Sequence record: PZ445539.1
DNA from: a phage
Strand: one strand, 5' to 3'
Length of the DNA stretch: 37,196 bases
Notes under the pieces: model-generated
What the model saw: only the letters and a program-made list of their open reading frames with translations
Database searches by the model: none
What the model was told of the DNA's origin: nothing
Position numbers and translations under genes: made by a program
Shown here: one piece after another, positions 1 through 37,196 of the stretch
Position numbering within the stretch: position 1 is the first letter of the stretch
Layout of the letters: each line of letters opens with the position of its first letter

Positions 1-1515
1 ATGACGCGAGGTGAGCGTGTAATAGCGTTCATTGAGCGCTTTTGCATCGTGCCGGAAGGCAAGCTTATCGGCCAGCCTATGCGGTTGGACCCCTTTCAGA
101 AAGATTTCATCCTGGCGGTTTACGACAATCCAGCCGGAACGGATATGGCGATCCTCAGCATCGCCCGAAAAAACGGTAAAACAGGCTTAATCGCTGGAAT
201 CCTCCTGGCTCACCTGGTGGGGCCTGAAGCGGTCCAGAACACGCAGATTGTCAGCGGCGCACTTAGCCGGGAACAGGCGGCCATCGTTTTTAACCTCGCG
301 GTGAAGATGGTCAACCTGAACCCTAAGCTGCAGGAGATTGTTCACATTACGCCAAGCGGAAAAAAGCTGATTGGTTTGCCGTGTAACGTCGAATACAAGG
401 CTTTATCCGCAGAAGGTAAGACGACGCACGGCCTTTCCCCCATTCTGGCCATTCTTGATGAAACCGGGCAGGTAAGGGGACCACAGGATGATTTTATCGA
501 TGCAATAACTACCGCGCAGGGGGCGCATGAAAACCCGCTGCTGATTGTTATCAGTACGCAGGCAGCAAACGATGCTGACCTGCTGAGCATCTGGATTGAT
601 GATGCGGTCAAATCGAAAGATCCGCACATCGTGTGCCACGTTTATGAAGCGCCAAAAGACGCTGATATCAGTAAACGCGAGTCCTGGCTGGCTGCGAACC
701 CGGCACTGGGAACATTCAGGTCAGAAAAAGACATGGCGCGCCAGGCTGAGAAAGCTGGCCGAATGCCAAGCTTCGAAAACACCTTCCGAAACCTCAACCT
801 CAATCAGCGCGTGTCTACCGTATCGCCGTTTATCTCCCGCAGCGTGTGGGAGCTTTGCGGAGAGATGCCGATTAACACGCCGAGGAAGTGGTACGCGGGG
901 CTGGATCTGTCAGCCAGGAACGACTTAACGGCGCTGGTTATCGCTGGTGAAGCAGATGATGGTGTTTGGGATGTTTTCCCCTTCTTCTGGACACCGCAAA
1001 AAACCCTTGAAGAGCGAACCAAAACGGACCGCGCACCCTATGACGTTTGGGTGAGAGAGGGGCTGCTGCGCACCACGCCAGGCGCTTCGGTGGATTACTC
1101 ATTCGTCGTTGCGGATATCGCTGAAATTATCGGTGATTTCGACCTTACCTCGATGGCTTTTGACCGCTGGCGCATTGACCAGTTCAGGAAGGATGCCGAT
1201 GCCATTGGGCTGAGCCTCCCGCTGGTCGAGTTCGGCCAAGGCTTTAAGGATATGGGGCCAGCTGTAGATACGCTGGAGTCTCTGATGCTTAACGGGCGCG
1301 TGAGGCATGGCATGCACCCCGTATTAACGATGTGTGCTGTGAATGCGGTGGTGGTGAAAGATGCTGCTGGCAACCGCAAGCTCGATAAGTCCAAAGCAAC
1401 AGGCCGTATTGATGGCATGGTCGCAATGACAATGTCCGTTGGTGCTGCTAATGGGGAAGTTACCGAACAGGGTGGTGACTTCGATGACTTCATTTTCCGA
1501 CCGCTGAGCATGTGA
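1..1515 (+). CDS. terminase large subunit (TerL); ORF begins at the window edge so the 5' end may be truncated
   Basis: 504-aa ORF with deviant Walker A-like motif (SIARKNGKTG) near the N-terminus; stop overlaps the portal start; terS lies at the other end of the window. Confidence 0.88.
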   Translation: MTRGERVIAFIERFCIVPEGKLIGQPMRLDPFQKDFILAVYDNPAGTDMAILSIARKNGKTGLIAGILLAHLVGPEAVQNTQIVSGALSREQAAIVFNLAVKMVNLNPKLQEIVHITPSGKKLIGLPCNVEYKALSAEGKTTHGLSPILAILDETGQVRGPQDDFIDAITTAQGAHENPLLIVISTQAANDADLLSIWIDDAVKSKDPHIVCHVYEAPKDADISKRESWLAANPALGTFRSEKDMARQAEKAGRMPSFENTFRNLNLNQRVSTVSPFISRSVWELCGEMPINTPRKWYAGLDLSARNDLTALVIAGEADDGVWDVFPFFWTPQKTLEERTKTDRAPYDVWVREGLLRTTPGASVDYSFVVADIAEIIGDFDLTSMAFDRWRIDQFRKDADAIGLSLPLVEFGQGFKDMGPAVDTLESLMLNGRVRHGMHPVLTMCAVNAVVVKDAAGNRKLDKSKATGRIDGMVAMTMSVGAANGEVTEQGGDFDDFIFRPLSM

Positions 1516-2789
1516 TGGAAGAACCTAAATACACGATTGACCTGCGAACCAATAACGGCTGGTGGGCAAGGCTGCAGTCCTGGTTTGTAGGCGGGCGTTT
1601 AGTCACCCCAAATCAGGGCTCACAGACGGGGCCTGTTTCGGCCCACGGACACCTGGGCGATTCATCCATTAATGATGAACGGATACTGCAAATTTCGACG
1701 GTTTGGCGCTGCGTGAGCCTGATTTCAACGCTCACGGCATGCTTACCGCTTGATGTCTTCGAAACCGACCAGAATGACAACCGCAAAAAAGTGGGTTTGA
1801 GCAATCCGCTGGCGCGACTGCTGCGCTACTCACCGAATCAGTACATGACCGCCCAGGAATTCAGGGAGGCCATGACGATGCAGCTCTGTTTCTACGGTAA
1901 CGCGTATGCACTGGTGGACCGCAACAGCGCGGGTGACGTGATCAGCCTTCTCCCGCTTCAGTCTGCCAATATGGATGTGAAACTCGTCGGAAAAAAAGTG
2001 GTTTATCGCTATCAGCGCGACAGCGAATACGCCGACTTTTCGCAGAGAGAGATTTTTCACCTTAAAGGCTTCGGATTCACCGGGCTGGTCGGCCTGTCCC
2101 CCATTGCTTTTGCCTGTAAATCGGCAGGTGTGGCAGTTGCGATGGAGGACCAGCAGCGAGATTTCTTTGCCAATGGCGCCAAGTCTCCGCAAATCCTCTC
2201 AACCGGAGAAAAAGTGCTAACTGAACAGCAGCGCTCGCAGGTCGAAGAGAACTTCAAAGAGATCGCCGGCGGTCCGGTTAAAAAACGCCTCTGGATTCTG
2301 GAAGCGGGCTTTTCCACATCGGCAATTGGCGTAACGCCGCAGGATGCCGAAATGATGGCGTCCCGAAAATTTCAGGTTAGTGAACTGGCGCGATTCTTTG
2401 GCGTACCGCCTCACCTTGTCGGCGATGTCGAGAAGTCAACGAGCTGGGGATCGGGTATCGAGCAGCAGAATCTCGGCTTCCTGCAGTACACGCTGCAGCC
2501 CTATATCTCCCGGTGGGAAAACAGCATTCAGCGGTGGCTTATTCCTGCTAAGGATGTTGGACGTATTCATGCTGAGCACAATCTCGACGGCCTGCTGAGG
2601 GGCGATTCGGCATCCCGCGCAGCCTTTATGAAGGCAATGGGAGAGGCAGGATTACGCACCATCAATGAAATGCGCCGAACGGACAACCTCCCGCCATTGC
2701 CGGGTGGCGATGTGGCAATGCGCCAGTCGCAATACGTGCCGATCACCGACTTAGGAACCAACAAAGAGCCCCGTAATAACGGGGCTTAA
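1512..2789 (+). CDS. portal protein (HK97-family-like)
   Basis: 425-aa ORF directly after TerL with overlapping start (GTG 1512 or ATG 1515); size and position typical of a portal gene. Confidence 0.85.
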   Translation: MMEEPKYTIDLRTNNGWWARLQSWFVGGRLVTPNQGSQTGPVSAHGHLGDSSINDERILQISTVWRCVSLISTLTACLPLDVFETDQNDNRKKVGLSNPLARLLRYSPNQYMTAQEFREAMTMQLCFYGNAYALVDRNSAGDVISLLPLQSANMDVKLVGKKVVYRYQRDSEYADFSQREIFHLKGFGFTGLVGLSPIAFACKSAGVAVAMEDQQRDFFANGAKSPQILSTGEKVLTEQQRSQVEENFKEIAGGPVKKRLWILEAGFSTSAIGVTPQDAEMMASRKFQVSELARFFGVPPHLVGDVEKSTSWGSGIEQQNLGFLQYTLQPYISRWENSIQRWLIPAKDVGRIHAEHNLDGLLRGDSASRAAFMKAMGEAGLRTINEMRRTDNLPPLPGGDVAMRQSQYVPITDLGTNKEPRNNGA

Positions 2790-2794
2790 TTTTT

Positions 2795-3484
2795 ATGGGG
2801 GCCGTAATGCCTGAAATCGTAAAAACGCTGTCTTTCGACGAGACAGAAATCAAATTCACCGGTGACGGGAAACAGGGGATTTTTGAAGGCTACGCCTCTG
2901 TTTTTAATAACACCGATTCCGATGGCGACATCATTCTGCCAGGGGCGTTTAAAAATGCACTGGCGAACCAGACCCGCAAAGTGGCGATGTTCTTCAACCA
3001 CAAGACGTGGGAGCTACCGGTTGGTAAATGGGACAGCCTGGCCGAAGACGAGAAAGGTCTGTATGTGCGCGGTCAGCTGACCCCAGGACACAGCGGCGCC
3101 ACCGACCTGAAAGCGGCAATGCAGCACGGTACCGTTGAGGGGATGTCGGTTGGCTTTTCTGTTGCGAAAGACGATTACAGCATCACTACCACCGGCCGCA
3201 TTTTTAAGAATATTCAGGCCCTGCGTGAAATCAGCGTTTGTACCTTCCCGGCCAACGAACAGGCTGGCATTGCAGCCATGAAAAGTGTCGATGGCATTGA
3301 AACGATCCGTGATGTGGAGAACTGGCTGAGGGATTCAGTCGGGCTCACCAAATCACAGGCAGTTGGGCTAATAGCCCGGTTTAAGTCAGCGATTCGGAGC
3401 GAGTCCGAGGGCGACGGAAACGAAGCACAAATCAACGCTCTGCTTCAGAGCATCAAATCTTTCCCTTCTAATTTAGGTAATTAA
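2795..3484 (+). CDS. prohead maturation protease (HK97 gp4-like)
   Basis: 229-aa ORF between portal and major capsid genes; alternative start at 2807 has a better GGGGG ribosome-binding site. Confidence 0.8.
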   Translation: MGAVMPEIVKTLSFDETEIKFTGDGKQGIFEGYASVFNNTDSDGDIILPGAFKNALANQTRKVAMFFNHKTWELPVGKWDSLAEDEKGLYVRGQLTPGHSGATDLKAAMQHGTVEGMSVGFSVAKDDYSITTTGRIFKNIQALREISVCTFPANEQAGIAAMKSVDGIETIRDVENWLRDSVGLTKSQAVGLIARFKSAIRSESEGDGNEAQINALLQSIKSFPSNLGN

Positions 3485-3486
3485 TT

Positions 3487-4644
3487 ATGTCTGAACTCGC
3501 TCTCATTCAAAAAGCTATCGAAGAGTCCCAGCAGAAAATGTCCCAGCTTTTCGATGCACAGAAAGCAGAAATCGAAAGCACGGGTAAGGTATCCAAACAG
3601 CTGCAGTCGGACCTTGCGAAAGTACAGGAAGAACTGACCAAATCCGGCACTCGCCTCTTCGATCTTGAGCAGAAACTGGCCTCCGGTGCCGAAAATCCGG
3701 GTGAGAAGAAATCCTTCTCCGAACGCGCAGCGGAAGAACTGCAGAAGTCCTGGAACGGCAGCAAAGGCAGCTTCGAGGCGAAAACCTTTAACAAGTCGCT
3801 GGGCAGTGATTCTGATTCTGCAGGCAGCCTGATCCAGCCGATGCAGGTTCCAGGCATCATCATGCCGGGCCTGCGCCGTCTGACCATTCGTGATCTGCTG
3901 GCGCAGGGCCGAATTTCCAGTAACTCCCTGGAATACGTCCGTGAAGAGGTGTTTACCAATAACGCCGATGTGGTGGCCGAGAAAGCGCTGAAACCTGAAT
4001 CGGATATTACCTTCAGCAAGCAAACCGCGAACGTGAAGACCATCGCCCACTGGGTGCAGGCGTCACGTCAGGTTATGGACGATGCGCCAATGCTGCAGTC
4101 ATACGTCAACAACCGCCTCATGTACGGTCTGGCGCTGAAGGAAGAAGGCCAGCTGCTGAACGGCGACGGTACCGGGGATAACCTGGAAGGTCTGAACAAA
4201 GTGGCAACCGCCTACGACACCTCGCTGAATGCCACTGGCGACACCCGCGCTGACATTATCGCTCACGCCATTTATCAGGTGACCGAATCTGAGTTTAGCG
4301 CTTCCGGTATCGTCCTGAACCCGCGCGACTGGCACAACATTGCGCTGCTGAAAGACAATGAAGGCCGTTATATTTTCGGCGGCCCTCAGGCGTTTACCAG
4401 CAACATCATGTGGGGGCTGCCGGTAGTTCCGACTAAGGCACAGGCCGCCGGTACCTTTACGGTGGGCGGTTTCGATATGGCCTCTCAGGTGTGGGATCGC
4501 ATGGATGCCACCGTGGAAGTCAGCCGTGAAGACCGCGATAACTTCGTGAAAAACATGCTGACCATCCTGTGCGAAGAGCGCCTGGCGCTGGCGCACTATC
4601 GCCCGACGGCAATCATCAAGGGCAGTTTCTCTTCTGGCTCATGA
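3487..4644 (+). CDS. major capsid protein, HK97 fold, with N-terminal delta (scaffold) domain
   Basis: 385-aa ORF; N-terminus MSELALIQKAIEESQQKM... and overall sequence closely match my recollection of HK97 gp5; coiled-coil N-terminal region. Confidence 0.93.
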   Translation: MSELALIQKAIEESQQKMSQLFDAQKAEIESTGKVSKQLQSDLAKVQEELTKSGTRLFDLEQKLASGAENPGEKKSFSERAAEELQKSWNGSKGSFEAKTFNKSLGSDSDSAGSLIQPMQVPGIIMPGLRRLTIRDLLAQGRISSNSLEYVREEVFTNNADVVAEKALKPESDITFSKQTANVKTIAHWVQASRQVMDDAPMLQSYVNNRLMYGLALKEEGQLLNGDGTGDNLEGLNKVATAYDTSLNATGDTRADIIAHAIYQVTESEFSASGIVLNPRDWHNIALLKDNEGRYIFGGPQAFTSNIMWGLPVVPTKAQAAGTFTVGGFDMASQVWDRMDATVEVSREDRDNFVKNMLTILCEERLALAHYRPTAIIKGSFSSGS

Positions 4645-4650
4645 TGGAGG

Positions 4651-4672
4651 GGGCGGGGTGACCCGCCCTTTT
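4651..4672 (+). terminator. intrinsic terminator-like hairpin after the capsid gene
   Basis: GGGCGGG-gtga-CCCGCCC stem-loop followed by TTTT. Confidence 0.55.
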
Positions 4673-4677
4673 AACGT

Positions 4678-5004
4678 ATGGCGATAGATGTTCTGGATGT
4701 AATTGGCCTCAGCCTGTTTAAGCAGCAGATTGAATTTGAGGAAGACGACAGGGACGAGCTGATCACCCTGTACGCTCAGGCAGCTTTTGACTACTGCATA
4801 AGCTGGTGCGATGAACCAGCTTGGAAAGTTGCAGCTGATATTCCTGCAGCCGTTAAGGGCGCCGTTCTCCTTGTCTTTGCTGACATGTTTGAACACCGCA
4901 CCGCGCAAAGCGAAGTACAGCTATATGAGAACGCTGCAGCAGAACGCATGATGTTCATCCATCGCAACTGGCGCGGTAAATCTGAACCTGAGGAGGGCTC
5001 CTGA
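4678..5004 (+). CDS. head-tail connector protein (gp6-like DNA-packaging/connector)
   Basis: 108-aa acidic ORF immediately after the capsid gene; position-based call. Confidence 0.55.
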   Translation: MAIDVLDVIGLSLFKQQIEFEEDDRDELITLYAQAAFDYCISWCDEPAWKVAADIPAAVKGAVLLVFADMFEHRTAQSEVQLYENAAAERMMFIHRNWRGKSEPEEGS

Positions 5005-5342
5005 TGGAACCTGGACGATTCAGGCACAGGGTAAAAATTCTCACCTTCACGACTTCGCGCGATCCATCTGGTCAGCCGGTTGAATCGTGGAGTGGTGGCA
5101 ACCCGGTCCCGGCTGAGGTGAAGGGGATCAGTGGCAGAGAGCAGATGTCTGGTGGCGCGGAAACGGCGCAGGCAACCATTCGCGTCTGGATGCGCTTCAG
5201 GGCTGAGCTGAACGCCTCTTCTCGTCTGGAAGTGCTTAGCGGCCCGTATAAAGGTCAGGTGCTAAATATCATCGGTCCTCCTGTAGCAAATGCGACCGGC
5301 AGTCGTCTGGAAATTCTTTGCAAAACGGGAGCTGAAAAATGA
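5004..5342 (+). CDS. head closure / head-tail adaptor protein
   Basis: 112-aa ORF with start overlapping the previous stop; position in head-tail joining block. Confidence 0.55.
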   Translation: MEPGRFRHRVKILTFTTSRDPSGQPVESWSGGNPVPAEVKGISGREQMSGGAETAQATIRVWMRFRAELNASSRLEVLSGPYKGQVLNIIGPPVANATGSRLEILCKTGAEK

Positions 5343-5788
5343 TTGAGACGAGCCTCGATTTTTCCGGGTTAAATGACATTGCAAAGGATCTGGAAGCGCT
5401 TAGCCGCGCTGAAAACAACAAGGTTCTGCGTGATGCCACGCGCGCCGGTGCCGAAGTGCTTAAGGAAGAAGTGATCGCCCGCGCTCCGGTGCGTACCGGG
5501 AAACTGAAAAAAAACGTGGTGGTGGTTACCCAAAAAAGCCGACGCCGCGGGGAAATTTCTTCTGGTGTCCACATTCGTGGTGTTAACCCGCGCACCGGGA
5601 ACAGCGATAACACGATGAAGGCGAATAACCCGAGAAATGCCTTTTACTGGCGATTCGTTGAAATTGGAACCGTTAACATGCCACCGCACCCTTTCATTCG
5701 TCCCGCGTTCGATGTTCGCCAGGAGCAGGCGACGGAGGTTGCGATCAGGCGCATGAACCAGGCCATTGACGAGGCATTAAGCAAATGA
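5339..5788 (+). CDS. HK97 gp10-like tail component
   Basis: 149-aa ORF, overlapping start and stop codons with neighbours; position-based call. Confidence 0.5.
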   Translation: MIETSLDFSGLNDIAKDLEALSRAENNKVLRDATRAGAEVLKEEVIARAPVRTGKLKKNVVVVTQKSRRRGEISSGVHIRGVNPRTGNSDNTMKANNPRNAFYWRFVEIGTVNMPPHPFIRPAFDVRQEQATEVAIRRMNQAIDEALSK

Positions 5789-6132
5789 CGGAAGAAGATC
5801 TCTATCCTCTGCTGGCGCCGCTGGCCGGAGGGCAGGTTTATCCCTACGTTGCGCCGCTCGGCAGTGACGGGAAGCCTTCAGTCTCGCCGCCCTGGGTAAT
5901 TTTCTCGATTATTACCGACGTGGCCGCAGACGTTCTTTGCGGTCAGGCTGAATCTGCCGTTTCTGTGCAGGTTGATGTCTATTCCAGCACCATCGCTGAA
6001 GCGCGCACGATCAGGAATATGGCGCTTGATGCTCTGCAGGTGCTGAAGCCGGAAAGCATTGTGAAAACGCCGGGCTATGAGCCTGATTTGCGCTATCACC
6101 GGGCAACGCTCGAATTTCAGGTAACCGTTTAA
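5785..6132 (+). CDS. tail completion / tail terminator protein
   Basis: 115-aa ORF immediately upstream of the major tail gene. Confidence 0.45.
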   Translation: MTEEDLYPLLAPLAGGQVYPYVAPLGSDGKPSVSPPWVIFSIITDVAADVLCGQAESAVSVQVDVYSSTIAEARTIRNMALDALQVLKPESIVKTPGYEPDLRYHRATLEFQVTV

Positions 6133-6148
6133 CCTTACCCACCATAAC

Positions 6149-6173
6149 AGACCGCCCCGGCGGTCTTTTTTTA
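6149..6173 (+). terminator. terminator-like hairpin upstream of major tail gene
   Basis: AGACCGC-cccg-GCGGTCT stem-loop followed by TTTTTTT. Confidence 0.55.
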
Positions 6174-6185
6174 TCTGGAGAAACC

Positions 6186-6656
6186 ATGACCAGTAAGTAT
6201 GAAGTTACAAAGGGGATGACCTTTGCCGTCTCCGACGCACCGGTAACCGCTGAGGATTTTAACGCCTCAGGTTTCCCGGGGGCTGGCATTACCTGGCTGG
6301 AAGCGGCCTGTGCAACAAAGGAGATCACCTTCACCGGCGGGCAGAAAGGGGATATCGACGTAACCACGCTTTGCTCAACTGAACAGGAGCAAACCAACGG
6401 CCTCGCCGCGCCAGCTGAAATGAGCATTACCCGTAACTGGGTTGGCGATGAAGCAGCACAGGAGGCACTGCAGACCGCTTACGAAAATGACGAACTGCGC
6501 GCGCTGCGTGTGGTGTTCCCGTCTGGTAATGGTTTCTACGTGCTGGTGGAGGTACGCCAGAGCTCATGGTCTGCTGCAACATCTTCCGTTGTTGGCGCTA
6601 CCTATTCTCTGCGTGTACGCGGCAAACCTAAACGCATCTACGCGTCTGGTTCCTGA
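6186..6656 (+). CDS. major tail (tube) protein
   Basis: 156-aa ORF with GGAG ribosome-binding site, bracketed by hairpins, directly upstream of the G/GT chaperone pair. Confidence 0.7.
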   Translation: MTSKYEVTKGMTFAVSDAPVTAEDFNASGFPGAGITWLEAACATKEITFTGGQKGDIDVTTLCSTEQEQTNGLAAPAEMSITRNWVGDEAAQEALQTAYENDELRALRVVFPSGNGFYVLVEVRQSSWSAATSSVVGATYSLRVRGKPKRIYASGS

Positions 6657-6677
6657 GCGGCTTCGGCCGCTTTTTTT
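6656..6677 (+). terminator. terminator-like hairpin after major tail gene
   Basis: AGCGGC-ttcg-GCCGCT (UUCG tetraloop) followed by TTTTTTT. Confidence 0.6.
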
Positions 6678-6710
6678 ATCCCTTCGATCATGTAACAAGA
6701 GAAAAATGAA

Positions 6711-7112
6711 ATGCCGCAAAAAACATCACAGAATTCATTACGCAACGTGGCGCTTACAGCATCGAAAGCCTATCGCACCAAAGAAGGTATCACGGTCCCT
6801 GAATGGGATGGCGCAAAGGTAACGCTGCGTGAACCCTCTGGCGATGCCTGGGTGAAATTCCGGGAGATCGTTAATCCCCAGCTCGCCGAGGGCGAAGAGG
6901 CACCGACGCTGACGGAGGCGGAAAAGTTTCTGCGTAACAAAGAGGCTGATGTGGTTCTGTTTATTGACGTTCTGCTGGATGAAAACGGCGAGCGAGTATT
7001 CAGCGATGAGGATCAGGAGCAGGTATCTAAAATCTATGGTCCTGTGCACTCCCGCCTGCTGGCTCAGGCCCTCAACCTCGGAATGAGCCAGGAAGAAGCG
7101 GGAAAGCCGTAA
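6711..7112 (+). CDS. tail assembly chaperone (lambda gpG-like)
   Basis: 133-aa acidic ORF ending GCG GGA AAG CCG TAA; contains slippery heptamer G GGA AAG at 7100-7106. Confidence 0.75.
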   Translation: MPQKTSQNSLRNVALTASKAYRTKEGITVPEWDGAKVTLREPSGDAWVKFREIVNPQLAEGEEAPTLTEAEKFLRNKEADVVLFIDVLLDENGERVFSDEDQEQVSKIYGPVHSRLLAQALNLGMSQEEAGKP

Positions 7113-7399
7113 AGCAGCCGCTGACCTTTTTCCTGATGTCATTGGCGCTACGGATGGGGCGCACTCTTCACGAACTGCGCCAGACCATGACCGCCAGCGA
7201 GCTCAAAATGTGGATCGAGTTCGACCGCATCAGTCCGATTGGTGACTGGCGCGCCGATGCACAGGCGGCGCAGATCTCCGTTGCAATGCTGAACTCTCAG
7301 GGTGGGAAATTCACCATTCCTGACGTGATGCTGAAGTGGGGAGAGCAGGAAGAGGTCGCAGAAGTCTCAGAACTCGAAAATTGGATATCCAGTCTTTGA
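7100..7399 (+). CDS. tail assembly protein T-like extension, expressed as G-T fusion by programmed -1 frameshift
   Basis: The -1 frame is open from 7100 through ORF 7136..7399 with no stop; heptamer identical to lambda G-T slip site; directly upstream of tape measure gene. Confidence 0.65.
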   Translation, partial: GKAVKQPLTFFLMSLALRMGRTLHELRQTMTASELKMWIEFDRISPIGDWRADAQAAQISVAMLNSQGGKFTIPDVMLKWGEQEEVAEVSELENWISSL

Positions 7400-7400
7400 C

Positions 7401-7422
7401 GCCCGCGGCTGCGGGCTTTTTT
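7401..7422 (+). terminator. terminator-like hairpin before tape measure gene
   Basis: GCCCGC-ggct-GCGGGC followed by TTTTTT. Confidence 0.55.
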
Positions 7423-7433
7423 ATGGGTGAAAT

Positions 7434-10400
7434 ATGGCAACGCTGCGCGAGCTAATCATCAAAATTTCGGCGAACTCATCTTCTTTCCAGTCTGAGATCG
7501 CCAGAGCGTCCCGCATGGGAACCGATTACTACCGCACTATGGAACAGGGCGGGAAAAAAGCTGCAGCGGCCACGCGTGAAACTCAGCGCTCTTTGGCTGA
7601 CCTGAACTCTCAGCTTGCAACAGTACGTTCCTCTGCTGCCGGGCTTGCCGGTGCGTGGGCTGGTGCATTTGCCACGCATCAGCTGATTCAGTTTGCCGAC
7701 ACGTGGAACCAGTTGAATGGGCGTCTTCGCCTTGCGTCCTCTTCCAGTGAGGATTACGTGCAATCCCAGCGTGTACTGATGGAGATTAGCCAGCGGACCG
7801 GAACATCCCTTGAGGCAAACAGCAACCTGTACAGCAGAATTGCGCAGTCCCTGCGTGATGCCGGTTACGCTTCTGCTGACGTCGCAAAAGTTACGGAAAC
7901 CGTAGCAACCTCACTGAAGCTGTCTGGCGCCAGTACCGAAGAGGCGAGTTCTGTTATCACCCAGCTTAGCCAGGCACTTGGCTCAGGCGTTTTGCGAGGC
8001 GAAGAATTTAACTCCATCATGGAGAACGGCGGCCGCCTGGCGAAACTGCTGGCTGATGGGCTGGGTACCAGTGTTGGTGGCCTGCGAAATATGGCCAACA
8101 ACGGCGAGCTGACGACCAACAAGATCGTCCCGCTGCTGACCAACGTTGAGATCCTCCGTAAAGAATTCGACACCCTTCCTGCTTCCATCAGCGGATCTGC
8201 ACAGAAAGTGCAAAACGCCTTCCTTGCATGGGTTGGCGGGGCGAACGATGCGGTCGGCGCATCCTCAACGCTTTCCGGCGTGCTGGATGGTCTTGCGAAT
8301 AACATCGATGATTTGGCAAATACAGCCGGTATTCTGGTTGGTGTTGGCCTCGCCCGTTATTTCGGCAACATGGTTGGCAGCGTCGCTCAGTCAACCCGGG
8401 CAGTGCTCGCTAATACGGCCGCCGAGGTCGCACTGGCTCAGGCTCAGGTTCGTGGCGCTCAGGTTAGCGTTGCTGCTGGTCGCCAGGCTGTTTATCGCGC
8501 TCAACAGGCGCGCGCAGCGGCGACGAGTATTGAGGCTCAGATTGTCGCTGAGCGTAATCTTGCTGCTGCTCAGGCATCACTGAATACTGCGCTTGCTGGC
8601 AGGACTTCGGCCGTTAATAACCTCACCAATACAGCCTCGGTGATGTCCCGCCTGGGTAGTGGCGTTCTTGGCATTCTCGGTGGCTGGCCTGGAGTGATTA
8701 TCGGTGCTGGCGCTGCGATGTATGGCCTTTATCAACATACCCAGCAGGTGCACCGTGAGGCGGTAGGTTTTGCCAACAACCTTGACGAGATCAACACCAA
8801 GCTCCAGCAGATGTCGGTGCTTGGCCTGCGTTCGACCGCGGCTGATGCCCGTACATCTTTGCAGGCGCAAAAACAGGACCTGGCCGACCTCGACTCTCAG
8901 ATCGCGAAGGTGAAAGACAGCCTTAAGGCGGTTGACCAAATCCAGCAGGACTATAACCGCCATCCGACGCTGACCCTGATCAATACTTTCATGGACCAGG
9001 CCGACATCACGGCCAAAAATATCGAGCTGACCGATAAGCTGAACCAGCTGGAGTACCAGCGCGAACAGGCAGCCTCAAAAGTCGAGCAAACGCAGAAGCT
9101 GGTAAACCAGGCCAGCGATCTGGCCACGCAAAAGGCTATCGAACAGGCTGGCGCCGTCTCTATCCTGAAAGGTGCGTATGACCTGCTTAACCGCTCAATG
9201 TCAGCGACCGCTGGCGCCAAGCCGCCGCAATATGCCGGGCCCGTCGTTTCACTGGCGAACGCAACGCCTCAACAGCAAACCGCACTGGAGCGCTCACGCC
9301 GAGATAACGAGCTGGCCAGCCTAAGCGGTTTAGAGAAACTTCATCAGCAGCACGTGTATGAAGCAGAAGACCTGAAGCTGACGGGAGCACTTTACACCCA
9401 GTACATTTACAACAAGGATCAGGCAGCCAAAAAAGATGCAGCGGCTGCGGAGGCAAAAAAAACCTCTACCGCCGCCTCGAAAGCACAGAGTAAAGCCGAG
9501 CGTGAAGCGGCCAGCACCGCCGAACAGTATTCCCGGAAAATGGCCGATCTGAGTGTGGCTATCGACGTGCAACGCGTCAGGGCGACGGAAGGTGAAAAAG
9601 CCTCGGAGCTTTACGCTGCATCGCACCAGGCAGGCACTAAATGGACCGACGAGCAGCGCAAGGCGATCCAGGCATCATCAGCAGAGCTGGCAAAATGGAC
9701 GCAAAAAGCCGACGAGAACGTGCGCAAGCAGCGCGAACAAGCTGATGCCCTGAAGGATTTAACTGAAGCGGCCCGAAAGTTCAGGGATGAGGCGACGCTG
9801 ACAACCGAAACCGCAGGCATGAGTGATCGCCAGCGCAGCCGGTTCGACGAGACGCAACAGATCGACCGTGTTTTTGCTAAAGCAGGTGGCGACAAAAGCA
9901 CCCAGGCTGTGATAGCTCGAAGCGAAGCCCTTGATGCTCTGGATAAGAAATACAAGGCTATTGCAGCAGCTGAAGCGGATTGGATGTCCGGTGTATCACG
10001 CGGCTATGCCAACTGGTTTGATGAAATCAGTAACGTATCCGGAACGGTTTCTGACGGGGTGAAAACCACACTCGACAGCGCGTTTGGTAACGTCACCTCA
10101 ATGCTCGAAGGCAATAAAGTTAGCTGGAAATCGTGGGGTATTTCTGTCCTGCAGATCATTGAAAAAGTGGCGCTGCAGATGGCGGTGGTCAGCGCGATGG
10201 GTGGTGCCTCTTCCGGTTCTGGCATTTTTGGCTCACTCATCGGCAGTGTGGGCAGTTTCTTCGGGGGCGGGGCGGGAGCATCAGCCAGCACCGGTACAGC
10301 GGTTTCCAGTTACGGCTCGAGCTTCCAGTTTAATGCCAAAGGCGGCGTTTATGACTCTCCATCCCTGAGCGCTTTCAGTAATGGGATCGTCAGAAACCCA

Positions 10401-10721
10401 ACAATGTTCGCTTTCGCAAAAGGCGGGGCCGGAATCATGGGCGAGGCTGGCCCGGAGGCAATCATGCCGCTGACCCGCGCGCCGGATGGTTCTCTCGGTG
10501 TTCGTGCGGTCGGAGGTGGCGGCGGTCAGCCCGTATCGTCGGCGCCACAGGTTTATATCACTATCGATGGCAACGGCAACACCTCAACGCAAACCTCACC
10601 AGGCCTTGAGCAATTTGGTGCCGAAGTCGGGAAATTTGTCGATCAGCGATATAAGCAGAATGTAATGCGTGATATCCGCCCCGGCGGTGACATCTGGAAC
10701 GCAATGAAAGGAACCCGATAA
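7434..10721 (+). CDS. tail tape measure protein
   Basis: 1095-aa ORF, Ala/Gln-rich coiled-coil character, Gly-rich C-terminal region; follows G/GT pair. Confidence 0.9.
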   Translation: MATLRELIIKISANSSSFQSEIARASRMGTDYYRTMEQGGKKAAAATRETQRSLADLNSQLATVRSSAAGLAGAWAGAFATHQLIQFADTWNQLNGRLRLASSSSEDYVQSQRVLMEISQRTGTSLEANSNLYSRIAQSLRDAGYASADVAKVTETVATSLKLSGASTEEASSVITQLSQALGSGVLRGEEFNSIMENGGRLAKLLADGLGTSVGGLRNMANNGELTTNKIVPLLTNVEILRKEFDTLPASISGSAQKVQNAFLAWVGGANDAVGASSTLSGVLDGLANNIDDLANTAGILVGVGLARYFGNMVGSVAQSTRAVLANTAAEVALAQAQVRGAQVSVAAGRQAVYRAQQARAAATSIEAQIVAERNLAAAQASLNTALAGRTSAVNNLTNTASVMSRLGSGVLGILGGWPGVIIGAGAAMYGLYQHTQQVHREAVGFANNLDEINTKLQQMSVLGLRSTAADARTSLQAQKQDLADLDSQIAKVKDSLKAVDQIQQDYNRHPTLTLINTFMDQADITAKNIELTDKLNQLEYQREQAASKVEQTQKLVNQASDLATQKAIEQAGAVSILKGAYDLLNRSMSATAGAKPPQYAGPVVSLANATPQQQTALERSRRDNELASLSGLEKLHQQHVYEAEDLKLTGALYTQYIYNKDQAAKKDAAAAEAKKTSTAASKAQSKAEREAASTAEQYSRKMADLSVAIDVQRVRATEGEKASELYAASHQAGTKWTDEQRKAIQASSAELAKWTQKADENVRKQREQADALKDLTEAARKFRDEATLTTETAGMSDRQRSRFDETQQIDRVFAKAGGDKSTQAVIARSEALDALDKKYKAIAAAEADWMSGVSRGYANWFDEISNVSGTVSDGVKTTLDSAFGNVTSMLEGNKVSWKSWGISVLQIIEKVALQMAVVSAMGGASSGSGIFGSLIGSVGSFFGGGAGASASTGTAVSSYGSSFQFNAKGGVYDSPSLSAFSNGIVRNPTMFAFAKGGAGIMGEAGPEAIMPLTRAPDGSLGVRAVGGGGGQPVSSAPQVYITIDGNGNTSTQTSPGLEQFGAEVGKFVDQRYKQNVMRDIRPGGDIWNAMKGTR

Positions 10722-10723
10722 CT

Positions 10724-11062
10724 ATGGCCATTGAAACTTTCACCTGGTGCCCACGAATTAACGCGGAGGCTGATACAAATTTCCGCGTCAGGAAAGCACA
10801 GTTTGGTGATGGATATGAGCAGGTTTCAGGGGATGGATTGAACACCAGAACCCAGCAATGGACGCTCAACTTCACTGGCAACGAAACCTACATTTCTGCC
10901 ATTAAATCTTTTCTCGACAGGCATGAAGGAACGAAAGCCTTTCAATGGAAGCCACCGCTCGAACCTTTGGGTTTGTATCGTTGCGAAACGTATAAACCCA
11001 CCGGGCTTGGCGCGGGGAAATTCAACCTTGAAGCAACATTCATCCAGGCATTTAAACCATGA
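10724..11062 (+). CDS. minor tail protein (lambda gpM-like)
   Basis: 112-aa ORF directly after tape measure; size and order as in lambda M. Confidence 0.75.
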   Translation: MAIETFTWCPRINAEADTNFRVRKAQFGDGYEQVSGDGLNTRTQQWTLNFTGNETYISAIKSFLDRHEGTKAFQWKPPLEPLGLYRCETYKPTGLGAGKFNLEATFIQAFKP

Positions 11063-11817
11063 GCTTAAACGCAGATTATCAAAAGCTGGAATCCGGAAAC
11101 GATGTTCGTCTGATTGAGGTGGACGGTTCTTCCTTTGGGCTAACGGACGTTCTCCGCTTTCACAATTACAGCATTCCCCACACAGAAGCGGAAATCATCG
11201 CCGCTGGTGGGGATGAGTCCAAGCTTCCGGCGAAACCAATCTGGTGGCAGGGAAATGAATATGCCGCCTGGCCATATCAACTGGAAGGTCTGGAGAAATC
11301 AACCAGTGGGAGCAATGCAACGCCATCCCTGACGGTTGCGAACATCGAAAGCTCCATTTCAGCCCTGTGTCTTGCGTATGACGATCTGCTGCAGGCGAAA
11401 GTCACTATTCACGACACAAAAGAGAAATATCTCGATGCCAGAAATTTCGCAGACGGCAACCCCACAGCAGACCCGACTCAGGAAAAGCTGCAGGTCTGGT
11501 ATATCGACGGGAAAACGGGCGAGCTTGCCGGCGAAACCGTTGAATTTGTTCTGTCCAGCCCGATGGATCTGCAGGGGCAAATGATCCCGACGCGACAGCT
11601 TCATTCCCTGTGTACCTGGTGCATCCGGAATAAATATCGTACCGGCGACGGCTGCGACTATGCCGGCACCCGCTATTTCGAAAAAAACAACAACCCGGTA
11701 AGCGATCCGTCGCTGGATGAATGCAACGGCACGCTGACGGCCTGCAAACTCCGATTCGGCGAAAATAACGAACTCTCGTTTGGTGGCTTCCCGGGCACGT
11801 CTTTGATCAGGAGTTGA
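11059..11817 (+). CDS. minor tail protein (lambda gpL-like)
   Basis: 252-aa ORF with C-terminal Cys cluster (CTWC...C...C) as in gpL. Confidence 0.75.
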   Translation: MSLNADYQKLESGNDVRLIEVDGSSFGLTDVLRFHNYSIPHTEAEIIAAGGDESKLPAKPIWWQGNEYAAWPYQLEGLEKSTSGSNATPSLTVANIESSISALCLAYDDLLQAKVTIHDTKEKYLDARNFADGNPTADPTQEKLQVWYIDGKTGELAGETVEFVLSSPMDLQGQMIPTRQLHSLCTWCIRNKYRTGDGCDYAGTRYFEKNNNPVSDPSLDECNGTLTACKLRFGENNELSFGGFPGTSLIRS

Positions 11818-11818
11818 T

Positions 11819-12529
11819 ATGCGTCAGAAAACCATCGATGCGATTATGGCGCATGCTGCAGCTGAATATCCTCGCGAGTGTTGCGGCGTGGTAGCGCAGA
11901 AAAGCCGTGTTGAACGTTATTTCCCGTGCCGGAATCTTGCCGCGGCGCCGGAGGACAATTTTGTCCTTTGCCCCGAAGACTATACAACTGCTGAGGACTG
12001 GGGAACGGTGATCGCCATCGTTCACAGTCATCCTGACGCCACGACACAACCGAGCGAATTGGATAAAGCGCAATGCGATGCAACGCTTTTGCCGTGGCAC
12101 ATCGTGAGCTGGCCTGAGGGGGATTTACGCACCATCCAGCCGCGTGGGGAGCTGCCGCTGCTGGAGCGTCCGTTTGTGCTTGGACACTTCGACTGCTGGG
12201 GGCTGGTAATGAGCTATTTCCGGCAAACGCATGGTATCGAGCTCCACGATTACCGGGTGGATTATCCCTGGTGGGAAAACGACTATCCGGACAACTTCTA
12301 TCAGGATTGCTGGTATGAGTGCGGATTCCGTGAATTCGACGGGCCACCGAAACCCGGCGATATGGTGATTATGCAGGTCCAGGCCGATAAGTGGAATCAC
12401 GCGGGAATTCTGCTGGAGGGAAATATGCTGCTGCACCACCTGTACGGACATCTGAGCCAGCGCGTGCCGTATGGTGGCTACTGGCAGGAAAGGACGATGA
12501 AGGTTCTACGATATAAGGACCTGTGCTAA
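11819..12529 (+). CDS. tail tip assembly protein (lambda gpK-like; JAMM/MPN plus NlpC/P60-type domains)
   Basis: 236-aa ORF with JAMM-like motif AIVHSHPD and C-terminal Cys/His region. Confidence 0.75.
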   Translation: MRQKTIDAIMAHAAAEYPRECCGVVAQKSRVERYFPCRNLAAAPEDNFVLCPEDYTTAEDWGTVIAIVHSHPDATTQPSELDKAQCDATLLPWHIVSWPEGDLRTIQPRGELPLLERPFVLGHFDCWGLVMSYFRQTHGIELHDYRVDYPWWENDYPDNFYQDCWYECGFREFDGPPKPGDMVIMQVQADKWNHAGILLEGNMLLHHLYGHLSQRVPYGGYWQERTMKVLRYKDLC

Positions 12530-12560
12530 CCTTTTGTAAAACAAAAAAGGGGTTAGGGAT

Positions 12561-12908
12561 ATGAGGAAATTTCTTTCGATATTGGCGTGTAGCCTGATTA
12601 TTGTTGGTTGCTCACCTTCGGAAAAGGATTTTATTGACATGGGGGAATCCTTAGTTAAAGACACCCTCAAAGATCCTGATAGCGCTAAGTTTGAATCATT
12701 TTTCCGTGATTTCGGAGAAAATACTGGATATGTTTGCGGTTATGTGAATGCTAAAAATTCATACGGCGCATATACGGGTAAAAAACCATATTATGTGCGG
12801 ATTGAGGTCAAAGATGGAAAGGTCAATGATCATGGACCAATCATCATTATTAATGACCAAGACCAAAAGAAAATTGATTCATATGAGTCAATCTGTCAAA
12901 AGGACTGA
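12561..12908 (+). CDS. lipoprotein, unknown function (moron)
   Basis: Signal peptide with lipobox LIIVGC; strong ribosome-binding site; AT-rich codon usage unlike flanking tail genes. Confidence 0.7.
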   Translation: MRKFLSILACSLIIVGCSPSEKDFIDMGESLVKDTLKDPDSAKFESFFRDFGENTGYVCGYVNAKNSYGAYTGKKPYYVRIEVKDGKVNDHGPIIIINDQDQKKIDSYESICQKD

Positions 12909-12914
12909 TGTGCG

Positions 12915-13250
12915 ATGAAAAAGATTATCCTCCCAATTTTTATCTTTCTGCTGATGGGGTGTTCTGTTTCCTCACTGGAAGAACAAAAACCTATTCTATC
13001 AGAGCATTCAACAAAAACTGTTGAGGAAGTTAACCGTTGCCTTGCTCCTAAATGGGTGGAACTACGATCTTCAAGCTCCAGCATACCCACTGAGTCAGGA
13101 TACAAAATCACAGCATCTGACGATATATTCGGTGCTCTTTCAGTAGTGAATATCGATAAATCAGCGACAGGCGGAAGCGATATAAAGGTTTATGCCGTCG
13201 CGAAAGGTTGGAACGACCACTGGGCTACGGCCGCCAGATCATGTCTTTGA
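12915..13250 (+). CDS. lipoprotein, unknown function (moron)
   Basis: Signal peptide with lipobox LLMGC; AT-rich; followed by terminator. Confidence 0.7.
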   Translation: MKKIILPIFIFLLMGCSVSSLEEQKPILSEHSTKTVEEVNRCLAPKWVELRSSSSSIPTESGYKITASDDIFGALSVVNIDKSATGGSDIKVYAVAKGWNDHWATAARSCL

Positions 13251-13269
13251 AAAAACATAAATAATCCAA

Positions 13270-13291
13270 GCCACCTTCGGGTGGCTTTTTT
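13270..13291 (+). terminator. intrinsic terminator after lipoprotein moron
   Basis: GCCACC-ttcg-GGTGGC hairpin followed by TTTTTT. Confidence 0.65.
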
Positions 13292-13306
13292 GTATGGAGA
13301 ATAAAA

Positions 13307-13906
13307 ATGCCAGAGGTCATGACCCGAATTGAACTCGGCGGTGTTTTGGGTAAAACCTACGGAAAGGTTCACCATCGATTAATACGCACAACCGCTGAGG
13401 CCATCAACTCTCTTACGAAAACTATAAACGGGCTGGAGAAATTCCTGATCACCAGCAAAGCAAGGGGCCTGACTTACGCCGTTTTTAAAGATAAAAAAAA
13501 TATCGGAAAGGATGATTTTGGTTTTCCGGTAACCGGTGAGGTTATTCGAATTGTCCCGGTAGTAATCGGAAGTAAAAAAGCCGGTGTATTACAGACAATT
13601 CTTGGCGCCGTGCTCGTCGTTGTTGGGGTAGCCATTGGCTATTTCTCAGGTGGCACTCTATCAGCGGTGGGGTACGGGGCTGCGAAATTCGGTGCAGCCA
13701 TGATGCTGGGAGGTGTTGTCCAAATGCTATCTCCTCAACCTGCAGGTCTGGCCAGCAAACAAAGCGCTGACAACCGTGCATCATACGCATTCGGTGGTGT
13801 AACAAACACCGCGGCGCAAGGCTACCCGGTACCGCTCCTTTATGGCCGTCGGCGAATAGGCGGAGCGATTATTTCTGCCGGAATTTATGTCGAAGATCAG
13901 CAGTAG
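13307..13906 (+). CDS. tail assembly protein (lambda gpI-like)
   Basis: 199-aa ORF with hydrophobic Gly-rich central segment; position between K-like and J-like genes. Confidence 0.75.
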   Translation: MPEVMTRIELGGVLGKTYGKVHHRLIRTTAEAINSLTKTINGLEKFLITSKARGLTYAVFKDKKNIGKDDFGFPVTGEVIRIVPVVIGSKKAGVLQTILGAVLVVVGVAIGYFSGGTLSAVGYGAAKFGAAMMLGGVVQMLSPQPAGLASKQSADNRASYAFGGVTNTAAQGYPVPLLYGRRRIGGAIISAGIYVEDQQ

Positions 13907-13925
13907 ATAACTAACCTTTTTTCTG

Positions 13926-13948
13926 GCCACCTTCGGGTGGCTTTTTTT
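13926..13948 (+). terminator. second copy of the same hairpin, before J-like gene
   Basis: Identical GCCACC-ttcg-GGTGGC stem-loop followed by TTTTTTT. Confidence 0.55.
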
Positions 13949-13959
13949 ATGGGCGCAAT

Positions 13960-16900
13960 ATGGCTACAGATAAAGTGTTAAAGGGCCGCAAGGGCGGCAG
14001 CTCCAGTTCACGAACTCCTACCGAACAGCCTGATGATCTGCAATCTGTAGCGAAGGCAAAAATCCTCGTTGCGCTTGGCGAAGGGGAGTTTGCAGGTCAG
14101 CTAACCGGCAAAGATATCTACCTGGACGGAACAGCCCTGGAGAATGCTGACGGCTCCCAAAACTTCAGCGGCGTAACGTGGGAGTTTCGCGCGGGAACGC
14201 AGGCGCAAAAATATATTCAGGGTATTCCCGGTACCGAAAACGAAATCAGCGTAGGAACTGAGGTATCAAGCGCTACAGCATGGACGCGCACCTTTACCAA
14301 TACGCAGCTTTCAGCAGTTCGCCTACGTCTGAAATGGCCCTCGCTTTTCAAACAGGAGGACGACGGCGATCTGGTGGGTTACTCGGTCAATTATGCGATT
14401 GACCTGCAGACGGACGGCGGCACATGGCAGACGGTACTCAATACCAGCGTGACCGGCAAAACGACGTCTGGTTATGAGCGCAGCCACCGTATTGATTTAC
14501 CGCAGGCTGGCAGCACCTGGACAATACGCCTGCGTAAGATTACCTCTGACGCCAACAGCGCGAAGATCGGCGACACGATGACGCTGCAGAGCTTCACCGA
14601 GGTGATTGACGCCAAACTGCGCTACCCGAACACCGCGCTGCTCTACATCGAATTTGACTCAAGCCAGTTCAACGGCTCTATTCCTCAAATTTCATGCGAA
14701 CCGCGCGGCCGCGTTATCCGCGTTCCAGATACCTACGACCCTGAAACTCGCACTTATAGCGGTACATGGACCGGTGCGTTTAAGTGGGCATGGACGGATA
14801 ACCCTGCGTGGATTTTTTACGACCTGGTTGTTTCTGACCGGTTCGGCCTCGGGCACCGTTTGACCGCTGCAAATATTGATAAATGGACGCTTTATCAGGT
14901 TGCTCAGTATTGTGATCAGATGGTACCAGACGGCAAAGGGGGCAACGGTACCGAACCACGTTATACCTGCAACGTGTACATTCAGGACCGGAACGACGCC
15001 TACACAGTCCTGCGTGATTTTGCCGCTATCTTCCGTGGCATGACCTACTGGGGCGGGGATCAGATTGTGGCCCTGGCTGACATGCCGCGCGATGTTGATT
15101 ACAGCTACACGCGCGCTAACGTTGTTGGCGGTCGCTTCACCTATTCGAGCAGCACCACGAAAAGCCGCTACACCACAGCGCTGGTTTCATGGTCAGACCC
15201 TGGTAACGCTTATGCCGACGCGATGGAGCCGGTTTTTGAGCAGGCACTGGTGGCGCGATACGGCTTCAATCAGCTGGAAATGACAGCCATCGGCTGCACC
15301 AGGCAGTCAGAAGCGAACCGAAAGGGGCGCTGGGGTATTCTCACCAACAACAAGGATCGCGTTGTTTCGTTTGATGTCGGGCTGGACGGCAACATTCCGC
15401 AGCCGGGCTACATCATCGCCGTGGCAGACGAGCTGCTATCCGGAAAGGTTATGGGCGGCCGCATCAGCGCCGTTAACGGTCGCGTTATCAAACTTGACCG
15501 CGTGGCAGATGCAGCAGCGGGTGATCGCCTTATTCTCAACTTACCATCCGGAGTGTCGCAGAGCAGGACCATTCAGGCCGTAAACGGGGAATCAGTCACA
15601 GTAACCACGGCATACAGTGAGACGCCACAGGCCGAAGCTGTTTGGGTGGTTGAATCTGACGAGCTCTATGCGCAGCAGTATCGTGTTATCAGCGTTTCCG
15701 AAAAGGATGATGGCACGTTCTCGATTACTGGCGCATGGCACGACCCGGATAAATATGCCCGTATCGATACCGGAGCCATTATCGACCAGCGGCCGGTGAG
15801 CGTGATCCCGCCTGGTAACCAGTCGCCGCCTGCGAACATCGTGATCAGCTCGTTTTCCGTGGTTCAGCAGAATATCAGCGTCGAAACGATGCGCGTGAGC
15901 TGGGACCAGGCGCAGAACGCTATCGCCTATGAAGCGCAGTGGCGCCGCAACGACGGGAACTGGGTTAACGTGCCGCGCAGCTCCACAACGTCATTCGACG
16001 TCCCCGGAATTTATGCCGGGCGCTACCTGGTGCGCGTGCGCGCAATCAATGCCGCAGAAATTTCATCCGGATGGGGCTATTCAGAAGAGAAAACGCTGAC
16101 GGGTAAAGTGGGCAATCCACCGAAGCCGGTTGGCTTCATCGCTTCTGAAAATGTGGTATTCGGTATCGAACTAAATTGGGGATTCCCGGCGAATACCGAC
16201 GACACGCTGAAGACGGAAATTCAGTACAGCCTGACCGGTACCGAGGACGATGCGATGCTGCTGGCCGATGTGCCTTACCCTCAGCGTAAATATCAGCAGA
16301 TGGGCCTTAAGGCTGGGCAGATTTTCTGGTACCGCGCGCAGCTGGTGGACCGCAGCGGCAACGAATCCGGGTACACGGAATGGGTGCGAGGACAGGCCAG
16401 CATCGATGTTTCCGATATCACAGATGTGATCCTGGAGGAAATTAAAGACTCCGATACGTTCAAAGACCTGATCGAGAACGCGGTGGACAGCAATGAAAAA
16501 ATTGCTGGCATGGCTGACGACATCAAGCAGGCCAACGATGAACTTGAGCTGCAGGCGCAGGAAATCGCAAAAAACGCTCAGGACATCGGGGAGGTTCAGA
16601 CCAGCGTTAATGAGCTTTCGAGCACCGTTGGTGATGTGTCGTCTTCTCTCTCAGAGCTTGAGCAGACCGTTGCGACGGCTGATACCGCGCTGGGCCAGCG
16701 AATCGACAGCATTAGCGTGTCTATGGACGGCATGACAGGCGGGGTGAAGAACTCAGCCATTGCCATTATCCAAAACGGGCTGGCGCAGGTGGCCACGCGT
16801 AAATCGTTGTCGGCTTCGGTCGCCGGTAACAGTGCGCAGCTGGATCGTATTGATGAGGTAATCGTTAACGAGAAGGAGGCAACGGCGCGCTCTCTGCTGA

Positions 16901-17496
16901 GCCTGCAGACGGACGTCAACGGCAACAAGGCATCCATCAACAGCCTGAATCAGACGTTCTCCGACTATCAGCAGGCTACGGCCACGCAGATAAACGGCAT
17001 TACGGCGACCGTTAACGGGCATACCTCAGCCATCACCACTAACGCTCAGGCGATAGCCAACGTTAATGGCGACCTCAGCGCGATGTACAACATCAAGGTT
17101 GGTGTCTCCAGCAACGGGCAGTATTACGCCGCGGGGATGGGTATCGGCGTGGAGAATACGCCATCCGGCATGCAGTCGCAGGTTATCTTCCTGGCTGACC
17201 GCTTCGCCGTCACCACCGCAGCCGGAAATAGCGTGGCTTTGCCGTTTGTGATCCAGAACGGGCAGACATTCATCCGGGCCAGCTTCATCCAGGACGGCAC
17301 CATTGAGAACGCCAAAATCGGAAACTATATCCAGTCGAATAACTATGTGGCTGGTTCTGCAGGCTGGAAGCTTGATAAGGGAGGGACGTTCGAAATTAAC
17401 GGCGTGGCCGGGGGCGGGAGGATGCTGATATCCAGCACTCTCATTCGCATCTACGACAGCAACAACGTGCTGCGCGTCAGAATGGGGTTATGGTAA
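13960..17496 (+). CDS. central tail fibre / host specificity protein (lambda gpJ-like)
   Basis: 1178-aa ORF at the canonical position after I. Confidence 0.9.
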   Translation: MATDKVLKGRKGGSSSSRTPTEQPDDLQSVAKAKILVALGEGEFAGQLTGKDIYLDGTALENADGSQNFSGVTWEFRAGTQAQKYIQGIPGTENEISVGTEVSSATAWTRTFTNTQLSAVRLRLKWPSLFKQEDDGDLVGYSVNYAIDLQTDGGTWQTVLNTSVTGKTTSGYERSHRIDLPQAGSTWTIRLRKITSDANSAKIGDTMTLQSFTEVIDAKLRYPNTALLYIEFDSSQFNGSIPQISCEPRGRVIRVPDTYDPETRTYSGTWTGAFKWAWTDNPAWIFYDLVVSDRFGLGHRLTAANIDKWTLYQVAQYCDQMVPDGKGGNGTEPRYTCNVYIQDRNDAYTVLRDFAAIFRGMTYWGGDQIVALADMPRDVDYSYTRANVVGGRFTYSSSTTKSRYTTALVSWSDPGNAYADAMEPVFEQALVARYGFNQLEMTAIGCTRQSEANRKGRWGILTNNKDRVVSFDVGLDGNIPQPGYIIAVADELLSGKVMGGRISAVNGRVIKLDRVADAAAGDRLILNLPSGVSQSRTIQAVNGESVTVTTAYSETPQAEAVWVVESDELYAQQYRVISVSEKDDGTFSITGAWHDPDKYARIDTGAIIDQRPVSVIPPGNQSPPANIVISSFSVVQQNISVETMRVSWDQAQNAIAYEAQWRRNDGNWVNVPRSSTTSFDVPGIYAGRYLVRVRAINAAEISSGWGYSEEKTLTGKVGNPPKPVGFIASENVVFGIELNWGFPANTDDTLKTEIQYSLTGTEDDAMLLADVPYPQRKYQQMGLKAGQIFWYRAQLVDRSGNESGYTEWVRGQASIDVSDITDVILEEIKDSDTFKDLIENAVDSNEKIAGMADDIKQANDELELQAQEIAKNAQDIGEVQTSVNELSSTVGDVSSSLSELEQTVATADTALGQRIDSISVSMDGMTGGVKNSAIAIIQNGLAQVATRKSLSASVAGNSAQLDRIDEVIVNEKEATARSLLSLQTDVNGNKASINSLNQTFSDYQQATATQINGITATVNGHTSAITTNAQAIANVNGDLSAMYNIKVGVSSNGQYYAAGMGIGVENTPSGMQSQVIFLADRFAVTTAAGNSVALPFVIQNGQTFIRASFIQDGTIENAKIGNYIQSNNYVAGSAGWKLDKGGTFEINGVAGGGRMLISSTLIRIYDSNNVLRVRMGLW

Positions 17497-17792
17497 TGCC
17501 ACAGGGTTTGCAGTGTTGGGATAGTGCAGGGCGGGTAGCAGTGGATTTAAGCGATTACGCGATTCGTTACATGGGCAGCGCAACGGTTTCGCTTGCTTCA
17601 GGAGAGACGTCAAAAAATGTCGCTTTTTCTGGCGCAACGCAGGACGGGACGTTTGTCACAATCGTTTCAACTGGCGTGACTGTAAACGAGTATTTTTGCC
17701 GCGCTTATAACGGCGGCTTTACTCTCTACTATCTCCCCACGGGTGGAAGTGCCGCAATCACTCTCAATGTTGAGGTTTATAACTTTCAATGA
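17490..17792 (+). CDS. hypothetical protein, tail-distal region
   Basis: 100-aa ORF overlapping the J stop; no recognisable motif. Confidence 0.4.
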   Translation: MVMPQGLQCWDSAGRVAVDLSDYAIRYMGSATVSLASGETSKNVAFSGATQDGTFVTIVSTGVTVNEYFCRAYNGGFTLYYLPTGGSAAITLNVEVYNFQ

Positions 17793-18430
17793 GCGGATTC
17801 GAAGTTTACAACAGCGACGGAAAACTGCTGGTGGATTCACAAAACAGATCGACCCTGTTTTATGATAAGCGCACGCTGGGTGCCGTCACCGATAAAGGCG
17901 CCTACCGTGTTAACAGCCCGTTTGGTGATGGCAGTACGCTCGGCTTTACGCAGCAGTCATTCTGGAATGACGGCCGTTTAAGGTGGCTGCAGCTGGGCAC
18001 AAACAAATACGGTTTTCCTGGTGCTGATATGCTTGAAGATAATGCTGGTAGCATGATCCGAACTGCGCGAAATATTGGCTTGCAGAGTGGTTATCTCGAT
18101 GTGTTTGATAGTGCCGGCAGCCTTATCTGGAGCGCTGCATCAGCCTCTAAGATGCCGAGAGTCGTTGGGTTCTTTGACGTACCAGCTAACTATGACCTGC
18201 AGAACAATACCTTTTCAGTCAGTTTAAGCTTTAACCCCTGGATTCTGGTAAACAACTGCCCTGGAAACCTTAGCGATGATGGTACGGTTGTCGGGTATTC
18301 AGGTGTGGTGCTCAAATGGACTGGCTCTCAGCTGCAGGGCAGATACATTTCAAATAACCAGCGCAGCTGGAGCCAGACGTTTCAGGGGCGGGGCCTACGA
18401 ATCCCCATCGCTCAGTTTGTTGGAATTTGA
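17789..18430 (+). CDS. hypothetical protein, possibly tail-associated
   Basis: 213-aa ORF with start overlapping the previous stop; no signal peptide. Confidence 0.45.
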   Translation: MSGFEVYNSDGKLLVDSQNRSTLFYDKRTLGAVTDKGAYRVNSPFGDGSTLGFTQQSFWNDGRLRWLQLGTNKYGFPGADMLEDNAGSMIRTARNIGLQSGYLDVFDSAGSLIWSAASASKMPRVVGFFDVPANYDLQNNTFSVSLSFNPWILVNNCPGNLSDDGTVVGYSGVVLKWTGSQLQGRYISNNQRSWSQTFQGRGLRIPIAQFVGI

Positions 18431-18757
18431 CACGGGAGGAACGCGTGGATAATGAGTCGCGATCATATCTTGTTTCACGCCCTTTGCTGAATTAAAGCGA
18501 TAAACCACATCCAGCTTATCCGTTTTTTTATAGCAAATATTACTTAACCGTTTATTAATATGGCGGCTGAATATTCCGTTGCTACTGTCTGAAATAATAT
18601 CCACCTCTCTGGTGGCGCAGTCGATATTTACGTGAATATCACCACCCAGCGATAAACGAGCGGCATCAACCGGGTAATCCATCTGGAATGCGTTATCTGT
18701 GTGTGTGTTCGTACATCCAGCCACCAGAAAAAGCGCTGCAGCAAATAAAAGTTTCAT
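18395..18757 (-). CDS. lipoprotein, unknown function (antisense moron)
   Basis: Signal peptide with classic lipobox LVAGC; AT-rich; convergent with the upstream tail gene. Confidence 0.6.
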   Translation of the reverse strand: MKLLFAAALFLVAGCTNTHTDNAFQMDYPVDAARLSLGGDIHVNIDCATREVDIISDSSNGIFSRHINKRLSNICYKKTDKLDVVYRFNSAKGVKQDMIATHYPRVPPVSNSNKLSDGDS

Positions 18758-18883
18758 TTCAACATTCCTGTTTATGCGGGAACTTCCATTTTATTTGAGT
18801 TTAAAAAATAGTCAGATTGATATGAGCGATCAATTTTACACGATTGATCGCTTTTAACGATCGTTATTATCGTGAGGTAGTTC

Positions 18884-20269
18884 ATGCTTTATAACACCGG
18901 CACCATCGCTATTAACGGAAATACCGCAACCGGCACCGGCACAAACTGGACGGCACCCGCCAGCCAGGTTCGCGCTGGCCAGACGATTATTGTCATGTCT
19001 AACCCGGTTCAGATGTTCCAGATTTCATCCGTGAACAGCGCCACGTCAATGACGGTAACGCCTGCTGCATCACCGGCGCTGAGCGGCCAGAAGTATGGAA
19101 TTCTTGTGTCGGACAATATTTCGGTCGACGGACTGGCGCAGGCCATGTCTCAGCTCATCAAAGAGTATGACGAGAATATCGGTGCATGGGAGACGTTCGC
19201 TACTACCTCAGCGAACCAGATTATCACTGTAACCATCAACGGTACCTCCGTGAATATTCCGGGTATTGGTGGCCTGGCTCGAAAAGGGGCAAACAGCGAT
19301 ATCACGGAGCTGAAAGGGCTCACTACTGCGCTTTCTATTGCGCAGGGCGGGACCGGGGCAACGAACGCTGCAGACGCTCGCTCAGGTCTAGGATTTACAA
19401 ATGGCGTAGTACCAGTATCTCTTGGCGGCACCGGCGCAACGAATGCTGCCGACGCTCGCTCAAACCTCGTTTTGGGAAGTAGTGCTACCAGGGACGCATA
19501 TAGCTCTTCTGGCAAAATGTTGTCAGAAGGAGATTTTGGGTTAGGCGGGGCGGCGTCAACCAACGGAAATGAGCAGGCATGCGGATTTTACAGAGCAGTT
19601 GCTGGTGCCAGCGGAAACCCATTAAGTAATTCAGGCGTCATACTCAACCACCAGGTCTACGGCGCTAATGCATTCACAAGAATTGCCACTTCCTATGAGC
19701 TACCTGTTCCCAGGATTTTTGTATCAACAAAGGTGAACTCTACCTATTACCCATACTATGAATTTTACACTACAGGTAACACTACTAAGGCCAGCGATGG
19801 GACACTTAAGGCCGCATCACCGGTCGCTCGCATTGTTACATCACAGGAGGAATGTCAGCGCGCGGATATCGACGAACCTGGCTTTATTTGGTGCGGCTGC
19901 GGAACGGCGAACGCCGAGGCCGAAGGAATAACTCTTTCTCGTCTCGAAGCGGGAGTTTACGTGCTGACCGGTTCTGCAGGGCTGGCATCGGAAGGCTGGA
20001 AGTTGCTGCCGCCAATGGACCCAGGTGGAATGGGAGAACTGGGCGTTGTTGAGGCAGAGCAAAACGACAATGGCGAGCTGACAATCCGCCTGTTCAAGAG
20101 CAAATACATGTTGAGCGATGAAGGTGAGATCATCAAAACCAAAGGTGAACTGATGGATGTCCCGGCAAACAGTTGGATCGATGTTCGCCTGGATATGCCA
20201 GAGAGCAGCATTTGGAATCATCGCCAGAAAGAAGCCATGGAACAAGCGGATAATAATTCTGGTTCTTAA
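18884..20269 (+). CDS. side tail fibre protein with tail-fibre repeats
   Basis: 461-aa ORF; tandem GGTGATNAADARS.LG repeats typical of phage tail fibre repeat motif; GAGG ribosome-binding site. Confidence 0.8.
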   Translation: MLYNTGTIAINGNTATGTGTNWTAPASQVRAGQTIIVMSNPVQMFQISSVNSATSMTVTPAASPALSGQKYGILVSDNISVDGLAQAMSQLIKEYDENIGAWETFATTSANQIITVTINGTSVNIPGIGGLARKGANSDITELKGLTTALSIAQGGTGATNAADARSGLGFTNGVVPVSLGGTGATNAADARSNLVLGSSATRDAYSSSGKMLSEGDFGLGGAASTNGNEQACGFYRAVAGASGNPLSNSGVILNHQVYGANAFTRIATSYELPVPRIFVSTKVNSTYYPYYEFYTTGNTTKASDGTLKAASPVARIVTSQEECQRADIDEPGFIWCGCGTANAEAEGITLSRLEAGVYVLTGSAGLASEGWKLLPPMDPGGMGELGVVEAEQNDNGELTIRLFKSKYMLSDEGEIIKTKGELMDVPANSWIDVRLDMPESSIWNHRQKEAMEQADNNSGS

Positions 20270-20278
20270 TTAAACATA

Positions 20279-20308
20279 GGCAGTCACGTAATTAATGACT
20301 GCCTTTTT
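20279..20308 (+). terminator. intrinsic terminator after tail fibre gene
   Basis: GGCAGTCA-cgtaattaa-TGACTGCC hairpin followed by TTTTT. Confidence 0.6.
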
Positions 20309-20309
20309 G

Positions 20310-20576
20310 TCACGCACCAACCTGGCGAACAGTCGGGAACTCAGAAACCAACCACATATCAGATTCTTCAAACATTTCCTCCAGCATACGGTTCAGTTTT
20401 TCCCGATCGCTTTTGCTGGCATCGCTATTCAGGCCGTTTTCCTGCATCGGCTTCACTTTCACCTCGGCATCAGGGAAAATCTGGTGCACTCGCTTCGTCA
20501 GCTCTGCCAGGATAATTTCTCTGGCGCCTGCCAAACCATCAACATTCCGCTTGTCATAAACCAGTTCAACGAACAT
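20310..20576 (-). CDS. DinI-like protein
   Basis: 88-aa acidic protein whose sequence pattern resembles DinI; GGAGG ribosome-binding site; two LexA boxes immediately upstream. Confidence 0.75.
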   Translation of the reverse strand: MFVELVYDKRNVDGLAGAREIILAELTKRVHQIFPDAEVKVKPMQENGLNSDASKSDREKLNRMLEEMFEESDMWLVSEFPTVRQVGA

Positions 20577-20595
20577 ATAAGCCTCCGGAAAACCA

Positions 20596-20635
20596 CTGTG
20601 TTTGTATACAGTATTTTTACTGTAAAAATAAACAG
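20596..20635. promoter_or_regulatory. two tandem LexA (SOS) boxes in the DinI-like promoter
   Basis: CTGT-N8-ACAG at 20596-20611 (aCTGTgtttgtatACAGta) and 20620-20635 (taCTGTaaaaataaACAGta). Confidence 0.7.
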
Positions 20636-20730
20636 TATCAAGGTGAGCGGAGCGCGAAAAGTGGAAGGGTTTTTGTTACCCTTAGTTACAAATAGAAAAA
20701 CCCCGGACCGTAAGATCTGGGGTTCTTTTA

Positions 20731-20757
20731 AAGTGCACGTGCATTTCACGTGCATAT
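20731..20757. promoter_or_regulatory. candidate integrase arm-type binding sites (left arm of attP)
   Basis: Repeated GTGCA(C/T) motif: AAGTGCACGTGCATTTCACGTGCATAT. Confidence 0.35.
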
Positions 20758-20847
20758 TTTTGTCTTTTCTCGGTCTGCGCACTGTCTGGTCAGTGTCCGT
20801 AAGTGGCTGTTTTTATTGCCGCTGTCCGGTTGCAGTCCTATCAAAAG

Positions 20848-20882
20848 TGGTGGAGCTGGCGGGAGTTGAACCCGTGTCCGAA
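20848..20882 (-). mobile_element. ssrA: attP core: 3'-terminal fragment of ssrA (tmRNA) carried by the phage
   Basis: Reverse complement reads GGACACGGGTTCAACTCCCGCCAGCTCCACCA, matching from memory the T-arm/acceptor 3' end of enterobacterial tmRNA; identity stops abruptly upstream; integrase gene adjacent. Confidence 0.7.
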
Positions 20883-20932
20883 TAATGATTAACCTATTGA
20901 ATATTAATGATTTCTGTTTTTTGAAATGCCTC

Positions 20933-20953
20933 AAGTGCATTTTAAGTGCATAT
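20933..20953. promoter_or_regulatory. candidate integrase arm-type binding sites (right arm of attP)
   Basis: AAGTGCATTTTAAGTGCATAT, same motif as at 20731-20757, on the other side of the core. Confidence 0.35.
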
Positions 20954-21006
20954 CGTGGTCCCTCTAACGTCCTGATTCCGTCCAACATTTTGAAATATTC
21001 ACCACG

Positions 21007-22254
21007 CTACTGAACTGCAGAAATGGCGGTTTTTCCGTCGTATTCAGCCAGATATCTACCGTAATTGCGGAACAGCATTTCCGGCCCTTTATGCCCCATC
21101 TGCCCGGCAAGCCAGAAAAGGTTTACGCCTTGGCTAATGTGTCTGGTGGCGAATGTGTGGCGGGTCTGGTACGGGTTACGGTATCGAACGCCAGCTTTTC
21201 TGAGTGTTGGCACCCATGCTTTTTTTCGTATTGCGTCGGCGTTCGCCCAAGGCTCACCCGTTTTAGGATCGCTGAAAATAAACTCACTTTTCATGAACGT
21301 GAATTGTTTCTGCGCCTGCAGCGCGGCCAGCGCCTCGCTGTTTAATTCTACTTTACGGGTACCGGCTTTTGTTTTGGTACCTTTAAGAACGCCAACCACA
21401 CTCGCCGCCTGAACGTGAGCTGTTTTAGCGATATTGTCGAGGTCGGGCCAGCGTAACGCACACAGCTCAGAGCTGCGTAAACCTGTATTGAATGCGAAAC
21501 GGAACAGGTTTTCCCATTCCTGATATCTGCAGCTCTGGTAAATAGCGCTGATTTCCGCTGGTGTGAACGGATCAACTTCGTAATCGTCAATATTCGGGCT
21601 GCTGTCGATCACGTGGTACCGACTCGCGCTGACAAGGGTTACCGGGTTGATTGTCAGCAGGCCGTCAGTCACCGCTTCATCTATGGCGCTGCGCAGAAAC
21701 GAGAGGTTATTCCTGATCGTTTTCAGCTTTGTTTTTCTGCTGGCGATCCAGTTTTTGAGGACCGCAGGGGTCAGTTCCGACACATGCATTTTGTGCAGCG
21801 CAGATAGCGCAGACAGGCACTTTTCATAACCGCCAATAGTGGAGGGCGAAAGGTTGCGGTTCTGGCAGATTTTCAGATACTCGTCCAGGTAGGACTTAAT
21901 ATTTTTGGTTTTCTTCACTACCCCGAACAGCTCCAGTTTTTTGGAGGTGGGGAAGTATTTCGCATAATCGAATGTGCCGCCGGCGATCTGGTTCTGTATC
22001 TCCCCCAGCAGGCGCTCGGCATACTTCACGCCGCGCGCGTTTGCTTCCATTCTGGAAAGGGGCTCCCGGCAGAGAACCCCTTTGTAGGTGAATGTGATCA
22101 CCAGGGTATCGCCAGTTTTATGCTGGCGAATGGTTACTCCTCTTGGGAGAGATAATGATCCTTGTTCTTTCTTGCCCACTTTGAAACCTCCGTTAAGTCT
22201 ATCCAGCGTTCTTTGACGCCATCGACTTTTAATACATGAACACCCTCTTTCCAT
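21007..22254 (-). CDS. int: tyrosine integrase (start codon uncertain, probably downstream of 22254)
   Basis: C-terminal catalytic region with conserved R..H..R..Y pattern (HTFATRHISQG...RNYGRY); adjacent to attP. Confidence 0.9.
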   Translation of the reverse strand: MERGCSCIKSRWRQRTLDRLNGGFKVGKKEQGSLSLPRGVTIRQHKTGDTLVITFTYKGVLCREPLSRMEANARGVKYAERLLGEIQNQIAGGTFDYAKYFPTSKKLELFGVVKKTKNIKSYLDEYLKICQNRNLSPSTIGGYEKCLSALSALHKMHVSELTPAVLKNWIASRKTKLKTIRNNLSFLRSAIDEAVTDGLLTINPVTLVSASRYHVIDSSPNIDDYEVDPFTPAEISAIYQSCRYQEWENLFRFAFNTGLRSSELCALRWPDLDNIAKTAHVQAASVVGVLKGTKTKAGTRKVELNSEALAALQAQKQFTFMKSEFIFSDPKTGEPWANADAIRKKAWVPTLRKAGVRYRNPYQTRHTFATRHISQGVNLFWLAGQMGHKGPEMLFRNYGRYLAEYDGKTAISAVQ

Positions 22255-22340
22255 AACCCCCTTTGTATCCGTTTGTTAACAGCTTCAACCGTTTCTCCGG
22301 CGTCCCGGCAGTAGGTTGAAAGTGGTACGCAATCAAGACT
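22134..22340 (-). CDS. xis: excisionase-like protein
   Basis: About 69 aa from the internal Met (MSLDCVPL...); basic small protein directly upstream of and overlapping int. Confidence 0.55.
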   Translation of the reverse strand, partial: SLDCVPLSTYCRDAGETVEAVNKRIQRGLWKEGVHVLKVDGVKERWIDLTEVSKWARKNKDHYLSQEE

Positions 22341-22644
22341 CATGACCGACCTCCCGCCCAAATGCCTGGGCATTTTCCAGTTCATTTGCCGCATAGATAA
22401 GTGCGTTGTGGTGCGCTCTAAAACCGCCATCAAGTTCGCTGGCCGCTCTCTTGCGCAGAATGTCGATCGCAGCCTGATCGTCGCTCTGGTAATCGGCGGA
22501 CTTTTCCGCCGAACTGGATGATAGTTCACCCAGCACCATCAACATATTCTCCGGATCGATGGGGATGGTGGTGAGCCCCAGCTGCTTGGCCTCCGTTGCT
22601 AGACGGGTCCAACGCTTAATAACTTCTAAAACAGGCTTATTCAT
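22333..22644 (-). CDS. hypothetical protein
   Basis: 103-aa acidic ORF in the leftward early operon. Confidence 0.45.
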   Translation of the reverse strand: MNKPVLEVIKRWTRLATEAKQLGLTTIPIDPENMLMVLGELSSSSAEKSADYQSDDQAAIDILRKRAASELDGGFRAHHNALIYAANELENAQAFGREVGHES

Positions 22645-22655
22645 GGAGCCCCTCG

Positions 22656-22751
22656 CTACCTCACCAAAAATTTATATTCAATCAGCGCGCCGATAACGGT
22701 GGCCGCCAGCAGCAAGGAAACAATGATGCTGAAAATGAAGAGCTTCATCAT
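22656..22751 (-). CDS. small hydrophobic peptide (31 aa), possible membrane peptide
   Basis: MMKLFIFSIIVSLLLAATVIGALIEYKFLVR; ATGA overlap with upstream gene stop; below the ORF-track length cutoff. Confidence 0.3.
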   Translation of the reverse strand: MMKLFIFSIIVSLLLAATVIGALIEYKFLVR

Positions 22752-23161
22752 TTCATCCCGTCAGGTTTGCAGGACTGCAGAGCCTCAACATCTTTCACGT
22801 AGCGGTCGTGCATCGCGTCCCACTTCTCACACCATTTCTCCATTTCTCGCTTGCGCGCCAGGATGCGACGCAGACGGCGAACACAACGCTGGTGGGCGGC
22901 CAGATACTCAGCCTTTGTCTCCCCGTCTCGCCATACCTCCCTGTCATCGCGATCAATACGCACCTGCGGGTGACGCTGCGGAAAACCTGAACGCTCAAAA
23001 GCCTCGGTGGTCATGAAGAAAGCCAGATAGCGGATCGCCGTATCTCGCGTGAAGCATTTTTTGATACGACCGTGACGTACTGCCACGAACAGTGGGCCAA
23101 CTGGCGTATCGTGTTTCTGTAATGCCAGGTCAATCATGCTTACGGTGCGTTTATCGTTCAT
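22748..23161 (-). CDS. hypothetical protein
   Basis: 137-aa ORF, translationally coupled to neighbours. Confidence 0.5.
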   Translation of the reverse strand: MNDKRTVSMIDLALQKHDTPVGPLFVAVRHGRIKKCFTRDTAIRYLAFFMTTEAFERSGFPQRHPQVRIDRDDREVWRDGETKAEYLAAHQRCVRRLRRILARKREMEKWCEKWDAMHDRYVKDVEALQSCKPDGMK

Positions 23162-23379
23162 TTCCGGTCCTTAACTTTGCTGTATCGTTCGTGACTCATT
23201 ACTTCCCAGTTCTTTCCGCCATCGCGGGAAAGTAGCCGCCAGCGGTGATTAACCTTGAGGCTCAAATTACCGGAGCCGTGCATACGGCAGGGGTGAATGC
23301 GCCTTGCTCTGAACTGGCTTAAAACGTGTGCTGCTTTGAGGTGAACCCACTCAGGAATTCGTATCGCTGTCAGTGCCAC
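23158..23379 (-). CDS. hypothetical protein
   Basis: 73-aa basic ORF. Confidence 0.4.
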   Translation of the reverse strand: MALTAIRIPEWVHLKAAHVLSQFRARRIHPCRMHGSGNLSLKVNHRWRLLSRDGGKNWEVMSHERYSKVKDRK

Positions 23380-23605
23380 CAGCTACCTCCTCAAATCTGA
23401 GCTCCATTTCGCGCGCCATTTCGATAAACGTGGCCAGTGAGCAAATATGCTCGTCGTCGAACAGCTGGCGGTCACATATCACCCTCCCGTTCTCGATGTG
23501 CAGGACTACCCGCCCGGTAAAATCAGGGAGGACATGCAGATCCACGTTCAACACGGGGCTGGGGATCAGCACACCCTGATAGAGCATTGTTTGTTGGTTA
23601 GCCAT
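23351..23605 (-). CDS. hypothetical protein
   Basis: Start placed at internal ATG 23605, which has a GGAG ribosome-binding site and gives an 8-nt overlap with the upstream gene. Confidence 0.45.
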   Translation of the reverse strand: MANQQTMLYQGVLIPSPVLNVDLHVLPDFTGRVVLHIENGRVICDRQLFDDEHICSLATFIEMAREMELRFEEVAGGTDSDTNS

Positions 23606-23963
23606 TGCCGATCTCCGCATTAACTGGTTTCTGCTTTTTGATGAACTCAACCAGCTCAGAAATGAGCTCGTCGATTAATTCCTTCCCGCTATCCGTAAGG
23701 AATTCACCGCTGCCATTAACATCAACAGCGCTGCTGTAAATTCCCTTAATAGCTTTTACACCTTCGACATTCCCGTACTCACTGATCGCAAGCCTTTCGA
23801 ATTTTCGTAATAATGCATCGAGAAGAATCTCTGTTAACTCGACCGTGTTAATACCGCCTTTATCGAACTTAATAACAAGGCAGTTACTGCCAGTTTTACG
23901 CTGGTGGCGTAATAACGCTGCCTTTAAAATTCGGCGGCGATATGTCTCGATTAATTTATCCAT
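23598..23963 (-). CDS. hypothetical protein
   Basis: 121-aa ORF. Confidence 0.5.
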   Translation of the reverse strand: MDKLIETYRRRILKAALLRHQRKTGSNCLVIKFDKGGINTVELTEILLDALLRKFERLAISEYGNVEGVKAIKGIYSSAVDVNGSGEFLTDSGKELIDELISELVEFIKKQKPVNAEIGNG

Positions 23964-24249
23964 TGCGCCGTTCCTCCTCCAAACTCATAACTATTTCCTC
24001 TTCTTTTTCGGTCCATCCATGAATCTCTGCGGCGAGGTCATAAACCAGAGCGCATATCGTTTTTAGTTGGAAGTGGTCCAGCTTTTCGTGATATTCAAAT
24101 AATGTTTGCGATAGACCTGCCAGTTGCTCAGCTTTGATATTCACACCCTGAATATCCTGTCTTTTCAATACGCTCATAATTACCGCCCATATGCTTTTTT
24201 CAGGTAAAGGCGAGCGATTACCTCGTAACCACAAGCCGCATAAAGGCAC
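23956..24249 (-). CDS. hypothetical protein (start uncertain)
   Basis: 97-aa ORF; alternative start at 24177. Confidence 0.4.
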   Translation of the reverse strand: MPLCGLWLRGNRSPLPEKSIWAVIMSVLKRQDIQGVNIKAEQLAGLSQTLFEYHEKLDHFQLKTICALVYDLAAEIHGWTEKEEEIVMSLEEERRNG

Positions 24250-24283
24250 GCTGTTCTGTATGCCGTTTTATCAATGATGAAAG

Positions 24284-24676
24284 TCATACGAAGCGCCTCA
24301 CCGCCAAAGAAGCGACTACCCGACCGTGAATTTTGATATCTTTCAATTCATCAGTGTTGAGGGTGAATGTTTCGTAATGATGGTTGTCAGAAATAATTTT
24401 CAACGAACCACAAATTAATGGCTCTATTCTCTTAATGAACAGGCATGGGCGGCCGAAAACCTCCATCGTATAAACGTAAATGCCAGGAGTGAGCGCACGG
24501 CCACCGCAATCAACGAACGCCACAACCTCACATGGTTCGATGGTCGGTTGCATTGAATCACCTTCCATCCGGCAGCTCTGAACGCGGTTACCAAAGTCGT
24601 TAATATTGTCTGAACCGAACAGCATTCGAGGAGTTTTTATTGGCTGATTAATCGCGATAGCATTTTGCATTTTCAT
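24284..24676 (-). CDS. stand-alone S24-family peptidase-like protein (LexA/UmuD C-terminal domain type)
   Basis: GDSMQPTI serine motif and downstream FIKRI lysine in correct order; 130 aa with no HTH; GAGGAA ribosome-binding site. Confidence 0.6.
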   Translation of the reverse strand: MKMQNAIAINQPIKTPRMLFGSDNINDFGNRVQSCRMEGDSMQPTIEPCEVVAFVDCGGRALTPGIYVYTMEVFGRPCLFIKRIEPLICGSLKIISDNHHYETFTLNTDELKDIKIHGRVVASLAVRRFV

Positions 24677-24736
24677 TTCCTCAGGGTGAGTTTGGCCCCA
24701 CCAAGAAAGGTGTTAATTAAACAATGTTAATTAATT

Positions 24737-25168
24737 TTAAATCTTGTCTGCTTGCTTACAGATGGTTTCTTGCAAGTCATCTAATTTTTCATAAACGATA
24801 GTTAGAGTACCGATAGCCGACAATTCAGGAGGCATACAATCCATAGCGTTGGATAAAGCCATTCTGCAATTGCCAATATCCGCAGACCATGAATTAAGTT
24901 GATTGGAAGTTATAATGCTTGTTGGCTCTGTAAATTCACCACACTGCTCGTTTCCTGAAATGAGCCACAGAACATCAGAATGAAGAATGTTAGCCAATTG
25001 GATTAACTGGTCAGCAAACGGAACAGTTTTCTCCGTTTCCCAGTTGTTAATGGTTTCGGTTGTTAAACCAAGATGATCAGCCAAAAAATCCTGAGACAGT
25101 CGAAGCGAAGATCTTTGATTTAATATTCTTTTGCCGATGGTTTTGGCTACGGTGATTTGAGTATTCAT
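24737..25168 (-). CDS. XRE-family helix-turn-helix transcriptional regulator
   Basis: N-terminal HTH pattern (LRLSQDFLADHLGLTTETINNWE); first gene after the OL-like palindrome; GGAG ribosome-binding site. Confidence 0.7.
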   Translation of the reverse strand: MNTQITVAKTIGKRILNQRSSLRLSQDFLADHLGLTTETINNWETEKTVPFADQLIQLANILHSDVLWLISGNEQCGEFTEPTSIITSNQLNSWSADIGNCRMALSNAMDCMPPELSAIGTLTIVYEKLDDLQETICKQADKI

Positions 25169-25210
25169 TTCATTGGCTCCGTTGTTTGCCGATGAATGAA
25201 CTTTAAGTCA

Positions 25211-25227
25211 TGCAATAACTTATTGCA
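25211..25227. promoter_or_regulatory. OL-like operator: perfect 8-1-8 palindrome
   Basis: TGCAATAAcTTATTGCA; half-site TTATTGCA recurs in the cI-cro intergenic region. Confidence 0.5.
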
Positions 25228-25320
25228 ATAACAAAACTTATTTTTCTTTTACGATTTAGTTTAATGCATTGATTTTTTTGATTAAATTTTGTTATTAAAT
25301 AGCATAGCTTACAGCTATAG

Positions 25321-25350
25321 ACAAAGAAAAAGCCGCTTAAAAGCGGCTTC
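25321..25350 (-). terminator. intrinsic terminator downstream of repressor gene
   Basis: GCCGC-ttaaaa-GCGGC hairpin followed on the minus strand by TTTTTCTTTGT. Confidence 0.6.
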
Positions 25351-25370
25351 AAAAGGTGGGGTGTTGAAGG

Positions 25371-26069
25371 TTAGAGCCTATTGTAATTGATTGATTCATG
25401 CATTATGGCTTTACCCATCACGTAAAGGTCATCTTGGTTTTCTTCCGTGATATACCATTTCTCATATGCCGGATTATCCGATAAGACTGCTAGCCTGTTT
25501 CCCTGCATCTGGAGACGTTTTAGGTGAAATGTTTTACCAAAAACAAACACATACACACCATCCGTTAGAAAGTGTCGGACGGAAATGTCTACGAAGACAC
25601 GATCACCGGAATTAAATGTGCTGGCCATGCTGTCGCCATTGACGGTCATTACTTTTACGACATCTTCACTACGATTCCCGAAAAGGGATTTTGCATGTTG
25701 AGTCGTAAACTCAATAGCGTGTAAAACCTCCACATATTCTGAAAGCATGAACGTGCCAGGCCCTGCACTCACTGCAAGGTCAAGAACCTCGACCCTGAAT
25801 ATGCCAGCGTTATCCTTTACCTCCCTTTCGGGCATGGTCTCTATCACATAGCCCTGTCTATGAGGCACATGATTTTTTCCAGTTGATAGCCATTCAGGGC
25901 TCACACCCAGCGCATTAGCAATCTCAACCAACTTACGTGTTGTGTTGGTTTTGCCTGCAACAAGACGCCAGATAGCTGGTTGCGAAACCCCAACTTTCAT
26001 CGCTAATTCTGCCTGCGTAAGGCCTGCGTCAACCATCGCTTTTTGAAGACGATCTGAGAATGTGTTCAT
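25371..26069 (-). CDS. cI: CI-like repressor (HTH plus S24 autopeptidase domain)
   Basis: Start placed at internal Met (MNTFSDRL...) to clear the operator region; N-terminal HTH; C-terminal S24 domain with GDSM serine and later KRLQ lysine; divergent from cro. Confidence 0.85.
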   Translation of the reverse strand: MNTFSDRLQKAMVDAGLTQAELAMKVGVSQPAIWRLVAGKTNTTRKLVEIANALGVSPEWLSTGKNHVPHRQGYVIETMPEREVKDNAGIFRVEVLDLAVSAGPGTFMLSEYVEVLHAIEFTTQHAKSLFGNRSEDVVKVMTVNGDSMASTFNSGDRVFVDISVRHFLTDGVYVFVFGKTFHLKRLQMQGNRLAVLSDNPAYEKWYITEENQDDLYVMGKAIMHESINYNRL

Positions 26070-26083
26070 ACCAATAAGCCTAT

Positions 26084-26170
26084 ACAAAAAGTTATTAAGT
26101 GGCAAATACGATAAGTTATTGCATAAAGTTATTCAAGGCTATACTCTTTCCCTATGTTCAATAACTTTTG
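26084..26170. promoter_or_regulatory. OR-like operator/promoter region between cI and cro
   Basis: Four copies of core AAGTTATT/AATAACTT (26089, 26113, 26126, inverted at 26160), one forming ..AAGTTATTGCA matching the OL palindrome half-site. Confidence 0.5.
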
Positions 26171-26178
26171 GTATTTTT

Positions 26179-26406
26179 ATGATCAATCAACATGTCAAGA
26201 GAGCTATCGATATTCTCGGCGGCCAAGCTGCATTAGCAAGAGCGTGCGGGGTTACTCAACCGGCTGTATTTCGCTGGCTTAATGGTAGCCGGGTTAAGGC
26301 TGATCATGTCATGTCCATTGTTAAAGCTACTGGTGGCGAAGTTAAAGCCTACCAGATCCGCCCAGACCTTCCAGATACATTCCCGCACCCGGGTAATGGG
26401 GTGTGA
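26179..26406 (+). CDS. cro: Cro-like HTH regulator
   Basis: About 75 aa from the internal ATG; HTH pattern (GGQAALARACGVTQPAVFRWLNG); divergent from cI. Confidence 0.7.
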   Translation: MINQHVKRAIDILGGQAALARACGVTQPAVFRWLNGSRVKADHVMSIVKATGGEVKAYQIRPDLPDTFPHPGNGV

Positions 26407-26407
26407 C

Positions 26408-26617
26408 ATGTCACATCCAATCACTACCGAAAACCAAGTTAAGCCCTTGGATATCGATTATCGCGATCCGCGCGGTGTGATTGTGCATGTCACCGGCTGG
26501 AATCGTGATAAGCAGCAGGTGTACTTCACCAGGCAGAATTACCCGCATGAATGCATGCAGCCTGTTTGGAAGTTCCAACAATATTTTACGAAGGTCTCGG
26601 AGGCGCAAAATGCGTGA
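26408..26617 (+). CDS. hypothetical protein (occupies cII-like position)
   Basis: 69 aa from ATG 26408; no recognisable motif. Confidence 0.35.
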   Translation: MSHPITTENQVKPLDIDYRDPRGVIVHVTGWNRDKQQVYFTRQNYPHECMQPVWKFQQYFTKVSEAQNA

Positions 26618-27632
26618 TTACGGAAAGGTGTCTCCTCACTTCTGGATTGGCAGAACAGGAAAAGAGCTGCGTCAGGCCGGGCCAGAGTCTCAGCTTGTGG
26701 CTTTGTACCTGCTTACCAATCCGCACGCCAATATGATCGGTCTTTATTACATGCCCCTTGCGTTCTTGTCTCATGAGACTGGATTAACCATTGAAGGGGC
26801 TAAGAAGGGGCTTAATAGCGCCATTAAAGCCGGGTTTTGCAAGTACGACGAGCATTCCGAGATGGTGTGGGTCATAGAAATGGCAACGCATCAAATCGGC
26901 GACGCCCTGAAACCAGGAGACAAGCGCTGCGTTGGAGTGCAGAACGAATACAACAAAGTATCAGATAACCTCTTTCTTTCAGAGTTTTACGAGAAATATT
27001 CGAAGCAGTTCAATATGACATTTCCCCGTAGCAGTGAACTCCAGATCCCGGATGTAAATGAAGGGGCTTCGAAGGGGCATCCAAGCCAAGAGCAGGAACA
27101 GGAGCAGGAGAAAGAACAAGATAAAAATACTTTGTCCGATTCGAATCGGACCGATGGCGATAAATATGACGAGTCGAAAGGTAAACCTGCACAGGAAAAA
27201 CCAGATTCAGAATCTGATGATGCTGAAGAACCAGATCCAGTCGATGCCGCTTTCGAAAATATTTTTTGGGGCGCAGGCCTGAGGAAGGATGCCAAGGTCA
27301 AGGCCAAGTCAGCGTTCAGAACCAAATATCGCGACTGGAAAAAAGCGAACCGCGGTACGCCTGATAACTTCGCCGTTATGCTGGCAGAAGATATTAGCCT
27401 CCGTGTGAAAGCTCAGCAAATGGGGATCGACAAACTACTGCCAGCGTCATACCTGAACGGTGAGCGTTGGAACGATGAAAAACCACAGGGCGGCCCTCAG
27501 ATTTCCGCATGCACAAACGTTGCTGGTGGTGCAGGAGCTTCCTGGTACGCCAAACCCAATGACGGTTCGGCTGAGGTGTTTATCAGCCAGGCAGCCATTG
27601 ACCGTATGAAGCGCGGAGCTAACCGCCCATGA
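26610..27632 (+). CDS. putative replication initiation protein / replisome organiser
   Basis: 340 aa from ATG 26610 with GGAGG ribosome-binding site; acidic EQ-rich linker (SQEQEQEQEKEQDK); occupies lambda O position; iteron-like repeats inside the gene. Confidence 0.55.
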   Translation: MRDYGKVSPHFWIGRTGKELRQAGPESQLVALYLLTNPHANMIGLYYMPLAFLSHETGLTIEGAKKGLNSAIKAGFCKYDEHSEMVWVIEMATHQIGDALKPGDKRCVGVQNEYNKVSDNLFLSEFYEKYSKQFNMTFPRSSELQIPDVNEGASKGHPSQEQEQEQEKEQDKNTLSDSNRTDGDKYDESKGKPAQEKPDSESDDAEEPDPVDAAFENIFWGAGLRKDAKVKAKSAFRTKYRDWKKANRGTPDNFAVMLAEDISLRVKAQQMGIDKLLPASYLNGERWNDEKPQGGPQISACTNVAGGAGASWYAKPNDGSAEVFISQAAIDRMKRGANRP

Positions 27633-27735
27633 AAACCATCCTCAAACGTCTATTGGTTGCTGGCTATAACCGCGGATTACTGCGTGAGGAGTTCGTGACT
27701 ATGTGCTTTATCAAATTCGATTTACGGAGTGTGTG

Positions 27736-29607
27736 ATGACCCCTGCTGAGTTATCTGAAAAATTGTGGGACAACGCCGAAAGAGTTGCGAAATACTTGCT
27801 TCCACGAGGACACCTTGAGGGCAAGGAGTGGTGCGCAGGTAATACCAATGGTGATGCTGGTAAGAGCCTGAAAATCAATCTCGGGGGTAAGAAGACTTGG
27901 GCGGATTTTGCAAGCGGCGACAGCGGAGACCTGCTGGATCTTTGGGTGTTGGTGCGTAACTGCCAACTGCACGACGCTATGCGAGAAGCGAAAGAGTTCC
28001 TTGGGCTGAAGGACGACGATAACCACTTTGAGGCAAAGAAAAAGACCTTCTCTCGCCCAACCAAAAAAGGCGTTAAAAAGGCGAGTCATTGCTACGACTA
28101 CCTGGCTTCCCGTGGCATCACCCGTGAGACAGCCGATCAATTCCGTGTTTCGGATGCAGTTGTCTGGTACCACGATGAAAACCGCGAAATTCCGGCAGTA
28201 GCGTTTCCGTATCTTCGCAACGGTGAGCTGTTGCAGGTAAAGCGAATCGGCACTGAACGACCAAATGGCAAAAAGTTGATCATGGCTGAGGCGGATTGCG
28301 AACCATGTCTGTTTGGCTGGCAGGCTATGGACGCGAAAGCCCGAGCTGTTGTGCTTTGCGAAGGAGAGATTGACTGTATGACCTACTCGCAATTCGGTAT
28401 CAGTGCTCTATCGGTACCGTTCGGCGGTGGAAAAGGGGCCAAACAGCAATGGATCGAATACGAGTATCACAACCTCGACCGATTCGAAGAAATTTGGTTA
28501 AGCCTCGATAACGATGATGTTGGGCGCGAAGCTGCAAAAGAAATTGCTCGTCGCCTGGGGGAGCATCGTTGCCGCCTGGTAGAGCTGCCGCACAAAGATA
28601 TCAATGAGTGCCTGACCTCCGGGATGAGCGAGGATGAAATCTGGAACTACTTGGGGACCGCTAAATTCTTCGACCCTGATGAACTCTGCTCTGCGGGTGA
28701 TCTCCTTCAGGAAACACTGGATGCATTCGAGCATCGGGATGTTGGGTTATTTTCCAGCCCGTGGGATTCGCTGAACAGTAATTTTAAATTCCGCGCTGGT
28801 GAGCTGACGCTGGTTAACGGAGTGAACGGTCACGGTAAAACGGAGCTGGTGGGGCATATCGCCGTCAATGCCATGAGCCAGGGAGTTCGCGTATGCATTG
28901 CATCGTTGGAACTTAAGCCTGGGAAAATGTTGGCTCGTCTTACCCGGCAAACCATTTGTAGAAAAAACCCAGAACGAACTGAAATTATCATGACTAACGA
29001 GTGGTTTTCTGATCGTCTTTGGGTGTTCAAGCTCACCGGAACAGCCAAGGCCGGTCGTCTGCTGGAAATATTTGCCTATGCCAGACGCCGTTATGGAATC
29101 GATCTTTTCGTTATCGACAACCTGGCAAAATGTGGACTTGATGAAGAGGACTACGGTGGTCAGAAAGAATTTATCGACACCCTCTGCGACTTCAAAAACG
29201 AGCACAACTGCCATGTTCTGCTGGTAACGCATGCCAGAAAAACAAACGAAGCCGCACCAACAGGGAAAATGGATGTTAAAGGCACTGGCGCTTTAACCGA
29301 CATGCCCGACAACGTTATGGCCGTCTGGCGTAACATCCCGCGCGAACTGGCGCAGCGCAAAGCTGAAAGAATGGGGTATGAGAGCCTTGATAAGGACGAG
29401 CAGACTGCTATCCAAATGCCCGCATCAATGATTCGCCTGTTGAAACAACGTGAAGGGGAAGGCTGGATCGGAGACATAGGAGCCAATTTTGATTCGCGCT
29501 CGCACCAGTTTATCGAAGGTGATAAAGGCCCCTTCAATTACTTGGCCGGCAAACAGCAAAGTGAACTCGATATTGAGTGGGAAGCCACCAACGCAACGAG
29601 GTATTAA
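27736..29607 (+). CDS. bifunctional DNA primase / replicative helicase (Toprim plus P-loop NTPase)
   Basis: Toprim-like motif (LCEGEIDCMTY) followed by Walker A (GVNGHGKT) and DnaB-type RecA-like C-terminus; GGAG before ATG 27736 (an upstream GTG at 27703 is also possible). Confidence 0.8.
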   Translation: MTPAELSEKLWDNAERVAKYLLPRGHLEGKEWCAGNTNGDAGKSLKINLGGKKTWADFASGDSGDLLDLWVLVRNCQLHDAMREAKEFLGLKDDDNHFEAKKKTFSRPTKKGVKKASHCYDYLASRGITRETADQFRVSDAVVWYHDENREIPAVAFPYLRNGELLQVKRIGTERPNGKKLIMAEADCEPCLFGWQAMDAKARAVVLCEGEIDCMTYSQFGISALSVPFGGGKGAKQQWIEYEYHNLDRFEEIWLSLDNDDVGREAAKEIARRLGEHRCRLVELPHKDINECLTSGMSEDEIWNYLGTAKFFDPDELCSAGDLLQETLDAFEHRDVGLFSSPWDSLNSNFKFRAGELTLVNGVNGHGKTELVGHIAVNAMSQGVRVCIASLELKPGKMLARLTRQTICRKNPERTEIIMTNEWFSDRLWVFKLTGTAKAGRLLEIFAYARRRYGIDLFVIDNLAKCGLDEEDYGGQKEFIDTLCDFKNEHNCHVLLVTHARKTNEAAPTGKMDVKGTGALTDMPDNVMAVWRNIPRELAQRKAERMGYESLDKDEQTAIQMPASMIRLLKQREGEGWIGDIGANFDSRSHQFIEGDKGPFNYLAGKQQSELDIEWEATNATRY

Positions 29608-29609
29608 AA

Positions 29610-29921
29610 ATGGATCGCCTAATTAGAGAAATGTCGTACCTCTTTACCAAGCAGCATTTTATGGAGCTTCAGGAAACGGCCAAAAACATCGCAATCAGCC
29701 ATAGTGACTTTCCTGAGTGTTTCAGTCTTATTGCTGAGGCCATCGCTGAATTTGTTGAAGACACTCCTGATGATGAGTGGCGAGAGTATGAAAAAATCCT
29801 CATGCACTACGTTGCTATGCGTACTCTGACGCTGTGGGGTAACGGCGATAAAGTTACTGATGTCCAGTGGGCACACCCTGGCTGGTTTGGCACTGCTGAG
29901 AAGGGAGAAACCATTCAATGA
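29610..29921 (+). CDS. hypothetical protein
   Basis: 104 aa; translationally coupled between primase-helicase and Q-like gene. Confidence 0.45.
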   Translation: MDRLIREMSYLFTKQHFMELQETAKNIAISHSDFPECFSLIAEAIAEFVEDTPDDEWREYEKILMHYVAMRTLTLWGNGDKVTDVQWAHPGWFGTAEKGETIQ

Positions 29922-30700
29922 AACTGGAAGCATCACTCAAACATTTTAGTCCTCAGGGAATGCACATCAGCGATGACGTGAAGGGAACTTCTCCGGACCG
30001 CCTTACAGGAACAGATGTAATGGCGGCGATTGGCACCACCAGCAGCCGTGCGCGCTTCGGCCTGGCGGCGTTCTTCGGTAAAGCGGGAATCAGCAAAACG
30101 GATGAACAGCTCGCAGTTCAGGCGCTGGCGCGATATGCGATGGATGTCGCACCGAAGAATGTTCGCAAAGCAGCTGGTGGGCAGTTCGGATGGTGTATGC
30201 AGATGCTGGCACAATTTGCCTTTGCTGATTACTCCCGTTCGGCGGCTACCAGCGTGACATGTCACAGTTGCAGCGGTACCGGGTTTATCTCCGGGAATGA
30301 GGATGTGGTTAAACATCCTGGTATTTTCGACGCCGACGGTGCTGAAGTGGTGGCCCCGAAGATTAAAAATGAGCTGGTGAATAGGGTTTGCGGAACATGC
30401 GGAGGAAAGAAAGTGATCCTTGCCCGGTGCAGGTGTGGCGGTAAAGGCGAAGTGTTGGACCGCAAAGCGACTAAAGACCGCGGCGCACCGGTTTTCAAAA
30501 CGTGTGAACGTTGCTCTGGTAATGGCTTCTCTGCTATCTCCTCGGCGACGGTACACCGTGCCATTTTGAAGCGTCTCCCGGACCTCCATCAATCCTCATG
30601 GTCACGCAACTGGAAACCCTTCTATGAAATGCTGGTGGACACTCTGCGCCAGGGGGAACGTCATGCAGCAGTGGAATTTGAGAAGGCGACAACTTATTAA
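29918..30700 (+). CDS. putative late-gene antiterminator (Q-like), Cys-rich zinc-finger protein
   Basis: Four CxxC pairs, two as CxxCxGxG (CHSCSGTG, CERCSGNG); immediately upstream of a strong promoter-terminator pair and the late/lysis genes. Confidence 0.5.
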   Translation: MKLEASLKHFSPQGMHISDDVKGTSPDRLTGTDVMAAIGTTSSRARFGLAAFFGKAGISKTDEQLAVQALARYAMDVAPKNVRKAAGGQFGWCMQMLAQFAFADYSRSAATSVTCHSCSGTGFISGNEDVVKHPGIFDADGAEVVAPKIKNELVNRVCGTCGGKKVILARCRCGGKGEVLDRKATKDRGAPVFKTCERCSGNGFSAISSATVHRAILKRLPDLHQSSWSRNWKPFYEMLVDTLRQGERHAAVEFEKATTY

Positions 30701-30741
30701 TATGATCGGAGCAAATAGCGACACTTTTTTGCACGTTAGTG

Positions 30742-30772
30742 TTGACTTTGCATAAAACTGTCCTGTATGCTT
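30742..30772 (+). promoter_or_regulatory. candidate late promoter (PR'-like)
   Basis: TTGACT at 30742-30747 with a TATGCT-like -10 element about 18 bp downstream; located between Q-like gene and terminator. Confidence 0.45.
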
Positions 30773-30807
30773 TCCATCGTGGGATATTACGCCTACACGA
30801 CATCAAA

Positions 30808-30830
30808 CCCGCCTCGGCGCGGGTTTTTTT
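30808..30830 (+). terminator. intrinsic terminator (tR'-like) just downstream of late promoter
   Basis: CCCGC-ctcggc-GCGGG hairpin followed by TTTTTTT. Confidence 0.7.
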
Positions 30831-30973
30831 GTGCCTGCAATTCTTCGCGCCACGCTCGGCGCAATTCAACCACAGAGCCTTTCAGGGGTGAGCCATAGGG
30901 AACGGTCGGTGTGACTGTCTCTGTGGGCTGATCATTCCTGAGCGCTGGCTCACCCGCTAAAAGGAAAGTCACT

Positions 30974-31399
30974 ATGTTCGGTATCTTCAAAAAGAAAGCA
31001 CGTAAAGCCGTTACTGAAGTTAAGAAAATGGAAAACCGCGATGCGGTTGAGGCGACTGTATGGGGCGCTTACTCCATTGCGTATGCCGACGGTACCTGCG
31101 ACGCGAAAGAAATCGCCACGCTGGAAAAAACTATTTCGGCACTGCCTGCCTTCGCGCCGTTCGCCGGTGAGATCGCACAGATGAGTAGCAATATTCGTGC
31201 TCGTTACGAAGCTTCACCGCGTTCTGCTAACGCTCAGGCGCTGCGCGAACTGGCTGATGTTGCGGGTACAAATGACGCTGTTGATGTTCTTTGCCTGTGT
31301 CTCGATGTAGCTGACAACGACGGTATCGGTGAAGAAGAAGAGAAACAGCTGAAGAAAATCGCTCAGGCGCTGCAGCTTCCACTGGATCAGTACCTGTGA
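30974..31399 (+). CDS. TerB-like domain protein (first gene of late transcript)
   Basis: 141 aa; two ADG/ADNDG-containing helical repeats (IAYADGTCDAKEIATLEK ... LDVADNDGIGEEEEKQLKKIA) as I recall for the TerB fold; AAGGAAA ribosome-binding site. Confidence 0.55.
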   Translation: MFGIFKKKARKAVTEVKKMENRDAVEATVWGAYSIAYADGTCDAKEIATLEKTISALPAFAPFAGEIAQMSSNIRARYEASPRSANAQALRELADVAGTNDAVDVLCLCLDVADNDGIGEEEEKQLKKIAQALQLPLDQYL

Positions 31400-31551
31400 T
31401 CGGAAAACTGCGCTGGGCAGCCGCCGGGATTTTTTTGTTCCTGGTGGTTGCTATCGACTTCACCAGCAAAATGATGTCCATCCTCGCTGATGGCGTGCTG
31501 GTGGCCGGAGTGATTGCGCTGCTCTGGCCCCTGATTAAATCCAGTAAATAA
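31396..31551 (+). CDS. small membrane protein (51 aa), tentative
   Basis: GTG start overlapping the TerB-like stop; single hydrophobic helix; below ORF-track cutoff. Confidence 0.3.
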   Translation: MIGKLRWAAAGIFLFLVVAIDFTSKMMSILADGVLVAGVIALLWPLIKSSK

Positions 31552-31659
31552 CACTGTGCAAAAGGTCATCACGATGGCCTTTGACAGAGTGACAATAACG
31601 CCGCATAGCGGCCTTCTTTCCCCTCATATTGAGAGGATTCACAGCATTGAGGGGGACTG

Positions 31660-32046
31660 ATGTCCGATCCGATTTCCGGCACTGGCTTAGCCGGTGGTGC
31701 TCTGACGGGTGCCAGCATCTATGGCCTGCTTACAGGTACCGATTATGGTGTGGTGTTTGGCGCATTTGCAGGGGCCGTATTCTACATCGCCACAGCTGCG
31801 GATCTGAGTGCAACCCGCCGGCTGGCATATTTCATAGTGTCCTATATCGCCGGGATCTTATGCTCCGGGCTGGTAGGCTCAAAGTTATCTGCCTGGACCG
31901 GTTACAGTGATAAGCCTCTGGACGCCATCGGTGCCGTAATTATTTCTGCATTAGCCGTCAAAATCCTGACGTTCCTGAACAACCAGGATATCGGCTCGCT
32001 GGTGGCGCTGATAACGCGCCGGGGAGGTTCAGGTGGTACTAAATGA
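31660..32046 (+). CDS. holin-like membrane protein
   Basis: 128 aa with multiple Gly/Ala-rich transmembrane segments and charged C-terminus; immediately upstream of endolysin block; GAGGGGGA ribosome-binding site. Confidence 0.6.
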   Translation: MSDPISGTGLAGGALTGASIYGLLTGTDYGVVFGAFAGAVFYIATAADLSATRRLAYFIVSYIAGILCSGLVGSKLSAWTGYSDKPLDAIGAVIISALAVKILTFLNNQDIGSLVALITRRGGSGGTK

Positions 32047-32314
32047 TCCAACTGCAACATTAAACGCTCTGCTCTGCGCCGGGGTGGTGATTACCCTGAT
32101 GTTTTATCGTCGTGGTGATTCACGCCACCGTCCGTGGGTTTCGCGTTTAGCCTGGCTGATTACGGTCACGTACAGCGCTGTGCCGCTGGCCTATCTGTGC
32201 GGCATTTATCCTCATTCCTCATGGGCCACTATTGCGGCCAATATTATATTCCTTTCCGTGCTGGTGGCCGTCAGAGGCAACGTTGCACGCCTGGTTGATC
32301 ATCTGAGGCACTAA
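32033..32314 (+). CDS. second holin/antiholin-like membrane protein
   Basis: 93 aa with 2-3 hydrophobic helices; overlaps neighbours at both ends. Confidence 0.5.
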   Translation: MVLNDPTATLNALLCAGVVITLMFYRRGDSRHRPWVSRLAWLITVTYSAVPLAYLCGIYPHSSWATIAANIIFLSVLVAVRGNVARLVDHLRH

Positions 32315-32943
32315 TGAACCAATCACAATTTCAAAAGGCGGCTGGCATTAGCGCCGGGCTAGCTTCGCGCTGGTTTTCGCATATCGAGGCTGCAGTGAAG
32401 GAATTCGGCATCACGGCACCGCTCGATCAGGCTATGTTCATCGCACAGATGGGACATGAGTCAGGCGGGTATACCCGGCTGGTGGAAAGCCTGAACTATG
32501 CGGCTGAAAACTTAGTGCCGACGTTCGGCAGCCACCGCATCACTCAGCAGCAGGCCGCTGCACTTGGCAGAACGGCAACGCAACCGGCAAACCAGAAAGC
32601 GATCGCCAATCTGGTATACGGTGGTGAGTGGGGAAAAGAACACCTGGGCAATCAGGTTGCCGGTGATGGATGGAAATATCGCGGTCGCGGGCTGAAACAG
32701 ATTACCGGCCTGAGCAACTATCGCAGTTGTGGCCACGCTCTAAAACTTGACCTTGTTACCCACCCGGAGCTGCTTGAACAGGATGAATACGCCGCGCGCT
32801 CAGCTGCATGGTTCTATTCGTCTCGCGGTTGCCTGCTTCATTCCGGCGACGTGGAGCGCGTGACACTTCTTATCAATGGTGGCCGTAACGGGTTGGATAA
32901 ACGCCGCGCGCTGTTTAACCTGGCGAAATCTGTGCTGGTGTGA
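32314..32943 (+). CDS. endolysin, glycoside hydrolase family 19 (chitinase-like lysozyme)
   Basis: 209 aa; motifs FIAQMGHESGG, GRGLKQITGLSNY, AARSAAWFY characteristic of GH19 phage endolysins (from memory). Confidence 0.85.
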   Translation: MNQSQFQKAAGISAGLASRWFSHIEAAVKEFGITAPLDQAMFIAQMGHESGGYTRLVESLNYAAENLVPTFGSHRITQQQAAALGRTATQPANQKAIANLVYGGEWGKEHLGNQVAGDGWKYRGRGLKQITGLSNYRSCGHALKLDLVTHPELLEQDEYAARSAAWFYSSRGCLLHSGDVERVTLLINGGRNGLDKRRALFNLAKSVLV

Positions 32944-32950
32944 GGTCACT

Positions 32951-33220
32951 ATGGGCTTTGAAACTTTAATTGGTATCGCTGCAGCAGTCATTGCTGCCAT
33001 CGCTGGTGCGTTCGGCCTGGGCCATATTCGCGGCACCAGCAAAGCGGAAGCGAAAGCCGACCAGCAGCGCACCGAAGATAACGCAGCGGCAACTGTCGCA
33101 GCAGCAGAACGCCGGGTAGAGACAACGAAAGAGGCCAGCAATGTACAGCAGACTGTTAACCATATGCCTGGCGATGATGTTGATCGTGAGCTGCGCACAA
33201 ACTGGACCCGTAAAGGTTGA
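32951..33220 (+). CDS. i-spanin (Rz-like)
   Basis: 89 aa from ATG 32951; N-terminal transmembrane helix then charged region; directly after endolysin. Confidence 0.6.
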   Translation: MGFETLIGIAAAVIAAIAGAFGLGHIRGTSKAEAKADQQRTEDNAAATVAAAERRVETTKEASNVQQTVNHMPGDDVDRELRTNWTRKG

Positions 33221-33362
33221 GGTTGTGGATACGGCTTGCGACTGGGTTAAACCCATCTACGGAACGGATCACGACTGGGATGTGCTGGACCGCCAGACGA
33301 AGAAAAACATCTTGGCGCATAACAAAGCGTGGCAGGCTAATTGCCACGCAACAACGGATTAA
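33141..33362 (+). CDS. o-spanin (Rz1-like outer-membrane lipoprotein), overlapping i-spanin in another frame
   Basis: Signal peptide with lipobox LIVSC; begins inside the Rz-like gene in a different frame and extends past it. Confidence 0.6.
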   Translation: MYSRLLTICLAMMLIVSCAQTGPVKVEVVDTACDWVKPIYGTDHDWDVLDRQTKKNILAHNKAWQANCHATTD

Positions 33363-33736
33363 TCTCTCATGTAGGCTGCTTTTCTTGCTGCGCGGTACCC
33401 TTCTTCTTCCTCGCAGCTTTCACATAGCATACTATCTTGTTGATAGCACTGAAGCAGTCTTTCGTTTTCAATCACACTTGGGCAATCGAAGTAAGTACCA
33501 TTCTCTCCATCATATTCGTCAAACCAACCTTGGCAAGGCACGTTTTCTATGAGCGGGAGTAAAGCATTTTCATAGAGATACAATTGCTTTTCTGAAAGGT
33601 TGTCAAGATTGCCTTGGCCTACAATTTTTTGGGAAACACCCCAAACATTGTCTTCATTTAGTTTGTTATCGTTTGCAGACTCTCGAATAAGTTCTTCTTT
33701 GTTTTGGACTAAATATCTAAGCACTTGAATACTCAT
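33359..33736 (-). CDS. hypothetical protein, Cys-rich acidic C-terminus (antisense moron)
   Basis: 125-aa AT-rich ORF on the minus strand between lysis genes and glycosyltransferase gene. Confidence 0.45.
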   Translation of the reverse strand: MSIQVLRYLVQNKEELIRESANDNKLNEDNVWGVSQKIVGQGNLDNLSEKQLYLYENALLPLIENVPCQGWFDEYDGENGTYFDCPSVIENERLLQCYQQDSMLCESCEEEEGYRAARKAAYMRD

Positions 33737-33950
33737 AAAACCTCCATCTTATGTGTTGATACCATTAAGGAAAAACCATCCGAGAATAGCCTTCAAATCA
33801 GCCCGTAATCAAATCTATTAGCTCATTGTTTGATCTACAAGCGCATCGCACGCGCACATCAAAGAAAGACTTTCAGCTGTGAGCCTGGGCAAACCGCTAA
33901 CTTTCGGCGGCTTTGCCGTGCGACAGGCTCACGCCTAAAAGGAAAATCAA

Positions 33951-35408
33951 ATGCAGGTCACTATTAATGGTGTCCAGTATGCACCCGCCTGTGCAATTTC
34001 ATCGCGGATCGGCGTTGCCATTTCGACGCATCAGCGCTCAGACGTTTTAAAACGTGCACTCGAACAGCACATGAAGCATCTTCCCGCTGGCGCGCGAGTG
34101 GTGGTTGTAGATGATGGTTCAAAACCTGCAGCGGTAGTTCCCCACGGCGTGCAGCTGCTTCGCCATGAAACTTCACTCGGCATTGTTGCTTCGAAGAACG
34201 CCAGCCTGTCAGCCCTGATGGATGCCGGGTGCGAGCATCTTTTTCTGTGGGATGATGATGCCTGGCCCATCGCCGACAACTGGCATCTTCCCTACATCGA
34301 ATCACCCGAGCCACACCTGGCTTACCAGTTTCTCGATTTGGCTGGTCGCAATAAGCTGAATGACCTTTCGGTGCTTTACCGTGACGATCAGCATGTGGCG
34401 TACACCGGACAGCGCGGCGTGATGCTGTATTACCACCGTAGCGCCATCGAGAGGGTGGGCGGATTCGATCCGGTTTATGGTCGCGGCATGTACGAGCACA
34501 GCGACCTCGCCTTGCGCATCCATAACGCTGGACTGACTACGTGGGCTTACGCTGATGTCCTCGGTTCAGACAAGCTGATTCATTCCCTCGATGAGCATGA
34601 AGCGGTGGAGCGTTCGGTACCGAGGCCCGACCGCCAGGCGCTGGTGGAACGTAATGTTAAGATCCACAATGAACGACGTGATACCGGCTTTACCGGTTAT
34701 GTTGAATATCGGCGTCAGCGCGACGTGGTTATCACTACGTTACTGACCAGCCAGCCTGACCCTCAACGCGGTACGAAAATGATGGCCTCGCCTGACATGC
34801 TGACCAAGTGGGCGGCCTCGCTTCGGAATTGTGGGCGTATTGCGCTGGTGGATGAATTACTGACGGCCCCGGCAGATGTTGAGCTGTATCTCGTACCTGA
34901 CGTAAAGATGAATGTCTATTTCCGGCGCTGGCTGCACATCTGGCAGCACCTGCGCGATCACCCTGAATATCGTTTCGTCTGGTGTACAGATGGTACCGAT
35001 GTCGAAATGCTCCGCGCACCGTGGGAAGAAATGCAGCCCGGGAATGTTTACGTCGGTTCTGAACCGAAGACATACGCCGACACCTGGGCGAAACAGAATC
35101 ATCCTGAGCGTATCTATCAGGAATTCATTGAAGCGCACCGCGGCGATGTGATGCTTAACGCTGGTCTGCTGGGTGGCACCCGCGCTGATGTAATGGCGTT
35201 CGCTCACGGCATCATCCGTCTTTACTACCGGATCGAGAGTTATCGTTTCTGGAAGAAAGAACAGGTTGGCGCCGCGGTGGGTGACATGCTGGCGTTCGGT
35301 ATTGTCGCGCATTCATTCGCTGACAGGCTGGTCACCGGCCCTCTGGTACATACCGTTTTCAAAACTGATGGTATCGGTAAGGAGGCCGCATGGTGGAAAC
35401 ACAAGTGA
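33951..35408 (+). CDS. putative two-domain glycosyltransferase (N-terminal GT2-like GT-A fold; C-terminal second nucleotide-sugar transferase-like domain)
   Basis: N-terminus has GT2-like pattern: VAISTHQRS...VVVVDDGS...LWDDDAW (DxD)...GGFD; 485 aa; no transmembrane segments seen. Confidence 0.55.
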   Translation: MQVTINGVQYAPACAISSRIGVAISTHQRSDVLKRALEQHMKHLPAGARVVVVDDGSKPAAVVPHGVQLLRHETSLGIVASKNASLSALMDAGCEHLFLWDDDAWPIADNWHLPYIESPEPHLAYQFLDLAGRNKLNDLSVLYRDDQHVAYTGQRGVMLYYHRSAIERVGGFDPVYGRGMYEHSDLALRIHNAGLTTWAYADVLGSDKLIHSLDEHEAVERSVPRPDRQALVERNVKIHNERRDTGFTGYVEYRRQRDVVITTLLTSQPDPQRGTKMMASPDMLTKWAASLRNCGRIALVDELLTAPADVELYLVPDVKMNVYFRRWLHIWQHLRDHPEYRFVWCTDGTDVEMLRAPWEEMQPGNVYVGSEPKTYADTWAKQNHPERIYQEFIEAHRGDVMLNAGLLGGTRADVMAFAHGIIRLYYRIESYRFWKKEQVGAAVGDMLAFGIVAHSFADRLVTGPLVHTVFKTDGIGKEAAWWKHK

Positions 35409-35980
35409 AGTTTGTTGTGGTTGGCCATCACTCTCGCATAGGTCATGCGCAACGACTTGCCGCGCTGCTGGATGCTCATCTGCTTATTGATGACGGTGAC
35501 CACGGCGCGAACTGGAATCATCGCCGCGCGCTGGAGTGGGCTGCATGCCAACCCTGCAGGGTAGTGGTGTTGGAAGACGACGCGCTTCCTGTGCAGGGCT
35601 TCACCGATAAGGTAACTGAATGGCTGGTGCGCTTCCCTGAAGAGATGCTGAGCTTTTACCTCGGTACCGGCCGACCGCCGCAGTATCAGAAAGAGATTGC
35701 CGGAATGCTGGTTGAATCAGACAGAGTAAACGCTGATTACCTTGTTCTTAGCAAACTGATTCACGGCGTATGTTACAGCCCTCCTCAGGGCAGGCTGGCG
35801 CGCATGCTTAACGCATGGAATAAAACGCTGGCAGCTGATTACGCCGTTGGTGAGGCATTCGGTGGCCGGGTTATTTATCCGTGTTACTCGCTGGTGGATC
35901 ACGCTGACCTCCCGACGGTTGAGCGTCACCCTGACAACGAGCCGAGGACGGAACGCCGCCGCGCATGGAGACTGGCATGA
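35390..35980 (+). CDS. hypothetical protein, possibly GT-A-like transferase
   Basis: 196 aa; strong AGGAGG ribosome-binding site; FVVVGH...VVVLEDDA pattern reminiscent of a GT-A DxD core; weak call. Confidence 0.4.
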   Translation: MVETQVKFVVVGHHSRIGHAQRLAALLDAHLLIDDGDHGANWNHRRALEWAACQPCRVVVLEDDALPVQGFTDKVTEWLVRFPEEMLSFYLGTGRPPQYQKEIAGMLVESDRVNADYLVLSKLIHGVCYSPPQGRLARMLNAWNKTLAADYAVGEAFGGRVIYPCYSLVDHADLPTVERHPDNEPRTERRRAWRLA

Positions 35981-36318
35981 ACAAAGAGCCCCGCGTATAT
36001 GGCAGCCGATGGGATAAGGCCCGTCTGCGTTTCCTGCAGCAGCACCCACTATGTGTGATGTGCGAGCAGCAGGGGCGCATTACCCCAGCAACGGTGGTTG
36101 ACCATATTGAGCCCCACAAACTCAAAGATGCGCTTAAGTCAGGTAACGCGCTGGCCATATCGAAAGCACAGCTCCTGTTCTGGAGTAAAGAGAACTGGCA
36201 GCCACTGTGCAAAGCGCATCACGACTCAACGAAACAGAGAATGGAGAAGAGCGGCGCGGTAATAGGCTGTGATGCCAACGGCTACCCGCTCGATCCTGCG
36301 TCTCACTGGAGCACGTAA
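35977..36318 (+). CDS. HNH endonuclease (packaging-associated, HK97 gp74-like position)
   Basis: CxxC...DHIEPH...N...CKAHHD HNH motifs; immediately upstream of terS region. Confidence 0.85.
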   Translation: MNKEPRVYGSRWDKARLRFLQQHPLCVMCEQQGRITPATVVDHIEPHKLKDALKSGNALAISKAQLLFWSKENWQPLCKAHHDSTKQRMEKSGAVIGCDANGYPLDPASHWST

Positions 36319-36554
36319 TGAAAGACCTCATCATTGAATACCGCGACGGTAAGTTTGTTCAGCTGGCGATTGATGGCGTGGAGATGAAGCACGTAACGTC
36401 TATCCAGTTCTCCCACACCGTAGGCGAGAACGTACCGACACTGACCGTCTCAGGGCATGTGTGGTCCGAGTACGGGAAAGGCGATCAGAAACTCGAGCAG
36501 GTTGATAAACAGACGTCCTGGAATGATGAAGTGAAGCGGATAATGAATGAGTGA
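36318..36554 (+). CDS. hypothetical protein
   Basis: 78-aa ORF coupled to the HNH stop. Confidence 0.4.
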   Translation: MKDLIIEYRDGKFVQLAIDGVEMKHVTSIQFSHTVGENVPTLTVSGHVWSEYGKGDQKLEQVDKQTSWNDEVKRIMNE

Positions 36555-36704
36555 AATCATTTCAAATGCAATGAAATCAAATGAGAACGAATCGCATCAG
36601 GGCAGGGGGGGGGATCAAATCTTCAAAACCTTTGCCCCAAATGACCGCCGCCAAAGTTTGATTTTAACGCTAACCCGATTTTTTTAGTTTTAAGGTGTTG
36701 ACAT

Positions 36705-37190
36705 ATGGCAGATAAACGAACCCGTTCCGACAGTTCGGCGGCAGCGGTTCAGGCCATGAAAAATGCAGCAGTGGACACCATCGATCCTCCGTCCCATGCA
36801 GGTTTGGAAAAAAAAGCCGAACCATTCTGGCATGACAATATCAGATCGAAAGCTCTGGACAGCTGGACGCCAGCCGACCTTCTGGCCGCCGTAGAACTGG
36901 CAAATAATCAGCTCTATATCACCGTTTTACGCAGAGATTTGCGTAAAGAAGAACGTGCACGCGGTGAAGCGAGAAATGAGGCGCTGATTAAAAACCTCCG
37001 CAAACAAATTCCTGATTTGCAGAGAACTATCCTGGCTCAGCGCCGCGACCTACAGATCCATTCCCACGCAACCAACGGCGAAAGCCGCGACCAGAAGAAA
37101 CGCAACCAGAATGATCGTGATGCACGAAATACCAAAACCGAGCATCAGGACCAGGACGACAACCTGATCGCCTTTCCCAAGCACGGATAA
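36705..37190 (+). CDS. terminase small subunit
   Basis: 161-aa ORF with basic coiled C-terminal half; preceded by HNH gene; TerL lies at the other window edge. Confidence 0.75.
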   Translation: MADKRTRSDSSAAAVQAMKNAAVDTIDPPSHAGLEKKAEPFWHDNIRSKALDSWTPADLLAAVELANNQLYITVLRRDLRKEERARGEARNEALIKNLRKQIPDLQRTILAQRRDLQIHSHATNGESRDQKKRNQNDRDARNTKTEHQDQDDNLIAFPKHG

Positions 37191-37196
37191 AAGACT

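Follow-up and report, generated by a model that had tools for sequence, protein, structure and literature searches.

The early-left operon of Escherichia phage LMessi, a temperate HK97-like phage, opens with two small genes, one for a helix-turn-helix (HTH) protein of the XRE family and one for a stand-alone S24 peptidase. Are their products the two halves of a divided LexA/CI-type repressor, as a preliminary description of this DNA suggested, or are they independent proteins encoded side by side? We addressed this question by a computational analysis of the window, i.e. the whole stretch of 37196 nucleotides analysed (record PZ445539.1). To our knowledge, free-standing S24 domains have so far been understood only as mutagenesis factors of the UmuD/UmuD' kind.

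The two open reading frames were found where they had been described, on the minus strand at 24284-24676 (130 aa) and 24737-25168 (143 aa). Their proposed setting, behind the cI terminator and OL, was also confirmed, with the terminator at 25350-25329 and an operator site at 25210-25223. The features of this part of the window are the following.

26179-26406, plus strand: Cro-like repressor of about 75 aa, starting at an internal Met of the open reading frame 26062-26406 (YdaS_toxin, 2.2e-18; P22_Cro, 4.6e-7)
26081-26176, no strand assigned: OR operators between cI and cro, of the OL sequence family (repeat families I2, I6 and I16)
25371-26069, minus strand: bona fide CI repressor (HTH + S24), 232 aa from the annotated ATG; the open reading frame extends to 26105
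25329-25350, minus strand: intrinsic terminator of the cI (PRM) transcript, a stem of 9 pairs (5 G-C) followed by TTCTTTGTCT
25203-25296, minus strand: OL/PL region, with three operator-like 16-mers and a weak sigma-70 candidate
24737-25168, minus strand: XRE-family HTH protein of 143 aa (HTH-143), with the HTH at about residues 8-75, a linker at about 63-87 and a C-terminal hairpin at 88-143
24284-24670, minus strand: stand-alone S24 peptidase gene, 128 aa from a conserved ATG; the listed open reading frame runs to 24676
24180-24287, minus strand: conserved 35-aa open reading frame (CDS0022) that follows in the operon; its ATG and the stop codon of S24 overlap as ATGA

The repressor adjoining the pair is indeed a bona fide CI. 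Both Pfam domains were found in it (HTH_3, 4.6e-10; Peptidase_S24, 2.5e-16, profile positions 6-116), it matches phrog_4 (1e-55), it contains an ...AVSAGPG... site, the GDSM motif and the Lys, and it is annotated as a CI-like repressor. In the OL/PL region, operator-like 16-mers of the form AATA(A/C)N-N4-GTTATT lie at 25214-25229, 25227-25242 and 25281-25296, and operator-like sites are common to OL/PL and the cI-cro intergenic region (repeat families I1, I7, I8, I17 and D6). In addition, the 14 nt at 25210-25223 recur exactly, as the reverse complement, in an OR site at 26111-26124, indicating an OL-type operator upstream of the HTH gene. The weak sigma-70 candidate consists of TTGCAA (25231-25226), a spacer of 17 nt and TAAAGT (25208-25203); these hexamers were read by eye and were not picked up by a consensus promoter scan, which found no consensus promoter between the HTH gene and the peptidase gene either. 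An Rfam search around PL and the leader of the peptidase gene (put, nut, riboswitch) gave nothing at the gathering threshold or at E < 1. Since the pair follows the cI terminator and operators common with OR, it heads the CI-repressed leftward (PL) operon. On the other side of the immunity region, the Cro-like repressor has homologues of 74-76 aa in related prophages; its recognition helix and that of CI look alike when the sequences are read by eye.

We then considered the peptidase itself. The first ATG of the 130-aa frame is variable in relatives (ATT, ATA or GTG), whereas the third codon is ATG in all of them and is well spaced from a GAGG Shine-Dalgarno sequence; most database homologues are, moreover, 128 aa long. 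The true gene is thus probably 24284-24670, encoding 128 aa with the dyad Ser39/Lys80. The domain identities proposed earlier, XRE HTH and S24, were upheld by Pfam. For the peptidase, the match to PF00717 (Peptidase_S24) reaches 29.8 bits (cut-off 23.3; E 5.4e-7) and spans profile positions 34-116 of 116 only, positions 1-33 being missing, and phrog_6201 is matched over its full length (E 9.5e-39). The Ser41 of GDSM and Lys82 (130-aa numbering) align with the GDSM and Lys of LMessi CI, and the peptidase is 33% identical to the CI C-terminal domain over 99 aa (E 3e-11), with differing C-terminal tails. The Ser-Lys dyad, on which the earlier S24 assignment hinged, is kept on alignment of the 48 cluster representatives (Ser in 47, Lys in every one), and the GDSMQPTI and KR motifs are nearly invariant among them.

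What the peptidase lacks is equally clear. No conserved (A/C)-G was found in residues 1-36 that could serve as a self-cleavage site, which in S24 peptidases lies about 35 residues ahead of the Ser, and the Gly19 and Gly27 columns of the family are variable; F-G motifs in the N-terminal arm, considered as non-canonical sites, were rejected on the same ground of variable columns. Pfam and other family models gave no HTH match. With 128 aa and no fused HTH, the protein falls outside the definition of a single-polypeptide LexA/CI-type repressor, and the databases mislead for this reason when they name it 'CI-like repressor' or 'helix-turn-helix transcriptional regulator'. Both the domain for DNA binding and the Ala/Cys-Gly loop that would act as substrate have been lost, and the dyad has been retained.

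The AlphaFold2 model of the peptidase has a pLDDT of 73; its N-terminal 30 residues are conserved and modelled with low confidence, the arm being flexible. When we compared this model with the PDB by Foldseek, the best match was the LexA C-terminal domain (probability 1.00, TM about 0.5-0.55) and the RecA-bound LexA structure 8s7g was among the fold matches; among viral structures the best were CI repressor C-terminal domains (TMq about 0.6, E 1e-6). Searches of PDB sequences with the peptidase or its profile gave no meaningful matches, so the family is divergent. Its nearest relatives outside this small family are HTH+S24 repressors of 200-260 aa, and it starts about where the C-terminal fragment of such a repressor would start after self-cleavage. 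By these likenesses, the peptidase is a free-standing copy of the C-terminal S24 domain of a CI-type repressor.

Such a copy could in principle be a decaying relic, the functionless 3' half of what was once a second repressor gene. Truncated S24 reading frames do arise repeatedly (the 132-aa P0172 shares its C-terminal domain with the 216-aa P0174), and the gene is frameshifted in phage CharmingMan and absent in phages Fraca and SaltyDalty. Nevertheless, the peptidase is under strong purifying selection, with a dN/dS of about 0.09 (median 0.089 over 2665 pairs; 0.075 in the N-terminal arm). Its start codon, Shine-Dalgarno sequence and catalytic motifs are conserved, its length is constant at 128-129 aa across homologues of 55-100% identity, and the family is spread over many genera and CI types. 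We therefore hold the relic explanation to be extremely improbable.

A UmuD-like protein with a dedicated regulator had also been put forward. The size class of about 128 aa, the start some 36 residues before the Ser as in UmuD', the flexible N-terminal arm and the existence of stand-alone S24 proteins in phages (humD is annotated in the P1 record) would all suit an analogue of UmuD' made in its processed form, as are P1 HumD and N15 gp26, and working with host UmuC in translesion synthesis. However, BLAST revealed no similarity to P1 HumD (E 0.41), and the UmuD model NF007621 (PRK10276) was not matched by the peptidase at E 0.01 but was matched by LMessi CI; the nearest relatives of the peptidase are CI-type repressors. 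The genome annotation contains no umuC-like (Y-family polymerase) gene, and no LexA box (CTGT-N10-CAG) was found in 24200-25400, the four found elsewhere corresponding to chance level. This proposal was thus not supported, and we regard a UmuD'-like accessory role as very unlikely. The hxr-humD arrangement of P1 was likewise discarded as a precedent for an XRE+S24 operon: the P1 record has humD alone behind a LexA box, and HumD is not similar to the peptidase. A role in a defence system was set aside, as PADLOC gave no match for the peptidase. Literature searches on phage names, stand-alone prophage S24 proteins and trans-cleavage found nothing on this peptidase family.

The HTH protein exceeds the cut-offs of three Pfam models, namely HTH_19 (32.0 bits vs 30.2), HTH_3 (26.9 vs 23) and Phage_CI_repr (29.5 vs 22). 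The DicA and RstR models match it in the HTH only and below their cut-offs (49 bits vs 101 for DicA), which places it outside the DicA family. Its AlphaFold2 model (pLDDT 62) retrieved generic XRE HTH domains by Foldseek, including 434 Cro, the N-terminal domain of P22 c2, HipB and C-proteins, and PADLOC gave only generic HTH matches, such as CapH and RmrA. The C-terminal helical hairpin (residues 88-143) is conserved, with two invariant Cys, and this domain probably dimerises. HTH-143 is, from its domain layout, a complete small DNA-binding protein with its own linker and C-terminal domain; the HTH allele of this locus is recorded on at least 1000 contigs.

Is HTH-143 nevertheless the dedicated partner of the peptidase? 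In a two-polypeptide repressor or similar pair, the S24 protein would cut the linker of the HTH repressor at Cys76-Gly77, as in the ImmR/ImmA or DdrO/IrrE systems with a serine peptidase instead. The linker is predicted to be flexible or disordered and its QC-GEF is similar to the cleavage sites of UmuD (QC-GF) and LexA (A-GEP); Cys-Gly occurs in 10 of the 12 HTH-type homologues. The repressor-then-protease order, with a fixed spacing of 66 nt, recurs in all 19 HTH-seeded loci with readable context and, within the viral set, in 43 of the 45 loci of HTH type, and DdrO and ImmR are among the weak fold matches of HTH-143. The site is not invariant, however: it is Tyr-Gly in P0128 and missing in P0149, which is still followed by an S24 gene, and it is kept in L281, a locus with HTH-143 and no S24 gene. 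For these reasons Cys76-Gly77 was set aside as a doubtful substrate of the peptidase.

The gene upstream of the peptidase also speaks against the pair. Among 89 S24-seeded loci, this gene encodes the HTH protein in 36, an unrelated non-HTH protein of 97 aa in 48 and other cassettes in 5, so that 53 of the 89 peptidase loci have no HTH partner. The 97-aa protein has no Pfam, PHROG or PDB matches and was rejected as a cryptic HTH or analogue (hhalign probability against the HTH family, 0.2%), and no conserved A/C-Gly was found in the alternative upstream proteins. Conversely, the HTH protein is present without the peptidase in L281 and L282, and its C-terminal domain is also found on non-HTH N-termini, with or without the peptidase. 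No S24 gene accompanies this C-terminal domain in 12 loci or in phages Fraca and SaltyDalty; locus L198 belongs with L281, Fraca and SaltyDalty as evidence for independence from the HTH gene.

The two genes have also been reassorted. A 75%-identity HTH allele is paired with both peptidase clades (55% and 90%), HTH and S24 clades recombining freely, and the peptidase of phage Fostie is 96% identical and yet has a different upstream gene. The closest full-length S24 relatives have N-terminal domains that are not close to HTH-143, and sequence comparison gave no sign of a common origin of the two genes from one repressor gene. The split LexA/CI-type repressor, or dedicated pair, was thus not borne out and we consider it quite improbable. 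We conclude that LMessi carries two separate accessory genes at the head of its CI-repressed PL operon.

Two further elements lie between these genes.

24711-24734, no strand assigned: direct repeat TGTTAATTAA-N4-TGTTAATTAA, between the HTH stop codon and the leader (family D20)
24671-24722, minus strand: conserved leader or junction element, with the GAGG Shine-Dalgarno sequence and two predicted, mutually exclusive hairpins

The two copies of TGTTAATTAA at this place are the sole exact copies in the window, and the repeat is conserved in HTH-type loci; it is a candidate protein-binding site. The leader is conserved upstream of S24 regardless of the preceding gene, and it is also kept in the S24-less locus L281. 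One of its hairpins would pair with the Shine-Dalgarno sequence, and the predicted minimum-free-energy fold sequesters the GAGG. Across 25 variants, 95-97% of the cells of the hairpins are paired, and covariation is not significant. Downstream, the 35-aa reading frame belongs to a family of 35-38 aa that is present in loci with and without S24 and is thus independent of it. We considered its AAC-GYE as a dedicated substrate and rejected it, as the Gly can be preceded by C, S, A, F, Y or N, and the frame also occurs without the peptidase.

The peptidase is a mobile cassette, absent or frameshifted in otherwise similar phages. It is found behind at least 5 different upstream genes, and near-identical alleles adjoin at least 10 different CI types (CI clusters). 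With so many CI clusters beside one peptidase clade, an immunity-specific partnership with CI was rejected. The viability of CharmingMan with its frameshifted copy indicates that any role of the peptidase is dispensable for growth.

What, then, might such a protein do? The reading that we favour, and to which we give somewhat less than an even chance, is that of two independent accessory genes, the peptidase being a CI-tail-derived, 'enzyme-only' S24 protein acting in trans, with a target not specific to one immunity type. We propose action in trans because the active site is intact and the protein has no substrate loop of its own. Both proteins would be made only after infection or derepression, since OL operators and the terminator precede the pair. 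The target of the peptidase might then be one that phages of differing immunity have in common, either a LexA/CI-type protein or the RecA filament. The most plausible action would be intermolecular cleavage of LexA/CI-family proteins, or a mixed-oligomer effect in which it mimics their C-terminal domain. Host LexA, the phage's own CI and the CI of a resident prophage would be candidate targets, and the outcome would be derepression reinforced without RecA. The HTH protein would be a separate early regulator and have a distinct DNA specificity of its own.

There is precedent for such effects, since C-terminal fragments of LexA or P22 c2, when isolated, can work on the full-length proteins. Kim and Little (1993) reportedly observed that C-terminal fragments of LexA and lambda CI cleave in trans, and De Anda, Poteete and Sauer (1983) are said to have obtained prophage induction with an excess of the P22 c2 C-terminal fragment. 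Trans-cleavage by S24 domains is slow in vitro. UmuD cleaves intermolecularly (PMC9926225). As a counterpoint to catalysis in trans, P1 HumD is a truncated, UmuD'-like protein that needs no cleavage and yet keeps the Ser and the Lys, so conservation of the dyad is no proof of catalysis. Mixed dimers with CI are not obviously favoured either, given the modest identity and the differing tails noted above. We consider it unlikely that the 128-aa protein cleaves other S24-family proteins, i.e. host LexA and/or heteroimmune and own CI, in trans and free of RecA. If it did, HK97-like phages would possess a portable, immunity-independent trigger that turns SOS on, or that locks in or cross-induces prophage derepression once PL fires.

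The target could instead be RecA alone. A free S24 domain might fill the groove of activated RecA without being consumed, compete with LexA, CI and UmuD and damp the co-protease soon after infection or induction. Newly made CI could thereby be protected during the establishment of lysogeny, or competing resident prophages could be kept uninduced. The RecA groove binds isolated S24 C-terminal domains (lambda CI 101-236, UmuD) through the same elements (PMC9926225), and the fold of the peptidase is like that of the LexA C-terminal domain, including its RecA-bound form in 8s7g. A target as conserved among hosts as RecA would agree with the gene's indifference to CI type, and accessory proteins adjacent to cI that tune RecA-mediated cleavage exist, e.g. 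434 Hex (PMC3564112). However, a pure binder needs no near-invariant GDSMQPTI and KR motifs, even if HumD shows that such residues can persist, and the peptidase is devoid of the cleavage-site region. Moreover, with its gene repressed in the lysogen, it is unable to act like Hex, which stabilises an established prophage. We judge a RecA decoy to be conceivable but doubtful. The preliminary description had also raised a second, RecA-responsive switch; this may hold for the peptidase alone, as may an anti-repressor-like function, and as a two-gene repressor it was not supported.

Comparison with known systems places action in trans, our preferred reading, in context. The peptidase shares its fold and Ser-Lys motifs (GDSM ... 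KR) with the C-terminal domain of lambdoid CI and LexA. It differs from them in having no DNA-binding domain, linker or Ala/Cys-Gly loop and in being a separate gene under PL rather than PRM and, unlike CI, it is not bound to one immunity type. Like it, UmuD', P1 HumD and N15 gp26 are S24 domains that occur naturally on their own, measure about 115-130 aa and have a flexible arm at the N-terminus, HumD being a phage-encoded, 'already processed' form according to the P1 record. In contrast to UmuD' and HumD, with which it has no detectable sequence relationship, the LMessi peptidase has no LexA box and no polymerase partner, and descends from CI-type repressors. In ImmR/ImmA of ICEBs1 and DdrO/IrrE(PprI) of Deinococcus, an XRE HTH protein with a dimerisation-type C-terminal domain is followed by a small protease, an order like that of LMessi. 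There, however, the proteases are COG2856/M78 metallopeptidases in conserved pairs, whereas the LMessi protease is a serine S24 enzyme whose pairing is facultative.

Small accessory proteins beside the immunity region, such as 434 Hex and DinI-like proteins, also invite comparison. From such a position, Hex and DinI-like proteins tune RecA- or LexA-dependent switching (PMC3564112), as GIL01 gp7 is reported to do (PMC4551915). Unlike the LMessi peptidase, none of these is an S24 domain; in addition, the lysogen expresses Hex from PRM, but the peptidase lies behind OL/PL and should be silent there. Finally, SodX, the nickel-SOD maturation protease (TIGR02754), and other minimal clan-SF peptidases are small stand-alone Ser-Lys enzymes that cut a separate substrate in trans. 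The LMessi peptidase matches TIGR02754 weakly (E 0.0038, 17.7 bits vs a cut-off of 63) and, in contrast to SodX, has no NiSOD gene with it.

Altogether, the peptidase represents a lineage separate from UmuD/UmuD' and derived from the tails of phage repressors, and a mobile cassette that opens the early-left operon in many Enterobacteriaceae prophages. Annotations such as 'CI-like repressor', 'CII-like regulator' and 'helix-turn-helix transcriptional regulator' are misleading here, and can make phages seem to carry two or three repressors. Trans-cleavage by a 'repressor as enzyme' was shown in vitro in the 1990s; if the peptidase does act in this way, it would be the first natural case. Cleavage or sequestration of LexA/CI-type proteins, or occupancy of RecA filaments, if real, would make it a new type of phage-encoded protein for modulating the SOS and induction circuits.

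Escherichia phage LMessi (PP925823, 37,205 bp, isolated on E. coli) is 100% identical to the window over 24200-25400. Its nearest relatives, Cronobacter phage ENT39118, Aeromonas phage AsXd-1 and Escherichia phage Fraca, are classed as Hendrixvirinae (HK97-like lambdoid siphoviruses), and the local order is lambdoid: integrase, early-left genes, the genes of a stand-alone S24 peptidase and of a 143-aa HTH protein (HTH-143), OL/PL, a terminator, the leftward cI, OR, then the rightward cro and replication genes. The features are, in window positions:

24180-24287 (-), conserved 35-aa ORF, MTFIIDKTAYRTACLYAACGYEVIARLYLKKAYGR
24284-24676 (-), S24 peptidase gene, 130 aa as listed
24671-24722 (-), leader of about 45 nt, ACACCTTTnnnGGTGGGGnnAAACTCACCCTGAGGAAATG
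24711-24734, exact direct repeat TGTTAATTAA-N4-TGTTAATTAA
24737-25168 (-), HTH-143 gene
25203-25352 (-), CDS0019, annotated 49-aa 'hypothetical protein'
25210-25223, 14-nt operator-type sequence
25371-26069 (-), cI
26062-26406 (+), frame of a cro-like gene

Both ORFs of the preliminary description, of 130 and 143 aa, lie on the minus strand at these coordinates. Their proposed position behind the cI terminator and an OL-type operator also stands: a clear terminator follows cI, the 14-nt sequence matches exactly, as its reverse complement, a site between cI and cro, and further 16-mers of the form AATA(A/C)N-N4-GTTATT recur on the OL side and in the cI-cro intergenic region. Because this OL-type operator set precedes both genes, by position they head a CI-repressed leftward operon. 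A consensus promoter scan found none in the OL/PL region and none between the HTH-143 and peptidase genes; by reading of the sequence, TTGCAA and TAAAGT, 17 nt apart, are candidate PL hexamers. CDS0019 wholly overlaps the cI terminator and the OL operators, and is probably not a gene. At 26062-26617 (+), the LMessi GenBank record has two hypothetical ORFs annotated in other frames (26154-26282, 26282-26617), and the cro-like gene (YdaS/P22_Cro match, E 2e-18) is missed; it probably starts at 26179 and is probably followed by a DUF4222-type gene.

Profile searches bore out the S24 call: the 130-aa product scores above the Pfam Peptidase_S24 cut-off (29.8 bits vs 23.3) and falls full length in phrog_6201 (E 9.5e-39). 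It shares 33% identity with the CI C-terminal domain of LMessi itself, in an alignment that brings GDSM and the Lys into register, and the Ser-Lys dyad, whose absence had been set beforehand as a refutation, is conserved (Ser in 47 and Lys in all of 48 cluster representatives). Sequence-only searches of the PDB gave no match. AlphaFold2 (pLDDT 73) predicts a beta-rich core, with the 30 N-terminal residues at low confidence; the model's best solved structural matches are LexA C-terminal domains and its best viral ones CI repressor C-terminal domains. The peptidase covers positions 34-116 of the 116 of the Pfam profile, the neighbouring CI 6-116, and the family alignment has no conserved Ala-Gly or Cys-Gly in residues 1-36. 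Since it lacks both the start of the profile and a conserved (A/C)-Gly, the peptidase corresponds to a repressor C-terminal domain starting just past the would-be self-cleavage site.

Relatives have ATT, ATA or GTG where the 130-aa ORF has its first ATG; the ATG two codons on is universal and correctly spaced from the GAGG, and homologues are in most cases 128 aa long. The start is therefore probably this second ATG. The family is small and tight: a HMMER scan of 1.8 billion representatives returned only about seven peptidase clusters at E < 1e-28, and the next matches are HTH+S24 repressors of 200-260 aa, through their last ~95 residues. The prophages carrying it reside in Enterobacter, Citrobacter, Kluyvera, Salmonella, E. 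coli, Lelliottia and Kosakonia. Two contigs, labelled Chitinophaga (L037) and Chryseobacterium (L041), also contain close homologues of the enterobacterial prophage region; these Bacteroidota labels probably reflect contamination or mis-binning. The peptidase is clearly functional, with a median dN/dS of 0.089 (2665 pairs) and of 0.075 for the N-terminal arm alone. In Escherichia phage CharmingMan, which was isolated and is presumably viable, the gene is frameshifted into two annotated 'CI-like repressor' CDSs (4080-4474 of its locus, L003), so it is dispensable. A stand-alone S24 protein unrelated to that of LMessi (P0172, 132 aa) has a C-terminal domain near-identical to that of an HTH+S24 repressor (P0174, 216 aa), which indicates that free S24 domains arise repeatedly by truncation.

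The call of an XRE-type HTH was likewise confirmed, the 143-aa product scoring above the HTH_19, HTH_3 and Phage_CI_repr thresholds. In PHROGs it falls in an HTH family labelled 'CII-like regulator', and the GenBank names of both genes come from PHROGs labels. The HTH spans about residues 8-75; AlphaFold2 leaves a linker (63-84) unplaced with pLDDT below 50 and predicts two long C-terminal helices (88-111 and 120-142). The C-terminal domain, with two invariant cysteines, is the best-conserved part of the alignment. With its own linker and conserved C-terminal domain, HTH-143 is a complete two-domain protein by itself. This C-terminal domain is also a mobile module: phages Fraca and SaltyDalty, like several prophages, carry it on another N-terminus that is not an HTH (phrog_27579 / phrog_6882). 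Its positions are:

24737-24910 (-) of the window, HTH-143 residues 88-143, invariant W94, D97, G99-N100-C101, D110-C111 and G120-T-L-T123
2273-2695 of homologous locus L195, module
2261-2683 of homologous locus L196, module
2870-3301 of homologous locus L198, module

The recognition helix of HTH-143 (TTETINNWE) is unlike those of CI and Cro, which are alike, and a different DNA specificity is therefore expected. The TGTTAATTAA repeat, just 3' of the HTH-143 stop codon, has its only two exact genomic copies there and is kept in HTH-type loci; HTH-143 may bind it.

The preliminary description had read the two polypeptides as a split LexA/CI-type repressor. We gathered loci via each gene separately, the peptidase set comprising 9 species-representative genomes and 80 viral contigs. 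Many loci are closely related, so that the counts are of non-independent events; the gene directly upstream of the peptidase encodes a 97-aa protein (p97) in 48, the HTH protein in 36 and other cassettes in 5 (a 70-aa and 72-aa pair, a 129/61/72-aa set, a 140-aa protein). Loci found via p97 have the peptidase downstream in 44 of 46. Those found via the HTH-143 C-terminal domain include 43 of HTH type with the peptidase, two of HTH type cleanly without it (L281, L282) and 12 with the alternative N-terminus, all 12 without it. Fraca and SaltyDalty have no peptidase, loci of the P0151 type (a homologous protein) have alternative N-terminus and peptidase together, and one locus has p97, then the C-domain protein and no peptidase; thus every combination of genes occurs. 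The peptidases of LMessi and phage Fostie are 96% identical with different upstream genes, and DNA homology breaks off about 43 nt before the start of the peptidase gene. One HTH allele of 75% identity accompanies peptidases of the ~55% clade in some loci and of the ~90% clade in others, the >=80% clade adjoins at least ten CI clusters (<70% identity to each other), and the N-terminal domains of the nearest full-length relatives of the peptidase are not close to HTH-143. The frameshifted peptidase gene of CharmingMan likewise counts against a functional pair. On these comparisons of loci, the split-repressor idea does not hold; the grounds for this conclusion are that all combinations exist and that there is a recombination boundary, not the proportions.

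The commonest neighbour, p97 (L005 3132-3425 and homologues, e.g. L002 4542-4835), is conserved (...FDIHAKL...EFAIYERIDNYFVLVDFFKSYDEAC...); it neither contains an HTH nor matches anything in Pfam, PHROGs, PADLOC, NCBIfam or PDB. Its hhalign probability against the HTH family is 0.2%, hence the two are unrelated, and p97 forms an orphan family in the position of an N gene. The leader is conserved 5' of the peptidase whichever gene precedes, and in L281, without peptidase, it is kept before the 35-aa ORF. Two hairpins that exclude each other can form in it, one of them pairing the Shine-Dalgarno GAGG with CCUU (95-97% of cells paired in 25 variants, covariation not significant), and the leader may gate translation or mark a recombination junction. 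The start codon of the 35-aa ORF overlaps the peptidase stop (ATGA), and homologues (35-38 aa) are present in essentially every related locus, whether or not it has the peptidase.

Could the peptidase cleave HTH-143 in trans? The disordered linker reads ...NEQ-C-G-EFTEP..., resembling the UmuD (QC-GF) and LexA (A-GEP) sites, and 10 of 12 HTH-type homologues have the Cys-Gly. However, one has Tyr-Gly, another lacks the site and still adjoins the peptidase, and L281 keeps the Cys-Gly without peptidase. As the Cys-Gly is neither invariant nor tied to the peptidase, we consider such cleavage improbable and keep it as a minor rival.

The peptidase and HTH-143 genes lie behind the CI operators and terminator. 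The peptidase, its dyad intact and under selection, lacks both a substrate loop and a DNA-binding domain, and is indifferent to immunity type and upstream neighbour; its target in trans would be something that these phages or hosts share. C-terminal fragments of LexA and lambda CI cut substrate molecules in trans, and that of P22 c2, in excess, induces a lysogen via mixed oligomers. Our first choice would be a trans-acting peptidase or C-terminal-domain mimic against LexA/CI-type proteins, ranked so for the very strong conservation of the catalytic motifs. P1 HumD keeps Ser and Lys though they are unneeded, which makes dyad conservation suggestive, not proof. Within the S24 family, intermolecular cleavage has a precedent in UmuD, which consists of a catalytic/dimerisation domain only (PMC9926225). 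As another precedent, the S24 C-terminal domain alone binds the RecA filament groove (PMC9926225), and we would rank second a peptidase serving as RecA* decoy, after the trans-acting peptidase or mimic.

By fold and dyad the peptidase belongs to the S24 family; unlike LexA/CI repressors, it lacks a DNA-binding domain and a cleavage site. The UmuD-like option raised earlier was not upheld, there being no UmuD model match, no resemblance to P1 HumD in sequence, no LexA box in the vicinity and no polymerase gene in the genome annotation; sequence membership, LexA control and polymerase partner of UmuD/HumD are all missing. The gene pair superficially resembles the ImmR/ImmA and DdrO/IrrE modules; its protease is of another class, however, and the LMessi pairing is facultative. 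Literature searches on the peptidase family found nothing. The peptidase, mis-annotated in databases, is a CI-derived free-standing S24 domain carried as a mobile early-left cassette, and its family, as a possible new phage-encoded modulator of SOS or of repressor cleavage, is a clean and testable candidate.

Follow-up and report, generated by a model that had tools for sequence, protein, structure and literature searches.

We propose that the segment from 26.79 to 27.15 kb of the DNA analysed here (PZ445539.1, 37,196 bases, hereafter the window) is a lambda-like origin of replication that lies inside the initiator gene of Escherichia phage LMessi and is bound by the initiator, a reading to which we assign a probability of roughly 0.7 from sequence comparison. 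The earlier note on this DNA had suggested a lambda-like origin within this gene, and the layout supports that suggestion: a winged-helix N-domain, repeats at the domain junction, a purine- and AT-rich tract, a palindrome, and a C-domain that depends on the replication partner. In the mechanism we envisage, the N-terminal winged-helix domain would bind near-palindromic 11-bp iterons (consensus GAAGGGGCTTC), probably as dimers, with the iterons one helical turn apart in two clusters, one in the codons of the recognition helix (site A) and one at the junction of N-domain and linker (site B). Occupancy of both clusters would give rise to a nucleoprotein complex that destabilises the adjoining purine-rich (GAGCAG)n / AT-rich tract at 27087–27133, and the C-terminal domain would deliver the phage's own primase-helicase, possibly at the palindrome at 27134–27151. 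We infer that the initiator is the binder of the iterons and that the region fires as an origin, and likewise where unwinding and helicase loading would take place. LMessi has two plus two iteron units, fewer than classical iteron origins, which limits this reading. GC skew follows gene orientation in the window and was set aside as uninformative.

The initiator gene (26610–27632, plus strand, 340 codons) is 100% identical to that of LMessi (PP925823.1; 37,205 bp; isolated on E. coli), and the window corresponds to nearly the whole LMessi genome as its reverse complement. LMessi is a temperate E. coli phage, and its close relatives include phages Fraca (92%) and CharmingMan (89%). On the 5′ side of the initiator gene lies a divergent cI / cro-like switch, followed by a DUF4222 gene (26282–26617) that overlaps the start of the initiator gene by 8 nt. 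The immunity region (24284–26105) holds two “CI-like” ORFs of the S24-peptidase/HTH type and a further HTH ORF, all on the minus strand (24284–24676, 24737–25168 and 25371–26105), which is more than lambda's single repressor. The initiator gene stands immediately 5′ of the replicative primase-helicase, a gp4-like protein with Toprim and DnaB_C domains encoded at 27736–29607 on the plus strand (Pfam Toprim_2, DnaB_C and AAA_25; PHROG 239, E = 1.7e-145) and the presumed partner recruited by the C-terminal domain of the initiator. A 35-codon ORF at 27629–27736 fills the gap between these two genes; it is annotated in LMessi and CharmingMan and lacks annotation in Fraca.

In the domain model, the protein comprises an N-terminal winged-helix domain (residues ~9–140), a linker predicted to be disordered (residues 143–207), and a C-terminal helical domain. 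A profile search against PHROGs matched it to phrog_1701 (E = 2e-63), labelled “DnaD-like helicase loader / replisome organizer,” phrog_25210 (E = 2.5e-77), and phrog_270 (E = 3.7e-17), labelled “replication initiation protein.” The initiator matched no Pfam family, even at E ≤ 5, and thus none of Phage_rep_O, RepA_N (PF06970) or Phage_rep_org_N; Pfam and PDB sequence searches with the N-domain, the C-domain, and the protein of L010, a relative with a different N-domain, returned nothing relevant. Homologues are numerous (1,528 at E ≤ 1e-5), and prophages that carry them are known from Escherichia, Shigella (among them the Stx phages 75/02 and POCJ13), Klebsiella, Acinetobacter baumannii, Ralstonia, and Burkholderiales. 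The phage records that we examined label them hypothetical protein, DNA-binding protein, primosomal protein I, or replication protein O. When 5,426 complete E. coli genomes were searched by megablast, the initiator gene matched none of them; near-identical proteins are present in assemblies of E. coli O21, Klebsiella, Salmonella, and Enterobacter. The plasmid collection gave seven hits to the initiator, mostly prophages on megaplasmids, and no small replicon. The genes 3′ of the initiator in relatives encode DnaB helicases, IstB/DnaC-like loaders, G39P-like proteins or primase-helicases, and the C-domains of the initiators vary in step with the type of downstream partner, a pattern that is, by analogy, the O/P logic of lambdoid replication modules.

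The octamer GAAGGGGC occurs on the plus strand at 26793–26800, 26804–26811, 27060–27067, and 27071–27078, that is, as two pairs with 11-bp spacing, just as the earlier note had described. The window contains five copies of this octamer against 1.4 expected, and in 300 dinucleotide shuffles we never found the same 8-mer as 11-bp-spaced tandem pairs at two separate places (0/300). The octamer copies are real, but the true repeat unit is a near-palindromic 11-mer, represented in LMessi by GAAGGGGCTAA and GAAGGGGCTTA at site A (26793–26814, plus strand; codons 62–68, EGAKKGL) and by GAAGGGGCTTC and GAAGGGGCATC at site B (27060–27081, plus strand; codons 151–157), which starts 267 bp downstream of the start of site A. 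The 11-mer consensus across relatives is TcGAAGGGGCTTcgAA, and the position weight matrix is the same for the two sites. When mapped onto the initiator model, the codons of site A fall at the start of the predicted recognition helix (helix 3, H3), and site B, the EQ run (residues 160–170), and the palindrome (residues 175–181) are all located inside the linker. Tandem iterons thus stand at the boundary between N-domain and C-domain, site B lying at residues 151–157 where the N-domain model ends at ~140, as they do in 64/64 of the loci rescanned below. The placement of the second pair just before the segment encoding EQEQEQEKEQ also holds, as site B ends at 27081 and the hexamer run starts at 27087. 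One look-alike was rejected: an iteron-like 11-bp tandem repeat with two mismatches at 25328–25355 (AAAAGCCGCTT/AAAAGCGGCTTC) is an unrelated GC-rich hairpin directly 3′ of the cI-like gene (25371–26105, minus strand), and is most likely its terminator.

Two sets of relatives were compared. The first comprised 80 viral and 8 genomic loci found with the whole protein as query and with QEQEQEQE among the search patterns; this pattern biases the set toward loci with an EQ run, and the search was therefore repeated with patterns from an alignment of the N-domain only, containing neither site B nor the EQ run, which yielded 80 more loci. Of the 140 distinct genes, we kept 53 representatives that share less than 85% amino-acid identity. 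In the rescan, all 64 distinct loci have site B followed by a Q-rich hexamer run, which encodes Q-(E/D) in all but one of them, the exception reading QAQAQ.

The comparison indicates that the repeats are kept as DNA. Because the 11-bp period is not a multiple of three, successive octamers are read in different frames, E-G-A and then K-G-L (or K-G-L/H), and an iteron array cannot be a peptide repeat. Codon choice at site A is nearly invariant among the representatives: E62 is GAA in 47/47 (gene-wide use 55%), G63 is GGG in 51/51 (29%), A64 is GCT in 45/52 (21%), K66 is AAG in 49/49 (61%), G67 is GGG in 44/49 (29%), and L68 is CTT in 49/53 (19%). The ratio of observed to expected synonymous entropy is 0.21 at site A, in contrast to 0.93 ± 0.11 in 74 other conserved columns (minimum 0.57), and neighbors as conserved as site A (H55, E56, T57, G58, L59, G75, F76, C77, and Y79) use synonymous codons freely. 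Site B has one to four units in relatives and can lie on either strand (54 exact cores on the minus strand and 19 on the plus), with some loci mixing strands, so that its peptide depends on the strand: EGASKG in one orientation and EAPSKP (EAPSKPLR, EAPSKPLRS) in the other. Close relatives vary synonymously in two of the four site B octamers of the LMessi group (GGG to GGA in CharmingMan, TCG to TCA in Fraca), a point that counts against the origin reading. Distances between sites A and B fall on an 11-bp ladder (39/50 in three mod-11 classes), which we discount as evidence because the choice of the unit with the last exact core in an 11-bp array yields the same ladder. It is close to certain that the repeats form a DNA element under selection, to which a factor encoded by the phage binds.

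Distant lineages change the motif and keep the layout. Three loci whose proteins are 26–33% identical over the first 88 residues (L089, L090, and L091) carry another motif at both sites: GAAGCCTTC in L090 (at +186, +198, and +210, plus seven copies from +462 to +544) and in L091 (at +186/+198 and from +369 to +417), the second cluster in each lying just before the hexamer run, and GAACnGTTC in L089 (at +198 and +429). Almost no copies of either motif occur elsewhere in these 6-kb loci. That sites A and B change together excludes a conserved site for a host factor, and it is the behavior that cognate sites of an initiator should show. Two further loci (L010 and L011) match LMessi in C-domain, palindrome, and primase-helicase and have a different N-domain; in place of GAAGGGGC they carry 11-bp-periodic repeats resembling ACTCACTGA together with a polypurine run, and relatives of the L010-type N-domain, which form a second initiator family, keep their own repeats at the same place. 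The iterons therefore co-vary with the DNA-binding domain of the initiator in the L090/L091, L089, and L010-type cases. We also observed in L010 (2037–2531), and likewise in L011, an HNH-endonuclease-like ORF that opens with the first codons of an LMessi-type initiator (MRDYGKVPSEFW...), which in sequence looks like the remnant of a module swap; the new initiator of L010 starts at 2515, just 3′ of this remnant.

The distribution of the core bears on what its sites do. The 53 representative loci contain 158 exact 9-mer cores, 75 at site A and 73 at site B (148/158); the others lie 24–38 nt upstream of the ATG (seven), near +75 (two), and at +356 inside the gene (one), and the ~286 kb outside each gene's first 600 nt contain a single exact core. 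The upstream copies (–24 to –38, as in L023, L026, L030, L032, and L039, mostly Acinetobacter-type) occupy the position of a promoter or ribosome-binding site; they may form a third cluster of iterons or serve as an operator for autoregulation. Autoregulation is common among initiators, and the 11-mers could be operators of this kind, bound by the initiator or by a repressor-like protein and acting as an intragenic roadblock to transcription, with the true origin elsewhere. We consider this fairly unlikely. It draws on the seven representatives, mostly Acinetobacter-type, that have extra copies 24–38 nt 5′ of the start codon; LMessi, however, has no upstream copy, and a roadblock would have no obvious need for site B to be so firmly coupled to a purine microsatellite. 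An unrelated N-domain family also shows the same layout, which is what origins lying within initiator genes would predict. Origin function does not in any case exclude autoregulation, and the sites could serve both.

The hexamer run that follows site B, (CARGAR)n at 27087–27122 on the plus strand, reads CAAGAGCAGGAACAGGAGCAGGAG and then AAAGAACAAGAT, encodes QEQEQEQEKEQD, and is purine-rich on its top strand. The EQEQEQEKEQ segment within the predicted disordered linker is an uninterrupted 6-bp tandem repeat at 27087–27110 (TRF: period 6), and purines make up 76% of 27084–27133, which places it in the top 0.1% of 50-nt windows. All 53 representatives have such a run (3–12 CARGNN units), preceded in relatives by a conserved cgAAGC, and in 45/50 representatives it starts 11/12 or 22/23 nt past the last exact core of site B. 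Four loci (L063, L068, L075, and L082), all from the biased first scan, read the run in frame +1 as GAGAGA or GTGTGT peptides. Between the run and the palindrome is the short stretch GGAGAAAGAACAAGATAAAAATACTTT (27107–27133; 27 nt, 26% GC), a candidate unwinding region; the GC content of 27107–27136 is 0.30, the 2.7th percentile of 30-nt windows. An AT-rich stretch after the repeats, as previously noted, is therefore present but short, and purine richness is the stronger feature. GC-rich relatives have the purine-rich microsatellite alone and no AT-rich stretch, which, like the shortness of the stretch in LMessi, counts against the origin reading.

Since this junction is precisely where N-domains meet a wide variety of C-domains, the cgAAGC + CARGAR junction and the repeats might instead be a recombination “linker” for shuffling N- and C-domain modules. 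In L010 and L011, similarity to the LMessi protein sets in at residues 166 and 171, in or just past the EQ run, and P0034–P0041 share only the N-terminal 51% of the protein; both observations favor such a linker. We judge this explanation improbable: selection for evolvability cannot account for the frozen synonymous positions of site A, far from the junction, and it leaves unexplained both the covariation of sites A and B and the retention of the motif through strand flips. Lambdoid origins, moreover, are known to exchange modules as a consequence of conserved origin DNA, so that such exchange is no alternative to it.

The palindrome GTCCGATTCGAATCGGAC at 27134–27151 is perfect over 18 bp and encodes (L)SDSNRT in the disordered linker; it had earlier been given as 16 bp near 27135–27150, so that its existence stands and its length and limits are amended. 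It is the only palindrome of at least 16 bp in the window and starts 24 nt past the last base of the uninterrupted run (27110). Taken alone it is not significant in 37 kb, as an 18-bp palindrome arose in 50/300 shuffles; its weight comes from where it lies and from how it behaves in relatives. In relatives it travels with the C-terminal module of the initiator. Some 20 distinct sequences show four single-base changes in all, each of them within the central 4 nt and each altering the encoded residue (S to L, T or A; N to D); the 7-nt arms GTCCGAT / ATCGGAC remain intact, although the disordered linker around them is free to vary. In L115 the palindrome is 20 bp long, and L126 and L127 keep arms of 6–7 nt around a 10–12-nt loop. 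Such a pattern would suit a hairpin, a cruciform or a dimer-binding site. Against the origin reading, single-stranded DNA from 27040–27200 folds with no unusual stability compared with shuffles (z = –0.98).

Structure in a single strand could also involve the iterons, if sites A and B paired in mRNA or single-stranded DNA, in a stem of up to 22 bp, to regulate translation or stability. As pairing would require, most relatives have site B in reverse complement to site A; in LMessi and in 19/73 site B cores, however, the orientation is direct and pairing is impossible, some loci have mixed orientations within site B, no Rfam match was found, and the fold is no more stable than shuffled sequence, all of which makes this explanation very improbable. 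A minor alternative for the palindrome is an intrinsic terminator of antisense transcription, for which the palindrome followed by AAAGTATTTT on the minus strand scores as terminator-like, but such hits in the region are at chance level (3 vs. 2.2 expected) and the T-tract begins 5 nt past the stem. Barely credible is the explanation that the repeats are wholly a by-product of coding for an EGAxKG peptide, as the earlier note had already raised, and for an acidic EQ linker, and have no function as DNA: the E-G-A-x-K-G encoded by both LMessi pairs and the position of site A inside a conserved protein helix agree with it, but it is excluded by the different frames of the octamers in a pair, the synonymous freezing at site A only, the co-change of sites A and B, the occurrence of site B on either strand with different peptides, the hexamer run in another frame in four relatives, and the restriction of the motif to two sites within the ~286 kb searched.

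In lambda ori, direct repeats with internal dyad symmetry precede an AT- or purine-rich tract and an inverted repeat; LMessi has comparable repeats and an inverted repeat, and between them a purine-rich tract with a short AT-rich stretch. As proposed here for LMessi, the lambda origin is located in gene O, at the junction between the DNA-binding N-domain and the partner-recruiting C-domain of the initiator, and in lambda modules too the repeats co-vary with a swapped N-domain. The differences are considerable. The LMessi initiator falls outside Phage_rep_O by sequence; its units are 11 bp, one helical turn apart, vs. 19 bp in lambda, and form two clusters 267 bp apart, the first within the codons of the recognition helix. 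The LMessi-type core is common to Enterobacteria, Acinetobacter, and Burkholderiales, whereas lambda-type repeats diverge between close phages; a hexanucleotide microsatellite takes the place of lambda's AT-rich region; and the partner is a primase-helicase instead of a P-type loader.

RepA_N initiators (pSK41, pTZ2162, and PLE RepA), whose origins also lie in their own genes, combine a winged-helix N-domain with a variable, host- or partner-specific C-domain, an organization that the LMessi initiator appears to share, but the LMessi initiator has no Pfam RepA_N match, and LMessi-type iterons converge on a G/C tract and not on a poly-A tract. Binding repeats inside the initiator's own gene are also known from SPP1 G38P/oriL and the lactococcal replisome organizers. 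These resemble the LMessi system in PHROG label, in having a helicase loader or helicase 3′ of the gene, and in their intragenic repeats; the LMessi family differs in its proteobacterial hosts, in having no detectable Phage_rep_org_N match, and in an iteron sequence, two-cluster layout, and microsatellite of its own. To our knowledge, none of the lambda, RepA_N, and replisome-organizer systems has a counterpart to an iteron cluster that coincides with recognition-helix codons, to strand flips of the second cluster, to one core shared across several orders of Proteobacteria, or to a microsatellite in fixed register with the iterons. We found no description of such an origin, and no experimental work on a member of the family, in the literature on Eru-type Stx phage replication, EQ-repeat initiators, and intragenic iteron origins. 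An intragenic iteron origin is of a kind known from lambda; the repeats are probably the replication origin of LMessi, in a form that is new for this widespread initiator family.

If the proposal of an initiator-bound origin is true, it would provide a precise origin and an iteron consensus for all phages of this initiator family, with arrays of GAAGGGGCTTC followed by a CARGAR run as a signature for annotating origins. It would also explain the module boundary at which the initiators of the family recombine, and would offer a natural system for studying how an overlap between binding site and coding sequence limits the ways in which initiator specificity can evolve.

A bolder reading in two parts is tentative, and we regard it as somewhat doubtful: a self-referential pair of initiator and origin, and a purine microsatellite as an unrecognised origin element. 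In the first part, the DNA that encodes the recognition helix (site A) may itself be a recognition site, so that any change of specificity would have to involve the protein and both sites at once. If true, this would account for a 9-bp core that has stayed the same in Enterobacteria, Acinetobacter, and Burkholderiales, and for the joint change of the two sites and the helix in distant lineages. In the second part, a purine microsatellite in fixed register after the iterons, here (CAGGAR)n, may be a new kind of element for unwinding or single-strand loading, with a logic that may, by analogy, be that of DnaA-trios beside DnaA boxes and go beyond the coding of a linker.

In the second initiator family, the corresponding place is taken by other purine-rich microsatellites, namely (GGAAG)n, (GATACG)n, (GAAACA)n, and (GGAGT)n, and a purine-rich run of short period right behind the iterons is thus a property that the DNA of both families shares; the idea of a microsatellite element may extend to (GGAAG)n, (GATACG)n, and (GAAACA)n of this unrelated family. 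In one member (L184), an extra GGAAG unit ~460–500 nt into the gene causes a frameshift that leaves a truncated initiator of 222 aa. A microsatellite can thus switch such a gene off if its period is not divisible by three, and the truncation in L184 could reflect phase variation, a pseudogene or a sequencing error.

What the first reader, a model, noticed from the sequence alone, without database searches (positions are those of the whole stretch)
30886..31551. TerB-like protein and a small membrane peptide as the first late genes
The first ORF after the late promoter and terminator pair is not the holin but a 141-aa protein with two ADG-containing helical repeats of the TerB type, followed by an overlapping 51-codon single-helix membrane ORF, and only then the holin. 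TerB-domain proteins are associated with stress and phage-resistance contexts, so a TerB-like protein co-expressed with lysis genes is unusual and may regulate lysis timing or act in exclusion.
Basis: partly seen in the sequence, partly recalled or inferred. Interest (0 to 1): 0.55.

Follow-up and report, generated by a model that had tools for sequence, protein, structure and literature searches.

The report
Phage P1-type tciA–tciB cassette
The two small genes are a known but never functionally tested phage cassette, a TerB-fold protein plus a 51-residue membrane peptide; it is common in E. coli prophages at this spot, and the only new feature is the conserved folded RNA leader in front of it.

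Summary
After the Q antiterminator gene, a late promoter-like site and a terminator comes a 141-aa ORF (30974-31399). A 51-codon ORF (31396-31551) overlaps it by GTGA, and the holins follow.

The 141-aa protein is a genuine TerB homologue by Pfam score, by a profile match to solved KP-TerB (E 2e-13) and by fold. The 51-aa ORF belongs to DUF3927 and is under purifying selection.

The arrangement is not unusual. The window is Escherichia phage LMessi, where both genes are already annotated. The pair is the tciA-tciB cassette of phage P1 (84% and about 47% identity). Its leader lies upstream of a TerB-family gene in 1247 of 5426 complete E. coli genomes, and the one such prophage opened (EDL933) has it in the same Q-to-holin slot.

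P1/P7, N4-like and jumbo phages carry the pair away from lysis genes, and it is non-essential in P1. That argues against a dedicated lysis clock.

Most likely it is a membrane-tethered TerB module made only during lytic growth. Its function (envelope protection or exclusion) is inferred, not shown.

One new item: a conserved 127-nt leader (30847-30973) with covarying, mutually crossing helices and an anti-SD/SD pairing. It matches no Rfam family.

The parts
29918..30700 (+). Q-type antiterminator gene (context: it defines the start of the late operon)
   Evidence: Pfam Antiterm PF03589, 5.3e-53. phrog_127 anti-termination protein Q-like, 3e-101. Annotated as such in PP925823.1.
30742..30771 (+). 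Late promoter-like site (pR'-like), TTGACT-18-TATGCT
   Evidence: Consensus scan, 9 of 12 matches. The position, directly after Q and before a terminator, is as in lambdoid phages. Function is inferred.
30805..30832 (+). Intrinsic terminator (tR'-like): stem-loop AAACCCGCCTCGGCGCGGGTTT followed by a T-run
   Evidence: Terminator scan: 8 pairs, 5 of them G-C, loop of 6. Sequence read.
30847..30973 (+). Conserved structured 5' leader of tciA. Helix coordinates: P1 30847-51/30858-62; a 30870-77/30919-26; anti-SD 30878-82 with SD 30960-64; b 30886-94/30947-55; c 30899-902/30935-38; d 30904-07/30930-33; e 30911-15/30968-72.
   Evidence: - About 83% nucleotide identity to copies in 1247 of 5426 E. 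coli genomes, although the TerB proteins there are only 43% identical.
- 1-nt indels rule out a coding sequence.
- On 16 diverse leaders, 93.5% of cells are paired against 38-45% when the partner is slid. Sixteen pairs show changes on both sides against 3.0 +/- 1.4 in shuffles, reached by 0 of 500 shuffles.
- Compensated variants were checked by hand.
- Anti-SD/SD pairing.
- No Rfam match at E<5.
30974..31399 (+). tciA: 141-aa cytoplasmic TerB-fold protein with a conserved basic N-terminal tail (MFGIFKKKARKAVTEVKK)
   Evidence: - Pfam TerB, 29.1 bits against a 24.4 cut-off; phrog_632, 3e-64.
- 84% identical to P1 TciA.
- Family profile hits KP-TerB 2JXU at E 1.9e-13 over residues 15-137.
- AF2 model: pLDDT 88, six helices.
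31396..31551 (+). tciB: 51-aa hydrophobic peptide (DUF3927), translationally coupled to tciA through a GTGA overlap
   Evidence: - Pfam DUF3927, 2.1e-15; phrog_1470 'TciB-like', 9e-23.
- 45-47% identical to P1 TciB.
- D21 is invariant; F22, S24, S28, D32 and G33 are conserved in at least 90% of the A6 alignment.
- dN/dS 0.14-0.67.
- The 4-nt overlap is kept in 77 of 79 leader-selected pairs.
- TciB follows TciA in 80 of 80 IMG/VR loci.
- AF2: one helix, residues 2-48, pLDDT 92.6.
31660..33362 (+). Downstream lysis cassette (context): holin PF16931, holin PF05449, GH19 endolysin, spanins
   Evidence: Pfam and PHROG hits; annotation.

Best explanation
**Identity (near certain, about 0.97).** The locus is the tciA-tciB accessory cassette first named in phage P1. 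Here it is inserted between the tR'-like terminator and the holin genes of the temperate lambdoid Escherichia phage LMessi.

**How it most likely works (steps marked shown or inferred).**

1. Transcription reaches the cassette only when Q-modified RNA polymerase reads through the terminator, so the genes are made in lytic growth and not in the lysogen. This is inferred from the Q gene, the promoter and terminator, and the absence of any promoter-like site in the leader.
2. The 127-nt leader folds into alternative or crossing helices, one of which pairs an anti-SD (CCUUU) with the SD (AAAGG). This points to tight translational control. The structure is shown by covariation; its regulatory effect is inferred.
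3. tciB is translated by coupling to tciA through the GTGA overlap. The conservation of the overlap is shown; coupling is inferred.
4. TciB inserts into the inner membrane. TciA, a soluble TerB-fold protein with two acidic ADG...E motifs and a conserved basic N-terminal tail, is held at the cytoplasmic face of the membrane. This is inferred. It mirrors DjlA, which per Pfam's family description and my own knowledge has a transmembrane helix followed by a TerB-like domain (not checked here). It also mirrors the transmembrane TerB protein of the Bunzi defence system and the reported TerB-TerC interaction of ter operons.
5. There the module conditions the envelope of the infected cell. It protects it against superinfecting phages, pore-forming colicins or membrane stress until the phage's own holin fires. 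This is speculative (about 0.35) and follows the phage-inhibition and colicin-resistance phenotypes of ter clusters.

The cassette is dispensable for plaque formation and is not by itself a tellurite-resistance determinant.
For: **Identity**
- The window is 100% identical to PP925823.1, where the genes are annotated 'tellurite resistance protein' and 'TciB-like protein'.
- 84% identity to P1 TciA and about 47% to P1 TciB.
- Pfam and PHROG hits.
- Profile match to KP-TerB 2JXU, E 1.9e-13.
- TerB fold.

**The pair is a unit**
- 80 of 80 IMG/VR TciA loci have TciB next to it.
- 79 of 101 leader-bearing loci keep both ORFs, with a 4-nt or 1-nt overlap.
- The overlap is also kept in P1, JLK-2012 and EDL933.
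- The Erwinia jumbo phage ChrisDB has a 59-aa peptide after its TerB that ends in VWPLIK, a motif matching TciB.

**Expression in lytic growth only**
- No promoter-like site lies between 30830 and 30973.
- In P1 and P7 the pair lies downstream of the C1-operator-controlled ban promoters.
- The pair is also present in virulent N4-like and jumbo phages.

**Membrane link of TerB**
- TerB was reported as a TerC interaction partner (PMC11003894, citing Turkovicova 2016).
- TerB is reported to be membrane-associated, and the Bunzi TerB protein has transmembrane helices.
- The Vibrio N4-like phage BUCT194 carries TerB-TerC-TerB.

**Exclusion idea.** It has been proposed for phage Ter genes (PMC7824862).

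**Leader.** Structure.
Against: - No experiment on any TciA or TciB exists in the literature searched.
- A TciA-TciB contact was not tested. The tools report no interface metrics for a complex.
- The only 'fusion' proteins (P0202, P0293) look like 1-nt indels at the overlap.
- TciB occurs without TerB in phages 434 and 2B8. TerB occurs without an annotated TciB-like ORF in PMBT3, phage AF and BUCT194. The partnership is therefore not obligatory.
- Neither protein matches any PADLOC defence model.
- The ter phenotypes of phage inhibition and colicin resistance were mapped to whole ter clusters, not to TerB alone. In Yersinia pestis, tellurite resistance needs terCDE, and terZAB gives filamentation.
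- In lambdoid phages the cassette is always immediately upstream of the holins. This could still reflect a lysis-related role.
Confidence: 0.45

Rival explanations
1. Lysis-timing regulator. TciA and TciB would modulate holin triggering. They could do so by stabilising the membrane potential or by acting as an antiholin-like partner of the two downstream holins.
For: - In lambdoid relatives the cassette sits immediately upstream of the holin genes in most of the 80 IMG/VR loci, with three different antiterminator families and at least two holin types.
- The same order is seen in the record named Actinobacillus phage pPE4.
- TciB is a small membrane peptide co-transcribed with the holins.
Against: - P1 and P7 carry the pair upstream of ban, far from lydA/lyz.
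- N4-like phages carry it among early genes, and jumbo phages among tRNA genes.
- In EDL933 and JLK-2012 a 1.85-kb esterase gene separates it from the holin.
- TciB matches no holin or antiholin family in Pfam or PHROGs.
- Relatives L088 and L095 have lost the cassette but keep the same flanks.
Confidence: 0.12
2. Cell-division inhibitor. The pair would cause filamentation of the infected cell, as Kil- or DicB-type phage functions do. This is one of the three meanings behind the name 'tci'.
For: - terZAB, but not terCDE, causes filamentation in Y. pestis and in E. coli (PMC4633105).
- The P1 annotation lists 'inhibition of cell division (by homology)'.
- Tight translational control by the leader would suit a toxic product.
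Against: - The filamentation was never assigned to TerB alone. Lethality mapped to terZA.
- No similarity to known division inhibitors was found.
Confidence: 0.12
3. Metal-handling accessory. TciA would bind a metal through its acidic ADG...E motifs. It would act on TerC-family or other transporters to adjust Mn, Zn or Ca during phage growth.
For: - The acidic residues D39, E46, D116 and E122 are invariant or nearly so.
- A Vibrio phage encodes TerB-TerC-TerB.
- terC contributes to tellurite and zinc resistance in Klebsiella, according to the title of PMC12054061.
- TerB and TerD are classed as ligand-binding domains.
Against: - The window has no TerC gene.
- No metal binding has been demonstrated.
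- TciB is far too small to be a transporter.
Confidence: 0.1
4. Counter-defence. The phage TerB would act as a decoy or inhibitor of host membrane-surveillance systems that use TerB domains (Bunzi, Shango, Ter clusters).
For: - TerB domains occur in validated defence systems.
- Phages often carry homologues of defence components.
- Expression only in lytic growth fits an anti-defence role.
Against: - No PADLOC match even at E<=1.
- No case is known of a TerB anti-defence protein.
- The cassette is carried by phages of hosts that mostly lack such systems.
Confidence: 0.08
5. Lysogenic-conversion gene that gives the host tellurite resistance, as the product name suggests.
For: The database product name 'tellurite resistance protein'.
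Against: - No other ter gene is present.
- Resistance needs terCDE.
- Authors of phage genome papers reached the same doubt (PMC8421299 and PMC3728262).
- The cassette has no promoter of its own and lies behind a terminator.
Confidence: 0.03

Closest known systems
[quoted passage not shown]
   Same: TciA is 84% identical and of the same length. TciB belongs to the same DUF3927 family (45-47% identity). The order is the same, and the stop and start codons overlap in both.
   Different: - The window has no tciC. Its 34-aa ORF downstream is unrelated and not hydrophobic.
- P1 places the genes downstream of the C1-controlled ban promoters, flanked by tRNA genes. Here they lie in the Q-dependent late operon, and the window has no tRNA gene.
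- P1 lacks the structured leader.
TerB of ter operons (terZABCDEF; solved structure KP-TerB, PDB 2JXU)
   Same: Full-length homology (E 1.9e-13). The same all-alpha fold class. Two acidic ADG...E motifs.
   Different: - It stands alone, with no terZ, A, C, D or E genes.
- It has its own conserved N-terminal tail, MFGIFKKK.
- It is paired with a 51-aa peptide that ter operons lack.
- It is carried by phages and expressed in lytic growth.
Membrane-tethered TerB domains: the DjlA N-terminal region, and the TerB protein of the Bunzi defence system
   Same: A TerB-type domain at the cytoplasmic face of the inner membrane. This is the architecture inferred for TciA plus TciB. Bunzi. DjlA: from Pfam's family description and my own knowledge, not checked here.
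   Different: In those proteins the membrane helix and the TerB domain are one polypeptide with further effector domains. Here they are two separate gene products with no effector domain. There is no PADLOC match.
Cargo genes in the Q-to-holin slot of lambdoid phages (stxAB, tRNA genes, the nanS-p/SASA esterase)
   Same: The same insertion slot behind the late terminator. In EDL933 and JLK-2012 the pair sits between the tRNA genes and the esterase gene, upstream of the holin. That stxAB occupies this slot in Stx phages is my own knowledge.
   Different: It is not a toxin or a known virulence factor. Unlike a classical moron, it has no promoter or terminator of its own.

Membership tests
TerB family (Pfam PF05099 / COG3793) | Score above Pfam's curated threshold | tested here: met
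   29.1 bits against a cut-off of 24.4, in two stretches.
TerB family (Pfam PF05099 / COG3793) | Full-length sequence homology to an experimentally solved TerB | tested here: met
   The profile of 30 TciA relatives hits 2JXU (KP-TerB) at E 1.9e-13, residues 15-137 against 21-144. The single sequence alone found nothing.
TerB family (Pfam PF05099 / COG3793) | All-alpha TerB-type fold | tested here: met
TerB family (Pfam PF05099 / COG3793) | Two conserved acidic A-D-G...E motifs | tested here: met
   Across homologues of 33-99% identity, G117 is invariant and D39, G40, E46, D116 and E122 are conserved in at least 90%. All except D116 are invariant in the 11-phage alignment.
ter operon / tellurite-resistance determinant | Presence of the other ter genes (terC, D, E and others) that confer resistance | tested here: not met
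   No ter gene other than the TerB homologue appears among the 62 annotated genes or in the ORFs scanned.
ter operon / tellurite-resistance determinant | Raised tellurite MIC | not testable with these tools
   Needs an MIC assay on lysogens.
P1 tciAB(C) cassette | TciA orthologue followed directly by a DUF3927 peptide gene, with overlapping stop and start codons | tested here: met
   84% and 45-47% identity. GTGA overlap at 31396-31399 against TGATG in P1.
P1 tciAB(C) cassette | Third gene tciC (a 35-aa single transmembrane peptide) | tested here: not met
   P1 TciC is MGFWDFADKHPIVLVVIAGIVVGGIAGVIEALRKQ. The window ORF 31556-31660 is not hydrophobic and not similar, and it is not conserved.
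DUF3927 (Pfam PF13064) | Score above the curated threshold, and the family motif D-F-T-S ... D-G ... W-P | tested here: met
   56.9 bits against a cut-off of 25. In the 25-sequence alignment A6, D21 is invariant and F22, S24, S28, D32 and G33 are conserved in at least 90%. W44-P45 is visible in most rows.
Holin / antiholin families | Match to a holin or antiholin profile | tested here: not met
   TciB matches only DUF3927 and phrog_1470. The two true holins lie downstream.
Known anti-phage defence systems (PADLOC-DB v2) | Match to any defence-protein model | tested here: not met
   No family at E<=1 for TciA, TciB or the 34-aa ORF.
Classical moron (autonomous cargo gene expressed in the lysogen) | Its own promoter upstream and its own terminator downstream | tested here: not met
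   No promoter-like site lies between the terminator and the ATG. Downstream there is only a weak 5-bp hairpin with no proper T-run. A consensus scan is not proof of absence.
Any described RNA family (Rfam 15), tested for the leader | Covariance-model match | tested here: not met
   No hit overlapping more than the first 16 nt of the leader (30847-30973), on either strand, at E<=5. The only hits nearby are sub-threshold terminator-like matches at 30737-30862.

The most novel reading that the evidence does not exclude
The 127-nt leader would be an undescribed riboregulator, a ligand-, protein- or kinetics-driven switch between a long anti-SD/SD hairpin and an a-a'/e-e' pseudoknot. It would gate production of a minimal two-protein TerB membrane module, which in turn would protect or time the infected cell's envelope. 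If so, this small cassette is found from E. coli prophages to an Erwinia jumbo phage. It would be the simplest available system for finding out what TerB domains sense and do.
Probability: 0.2. Interest if true: 0.7.

Novelty: already known. Interest (0 to 1): 0.3.

Why it matters
As a finding about the genes it adds nothing new. The cassette was named in P1, has its own PHROG and Pfam families, and is annotated in this very genome.

It still matters for three reasons.

- No paper found in the searches here reports a biochemical activity for TerB, and one says its function remains unknown. TerB domains also turn up in anti-phage defence systems. A two-gene, non-essential phage version is a convenient handle on that question.
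- The cassette is very common. Its leader is in about a quarter of complete E. coli genomes, with up to six copies per genome, including O157:H7 prophages.
- Its conserved, covarying leader RNA is in no Rfam family and suggests tight post-transcriptional control.

Tried and rejected
- **Sequence search of the PDB with TciA alone.** It gave only weak centrin (EF-hand) hits at E of about 0.07. I treat these as composition and repeat noise, because the family profile hits TerB cleanly.
- **NCBIfam and PADLOC.** Nothing.
- **TerB-DUF3927 fusions as evidence of interaction.**
  - 179 close TciB relatives and 48 cluster representatives from 1.84 billion proteins are all stand-alone peptides.
  - The 196-aa P0202 and the 197-aa P0293 are TerB+DUF3927. 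Each can be explained by a 1-nt indel at the overlap.
  - P0246 and P0285 look like chimeric or frameshifted gene calls.
  - None of these is used as evidence.
- **Is the leader a Pas sRNA?** PMC13192938 places PasA and PasC within 10 kb of TerB genes. But PasA, PasC and PasD end in terminators and lie next to the holin operon or the esterase gene. The leader has no terminator. Rejected, although I had no Pas sequences for a direct comparison.
- **Is the leader coding?** A 65-aa ORF on the minus strand (30793-30990) spans it, but 1-nt indels among variants rule out a coding sequence.
- **Is the 34-aa ORF 31556-31660 a tciC equivalent or a holin-coupled upstream ORF?** No. It is not hydrophobic, and 23 relatives with the same holin start lack the overlap.
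- **The search for related loci with the TciB alignment.** It failed because no stretch was conserved enough.
- **Literature search for leader sequence strings.** Only unrelated papers.
- **A plain nested consensus fold of four leaders.** It showed too little variation. More divergent copies from IMG/VR and from species-representative genomes were needed.
Full report
**What is there.** The window is Escherichia phage LMessi (PP925823.1), in reverse complement and 100% identical over the query. It is a temperate lambdoid siphovirus with an integrase, CI and CII regulators and a Q gene.

Around the finding the + strand reads as follows.

- Q-type antiterminator gene, 29918-30700 (Pfam Antiterm, 5e-53).
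- A sigma-70-like site, TTGACT-18-TATGCT, at 30742-30771.
- An intrinsic terminator, stem 30805-30826, followed by a T-run.
- A 127-nt untranslated leader, 30847-30973.
- A 141-aa ORF, 30974-31399.
- A 51-codon ORF, 31396-31551, starting at a GTG that overlaps the preceding TGA.
- A 108-nt spacer.
- Two holin genes (PF16931 and PF05449), a GH19 endolysin and spanins.

The one coordinate error is that 30886 lies in the leader, not in an ORF.

**What the two proteins are.** The 141-aa protein passes Pfam's TerB threshold (29.1 bits against 24.4) and matches phrog_632 end to end (3e-64).

- Its sequence alone finds no solved structure.
- A profile of 30 relatives spanning 33-99% identity hits KP-TerB (2JXU) at E 1.9e-13 over almost the full length.
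- Both acidic A-D-G...E motifs and a basic N-terminal tail (MFGIFKKK...KK) are conserved across the family.

The 51-aa ORF belongs to DUF3927 (2e-15) and to phrog_1470, 'TciB-like'.

- The family is tiny. It has 48 clusters at 50% identity among 1.84 billion representatives, almost all stand-alone peptides of 40-87 aa.
- D21 is invariant, and F22, S24, S28, D32 and G33 are conserved in at least 90% of sequences. W44-P45 is visible in most rows.
- dN/dS between eight phages is 0.14-0.67, with synonymous sites near saturation. It is a real gene.
- AlphaFold2 draws one helix over residues 2-48 (pLDDT 92.6). Hydropathy shows two maxima on either side of the D-F-T-S motif. Whether it is one long helix or a hairpin remains open.

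**It is a known and common cassette.**

- The GenBank record already calls the genes 'tellurite resistance protein' and 'TciB-like protein'. RefSeq calls their E. coli copies 'TerB family protein' and 'DUF3927 family protein'.
- The protein is 84% identical to P1 TciA, and the peptide is 45-47% identical to P1 TciB. [quoted passage not shown]
- TciA-like genes occur in 129 phage records and TciB-like genes in 56.
- All 80 closest IMG/VR loci carry TciB directly after TciA. The dominant order is antiterminator (three different families) > TciA > TciB > holin(s).
- In O157:H7 EDL933 and in phage JLK-2012 the order is antiterminator, tRNA genes, leader, TerB, DUF3927, SASA esterase, holin. From my own knowledge, that is the slot stxAB occupies in Stx phages.

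'Unusual' is therefore not supported.

**What the contexts say about function.**

- In P1 and P7 the pair, plus a third 35-aa membrane peptide TciC, lies between tRNA genes. It is downstream of the C1-operator-controlled ban promoters and upstream of ban.
- In the N4-like Salmonella phage FSL SP-076 it lies among early or replication genes.
- In Erwinia jumbo phages it lies among tRNA genes, and TerB is followed by a 59-aa peptide ending in VWPLIK, a distant TciB.
- A Vibrio N4-like phage has TerB-TerC-TerB.
- Phages 434 and 2B8 have TciB without TerB.
- P1 tciA, tciB and tciC scored non-essential in a genome-wide CRISPRi screen (PMC10695390).

What these have in common is expression during lytic growth, not proximity to lysis genes. 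In the window no promoter-like site lies between the terminator and the ATG, so the genes should be silent in the lysogen. This weakens both the lysis-clock idea and the lysogenic-conversion reading.

Tellurite resistance as such is unlikely.

- No other ter gene is present.
- In Y. pestis, resistance needs terCDE, while terZAB gives filamentation (PMC4633105).
- Authors of phage genome papers voiced the same doubt.

**Most likely mechanism.** TerB is reported to be associated with the inner membrane and to be an interaction partner of TerC. TerB domains fused to membrane helices occur in the Bunzi defence system, and in DjlA according to Pfam's family description and my own knowledge. Ter clusters confer phage inhibition and colicin resistance, and phage-borne Ter genes have been proposed to act against superinfecting phages (PMC7824862).

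I therefore read TciB as the membrane partner, made by translational coupling, of a cytoplasmic TerB sensor or adaptor. The module would condition the envelope of the infected cell.

- Shown: homology, fold, gene linkage, the conserved overlap, and purifying selection.
- Inferred: the physical contact, the membrane location and the protective effect.
- Rivals: lysis timing, division inhibition, metal handling and counter-defence. They are scored separately. None is excluded by computation.

**The leader.** Similarity searches with 30830-30990 found copies of the leader at about 83% identity in 1247 of 5426 complete E. coli genomes. There are 2659 copies, up to six per genome, and nearly all listed ones lie just upstream of a TerB-family gene. 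The TerB proteins there are only 43% identical to the window's. Single-base indels exclude a coding sequence.

More divergent copies came from IMG/VR, from the Erwinia jumbo phage ChrisDB and from species-representative genomes of Pantoea, Citrobacter, Franconibacter and Pseudescherichia. They show compensatory changes.

- Helix a occurs as CCACAGAG/CUCUGUGG, CCACAA/UUGUGG, CCGCAGA/UCUGCGG and CCGUAGAG/CUCUACGG.
- Helix e occurs as GUGAC/GUCAC and UUACGUC/GACGUAA.
- Helices P1, c and d also vary in a compensated way.

On 16 diverse leaders, 93.5% of cells pair, against 38-45% when the partner is slid. Sixteen pairs show changes on both sides, against 3.0 +/- 1.4 in shuffles, a value reached by 0 of 500 shuffles. 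Some of the changes counted in helix b come from a register shift in one row.

The strands come in the order a, anti-SD, b, c, d, e, a', d', c', b', SD, e'.

- Helices b, c and d and the CCUUU/AAAGG anti-SD/SD pairing form one long hairpin. This is the minimum-free-energy fold, at -53.9 kcal/mol.
- Helices a and e cross that hairpin and cross each other.
- Enforcing helix a costs 6.6 kcal/mol, before counting the -4.8 kcal/mol of helix e.
- Only 3 nt separate a' from d', so I think helix a and the long hairpin are mutually exclusive.

This looks like a two-state translational switch. What flips it is unknown. No Rfam family matches, and no paper in the library contains the sequence.

The leader is not tied absolutely to terB.

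- One Pseudescherichia copy precedes an unrelated 200-aa ORF whose N-terminus resembles a signal peptide.
- Two relatives keep its 5' part after losing the cassette between GA microhomologies at about 30941 and 31574.
- P1 and several other tciA lineages lack it.

**Verdict.** The genes are an already annotated member of the P1-type tciAB cassette, whose function remains unknown. The one feature that is not already described, as far as these tools can tell, is the structured leader.

Noticed in passing
window 30847-30973: A conserved structured leader RNA upstream of tciA. It has covarying, mutually crossing helices and an anti-SD/SD pairing. It is found in 23% of complete E. coli genomes and in an Erwinia jumbo phage, and it matches no Rfam family.
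   Followed up: yes
IMG/VR loci such as L103, L025, L104 and L020 (JLK-2012-type tciA), codons 6-8: 16 of 101 leader-bearing loci have a run of 7 A's instead of 6 (GGTAAAAAAAGCC). This truncates TerB after 16 aa (MFGIFGKKSPQSGNGN). It could be pseudogenes, sequencing error, or slippage-prone phase variation.
   Followed up: no
L088:8022 and L095:3036, compared with window ~30941 and ~31574: Two relatives keep the 5' part of the leader joined directly to the sequence that follows tciB in the window (TGGCCTTTGACAGAGTGA). This gives boundaries for a cassette of about 633 bp, with a GA microhomology at each end.
   Followed up: partly
L222:6021-6095 (Pseudescherichia MAG): A complete leader, including the GTCAC helix strand and the ATG, precedes a 200-aa ORF with a signal-peptide-like N-terminus instead of terB. 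Its first 60 residues have no Pfam match. The leader can therefore serve other cargo genes.
   Followed up: partly
window 30739-30891 and 31556-31660: Two CDS annotated in PP925823.1 look spurious. The 50-aa CDS0010 spans the late promoter and the terminator. The 34-aa CDS0007 overlaps the holin start, but 23 relatives with the same holin start lack that overlap.
   Followed up: partly
L013 (Vibrio phage BUCT194), 1-1926: An N4-like Vibrio phage encodes TerB, a TerC/Alx family membrane protein, and a second TerB in a row. This is a fuller Ter module in a virulent phage.
   Followed up: no
L003, L014, L004, L007, L010 compared with the window: In P1, P7, JLK-2012, the EDL933 prophage and the jumbo phage ChrisDB, the cassette is flanked by tRNA genes. 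The window has no tRNA gene at all (ARAGORN).
   Followed up: partly
L005 (phage 434), 2112-3344: Phage 434 (and 2B8) has TciB without TerB. It is preceded by a 247-aa multi-pass membrane protein with no Pfam match, and followed by another small ORF annotated as a membrane protein.
   Followed up: no
L217 (Kocuria sabuli, 700-bp scaffold) and L015 (Actinobacillus phage vB_Apl-pPE4): An enterobacterial-type leader plus tciA appears on a 700-bp scaffold of an actinobacterial assembly, which is probably contamination. The leader plus the full tciAB cassette appears in a phage record assigned to Actinobacillus.
   Followed up: no
window 31660-32314: Two adjacent, overlapping holin-family genes of different families (PF16931, 128 aa; PF05449, 93 aa) precede the GH19 endolysin. 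They may be a holin/antiholin pair.
   Followed up: no

Follow-up and report, generated by a model that had tools for sequence, protein, structure and literature searches.

Two accessory genes of phage LMessi, one coding for a TerB-like protein and the other for a glycosyltransferase, are each preceded by an inverted repeat and a ribosome-binding site, which raises the question of whether they share a leader and what such a leader would do for two different genes. The window, i.e., the whole stretch of DNA that was analyzed, comprises 37,196 nt (PZ445539.1). The sequence-only reading had placed the arms of one repeat at GGGTGAGCCA (30886–30895) and TGGCTCACCC (30946–30955), followed by GCTAAAAGGAAAGTCACTATG and the ATG at 30974 of the TerB-like gene, and those of the other at GTGAGCCTG (33879–33887) and CAGGCTCAC (33924–33932), followed by GCCTAAAAGGAAAATCAAATG and the ATG at 33951 of the glycosyltransferase gene. 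All these motifs were found as described, and in both copies the repeat extends outwards to CTTTCAG/CTAAAAG, into the ribosome-binding site. The resemblance of the leaders is above chance: random sequence would yield 0.02 occurrences per window of the pattern GTGAGCC-N20-50-GGCTCAC and 0.04 of GGCTCACNNCTAAAAGGAAA, and CTTTCAGNNGTGAGCC matches exactly in both copies.

The proposal of a leader structure common to the two genes was borne out by a covariance model trained solely on relatives of the second copy (B). Searched with cmsearch, the window gave exactly two hits, copy B with 126.9 bits (E 3e-31) and copy A with 39.6 bits (E 2e-7), demonstrating that the two sites are homologous. Both leaders also fold more stably than shuffled sequences (−42.3 kcal/mol, z −2.0, and −35.7 kcal/mol, z −3.0). 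The shared structure thus stands, but the single hairpin assumed earlier does not. The window hairpins are parts of two elements of ~110–130 nt, each of which also holds another hairpin and two pairings of pseudoknot type; the inverted repeat noticed previously is the middle stem only, and the shared element begins ~40 nt upstream of it at a small hairpin, P1. Counted from P1 to the ATG of the gene behind it, copy A (a type A leader) occupies 30847–30976 and copy B (a type B leader) 33841–33953, both on the plus strand, as are all their parts.

The leader opens at its 5' end with P1 (a hairpin of 4–6 bp with a loop of 6–8 nt); a short variable linker and segment b come next, then a long hairpin built of helices c, d, and e, and finally the start codon. 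Helix d is GUGAGCC/GGCUCAC, helix e is variable, and helix c contains the first Shine-Dalgarno bases. PK1 links the P1 loop to a bulge of 5–7 nt on the 3' side of the long hairpin, between e and d; PK2 joins segment b, located 5' of helix c, to the apical loop of e. P1, the c-d-e hairpin with its 3'-side bulge, PK1, and PK2 are present in both window copies.

In copy A, P1 (GCGCC-ACGCUC-GGCGC, 30847–30862) is 100% paired in the type A alignment, with CG replaced by UA once. Its loop provides the 5' strand of PK1 (CGCUC, 30853–30857; 99.1% paired), whose partner according to the alignment is the bulge GAGCG separating stems e and d (30940–30944). The strands of PK2 are CCACAGAG (30870–30877; 97.8% paired, AU:18/GC:5) and, within the apical loop, CUCUGUGG (30919–30926), and besides the alignment pairing this type A helix was recovered independently by RNAalifold. 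Fold and alignment together define helix c (CUUUCAG, 30879–30885, with CUAAAAG, 30957–30963), helix d (GGGUGAGCCA, 30886–30895, with UGGCUCACCC, 30946–30955), and the variable inner stem e (GGGAA.GGUCGG/CUGAUC.UUCCU) with the apical region (30898–30939). An alternative small hairpin is also predicted in the stem e region of this copy. The Shine-Dalgarno sequence AAGGA is read directly from the sequence at 30961–30965.

Copy B is built in the same order. P1 (GCGC-AUCGCAC-GCGC, 33841–33855, from alignment pairing) carries in its loop the 5' strand of PK1 (UCGCAC, 33846–33851), which pairs with GUGCGA of the bulge (33918–33923, also from the alignment). The PK2 strands GAAAG (33864–33868) and CUUUC (33901–33905, within the apical loop) were located by a per-sequence helix search. 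Helix c (CUUUCAG, 33870–33876, with CUAAAAG, 33935–33941), helix d (GUGAGCCUG, 33879–33887, with CAGGCUCAC, 33924–33932), and inner stem e with its loop (GGCAAACCGC/GGCGG.UUUGCC, 33888–33917) follow from fold and alignment, and the Shine-Dalgarno AAGGA lies at 33939–33943.

Alignments of the three leader types, A, B, and C, showed that structure is conserved beyond sequence, both in the architecture and in the covariation of every helix. Paired cells amounted to 94.8% in type A, 93.2% in type B, and 96.5% in type C, versus 36–46%, 31–47%, and 34–41%, respectively, when the partners were slid. PK1 of type B is 98.2% paired, and two of its pairs change from CG to UA in 8–9 sequences; one pair of type B stem e occurs as CG:53, GC:28, UG:17, and UA:3. 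In the MAFFT columns PK2 of type B is 76.7% paired, a value lowered by register shifts that blur the columns, and it was therefore assessed by the per-sequence helix search and a cross-pairing permutation test. Across the types, ~9 complementary sequence variants of PK1 and ~11 of PK2 were found, helix d varies from GUGAGCC/GGCUCAC to AUGAGCC/GGUUCAU, and a distant copy in an Erwinia jumbo phage keeps both pseudoknots with new sequences. The apparent invariance of helices c and d within types is partly due to the search patterns, which demanded them. Since no strand is used twice, P1, c, d, e, PK1, and PK2 can form together, and we infer that they do form at once; this would need e to be folded back along c and d, for which the lengths (~16 bp versus ~18 bp) are compatible. 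PK1 and PK2 take up almost every loop base, and the linkers and the internal loop between c and d vary. No unpaired core common to types A, B, and C was found, their junction and loop nucleotides not being conserved across types; the leaders thus show no obvious sensing pocket.

The two window sites are copies of one widespread leader family that has so far not been annotated. Scans, BLAST, and the covariance model together yielded at least 259 parsed copies (118 of type B, 111 of type C, and 30 of type A). Each of two IMG/VR scans returned at least 120 loci, and a scan of GTDB genomes gave mostly chance matches in unrelated phyla along with 17 true copies. The hosts of the copies listed are exclusively Enterobacterales phages and prophages, among them P22, phi80, ES18, HK639, and Stx phages. 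Searches of Rfam 15 (4227 models) revealed no match over the leader, either in the whole window at gathering thresholds and in both copies at E ≤ 10, or in P22, phi80, Asesino, and type C copies at E ≤ 1. Nothing in the RefSeq annotation matches the element, and it is not described in the literature searched on morons and lambdoid phages, pseudoknots, tciA, structured prophage RNA, and rha/IHF.

In the window, copy A follows the Q gene (29918–30700), a late-promoter-like site (30742–30771), and a tR'-like intrinsic terminator (30805–30832, plus strand). It precedes the TerB-like gene (PF05099; 30974–31399, plus strand), which is followed by a DUF3927 gene (31396–31551). Copy B precedes a gene for a 485-aa glycosyltransferase with a weak GT2 match (33951–35408, plus strand); behind this gene come those for another transferase, an HNH endonuclease, and terminase. 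Apart from the late promoter itself, no sigma-70-like promoter was detected in or before either window copy, and there is no sequence conservation upstream of P1. In the family at large, a T-run or terminator lies just upstream of the leader in all 30 type A copies, 88 of 115 type B copies, and 106 of 110 type C copies; in HK639 terminators are annotated on both sides of the leader cassette. Evi and Asesino have tRNA genes directly upstream of the leader. A leader located behind a terminator and devoid of its own promoter would be made only on read-through by the antiterminated (Q-modified) polymerase.

The orientation of the leader relative to the gene is constant in all copies, yet the genes belong to at least 14 unrelated protein groups, including TerB, GT2, Rha, KilA-N, HNH, proteins with tail-tip domains, and many unknowns, with no common pathway. 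A search in related phages, as the sequence-only reading had suggested, showed the leader alone, at 92–97% identity, before quite different genes in mEp213, mEp043, phi80, mEp237, and HK639, and in many phages BLAST matches stop at the leader. It probably represents the 5' edge of exchangeable accessory-gene cassettes set inside late operons. As far as sequence comparison goes, a near-identical leader before different genes fits shared post-transcriptional control and exchangeable cassettes alike, the two options put forward for the window genes at the outset; control of this kind would be common to both of them.

What, then, could the fold do? Its 3' foot carries the Shine-Dalgarno, and the ATG follows after 6–10 nt (median 8 nt), as it does in both window copies. 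In types A and B, CUUU is paired with AAAG of AAAAGGA; in the predicted minimum-energy fold of type C, the GG of the Shine-Dalgarno is paired with a CC that hardly varies and directly precedes the long helix. These contacts suggest a compact fold that abuts the Shine-Dalgarno on its 5' side, pairs with it through its foot, and would set or gate the binding of the 30S subunit to the cargo gene independently of the neighboring sequence. The explanation to which we tentatively give close to an even chance is a portable, cis-acting, autonomously folding mRNA leader that gates translation initiation of late-operon cargo genes. Both translation as the process acted on and any modulation are inferred. 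RNA thermometers of the ROSE and fourU types are short, imperfect hairpins in which the Shine-Dalgarno is paired with a U-rich stretch and which melt near 37–42 °C. With its CUUU/AAAG pairing and a conserved C-A mismatch, helix c looks like a fourU stem, set within a fold of ~30 bp with two pseudoknots. In the ensemble of nested structures, outside which pseudoknots fall, the Shine-Dalgarno window is unpaired to 0.68 in one leader and to 0.56 in the other, so occlusion by helix c alone would be weak, and these windows are no more hidden than in most LMessi genes; from the Shine-Dalgarno to the ATG the sequence is rich in A and stays mostly single-stranded. Intact genes are also found behind decayed copies of the leader (loci L066 and L344, the latter without the bulge), which indicates that expression is possible without the intact fold.

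The gating could be modulated by a host factor or by a physical cue under which PK1 or PK2 loosens. Taken further, the leaders might form a new class of trans-regulated riboregulators, in which a double-pseudoknot operator answers to such a factor or cue and gates exchanged late cargo; candidate recognizers would be a nucleoid- or RNA-binding protein, a ribosomal protein, or the 30S subunit itself. We consider this extension rather unlikely. It has a possible test case in rha, as the rha genes of both phi80 and P22 carry the leader. These genes have long been known to be harmful in IHF-deficient hosts, and the leader could be the site through which host physiology controls Rha.

The main rival to translational gating places the effect on mRNA decay or processing. 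Once the U-rich spacer has been cut, or an upstream tRNA released, the pseudoknotted 5' barrier would shield the cargo cistron from 5'-end-dependent entry or scanning by RNase E, and the terminator hairpin would halt 3'-to-5' exonucleases on the upstream segment; the late transcript would thereby be divided into independently stable units. The almost constant company of an upstream terminator and U-tract, the tRNA genes directly upstream in Evi and Asesino, and the weak occlusion of the Shine-Dalgarno agree with such a role; cleavage at the U-tract would leave P1 as a 5'-terminal hairpin, and an elaborate fold that is almost completely paired and has no conserved unpaired core would serve well as a mechanical obstacle. 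A barrier has no need, however, of the tight contact between foot and Shine-Dalgarno conserved in three types, and about a quarter of the type B copies lack the terminator. We consider decay insulation unlikely. Distinctly improbable, in our view, is a passive context insulator or standby platform that locks upstream nucleotides away from the coding sequence and secures reliable constitutive translation of any cargo. The diversity of the protein groups served, the mostly unpaired A-rich region before the ATG, and the freely varying linkers accord with it, but one stable hairpin would suffice for this purpose. Two extra long-range helices kept by many compensatory changes argue instead for a specific three-dimensional shape that is recognized by something or resists it.

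A small-molecule riboswitch, whose ligand would stabilize the pseudoknotted fold and close the ribosome-binding site, deserves little credence. The structure is strongly conserved, and pseudoknotted leaders overlapping the Shine-Dalgarno are typical of several riboswitch classes, SAM-II and preQ1-II among them; here, however, the junctions and loops hold no nucleotides conserved across A, B, and C that could line a pocket, the cargo genes share no pathway or transport function, and no Rfam family matched. A self-cleaving ribozyme or an RNase III site that excises the cargo mRNA from the late transcript is more doubtful still. Double-pseudoknot topologies such as this one are common among small ribozymes, and the stack of helices c, d, and e, ~25 bp long and interrupted by internal loops, is like phage RNase III sites, but the three types share no unpaired nucleotides resembling a catalytic core, no Rfam ribozyme family matched, and an RNase III substrate would leave the covariation of the pseudoknots unexplained. 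We give the least weight of all to an element acting as DNA (an attC- or MITE-like recombination or boundary site for cassette exchange, or a palindromic protein-binding site): the leader does lie at the borders of mosaic segments where BLAST matches end, but its orientation to the gene is fixed, the Shine-Dalgarno lies inside it, the arm spacing ranges from 38 to 60 nt, inspection of 250+ copies revealed no GTTRRRY/RYYYAAC core sites, target duplications, or linked recombinase, and compensatory changes in five helices, two of them pseudoknotted, are the hallmark of a folded single strand. Homologous recombination within the conserved leaders probably drives cassette swapping as a by-product.

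If translational gating is correct, textbook phages such as P22, phi80, and ES18, as well as Stx phages, harbor an undescribed structured-RNA family with unusually clear covariation. It would serve as a common plug by which lambdoid phages express swapped-in accessory genes, from antirepressor-like regulators and HNH nucleases to TerB, glycosyltransferases, and proteins with receptor-binding domains. The old problem of how late-operon cargo genes are dosed would gain a defined target for mutation, the IHF-dependent toxicity of Rha a testable handle, and synthetic biology a compact part of the insulator type that is ready for use. For phage annotation, the leader marks cassette boundaries and exposes mis-called starts, e.g., that of P22 rha (ORF201), and spurious small ORFs over the RNA.

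Several known identities were considered and rejected. Neither ARAGORN nor the Rfam tRNA model found a tRNA- or tmRNA-like element. The match in Gifsy-1 is a decayed 5' half only, situated after an antirepressor-like gene downstream of Q, whereas isrK lies upstream of orf45 and Q; a relation to the Gifsy-1 IsrK system was rejected on this account. The loop UUAACUUU of type B was considered as a T7 'epsilon'-type enhancer, but it covaries with segment b and is wholly different in other variants; the IHF consensus WATCAANNNNTTR fits the linker poorly by eye and is not conserved there.

Among described systems, the lambdoid morons of the Juhala/Hendrix concept are accessory genes that are inserted among essential late genes, have terminators at their borders, and spread by horizontal exchange (PMC3594210). 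The leader cassettes share the flanking terminators and the insertion between conserved phage genes, but a moron by definition has its own promoter (PMC3594210), and none was found for the window copies. A classical moron with a promoter inside the leader was rejected, as no promoter was found and the region upstream of P1 is unconserved; a shared structured RNA leader is not described in the moron literature searched. HK022 put is likewise a cis-acting structured lambdoid RNA conserved by covariation. It is a pair of adjacent simple stem-loops that directly follow the early promoters PL and PR and act on polymerase, whereas the present leader follows terminators in the late operon, abuts the ATG, occurs several times per genome, and has another topology. 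The RNase III sites of T7 (R sites) and of the lambda N leader are also long interrupted intercistronic hairpins, sometimes over the next ribosome-binding site, and with ~25 bp in c, d, and e our leader reaches the roughly two turns of coaxial dsRNA of an RNase III substrate; in those sites no covarying pairings tie a loop to a bulge or to another strand, nor do they make up a portable family of sequences. Flavivirus xrRNA and obstacles to RNase E scanning similarly place a compact, knotted, almost fully paired fold at the 5' edge of the RNA to be protected, as the leader might; they have no sequence or topological homology to it. SAM-II and preQ1-II are compact pseudoknotted 5' leaders whose 3' strand reaches the Shine-Dalgarno, as here, but they differ in having a conserved ligand pocket, a common downstream pathway, and an Rfam match. 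In rpsO/S15 of E. coli and the T4 gene 32 leader, too, a pseudoknot lies 5' of the Shine-Dalgarno or overlaps it and acts in cis on 30S binding. Each of these serves the autoregulation of a single gene by its own product, whereas the leader reported here combines two long-range helices with a hairpin of ~25 bp and, as one family, precedes genes of at least 14 unrelated groups.

The window is identical (100%) to Escherichia phage LMessi (PP925823.1), an HK97/mEp-like lambdoid phage. The Q gene is followed by a site resembling a late promoter (30742-30771), an intrinsic terminator (30805-30832), and then the first leader (copy A, 30847-30976), behind which come a TerB-family gene and one of DUF3927. 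The second leader (copy B, 33841-33953) comes after the lysis genes and an ORF on the opposite strand; encoded downstream of it are a glycosyltransferase of 485 aa, another transferase, an HNH endonuclease, and the terminase. The sequence-only reading had proposed a leader common to both accessory genes, composed of a hairpin, GCTCAC, and a ribosome-binding site, and all the strings it quoted were found in place: GGGTGAGCCA (30886-30895) pairs with TGGCTCACCC (30946-30955) and is followed by GCTAAAAGGAAAGTCACTATG in copy A, and GTGAGCCTG (33879-33887) pairs with CAGGCTCAC (33924-33932) and is followed by GCCTAAAAGGAAAATCAAATG in copy B. The likeness of the two leaders exceeded chance (0.02-0.04 occurrences of the common motifs expected per window), CTTTCAGNNGTGAGCC being identical in both, and both folded better than shuffled sequences (-42.3 kcal/mol, z -2.0, and -35.7 kcal/mol, z -3.0). 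In each copy the inverted repeat extends outwards (CUUUCAG with CUAAAAG), so that the hairpin's foot extends into the start of the Shine-Dalgarno (SD) sequence, and a small hairpin lies ~25 nt farther upstream. The covariance model trained on 104 type-B copies picked out just these two sites in the window, scoring copy B at 126.9 and copy A at 39.6 bits, and in related phages the leader was found before differing genes.

The late-promoter-like site and terminator downstream of Q (30742-30832) would yield a short 6S-like RNA, with weak, sub-threshold similarity to leader and sRNA families of Rfam, isrK among them. Several records have protein starts or small ORFs drawn over the leader RNA, and RefSeq annotates an RNA feature at none of the E. 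coli matches listed. Small "hypothetical protein" ORFs of LMessi (30739-30891 and 33830-33967) and PHI80_65 of phi80 (locus L004 1989-2288, minus strand) overlap promoter, terminator, or leader RNA and are probably not real genes.

The fold begins with the 5' hairpin P1 (4-6-bp stem, 6-8-nt loop), a variable linker, and segment b, which abuts a long hairpin of stacked helices c, d, and e. Helix c (CUUUCAG/CUAAAAG, with a conserved C-A mismatch) is separated by a small variable internal loop from helix d (GUGAGCC../..GGCUCAC); helix e is variable, and in some subtypes it bears an additional small hairpin whose loop is GGYG. The remainder of the SD comes 3' of helix c, and then ATG at a median of 8 nt. 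Between helices e and d, the 3' strand has a bulge of 5-7 nt that is complementary to the P1 loop (PK1), and the apical loop of e is complementary to segment b (PK2). Both pairings cross P1, c, d, and e, and since no strand is used twice, all seven helices could coexist. As segment b is next to c and its partner at the tip of e, all helices could form together only with e folded back beside d and c, and the lengths fit (e plus PK2 ~16 bp versus c plus d ~18 bp). We infer such a fold-back arrangement with the bulge-P1 helix at the hinge; pairing may instead take place between molecules. In type A (window 30904-30933), GGUCGG can pair with either CUGAUC (longer stem e) or UGACUGU (small apical hairpin), and some covariation in both pairings hints that they may form a local conformational switch.

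The proposed pairs were kept in all three leader subtypes. In type B (104 sequences), 93.2% of cells were paired, against 31-47% with the partners slid; the values were 94.8% against 36-46% in type A (23 sequences) and 96.5% against 34-41% in type C (68 sequences). PK1 was paired in 98.2% of type-B cells, CG changing to UA at two pairs in 8-9 sequences, and in 99.1% of those of type A; one stem-e pair of type B was CG 53, GC 28, UG 17, and UA 3 times. PK2 of type A was 97.8% paired (AU 18, GC 5; CG 22, UA 1), and RNAalifold selected this helix unprompted. Helices c and d seem invariant within a type partly because the search patterns required both. The strongest evidence for covariation is the comparison between types. 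PK1 occurs as UCGCAC/GUGCGA, UCGCAU/AUGCGA, UCGUAC/GUACGA, UCUCAC/GUGAGA, CGCUC/GAGCG, CGCCC/GGGCG, GGCUC/GAGCC, CCGCA/UGCGG, and CCGCAAU/AUUGCGG, and PK2 as GAAAGU/ACUUUC, GAGAG/CUCUC, CGAUAA/UUAUCG, CGAGACA/UGUCUCG, CCCGAG/CUCGGG, CCGCAGA/UCUGCGG, CGUCGA/UCGACG, CCACAGAG/CUCUGUGG, CCUGCAGA/UCUGCAGG, CCGUAGAG/CUCUACGG, and, in P22, CCACCGA/UCGGUGG. In a cross-pairing test, the duplex energy of PK2 was -7.75 kcal/mol with own partners versus -5.83 with foreign ones, and no permutation attained the observed value. Helix d also covaries between types (GUGAGCC/GGCUCAC versus AUGAGCC/GGUUCAU; GCCUUUG/CAAAGG versus GCCCUUG/CAAGGG).

The leader is a portable module: BLAST with it alone showed 92-97% identity before differing genes in mEp213, mEp043, mEp237, phi80, and HK639, and more distant copies in phages of Klebsiella, Enterobacter, and Erwinia. 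Two annotated terminators flank leader and gene in HK639, within the tail-gene region. A pattern scan of IMG/VR gave at least 120 loci. The covariance model added a second phi80 copy, upstream of rha, and revealed the divergent subtype C (~135 nt), whose own scan gave at least 120 loci. P22 (before rha), ES18, BTP1, HK544, and several Stx phages carry this subtype. Parsing yielded at least 259 copies (118 of type B, 111 of type C, and 30 of type A), with two types present together at several loci. Among 5426 complete E. coli genomes, megablast with three query variants detected B in 47, A in 13, and C in 7; plasmid-database matches were replicons of phage size. The pattern used on IMG/VR, applied to GTDB (one genome per species), gave predominantly chance hits and 17 copies with SD and ATG, all in Enterobacteriaceae genera except for a 700-bp scaffold filed under Kocuria sabuli (L160), identical to E. 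coli phage DNA and probably a contamination. Records OM284015.1, MH178096.1, and PP818812.1, with hosts given as Elizabethkingia, Aeromonas, and Actinobacillus, contain lambdoid sequence nearly identical to that of enterobacterial phages. The virulent Erwinia jumbo phage Asesino (L249 1083-1221) has a diverged type-A leader with terB directly 3' of tRNA-Cys, so the leader-TerB unit has spread beyond temperate lambdoid phages. Decayed copies were seen in Gifsy-1 (L250 ~2005-2060, 5' half alone), in L066 (3024-3122, bulge and part of stem d lost, glycosyltransferase gene intact), and in L344 (no PK1 bulge); an 11-G run replacing GGGGTG in stem d of phage Evi (L002 2540-2552) is likely a sequencing/assembly error or decay.

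At 50% identity, the ORFs downstream of type-A and type-B leaders fell into 51 clusters and those downstream of type C into 18; the 200 distinct proteins, joined by any common domain, still made up 14 unrelated groups. Mostly without known function, they include TerB, GT2 glycosyltransferase, Rha, KilA-N, the P22 antirepressor N-domain, ORF11CD3, three kinds of HNH endonuclease, and proteins with the tail-tip domain PF09327. One gene family can stand behind differing leader types and one type before many families. Of 44 representative downstream proteins, 11 contain PF09327 (J-like receptor-binding tip); their genes lie outside the tail operon, and their N-terminal modules are shuffled (e.g., L004 2112-2837, L089 9915-10865, L014 4780-5763). 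These may be free receptor-binding or exclusion proteins.

In P22 (L364, NC_002371.2 37500-41724), rha is separated from gene 15/Rz1 by a type-C copy (1968-2148) with an unannotated terminator-like hairpin before it. The rha start as annotated (GTG, record 39575) falls inside the RNA fold; an ATG at locus position 2146, with GAAGG as its SD, is more likely to be the start. Of the two phi80 copies (L004 400-528 and 1994-2106), one precedes rha, after an annotated terminator, and the other gp66. According to a summary in PMC4936722, both rha genes are reported to be under IHF control and deleterious to hosts deficient in IHF. Both carry the leader, so a host factor may act through it.

The sole functional contact conserved in all types is that of the fold's foot with the ribosome-binding site: AAAG of AAAAGGA pairs with CUUU in types A and B, and in the predicted minimum-energy fold of type C the SD GG pairs with an almost invariant CC that directly precedes the long helix. 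Because of this contact we favour a cis-acting translational gate or operator, in which a rigid self-contained fold on the 30S platform side of the SD would set initiation for any downstream cargo, possibly modulated by a host factor or physical cue. A simple hiding of the SD is disfavoured by SD windows 0.56-0.68 unpaired in the nested ensemble (not unusual among this phage's genes) and by decayed leaders still upstream of intact genes. The main rival to the gate is a decay or processing insulator formed jointly with the upstream terminator; a T-run or terminator is directly upstream of 30/30 A, 88/115 B, and 106/110 C copies. A passive context insulator comes third. A small-molecule riboswitch or ribozyme is unlikely, since no unpaired core is conserved across the three types and the cargo genes have no pathway in common. 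An attC or MITE site was rejected on the fixed orientation, the SD inside the element, and no core sites or duplications, and a tRNA-like element because neither window copy holds a tRNA-like gene. Neither has a sigma-70-like promoter, which rejects a classical moron promoter region and suggests that the leaders are made by antiterminated late transcription only.

Altogether, the leader family is well supported, and the gate is put forward as a proposal for its mechanism. No Rfam family matches any subtype, and no such element was described in the literature searched. The leader differs from put-type antiterminators in position and topology; we regard it as a new structural variant among structured cis-acting mRNA leaders.

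Follow-up and report, generated by a model that had tools for sequence, protein, structure and literature searches.

The Escherichia phage LMessi, a lambdoid of the HK97/HK022 type, carries two adjacent glycosyltransferase-like genes (hereafter GT1 and GT2) next to its lysis and packaging genes, and this raises the question of what the encoded enzymes modify. The window analysed here, 37,196 nt in length, is the entire phage genome. A first-pass annotation had suggested three possible roles, namely glycosylation of virion proteins, modification of phage DNA and alteration of a host surface polymer, and had regarded the pair as a candidate for an undescribed system. Our analysis favours the first of these roles and not the other two. 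GT1 and GT2 probably constitute a late-expressed, cytoplasmic virion O-glycosylation module of the type present in the mycobacteriophages Che8 and Corndog.

Table 1. Positions of the GT1/GT2 locus and of the putative acceptor proteins in the LMessi genome.
Feature	Position	Strand	Description	Basis or proposed role
Major capsid protein	3487..4644	+	HK97 gp5-type, 385 aa; ends ...KGSFSSGS-COOH	annotation, translation; proposed acceptor
Head-tail adaptor Ad1	4678..5004	+	108 aa; ends ...EPEEGS-COOH	possible additional acceptor
Putative major tail-tube protein	6186..6656	+	156 aa; ends ...KRIYASGS-COOH	assigned by position (between tail terminator and tail chaperones), not by family match; proposed acceptor
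Tail fiber protein	18884..20269	+	461 aa; ends ...DNNSGS-COOH	possible additional acceptor
5' leader	33841..33952	+	conserved, 110 bp, into GT1 ribosome-binding site and start codon	sequence, RNA fold
GT1	33951..35408	+	485 aa; soluble two-domain glycosyltransferase	
GT2	35390..35980	+	196 aa; soluble single-domain GT-A glycosyltransferase	
HNH endonuclease	35977..36318	+	HK97 gp74-type packaging accessory	Pfam HNH E 2e-5; phrog_2323 E 3.5e-53; annotation

Both open reading frames lie exactly where the first-pass annotation had placed them (Table 1), with the lysis cassette (holin, endolysin and Rz) on one side and the HNH and terminase genes on the other, and not beside int. The two frames overlap by 19 nt and the motif AAGGAGG stands 5 nt upstream of the GT2 ATG, in agreement with the translational coupling proposed earlier. 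The GT2 stop codon and the annotated HNH start share the sequence ATGA at 35977, and a small ORF followed by the gene for the small terminase subunit lies 3' of the HNH gene. The resulting order, GT1-GT2-HNH-TerS-TerL, is found away from the lysogeny genes, and the HNH gene ties GT1 and GT2 to the late packaging operon. From gene arrangement alone, we would expect the pair to be expressed late. A scan for promoters and terminators found neither directly upstream of GT1. The conserved leader at this position (RNA fold -42.3 kcal/mol, z -2.7) contains a long, imperfect hairpin at about 33878-33934 that has no U-tract and is thus unlike an intrinsic terminator. This leader gave zero matches to Rfam; many E. 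coli chromosomes have a copy 94-96% identical to it, placed there ahead of other cargo genes. Between Rz and the packaging genes, related loci have a cargo hotspot rich in variable genes.

Both proteins are glycosyltransferases with a GT-A fold. The model of GT1 (pLDDT 95.6) comprises two GT-A domains, which supports the second transferase-like half recognised in the first reading, and the model of GT2 comprises one. The N-terminal domain of GT1 (about residues 18-250) is a GT-A domain of the inverting CAZy GT2 type and carries VVDDGS together with the DXD metal/nucleotide-sugar motif, as FLWDDD. The C-terminal half (about residues 252-485) forms another GT-A-like domain, whose conserved motifs are DPQRG, D347-x-x-D350-V (TDGTDVE), NAGxxGG, DM and a terminal HK. 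GT2 has a DXD-type VVLEDDA motif; its SLVDH is invariant and its basic C-terminal tail, RRRAWR, is conserved. All of the motifs quoted at the outset (ISTHQRS, VVVVDDGS, DDD and GGFD in GT1; VVVLEDDA in GT2) are indeed present, and the catalytic motifs do not vary among hundreds of homologs from many genera (78-97% identity).

GT1 scored 20.1 bits against Pfam PF00535, whose gathering score is 23.3; a PF00535 match is precomputed for some close GT1 homologs, and the GT1 family profile retrieved CAZy GT2-type chains from the PDB at E 5e-7. Searching the PDB with single sequences gave no match for either GT1 or GT2. A profile of the GT1 C-terminal domain matched nothing in Pfam or the PDB, and comparison with hhalign found this domain to be unrelated to GT2 (probability 0.15%). 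The affinity of GT2 to GT25 that had been raised did not hold, as neither a profile match (Pfam PF01755) nor the closest structural similarity pointed to that family. No transmembrane segments were predicted (maximum Kyte-Doolittle 19-residue means of 1.51 for GT1 and 0.75 for GT2), so that the pair is unlike GtrA/GtrB, as had been noted. Both proteins match PHROG families (GT1, E 6e-252; GT2, E 6.5e-73) and each has hundreds of conserved homologs, and the gene pair is therefore not a chance occurrence.

The structure search also placed the virus-encoded proteins PBCV-1 A064R, Mimivirus R655/R699 and STIV A197 among the best matches, while a search of BFVD returned generic viral GT-A matches and nothing more specific. 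Like the LMessi enzymes, the three groups named are soluble, often multi-domain GT-A proteins; they act in the cytoplasm on virion components. The resemblance is at the level of the fold only (6-15% identity), however, and the acceptors and glycans differ and the gene arrangement is not shared.

A much closer parallel is provided by the mycobacteriophages. PMC12363180 and PMC12619734, both citing Freeman et al. 2023 (Cell Host Microbe 31:1216), describe Che8 gp110 and Corndog gp38 as essential for capsid glycosylation and place the glycans on the C-terminal ends of the subunits that form capsid and tail tube; these sources and PMC11256854 present Che8 gp108-gp110 and Corndog gp36-gp38 as the mycobacteriophage virion glycosylation cassette. 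LMessi GT2 is a homolog of gp110 and gp38. It is 34% identical to Che8 gp110 over 192 aa (BLASTP E 3e-24), and the GT2-family HMM matches gp110 at E 7e-32, Corndog gp38 at E 6e-23 and gp88 of the mycobacteriophage Sbash at E 3.7e-31. GT1 aligns over its full length with Sbash gp87 (43% identity over 485 aa, E 1e-131), and tblastn retrieved 568 Mycobacterium phage records that encode a homolog of GT1 (43-47% identity).

Sbash (Cluster I) is the closest overall match to the LMessi pair. Its gp87-gp88-gp89 are a two-domain glycosyltransferase, a gp110-type 'glucosyltransferase' 33% identical to GT2 and an HNH protein at the genome end, with terminase beyond that end, which is the order seen in LMessi. 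Che8 encodes three glycosyltransferases (gp108-gp110), then gp111 and then the HNH protein gp112, again at the genome end, and the Corndog glycosyltransferase genes come shortly before that for the capsid. Common to Che8, Corndog and LMessi are soluble GT-A enzymes encoded beside HNH/terminase or capsid genes, with a further glycosyltransferase (GT1 in LMessi) adjoining the gp110-type gene. The extending enzyme of LMessi differs in being the two-domain GT1, to which Che8 gp108 and gp109 show no significant similarity. LMessi also differs in being an HK97/HK022-type lambdoid of a Gram-negative enterobacterium. Judged by these homologs and their matching gene order, the pair belongs to the known mycobacteriophage kind and is not, as had been supposed, an undescribed system. 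A glycosyltransferase of ~475 aa occurs in many mycobacteriophages, of which the phages PMC, SG4 and Job42 are examples. We know of no direct experiment on phages of the Sbash, PMC, SG4 or Job42 type.

The virion proteins of LMessi offer candidate acceptors for such enzymes. Four of its 62 proteins end in Gly-Ser, where 0.34 would be expected (P 4e-4), and all four belong to the virion (capsid, adaptor, tube and fiber). The capsid and tail-tube ends resemble those of Che8 (capsid ...KTGS, tail protein ...SDGS) and Corndog (capsid ...LVGS, tail protein ...KGDS), which are Gly-Ser or X-Ser; the tagging of adaptor and tail fiber as well sets LMessi apart from both. The Sbash tube protein ends in ...GDGS, although its capsid differs from that of LMessi in ending ...ETAS and not Gly-Ser. 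L5 and Bxb1, which are without the glycosyltransferases, have no terminal Ser.

Among loci retrieved through GT1, every capsid (32/32), tube (22/22) and adaptor (10/10) homolog ends in Gly-Ser, even at 37-49% identity. When loci were instead anchored on the capsid, the ending was present in 87 of 91 with the glycosyltransferase genes versus 7 of 20 without (Fisher P 4.7e-9, uncorrected for phylogeny), and the tube homologs gave 56 of 59 versus 3 of 8; these statistics are inflated by shared ancestry, and only about three independent lineages are without both genes and tag. In one clade that lacks the genes, neither capsid nor tube is tagged. The locus L316, also without them, has a capsid 95% identical to that of LMessi that ends in ...FSAD, and in L333 both capsid and adaptor have changed to a Thr-Ser end. 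Exceptions are seen in both directions: the capsid of L245, a locus with the genes, ends untagged in ...GGGA, and HK022, HK140 and mEpX2, without the genes, have 96% identical capsids still ending in ...SSGS. Four Gly codons and both families of Ser codons are used for the capsid Gly-Ser. This codon comparison shows that the terminal Gly-Ser is kept through synonymous changes and, on that evidence, is selectively maintained when the glycosyltransferase genes are present. The dipeptide is a putative glycan acceptor. Published cryo-EM work on Douge, Corndog and HFTV1 contained no glycan-site detail. Taken together, the mycobacteriophage-type enzymes and the Gly-Ser virion ends that track their genes suggest that LMessi probably sugar-coats its own particle.

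GT1 and GT2 occur together in 74 of 80 related loci despite variable inserts between them. Inserts between or upstream of the pair include HNH/AP2 homing endonucleases and assorted small ORFs, and a search of these positions for a third conserved enzyme found none consistent across loci. Some relatives carry one gene only, either GT1 (SaltyDalty, CharmingMan, L033 and L034) or GT2 (HK633), and such phages are a poor fit with a pathway in which both enzymes are strictly required. A coupled GT1 (55% identity) and GT2 (HMM 1e-26) are also found in a large phage with rIIA/rIIB-type genes; as this phage looks virulent, the function of the pair is probably not tied to lysogeny. Two further candidates were set aside. 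L088, a distant phage, encodes beside its terminase a 216-aa protein that turned out to be a separate copy of the GT1 N-terminal domain type and not a GT2 homolog, and the tail-tip-fiber-like genes found upstream of GT1 in some relatives, considered as substrates, are absent from LMessi and their products do not end in Gly-Ser.

Based on these observations, a mechanism can be proposed. Transcription of the pair would take place late and share its strand with the HNH, terminase and head genes, to which the pair would be coupled in translation, and the enzymes would draw on host cytoplasmic nucleotide sugars as donors. GT2, as the gp110-type enzyme, would initiate the glycan, most likely by recognising Gly-Ser-COOH at the free C-terminus of the capsid and tail-tube proteins, and probably of the adaptor and tail fiber too, and by placing the first sugar on the terminal serine. 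The two domains of GT1, one of the inverting CAZy GT2 type and one of an uncurated type, may then extend the glycan with more sugars or linkages. The outcome would be a surface glycan coat that may alter recognition of the particle by antibodies, proteases or surfaces.

The alternatives differ in the substrate they assign to the enzymes. Lysogenic conversion or superinfection exclusion, in which moron enzymes at the cytoplasmic membrane face act on a glycan of the host envelope (LPS core, O-unit or enterobacterial common antigen) and change the lysogen surface, seems to us distinctly unlikely. The hotspot position of the genes and the PHROGs category of both proteins ('moron, auxiliary metabolic gene and host takeover') would suit it, and many of the glycosyltransferases that build LPS and O-units are GT-A enzymes of a soluble or peripheral kind, some of them among the structural neighbours. 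Yet homologs of GT1 (43-47%) and GT2 (about 33-34%) are found in phages that infect Mycobacterium, a host with wholly different envelope glycans, and the coupled pair recurs in the large virulent-looking phage. Coupling to the HNH packaging gene, with no promoter found upstream, likewise speaks against this reading, and the Gly-Ser ends that co-vary with the genes in capsid, tube and adaptor would be left unexplained. The GtrABC systems of P22, SfV and Hf4s are the obvious comparison, being phage-encoded glycosyltransferases of temperate enterobacterial phages with a CAZy GT2-type catalytic domain in GtrB. These systems, however, need a GtrA flippase, a membrane-anchored GtrB and a polytopic GtrC, lie beside int/att and are expressed in lysogens; in LMessi, no gtrA- or gtrC-like genes are annotated, no membrane segments, flippase or GtrC-type partner were found, and the pair is far from int. 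Glycosylation of modified phage bases as a protection from restriction, as in T-even phages or by 5mYOX-associated GT-A enzymes, is very improbable. Phage GT-A enzymes acting on 5hmC do exist (bioRxiv 10.1101/2023.12.21.572611), a distant fusion relative, P0267, has a weak, sub-threshold match to a TET-associated glycosyltransferase (E 4e-4), and enzymes encoded next to the packaging genes would be well placed to modify DNA before it is packaged. Against this, the LMessi annotation includes no C5-methyltransferase, TET/5mYOX, dCMP/dUMP hydroxymethylase or similar enzyme, and with no hydroxymethylated-base pathway there is no DNA hydroxyl to act as acceptor. Pfam scans of ten unannotated proteins found no such enzyme either, although nine of the ten matched no Pfam family at all, so that this negative result carries little weight. 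According to PMC12363180 and PMC12619734, the homologs described in the literature act on proteins.

A protein substrate outside the virion, whether a host protein targeted for takeover or anti-defence or another phage protein, would make the Gly-Ser ends an unrelated feature of the structural-module lineage, and we consider this unlikely. Bacterial effectors include GT-A enzymes whose targets are host proteins, phages such as HK022 retain the Gly-Ser ends without the enzymes, and neither protein matches a known defence family (zero matches to PADLOC models among GT1, GT2 and the upstream 125-aa ORF), which leaves room for a new role. It is difficult, however, to reconcile with a tag shared by unrelated capsid and tail proteins in four phage groups with gp110-type enzymes (LMessi-type, Che8, Corndog and Sbash), with its absence from L5, Bxb1 and the enterobacterial lineages lacking the genes, or with the concerted capsid and adaptor switch in L333. 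We give least credence to the view that the genes are decaying cargo, remnants without current function in E. coli phages. The one-gene relatives and the homing endonucleases inserted between the genes could be read in this way, but both frames are full length, and the invariant catalytic motifs and the persistent linkage of the pair argue otherwise. Glycosylation of the virion is thus the reading we prefer, and LMessi yielded no genes that could serve as partners in modifying DNA or the envelope.

In the literature we searched, virion glycosylation by phage-encoded enzymes was demonstrated only for mycobacteriophages, with no such experiment on LMessi or any enterobacterial phage, and work on HK542, mEp390, ENT39118 and LMessi yielded nothing on the GT1/GT2 genes. 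A virion glycosylation cassette in enterobacterial phages appears to be unreported so far. Should this cassette and its apparent tag be shared by HK97/HK022-type phages that infect E. coli, Enterobacter, Klebsiella, Citrobacter, Cronobacter and Salmonella, glycan-coated virions would be far more widespread than thought, and the system would be open to study in the best-understood model of capsid assembly and a tractable host. We regard the odds as about even that free C-terminal Gly-Ser-COOH is a minimal, portable O-glycosylation tag common to phages of Actinobacteria and Enterobacteria, borne in HK97-type coliphages by capsid, tube, adaptor and fiber. If so, classical lambdoid coliphages could bear a glycan coat, and the addition of two residues would turn any protein into a substrate in E. 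coli; a two-residue tag working in the E. coli cytoplasm would be a useful tool for glyco-engineering. In mycobacteriophages, virion glycosylation is reported to shield particles from antibodies; a similar coat on coliphages would be relevant to phage therapy of Enterobacteriaceae through its effects on immune recognition and stability.

The sequence is the complete genome of Escherichia phage LMessi (PP925823.1, 100% identity), reverse-complemented and rotated; LMessi is a lambdoid siphovirus of the HK97/HK022 type. Along the + strand, large terminase, portal, protease, capsid, connector, tail and tail fiber genes are followed by integrase and the early genes, and then by Q, the lysis genes, a divergent ORF, the glycosyltransferase genes GT1 and GT2, an HNH gene, a small ORF and the small terminase. 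As the first-pass annotation proposed, the pair is translationally coupled: the genes overlap by 19 nt, with a strong AAGGAGG 5 nt ahead of the GT2 start, and the GT2 stop overlaps the annotated HNH endonuclease start as ATGA at 35977. Its ORF positions were exact, all its quoted motifs are present in the translations and, as it claimed, no segment of either protein is hydrophobic enough to span a membrane. A scan directly upstream of GT1 detected no promoter or terminator. Because the genes are packed on one strand and their starts and stops are coupled, we infer that the pair would be transcribed late, together with the HNH, terminase and head genes. HK542, mEp390, Cronobacter phage ENT39118, ECP1 and Fostie also carry the pair, already labeled 'glycosyltransferase' and 'glucosyltransferase' in GenBank.

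Coordinates of features in LMessi and in related phage or prophage loci (L numbers)
Feature	Source	Position	Strand	Length
GT1	LMessi	33951-35408	+	485 aa
GT2	LMessi	35390-35980	+	196 aa
Leader ahead of GT1	LMessi	33841-33952		110 bp
Imperfect hairpin in leader	LMessi	~33878-33934		
Divergent ORF	LMessi	33359-33736	-	125 aa
TerB-like and TciB-like genes	LMessi	30974-31551	+	
Small tail-module ORF	LMessi	12561-12908	+	
Small tail-module ORF	LMessi	12915-13250	+	
High AT-skew segment	LMessi	9001-10000		
Tape-measure gene	LMessi	7434-10721		
Mosaic tail-tip-fiber-like gene	L005	2612-3163		
Mosaic tail-tip-fiber-like gene	L006	2612-3550		
Mosaic tail-tip-fiber-like gene	L007	1610-2392		
Mosaic tail-tip-fiber-like gene	L003	4112-4978		
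Homing endonuclease gene	L041	7503-8099		
Homing endonuclease gene	L074	1662-2333		
GT25-GT1-like fusion gene	L089	10001-12877		958 aa

The two proteins match phrog_1579 (E 6e-252) and phrog_854 (E 6.5e-73). In Pfam, the GT1 N-terminus gave only a sub-threshold match to glycosyltransferase family 2, and GT2 gave none. Profile searches align solved family 2 enzymes with the N-terminal half of GT1 only; the C-terminal half (~252-485) has no Pfam or PDB match, profile searches included, and carries strongly conserved DPQRG, D-x-x-D-V, NAGxxGG, DM and terminal HK motifs. The AlphaFold model of GT1, based on 90 diverse homologs, has two Rossmann-like GT-A domains (pLDDT 95.6); that of GT2 is a single minimal GT-A domain (pLDDT 79), and the EDD of its VVLEDDA motif is invariant. 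Matches, models and motifs agree with the earlier view that both are glycosyltransferases and that GT1 has a second transferase-like half, but a GT25 assignment for GT2 was unsupported. Neither protein matches a model of a known defence system.

A tblastn search with GT1 against annotated phage genomes returned 605 records, 568 of them Mycobacterium phages with full-length matches at 43-47% identity. At the right genome end of mycobacteriophage Sbash, gp87 (478-aa glycosyltransferase), gp88 (208-aa 'glucosyltransferase') and gp89 (HNH) repeat the LMessi GT1-GT2-HNH order, and the right end of Che8 holds three glycosyltransferases (gp108, gp109, gp110), then gp111, gp112 (HNH). GT1 is 43% identical to Sbash gp87 (E 1e-131) and GT2 34% identical to Che8 gp110 over 192 aa (E 3e-24; family HMM 7e-32); the GT2-family HMM also detects Sbash gp88 (3.7e-31) and Corndog gp38 (6e-23). 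Papers citing Freeman et al. 2023 (PMC12363180, PMC12619734, PMC11256854) describe the virions of Che8, Corndog and Myrna as glycosylated, name Che8 gp110 and Corndog gp38 as the glycosyltransferases that are essential, place the glycans on capsid and tail-tube subunits at their C-termini, and state that the glycan coat lowers antibody binding. GT2 is the component common to Che8, Corndog, Sbash and LMessi, and the type reported essential.

Both proteins have close homologs (78-97% identity) that are common among prophages of Enterobacter, Citrobacter, Cronobacter, Klebsiella, Salmonella, Pantoea and E. coli. The genes occur together in 74 of 80 related viral contigs; HK633 carries GT2 only, SaltyDalty and CharmingMan GT1 only. 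An exhaustive GT1 search gave 250 representative clusters at E<1e-30, with the two-domain architecture kept down to ~30% identity. One relative (55% identity) belongs to a large, apparently virulent phage that also has PhoH, dCMP deaminase and rIIA/rIIB-type genes; a GT2 homolog (HMM E 1e-26) comes next and is translationally coupled to it, so the pair is probably not specific to temperate phages. Variable cargo, namely HNH/AP2 homing endonucleases and small reverse-strand ORFs, occupies the spaces upstream of GT1 and between the two genes, where no third conserved enzyme was found in related loci. The endonuclease genes are inserted between GT1 and GT2 in 14 related loci and upstream of GT1 in 10, marking the site as an insertion hotspot. 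In one metagenomic phage protein, a GT25-type domain is joined to a two-domain enzyme resembling GT1, which shows that the family recruits further glycosyltransferase domains; genes for an AAA_22 ATPase, an HTH repressor-like protein and a Methyltransf_24 protein lie on the same contig.

The leader runs into the GT1 ribosome-binding site, and its hairpin is long. Unannotated copies (94-96% identical) occur in many E. coli chromosomes; in E. coli H6 the leader precedes a 'tail tip fiber protein' gene in the tail module of another prophage, and relatives have it ahead of their first cargo gene, whatever that gene is. The leader resembles a mobile cassette junction or RNA-processing element, and an Rfam search with it gave no match. 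In SaltyDalty, CharmingMan and Fostie, the immediate upstream neighbor of GT1 is a gene for a mosaic protein that weakly resembles tail tip fibers (PF09327) and has a conserved C-terminal ...RPGGxIxxxxKR; the H6 prophage has a related gene behind the same leader, and LMessi has none. The divergent acidic ORF (phrog_12178, unknown function; Cys-containing motifs) lies between Rz and GT1, where GC content is lower, has a 58%-identical copy in one of 80 related loci (L042) and is likely an independent moron. Elsewhere in the genome, a TerB-like 'tellurite resistance' protein and a TciB-like small membrane protein are encoded between Q and holin, within the late operon. Two small tail-module ORFs begin with signal peptides of lipoprotein type (…LIIVGCS, …FLLMGCS) and may be morons that encode surface or superinfection-exclusion lipoproteins, and one segment inside the tape-measure gene has a very high AT skew (0.338), unlike the remaining genome.

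If the module acts as in mycobacteriophages, its acceptors should share a C-terminal feature, and such a feature was observed. Of the 62 LMessi proteins, just four have a Gly-Ser terminus (0.34 expected; binomial P 4e-4): the capsid (...SFSSGS), the 156-aa tube protein (putative, by position; ...IYASGS), the head-tail adaptor (...EPEEGS) and the tail fiber (...DNNSGS). Similar ends are found on the Che8 capsid (...NKTGS) and major tail protein (...YSDGS), the Corndog capsid (...PLVGS) and tail protein (...KGDS) and the Sbash tube (...AGDGS), whereas mycobacteriophages L5 and Bxb1, which lack the glycosyltransferase genes, have ...DATEA, ...VPEG and ...VVSVG. At GT1-anchored enterobacterial loci, Gly-Ser ends all capsid (32/32, including a class 37-46% identical to that of LMessi), tube (22/22, down to 48% identity) and adaptor (10/10) homologs, while the preceding residues vary. 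All four Gly codons, and Ser codons of both families (AGY, TCN), are used for the dipeptide, so it is maintained at the protein level and is more than inherited DNA.

Among 160 capsid-anchored loci, with GT-less defined as at least 8 kb of upstream sequence without the genes, Gly-Ser ends 87/91 capsids with the genes upstream versus 7/20 GT-less capsids (Fisher P 4.7e-9, ignoring relatedness; the compared loci are related, so our P-values overstate independence) and 56/59 versus 3/8 tube proteins. One GT-less clade pairs capsid ...PAGA or ...SGGQ with tube ...TVTVA or ...TVTIN, and the capsid of GT-less L316, though 95% identical to that of LMessi, ends ...KGTFSAD (tube ...TLTIS). Of the GT-carrying loci, L333 has switched from Gly-Ser to Thr-Ser in both capsid (...EQTS) and adaptor (...EETS), and L245 lacks the tag. 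The GT-less phages HK022, HK140 and mEpX2 keep it on their capsids, which weakens the correlation; a mobile cassette may recently have been gained or lost beside near-identical head genes.

Taken together, we consider it likely that GT1 and GT2 form a late-expressed, cytoplasmic virion glycosylation module. In the scheme that we infer for acceptor residue, order of action and sugars used, GT2 would most likely recognize the free Gly-Ser-COOH end and add the first sugar to the terminal serine, and the two catalytic domains of GT1 would then extend the glycan.

Action on a non-virion protein seems unlikely, as it would leave the tag pattern unexplained. Envelope modification or lysogenic conversion is quite unlikely: Mycobacterium has an unrelated envelope and its phages carry GT1 homologs at 43-47% identity, the pair is also present in the virulent-looking phage, GT2-HNH coupling fits poorly, and there is no Gtr-type membrane partner. 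Glycosylation of DNA is very unlikely; it would need a hydroxymethyl-base pathway, and none is annotated in LMessi or was found among ten unannotated proteins, although this is weak evidence as nine of the ten have no Pfam match. The conserved motifs and the fact that both genes stay linked make it unlikely that they are inactive remnants.

Virion glycosylation is the favored option for these glycosyltransferases. The first-pass suggestion of an undescribed system does not hold; the pair is probably a mycobacteriophage-type virion glycosylation cassette, here in HK97-like coliphages. Our literature search found no report of this cassette in HK97-like coliphages and no experimental evidence for such virion glycosylation in enterobacterial phages. 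Of the by-products of the analysis, the most interesting is the Gly-Ser tag that recurs at C-termini. By analogy with reports for mycobacteriophages, the benefit of the module may be antibody, protease or surface shielding.
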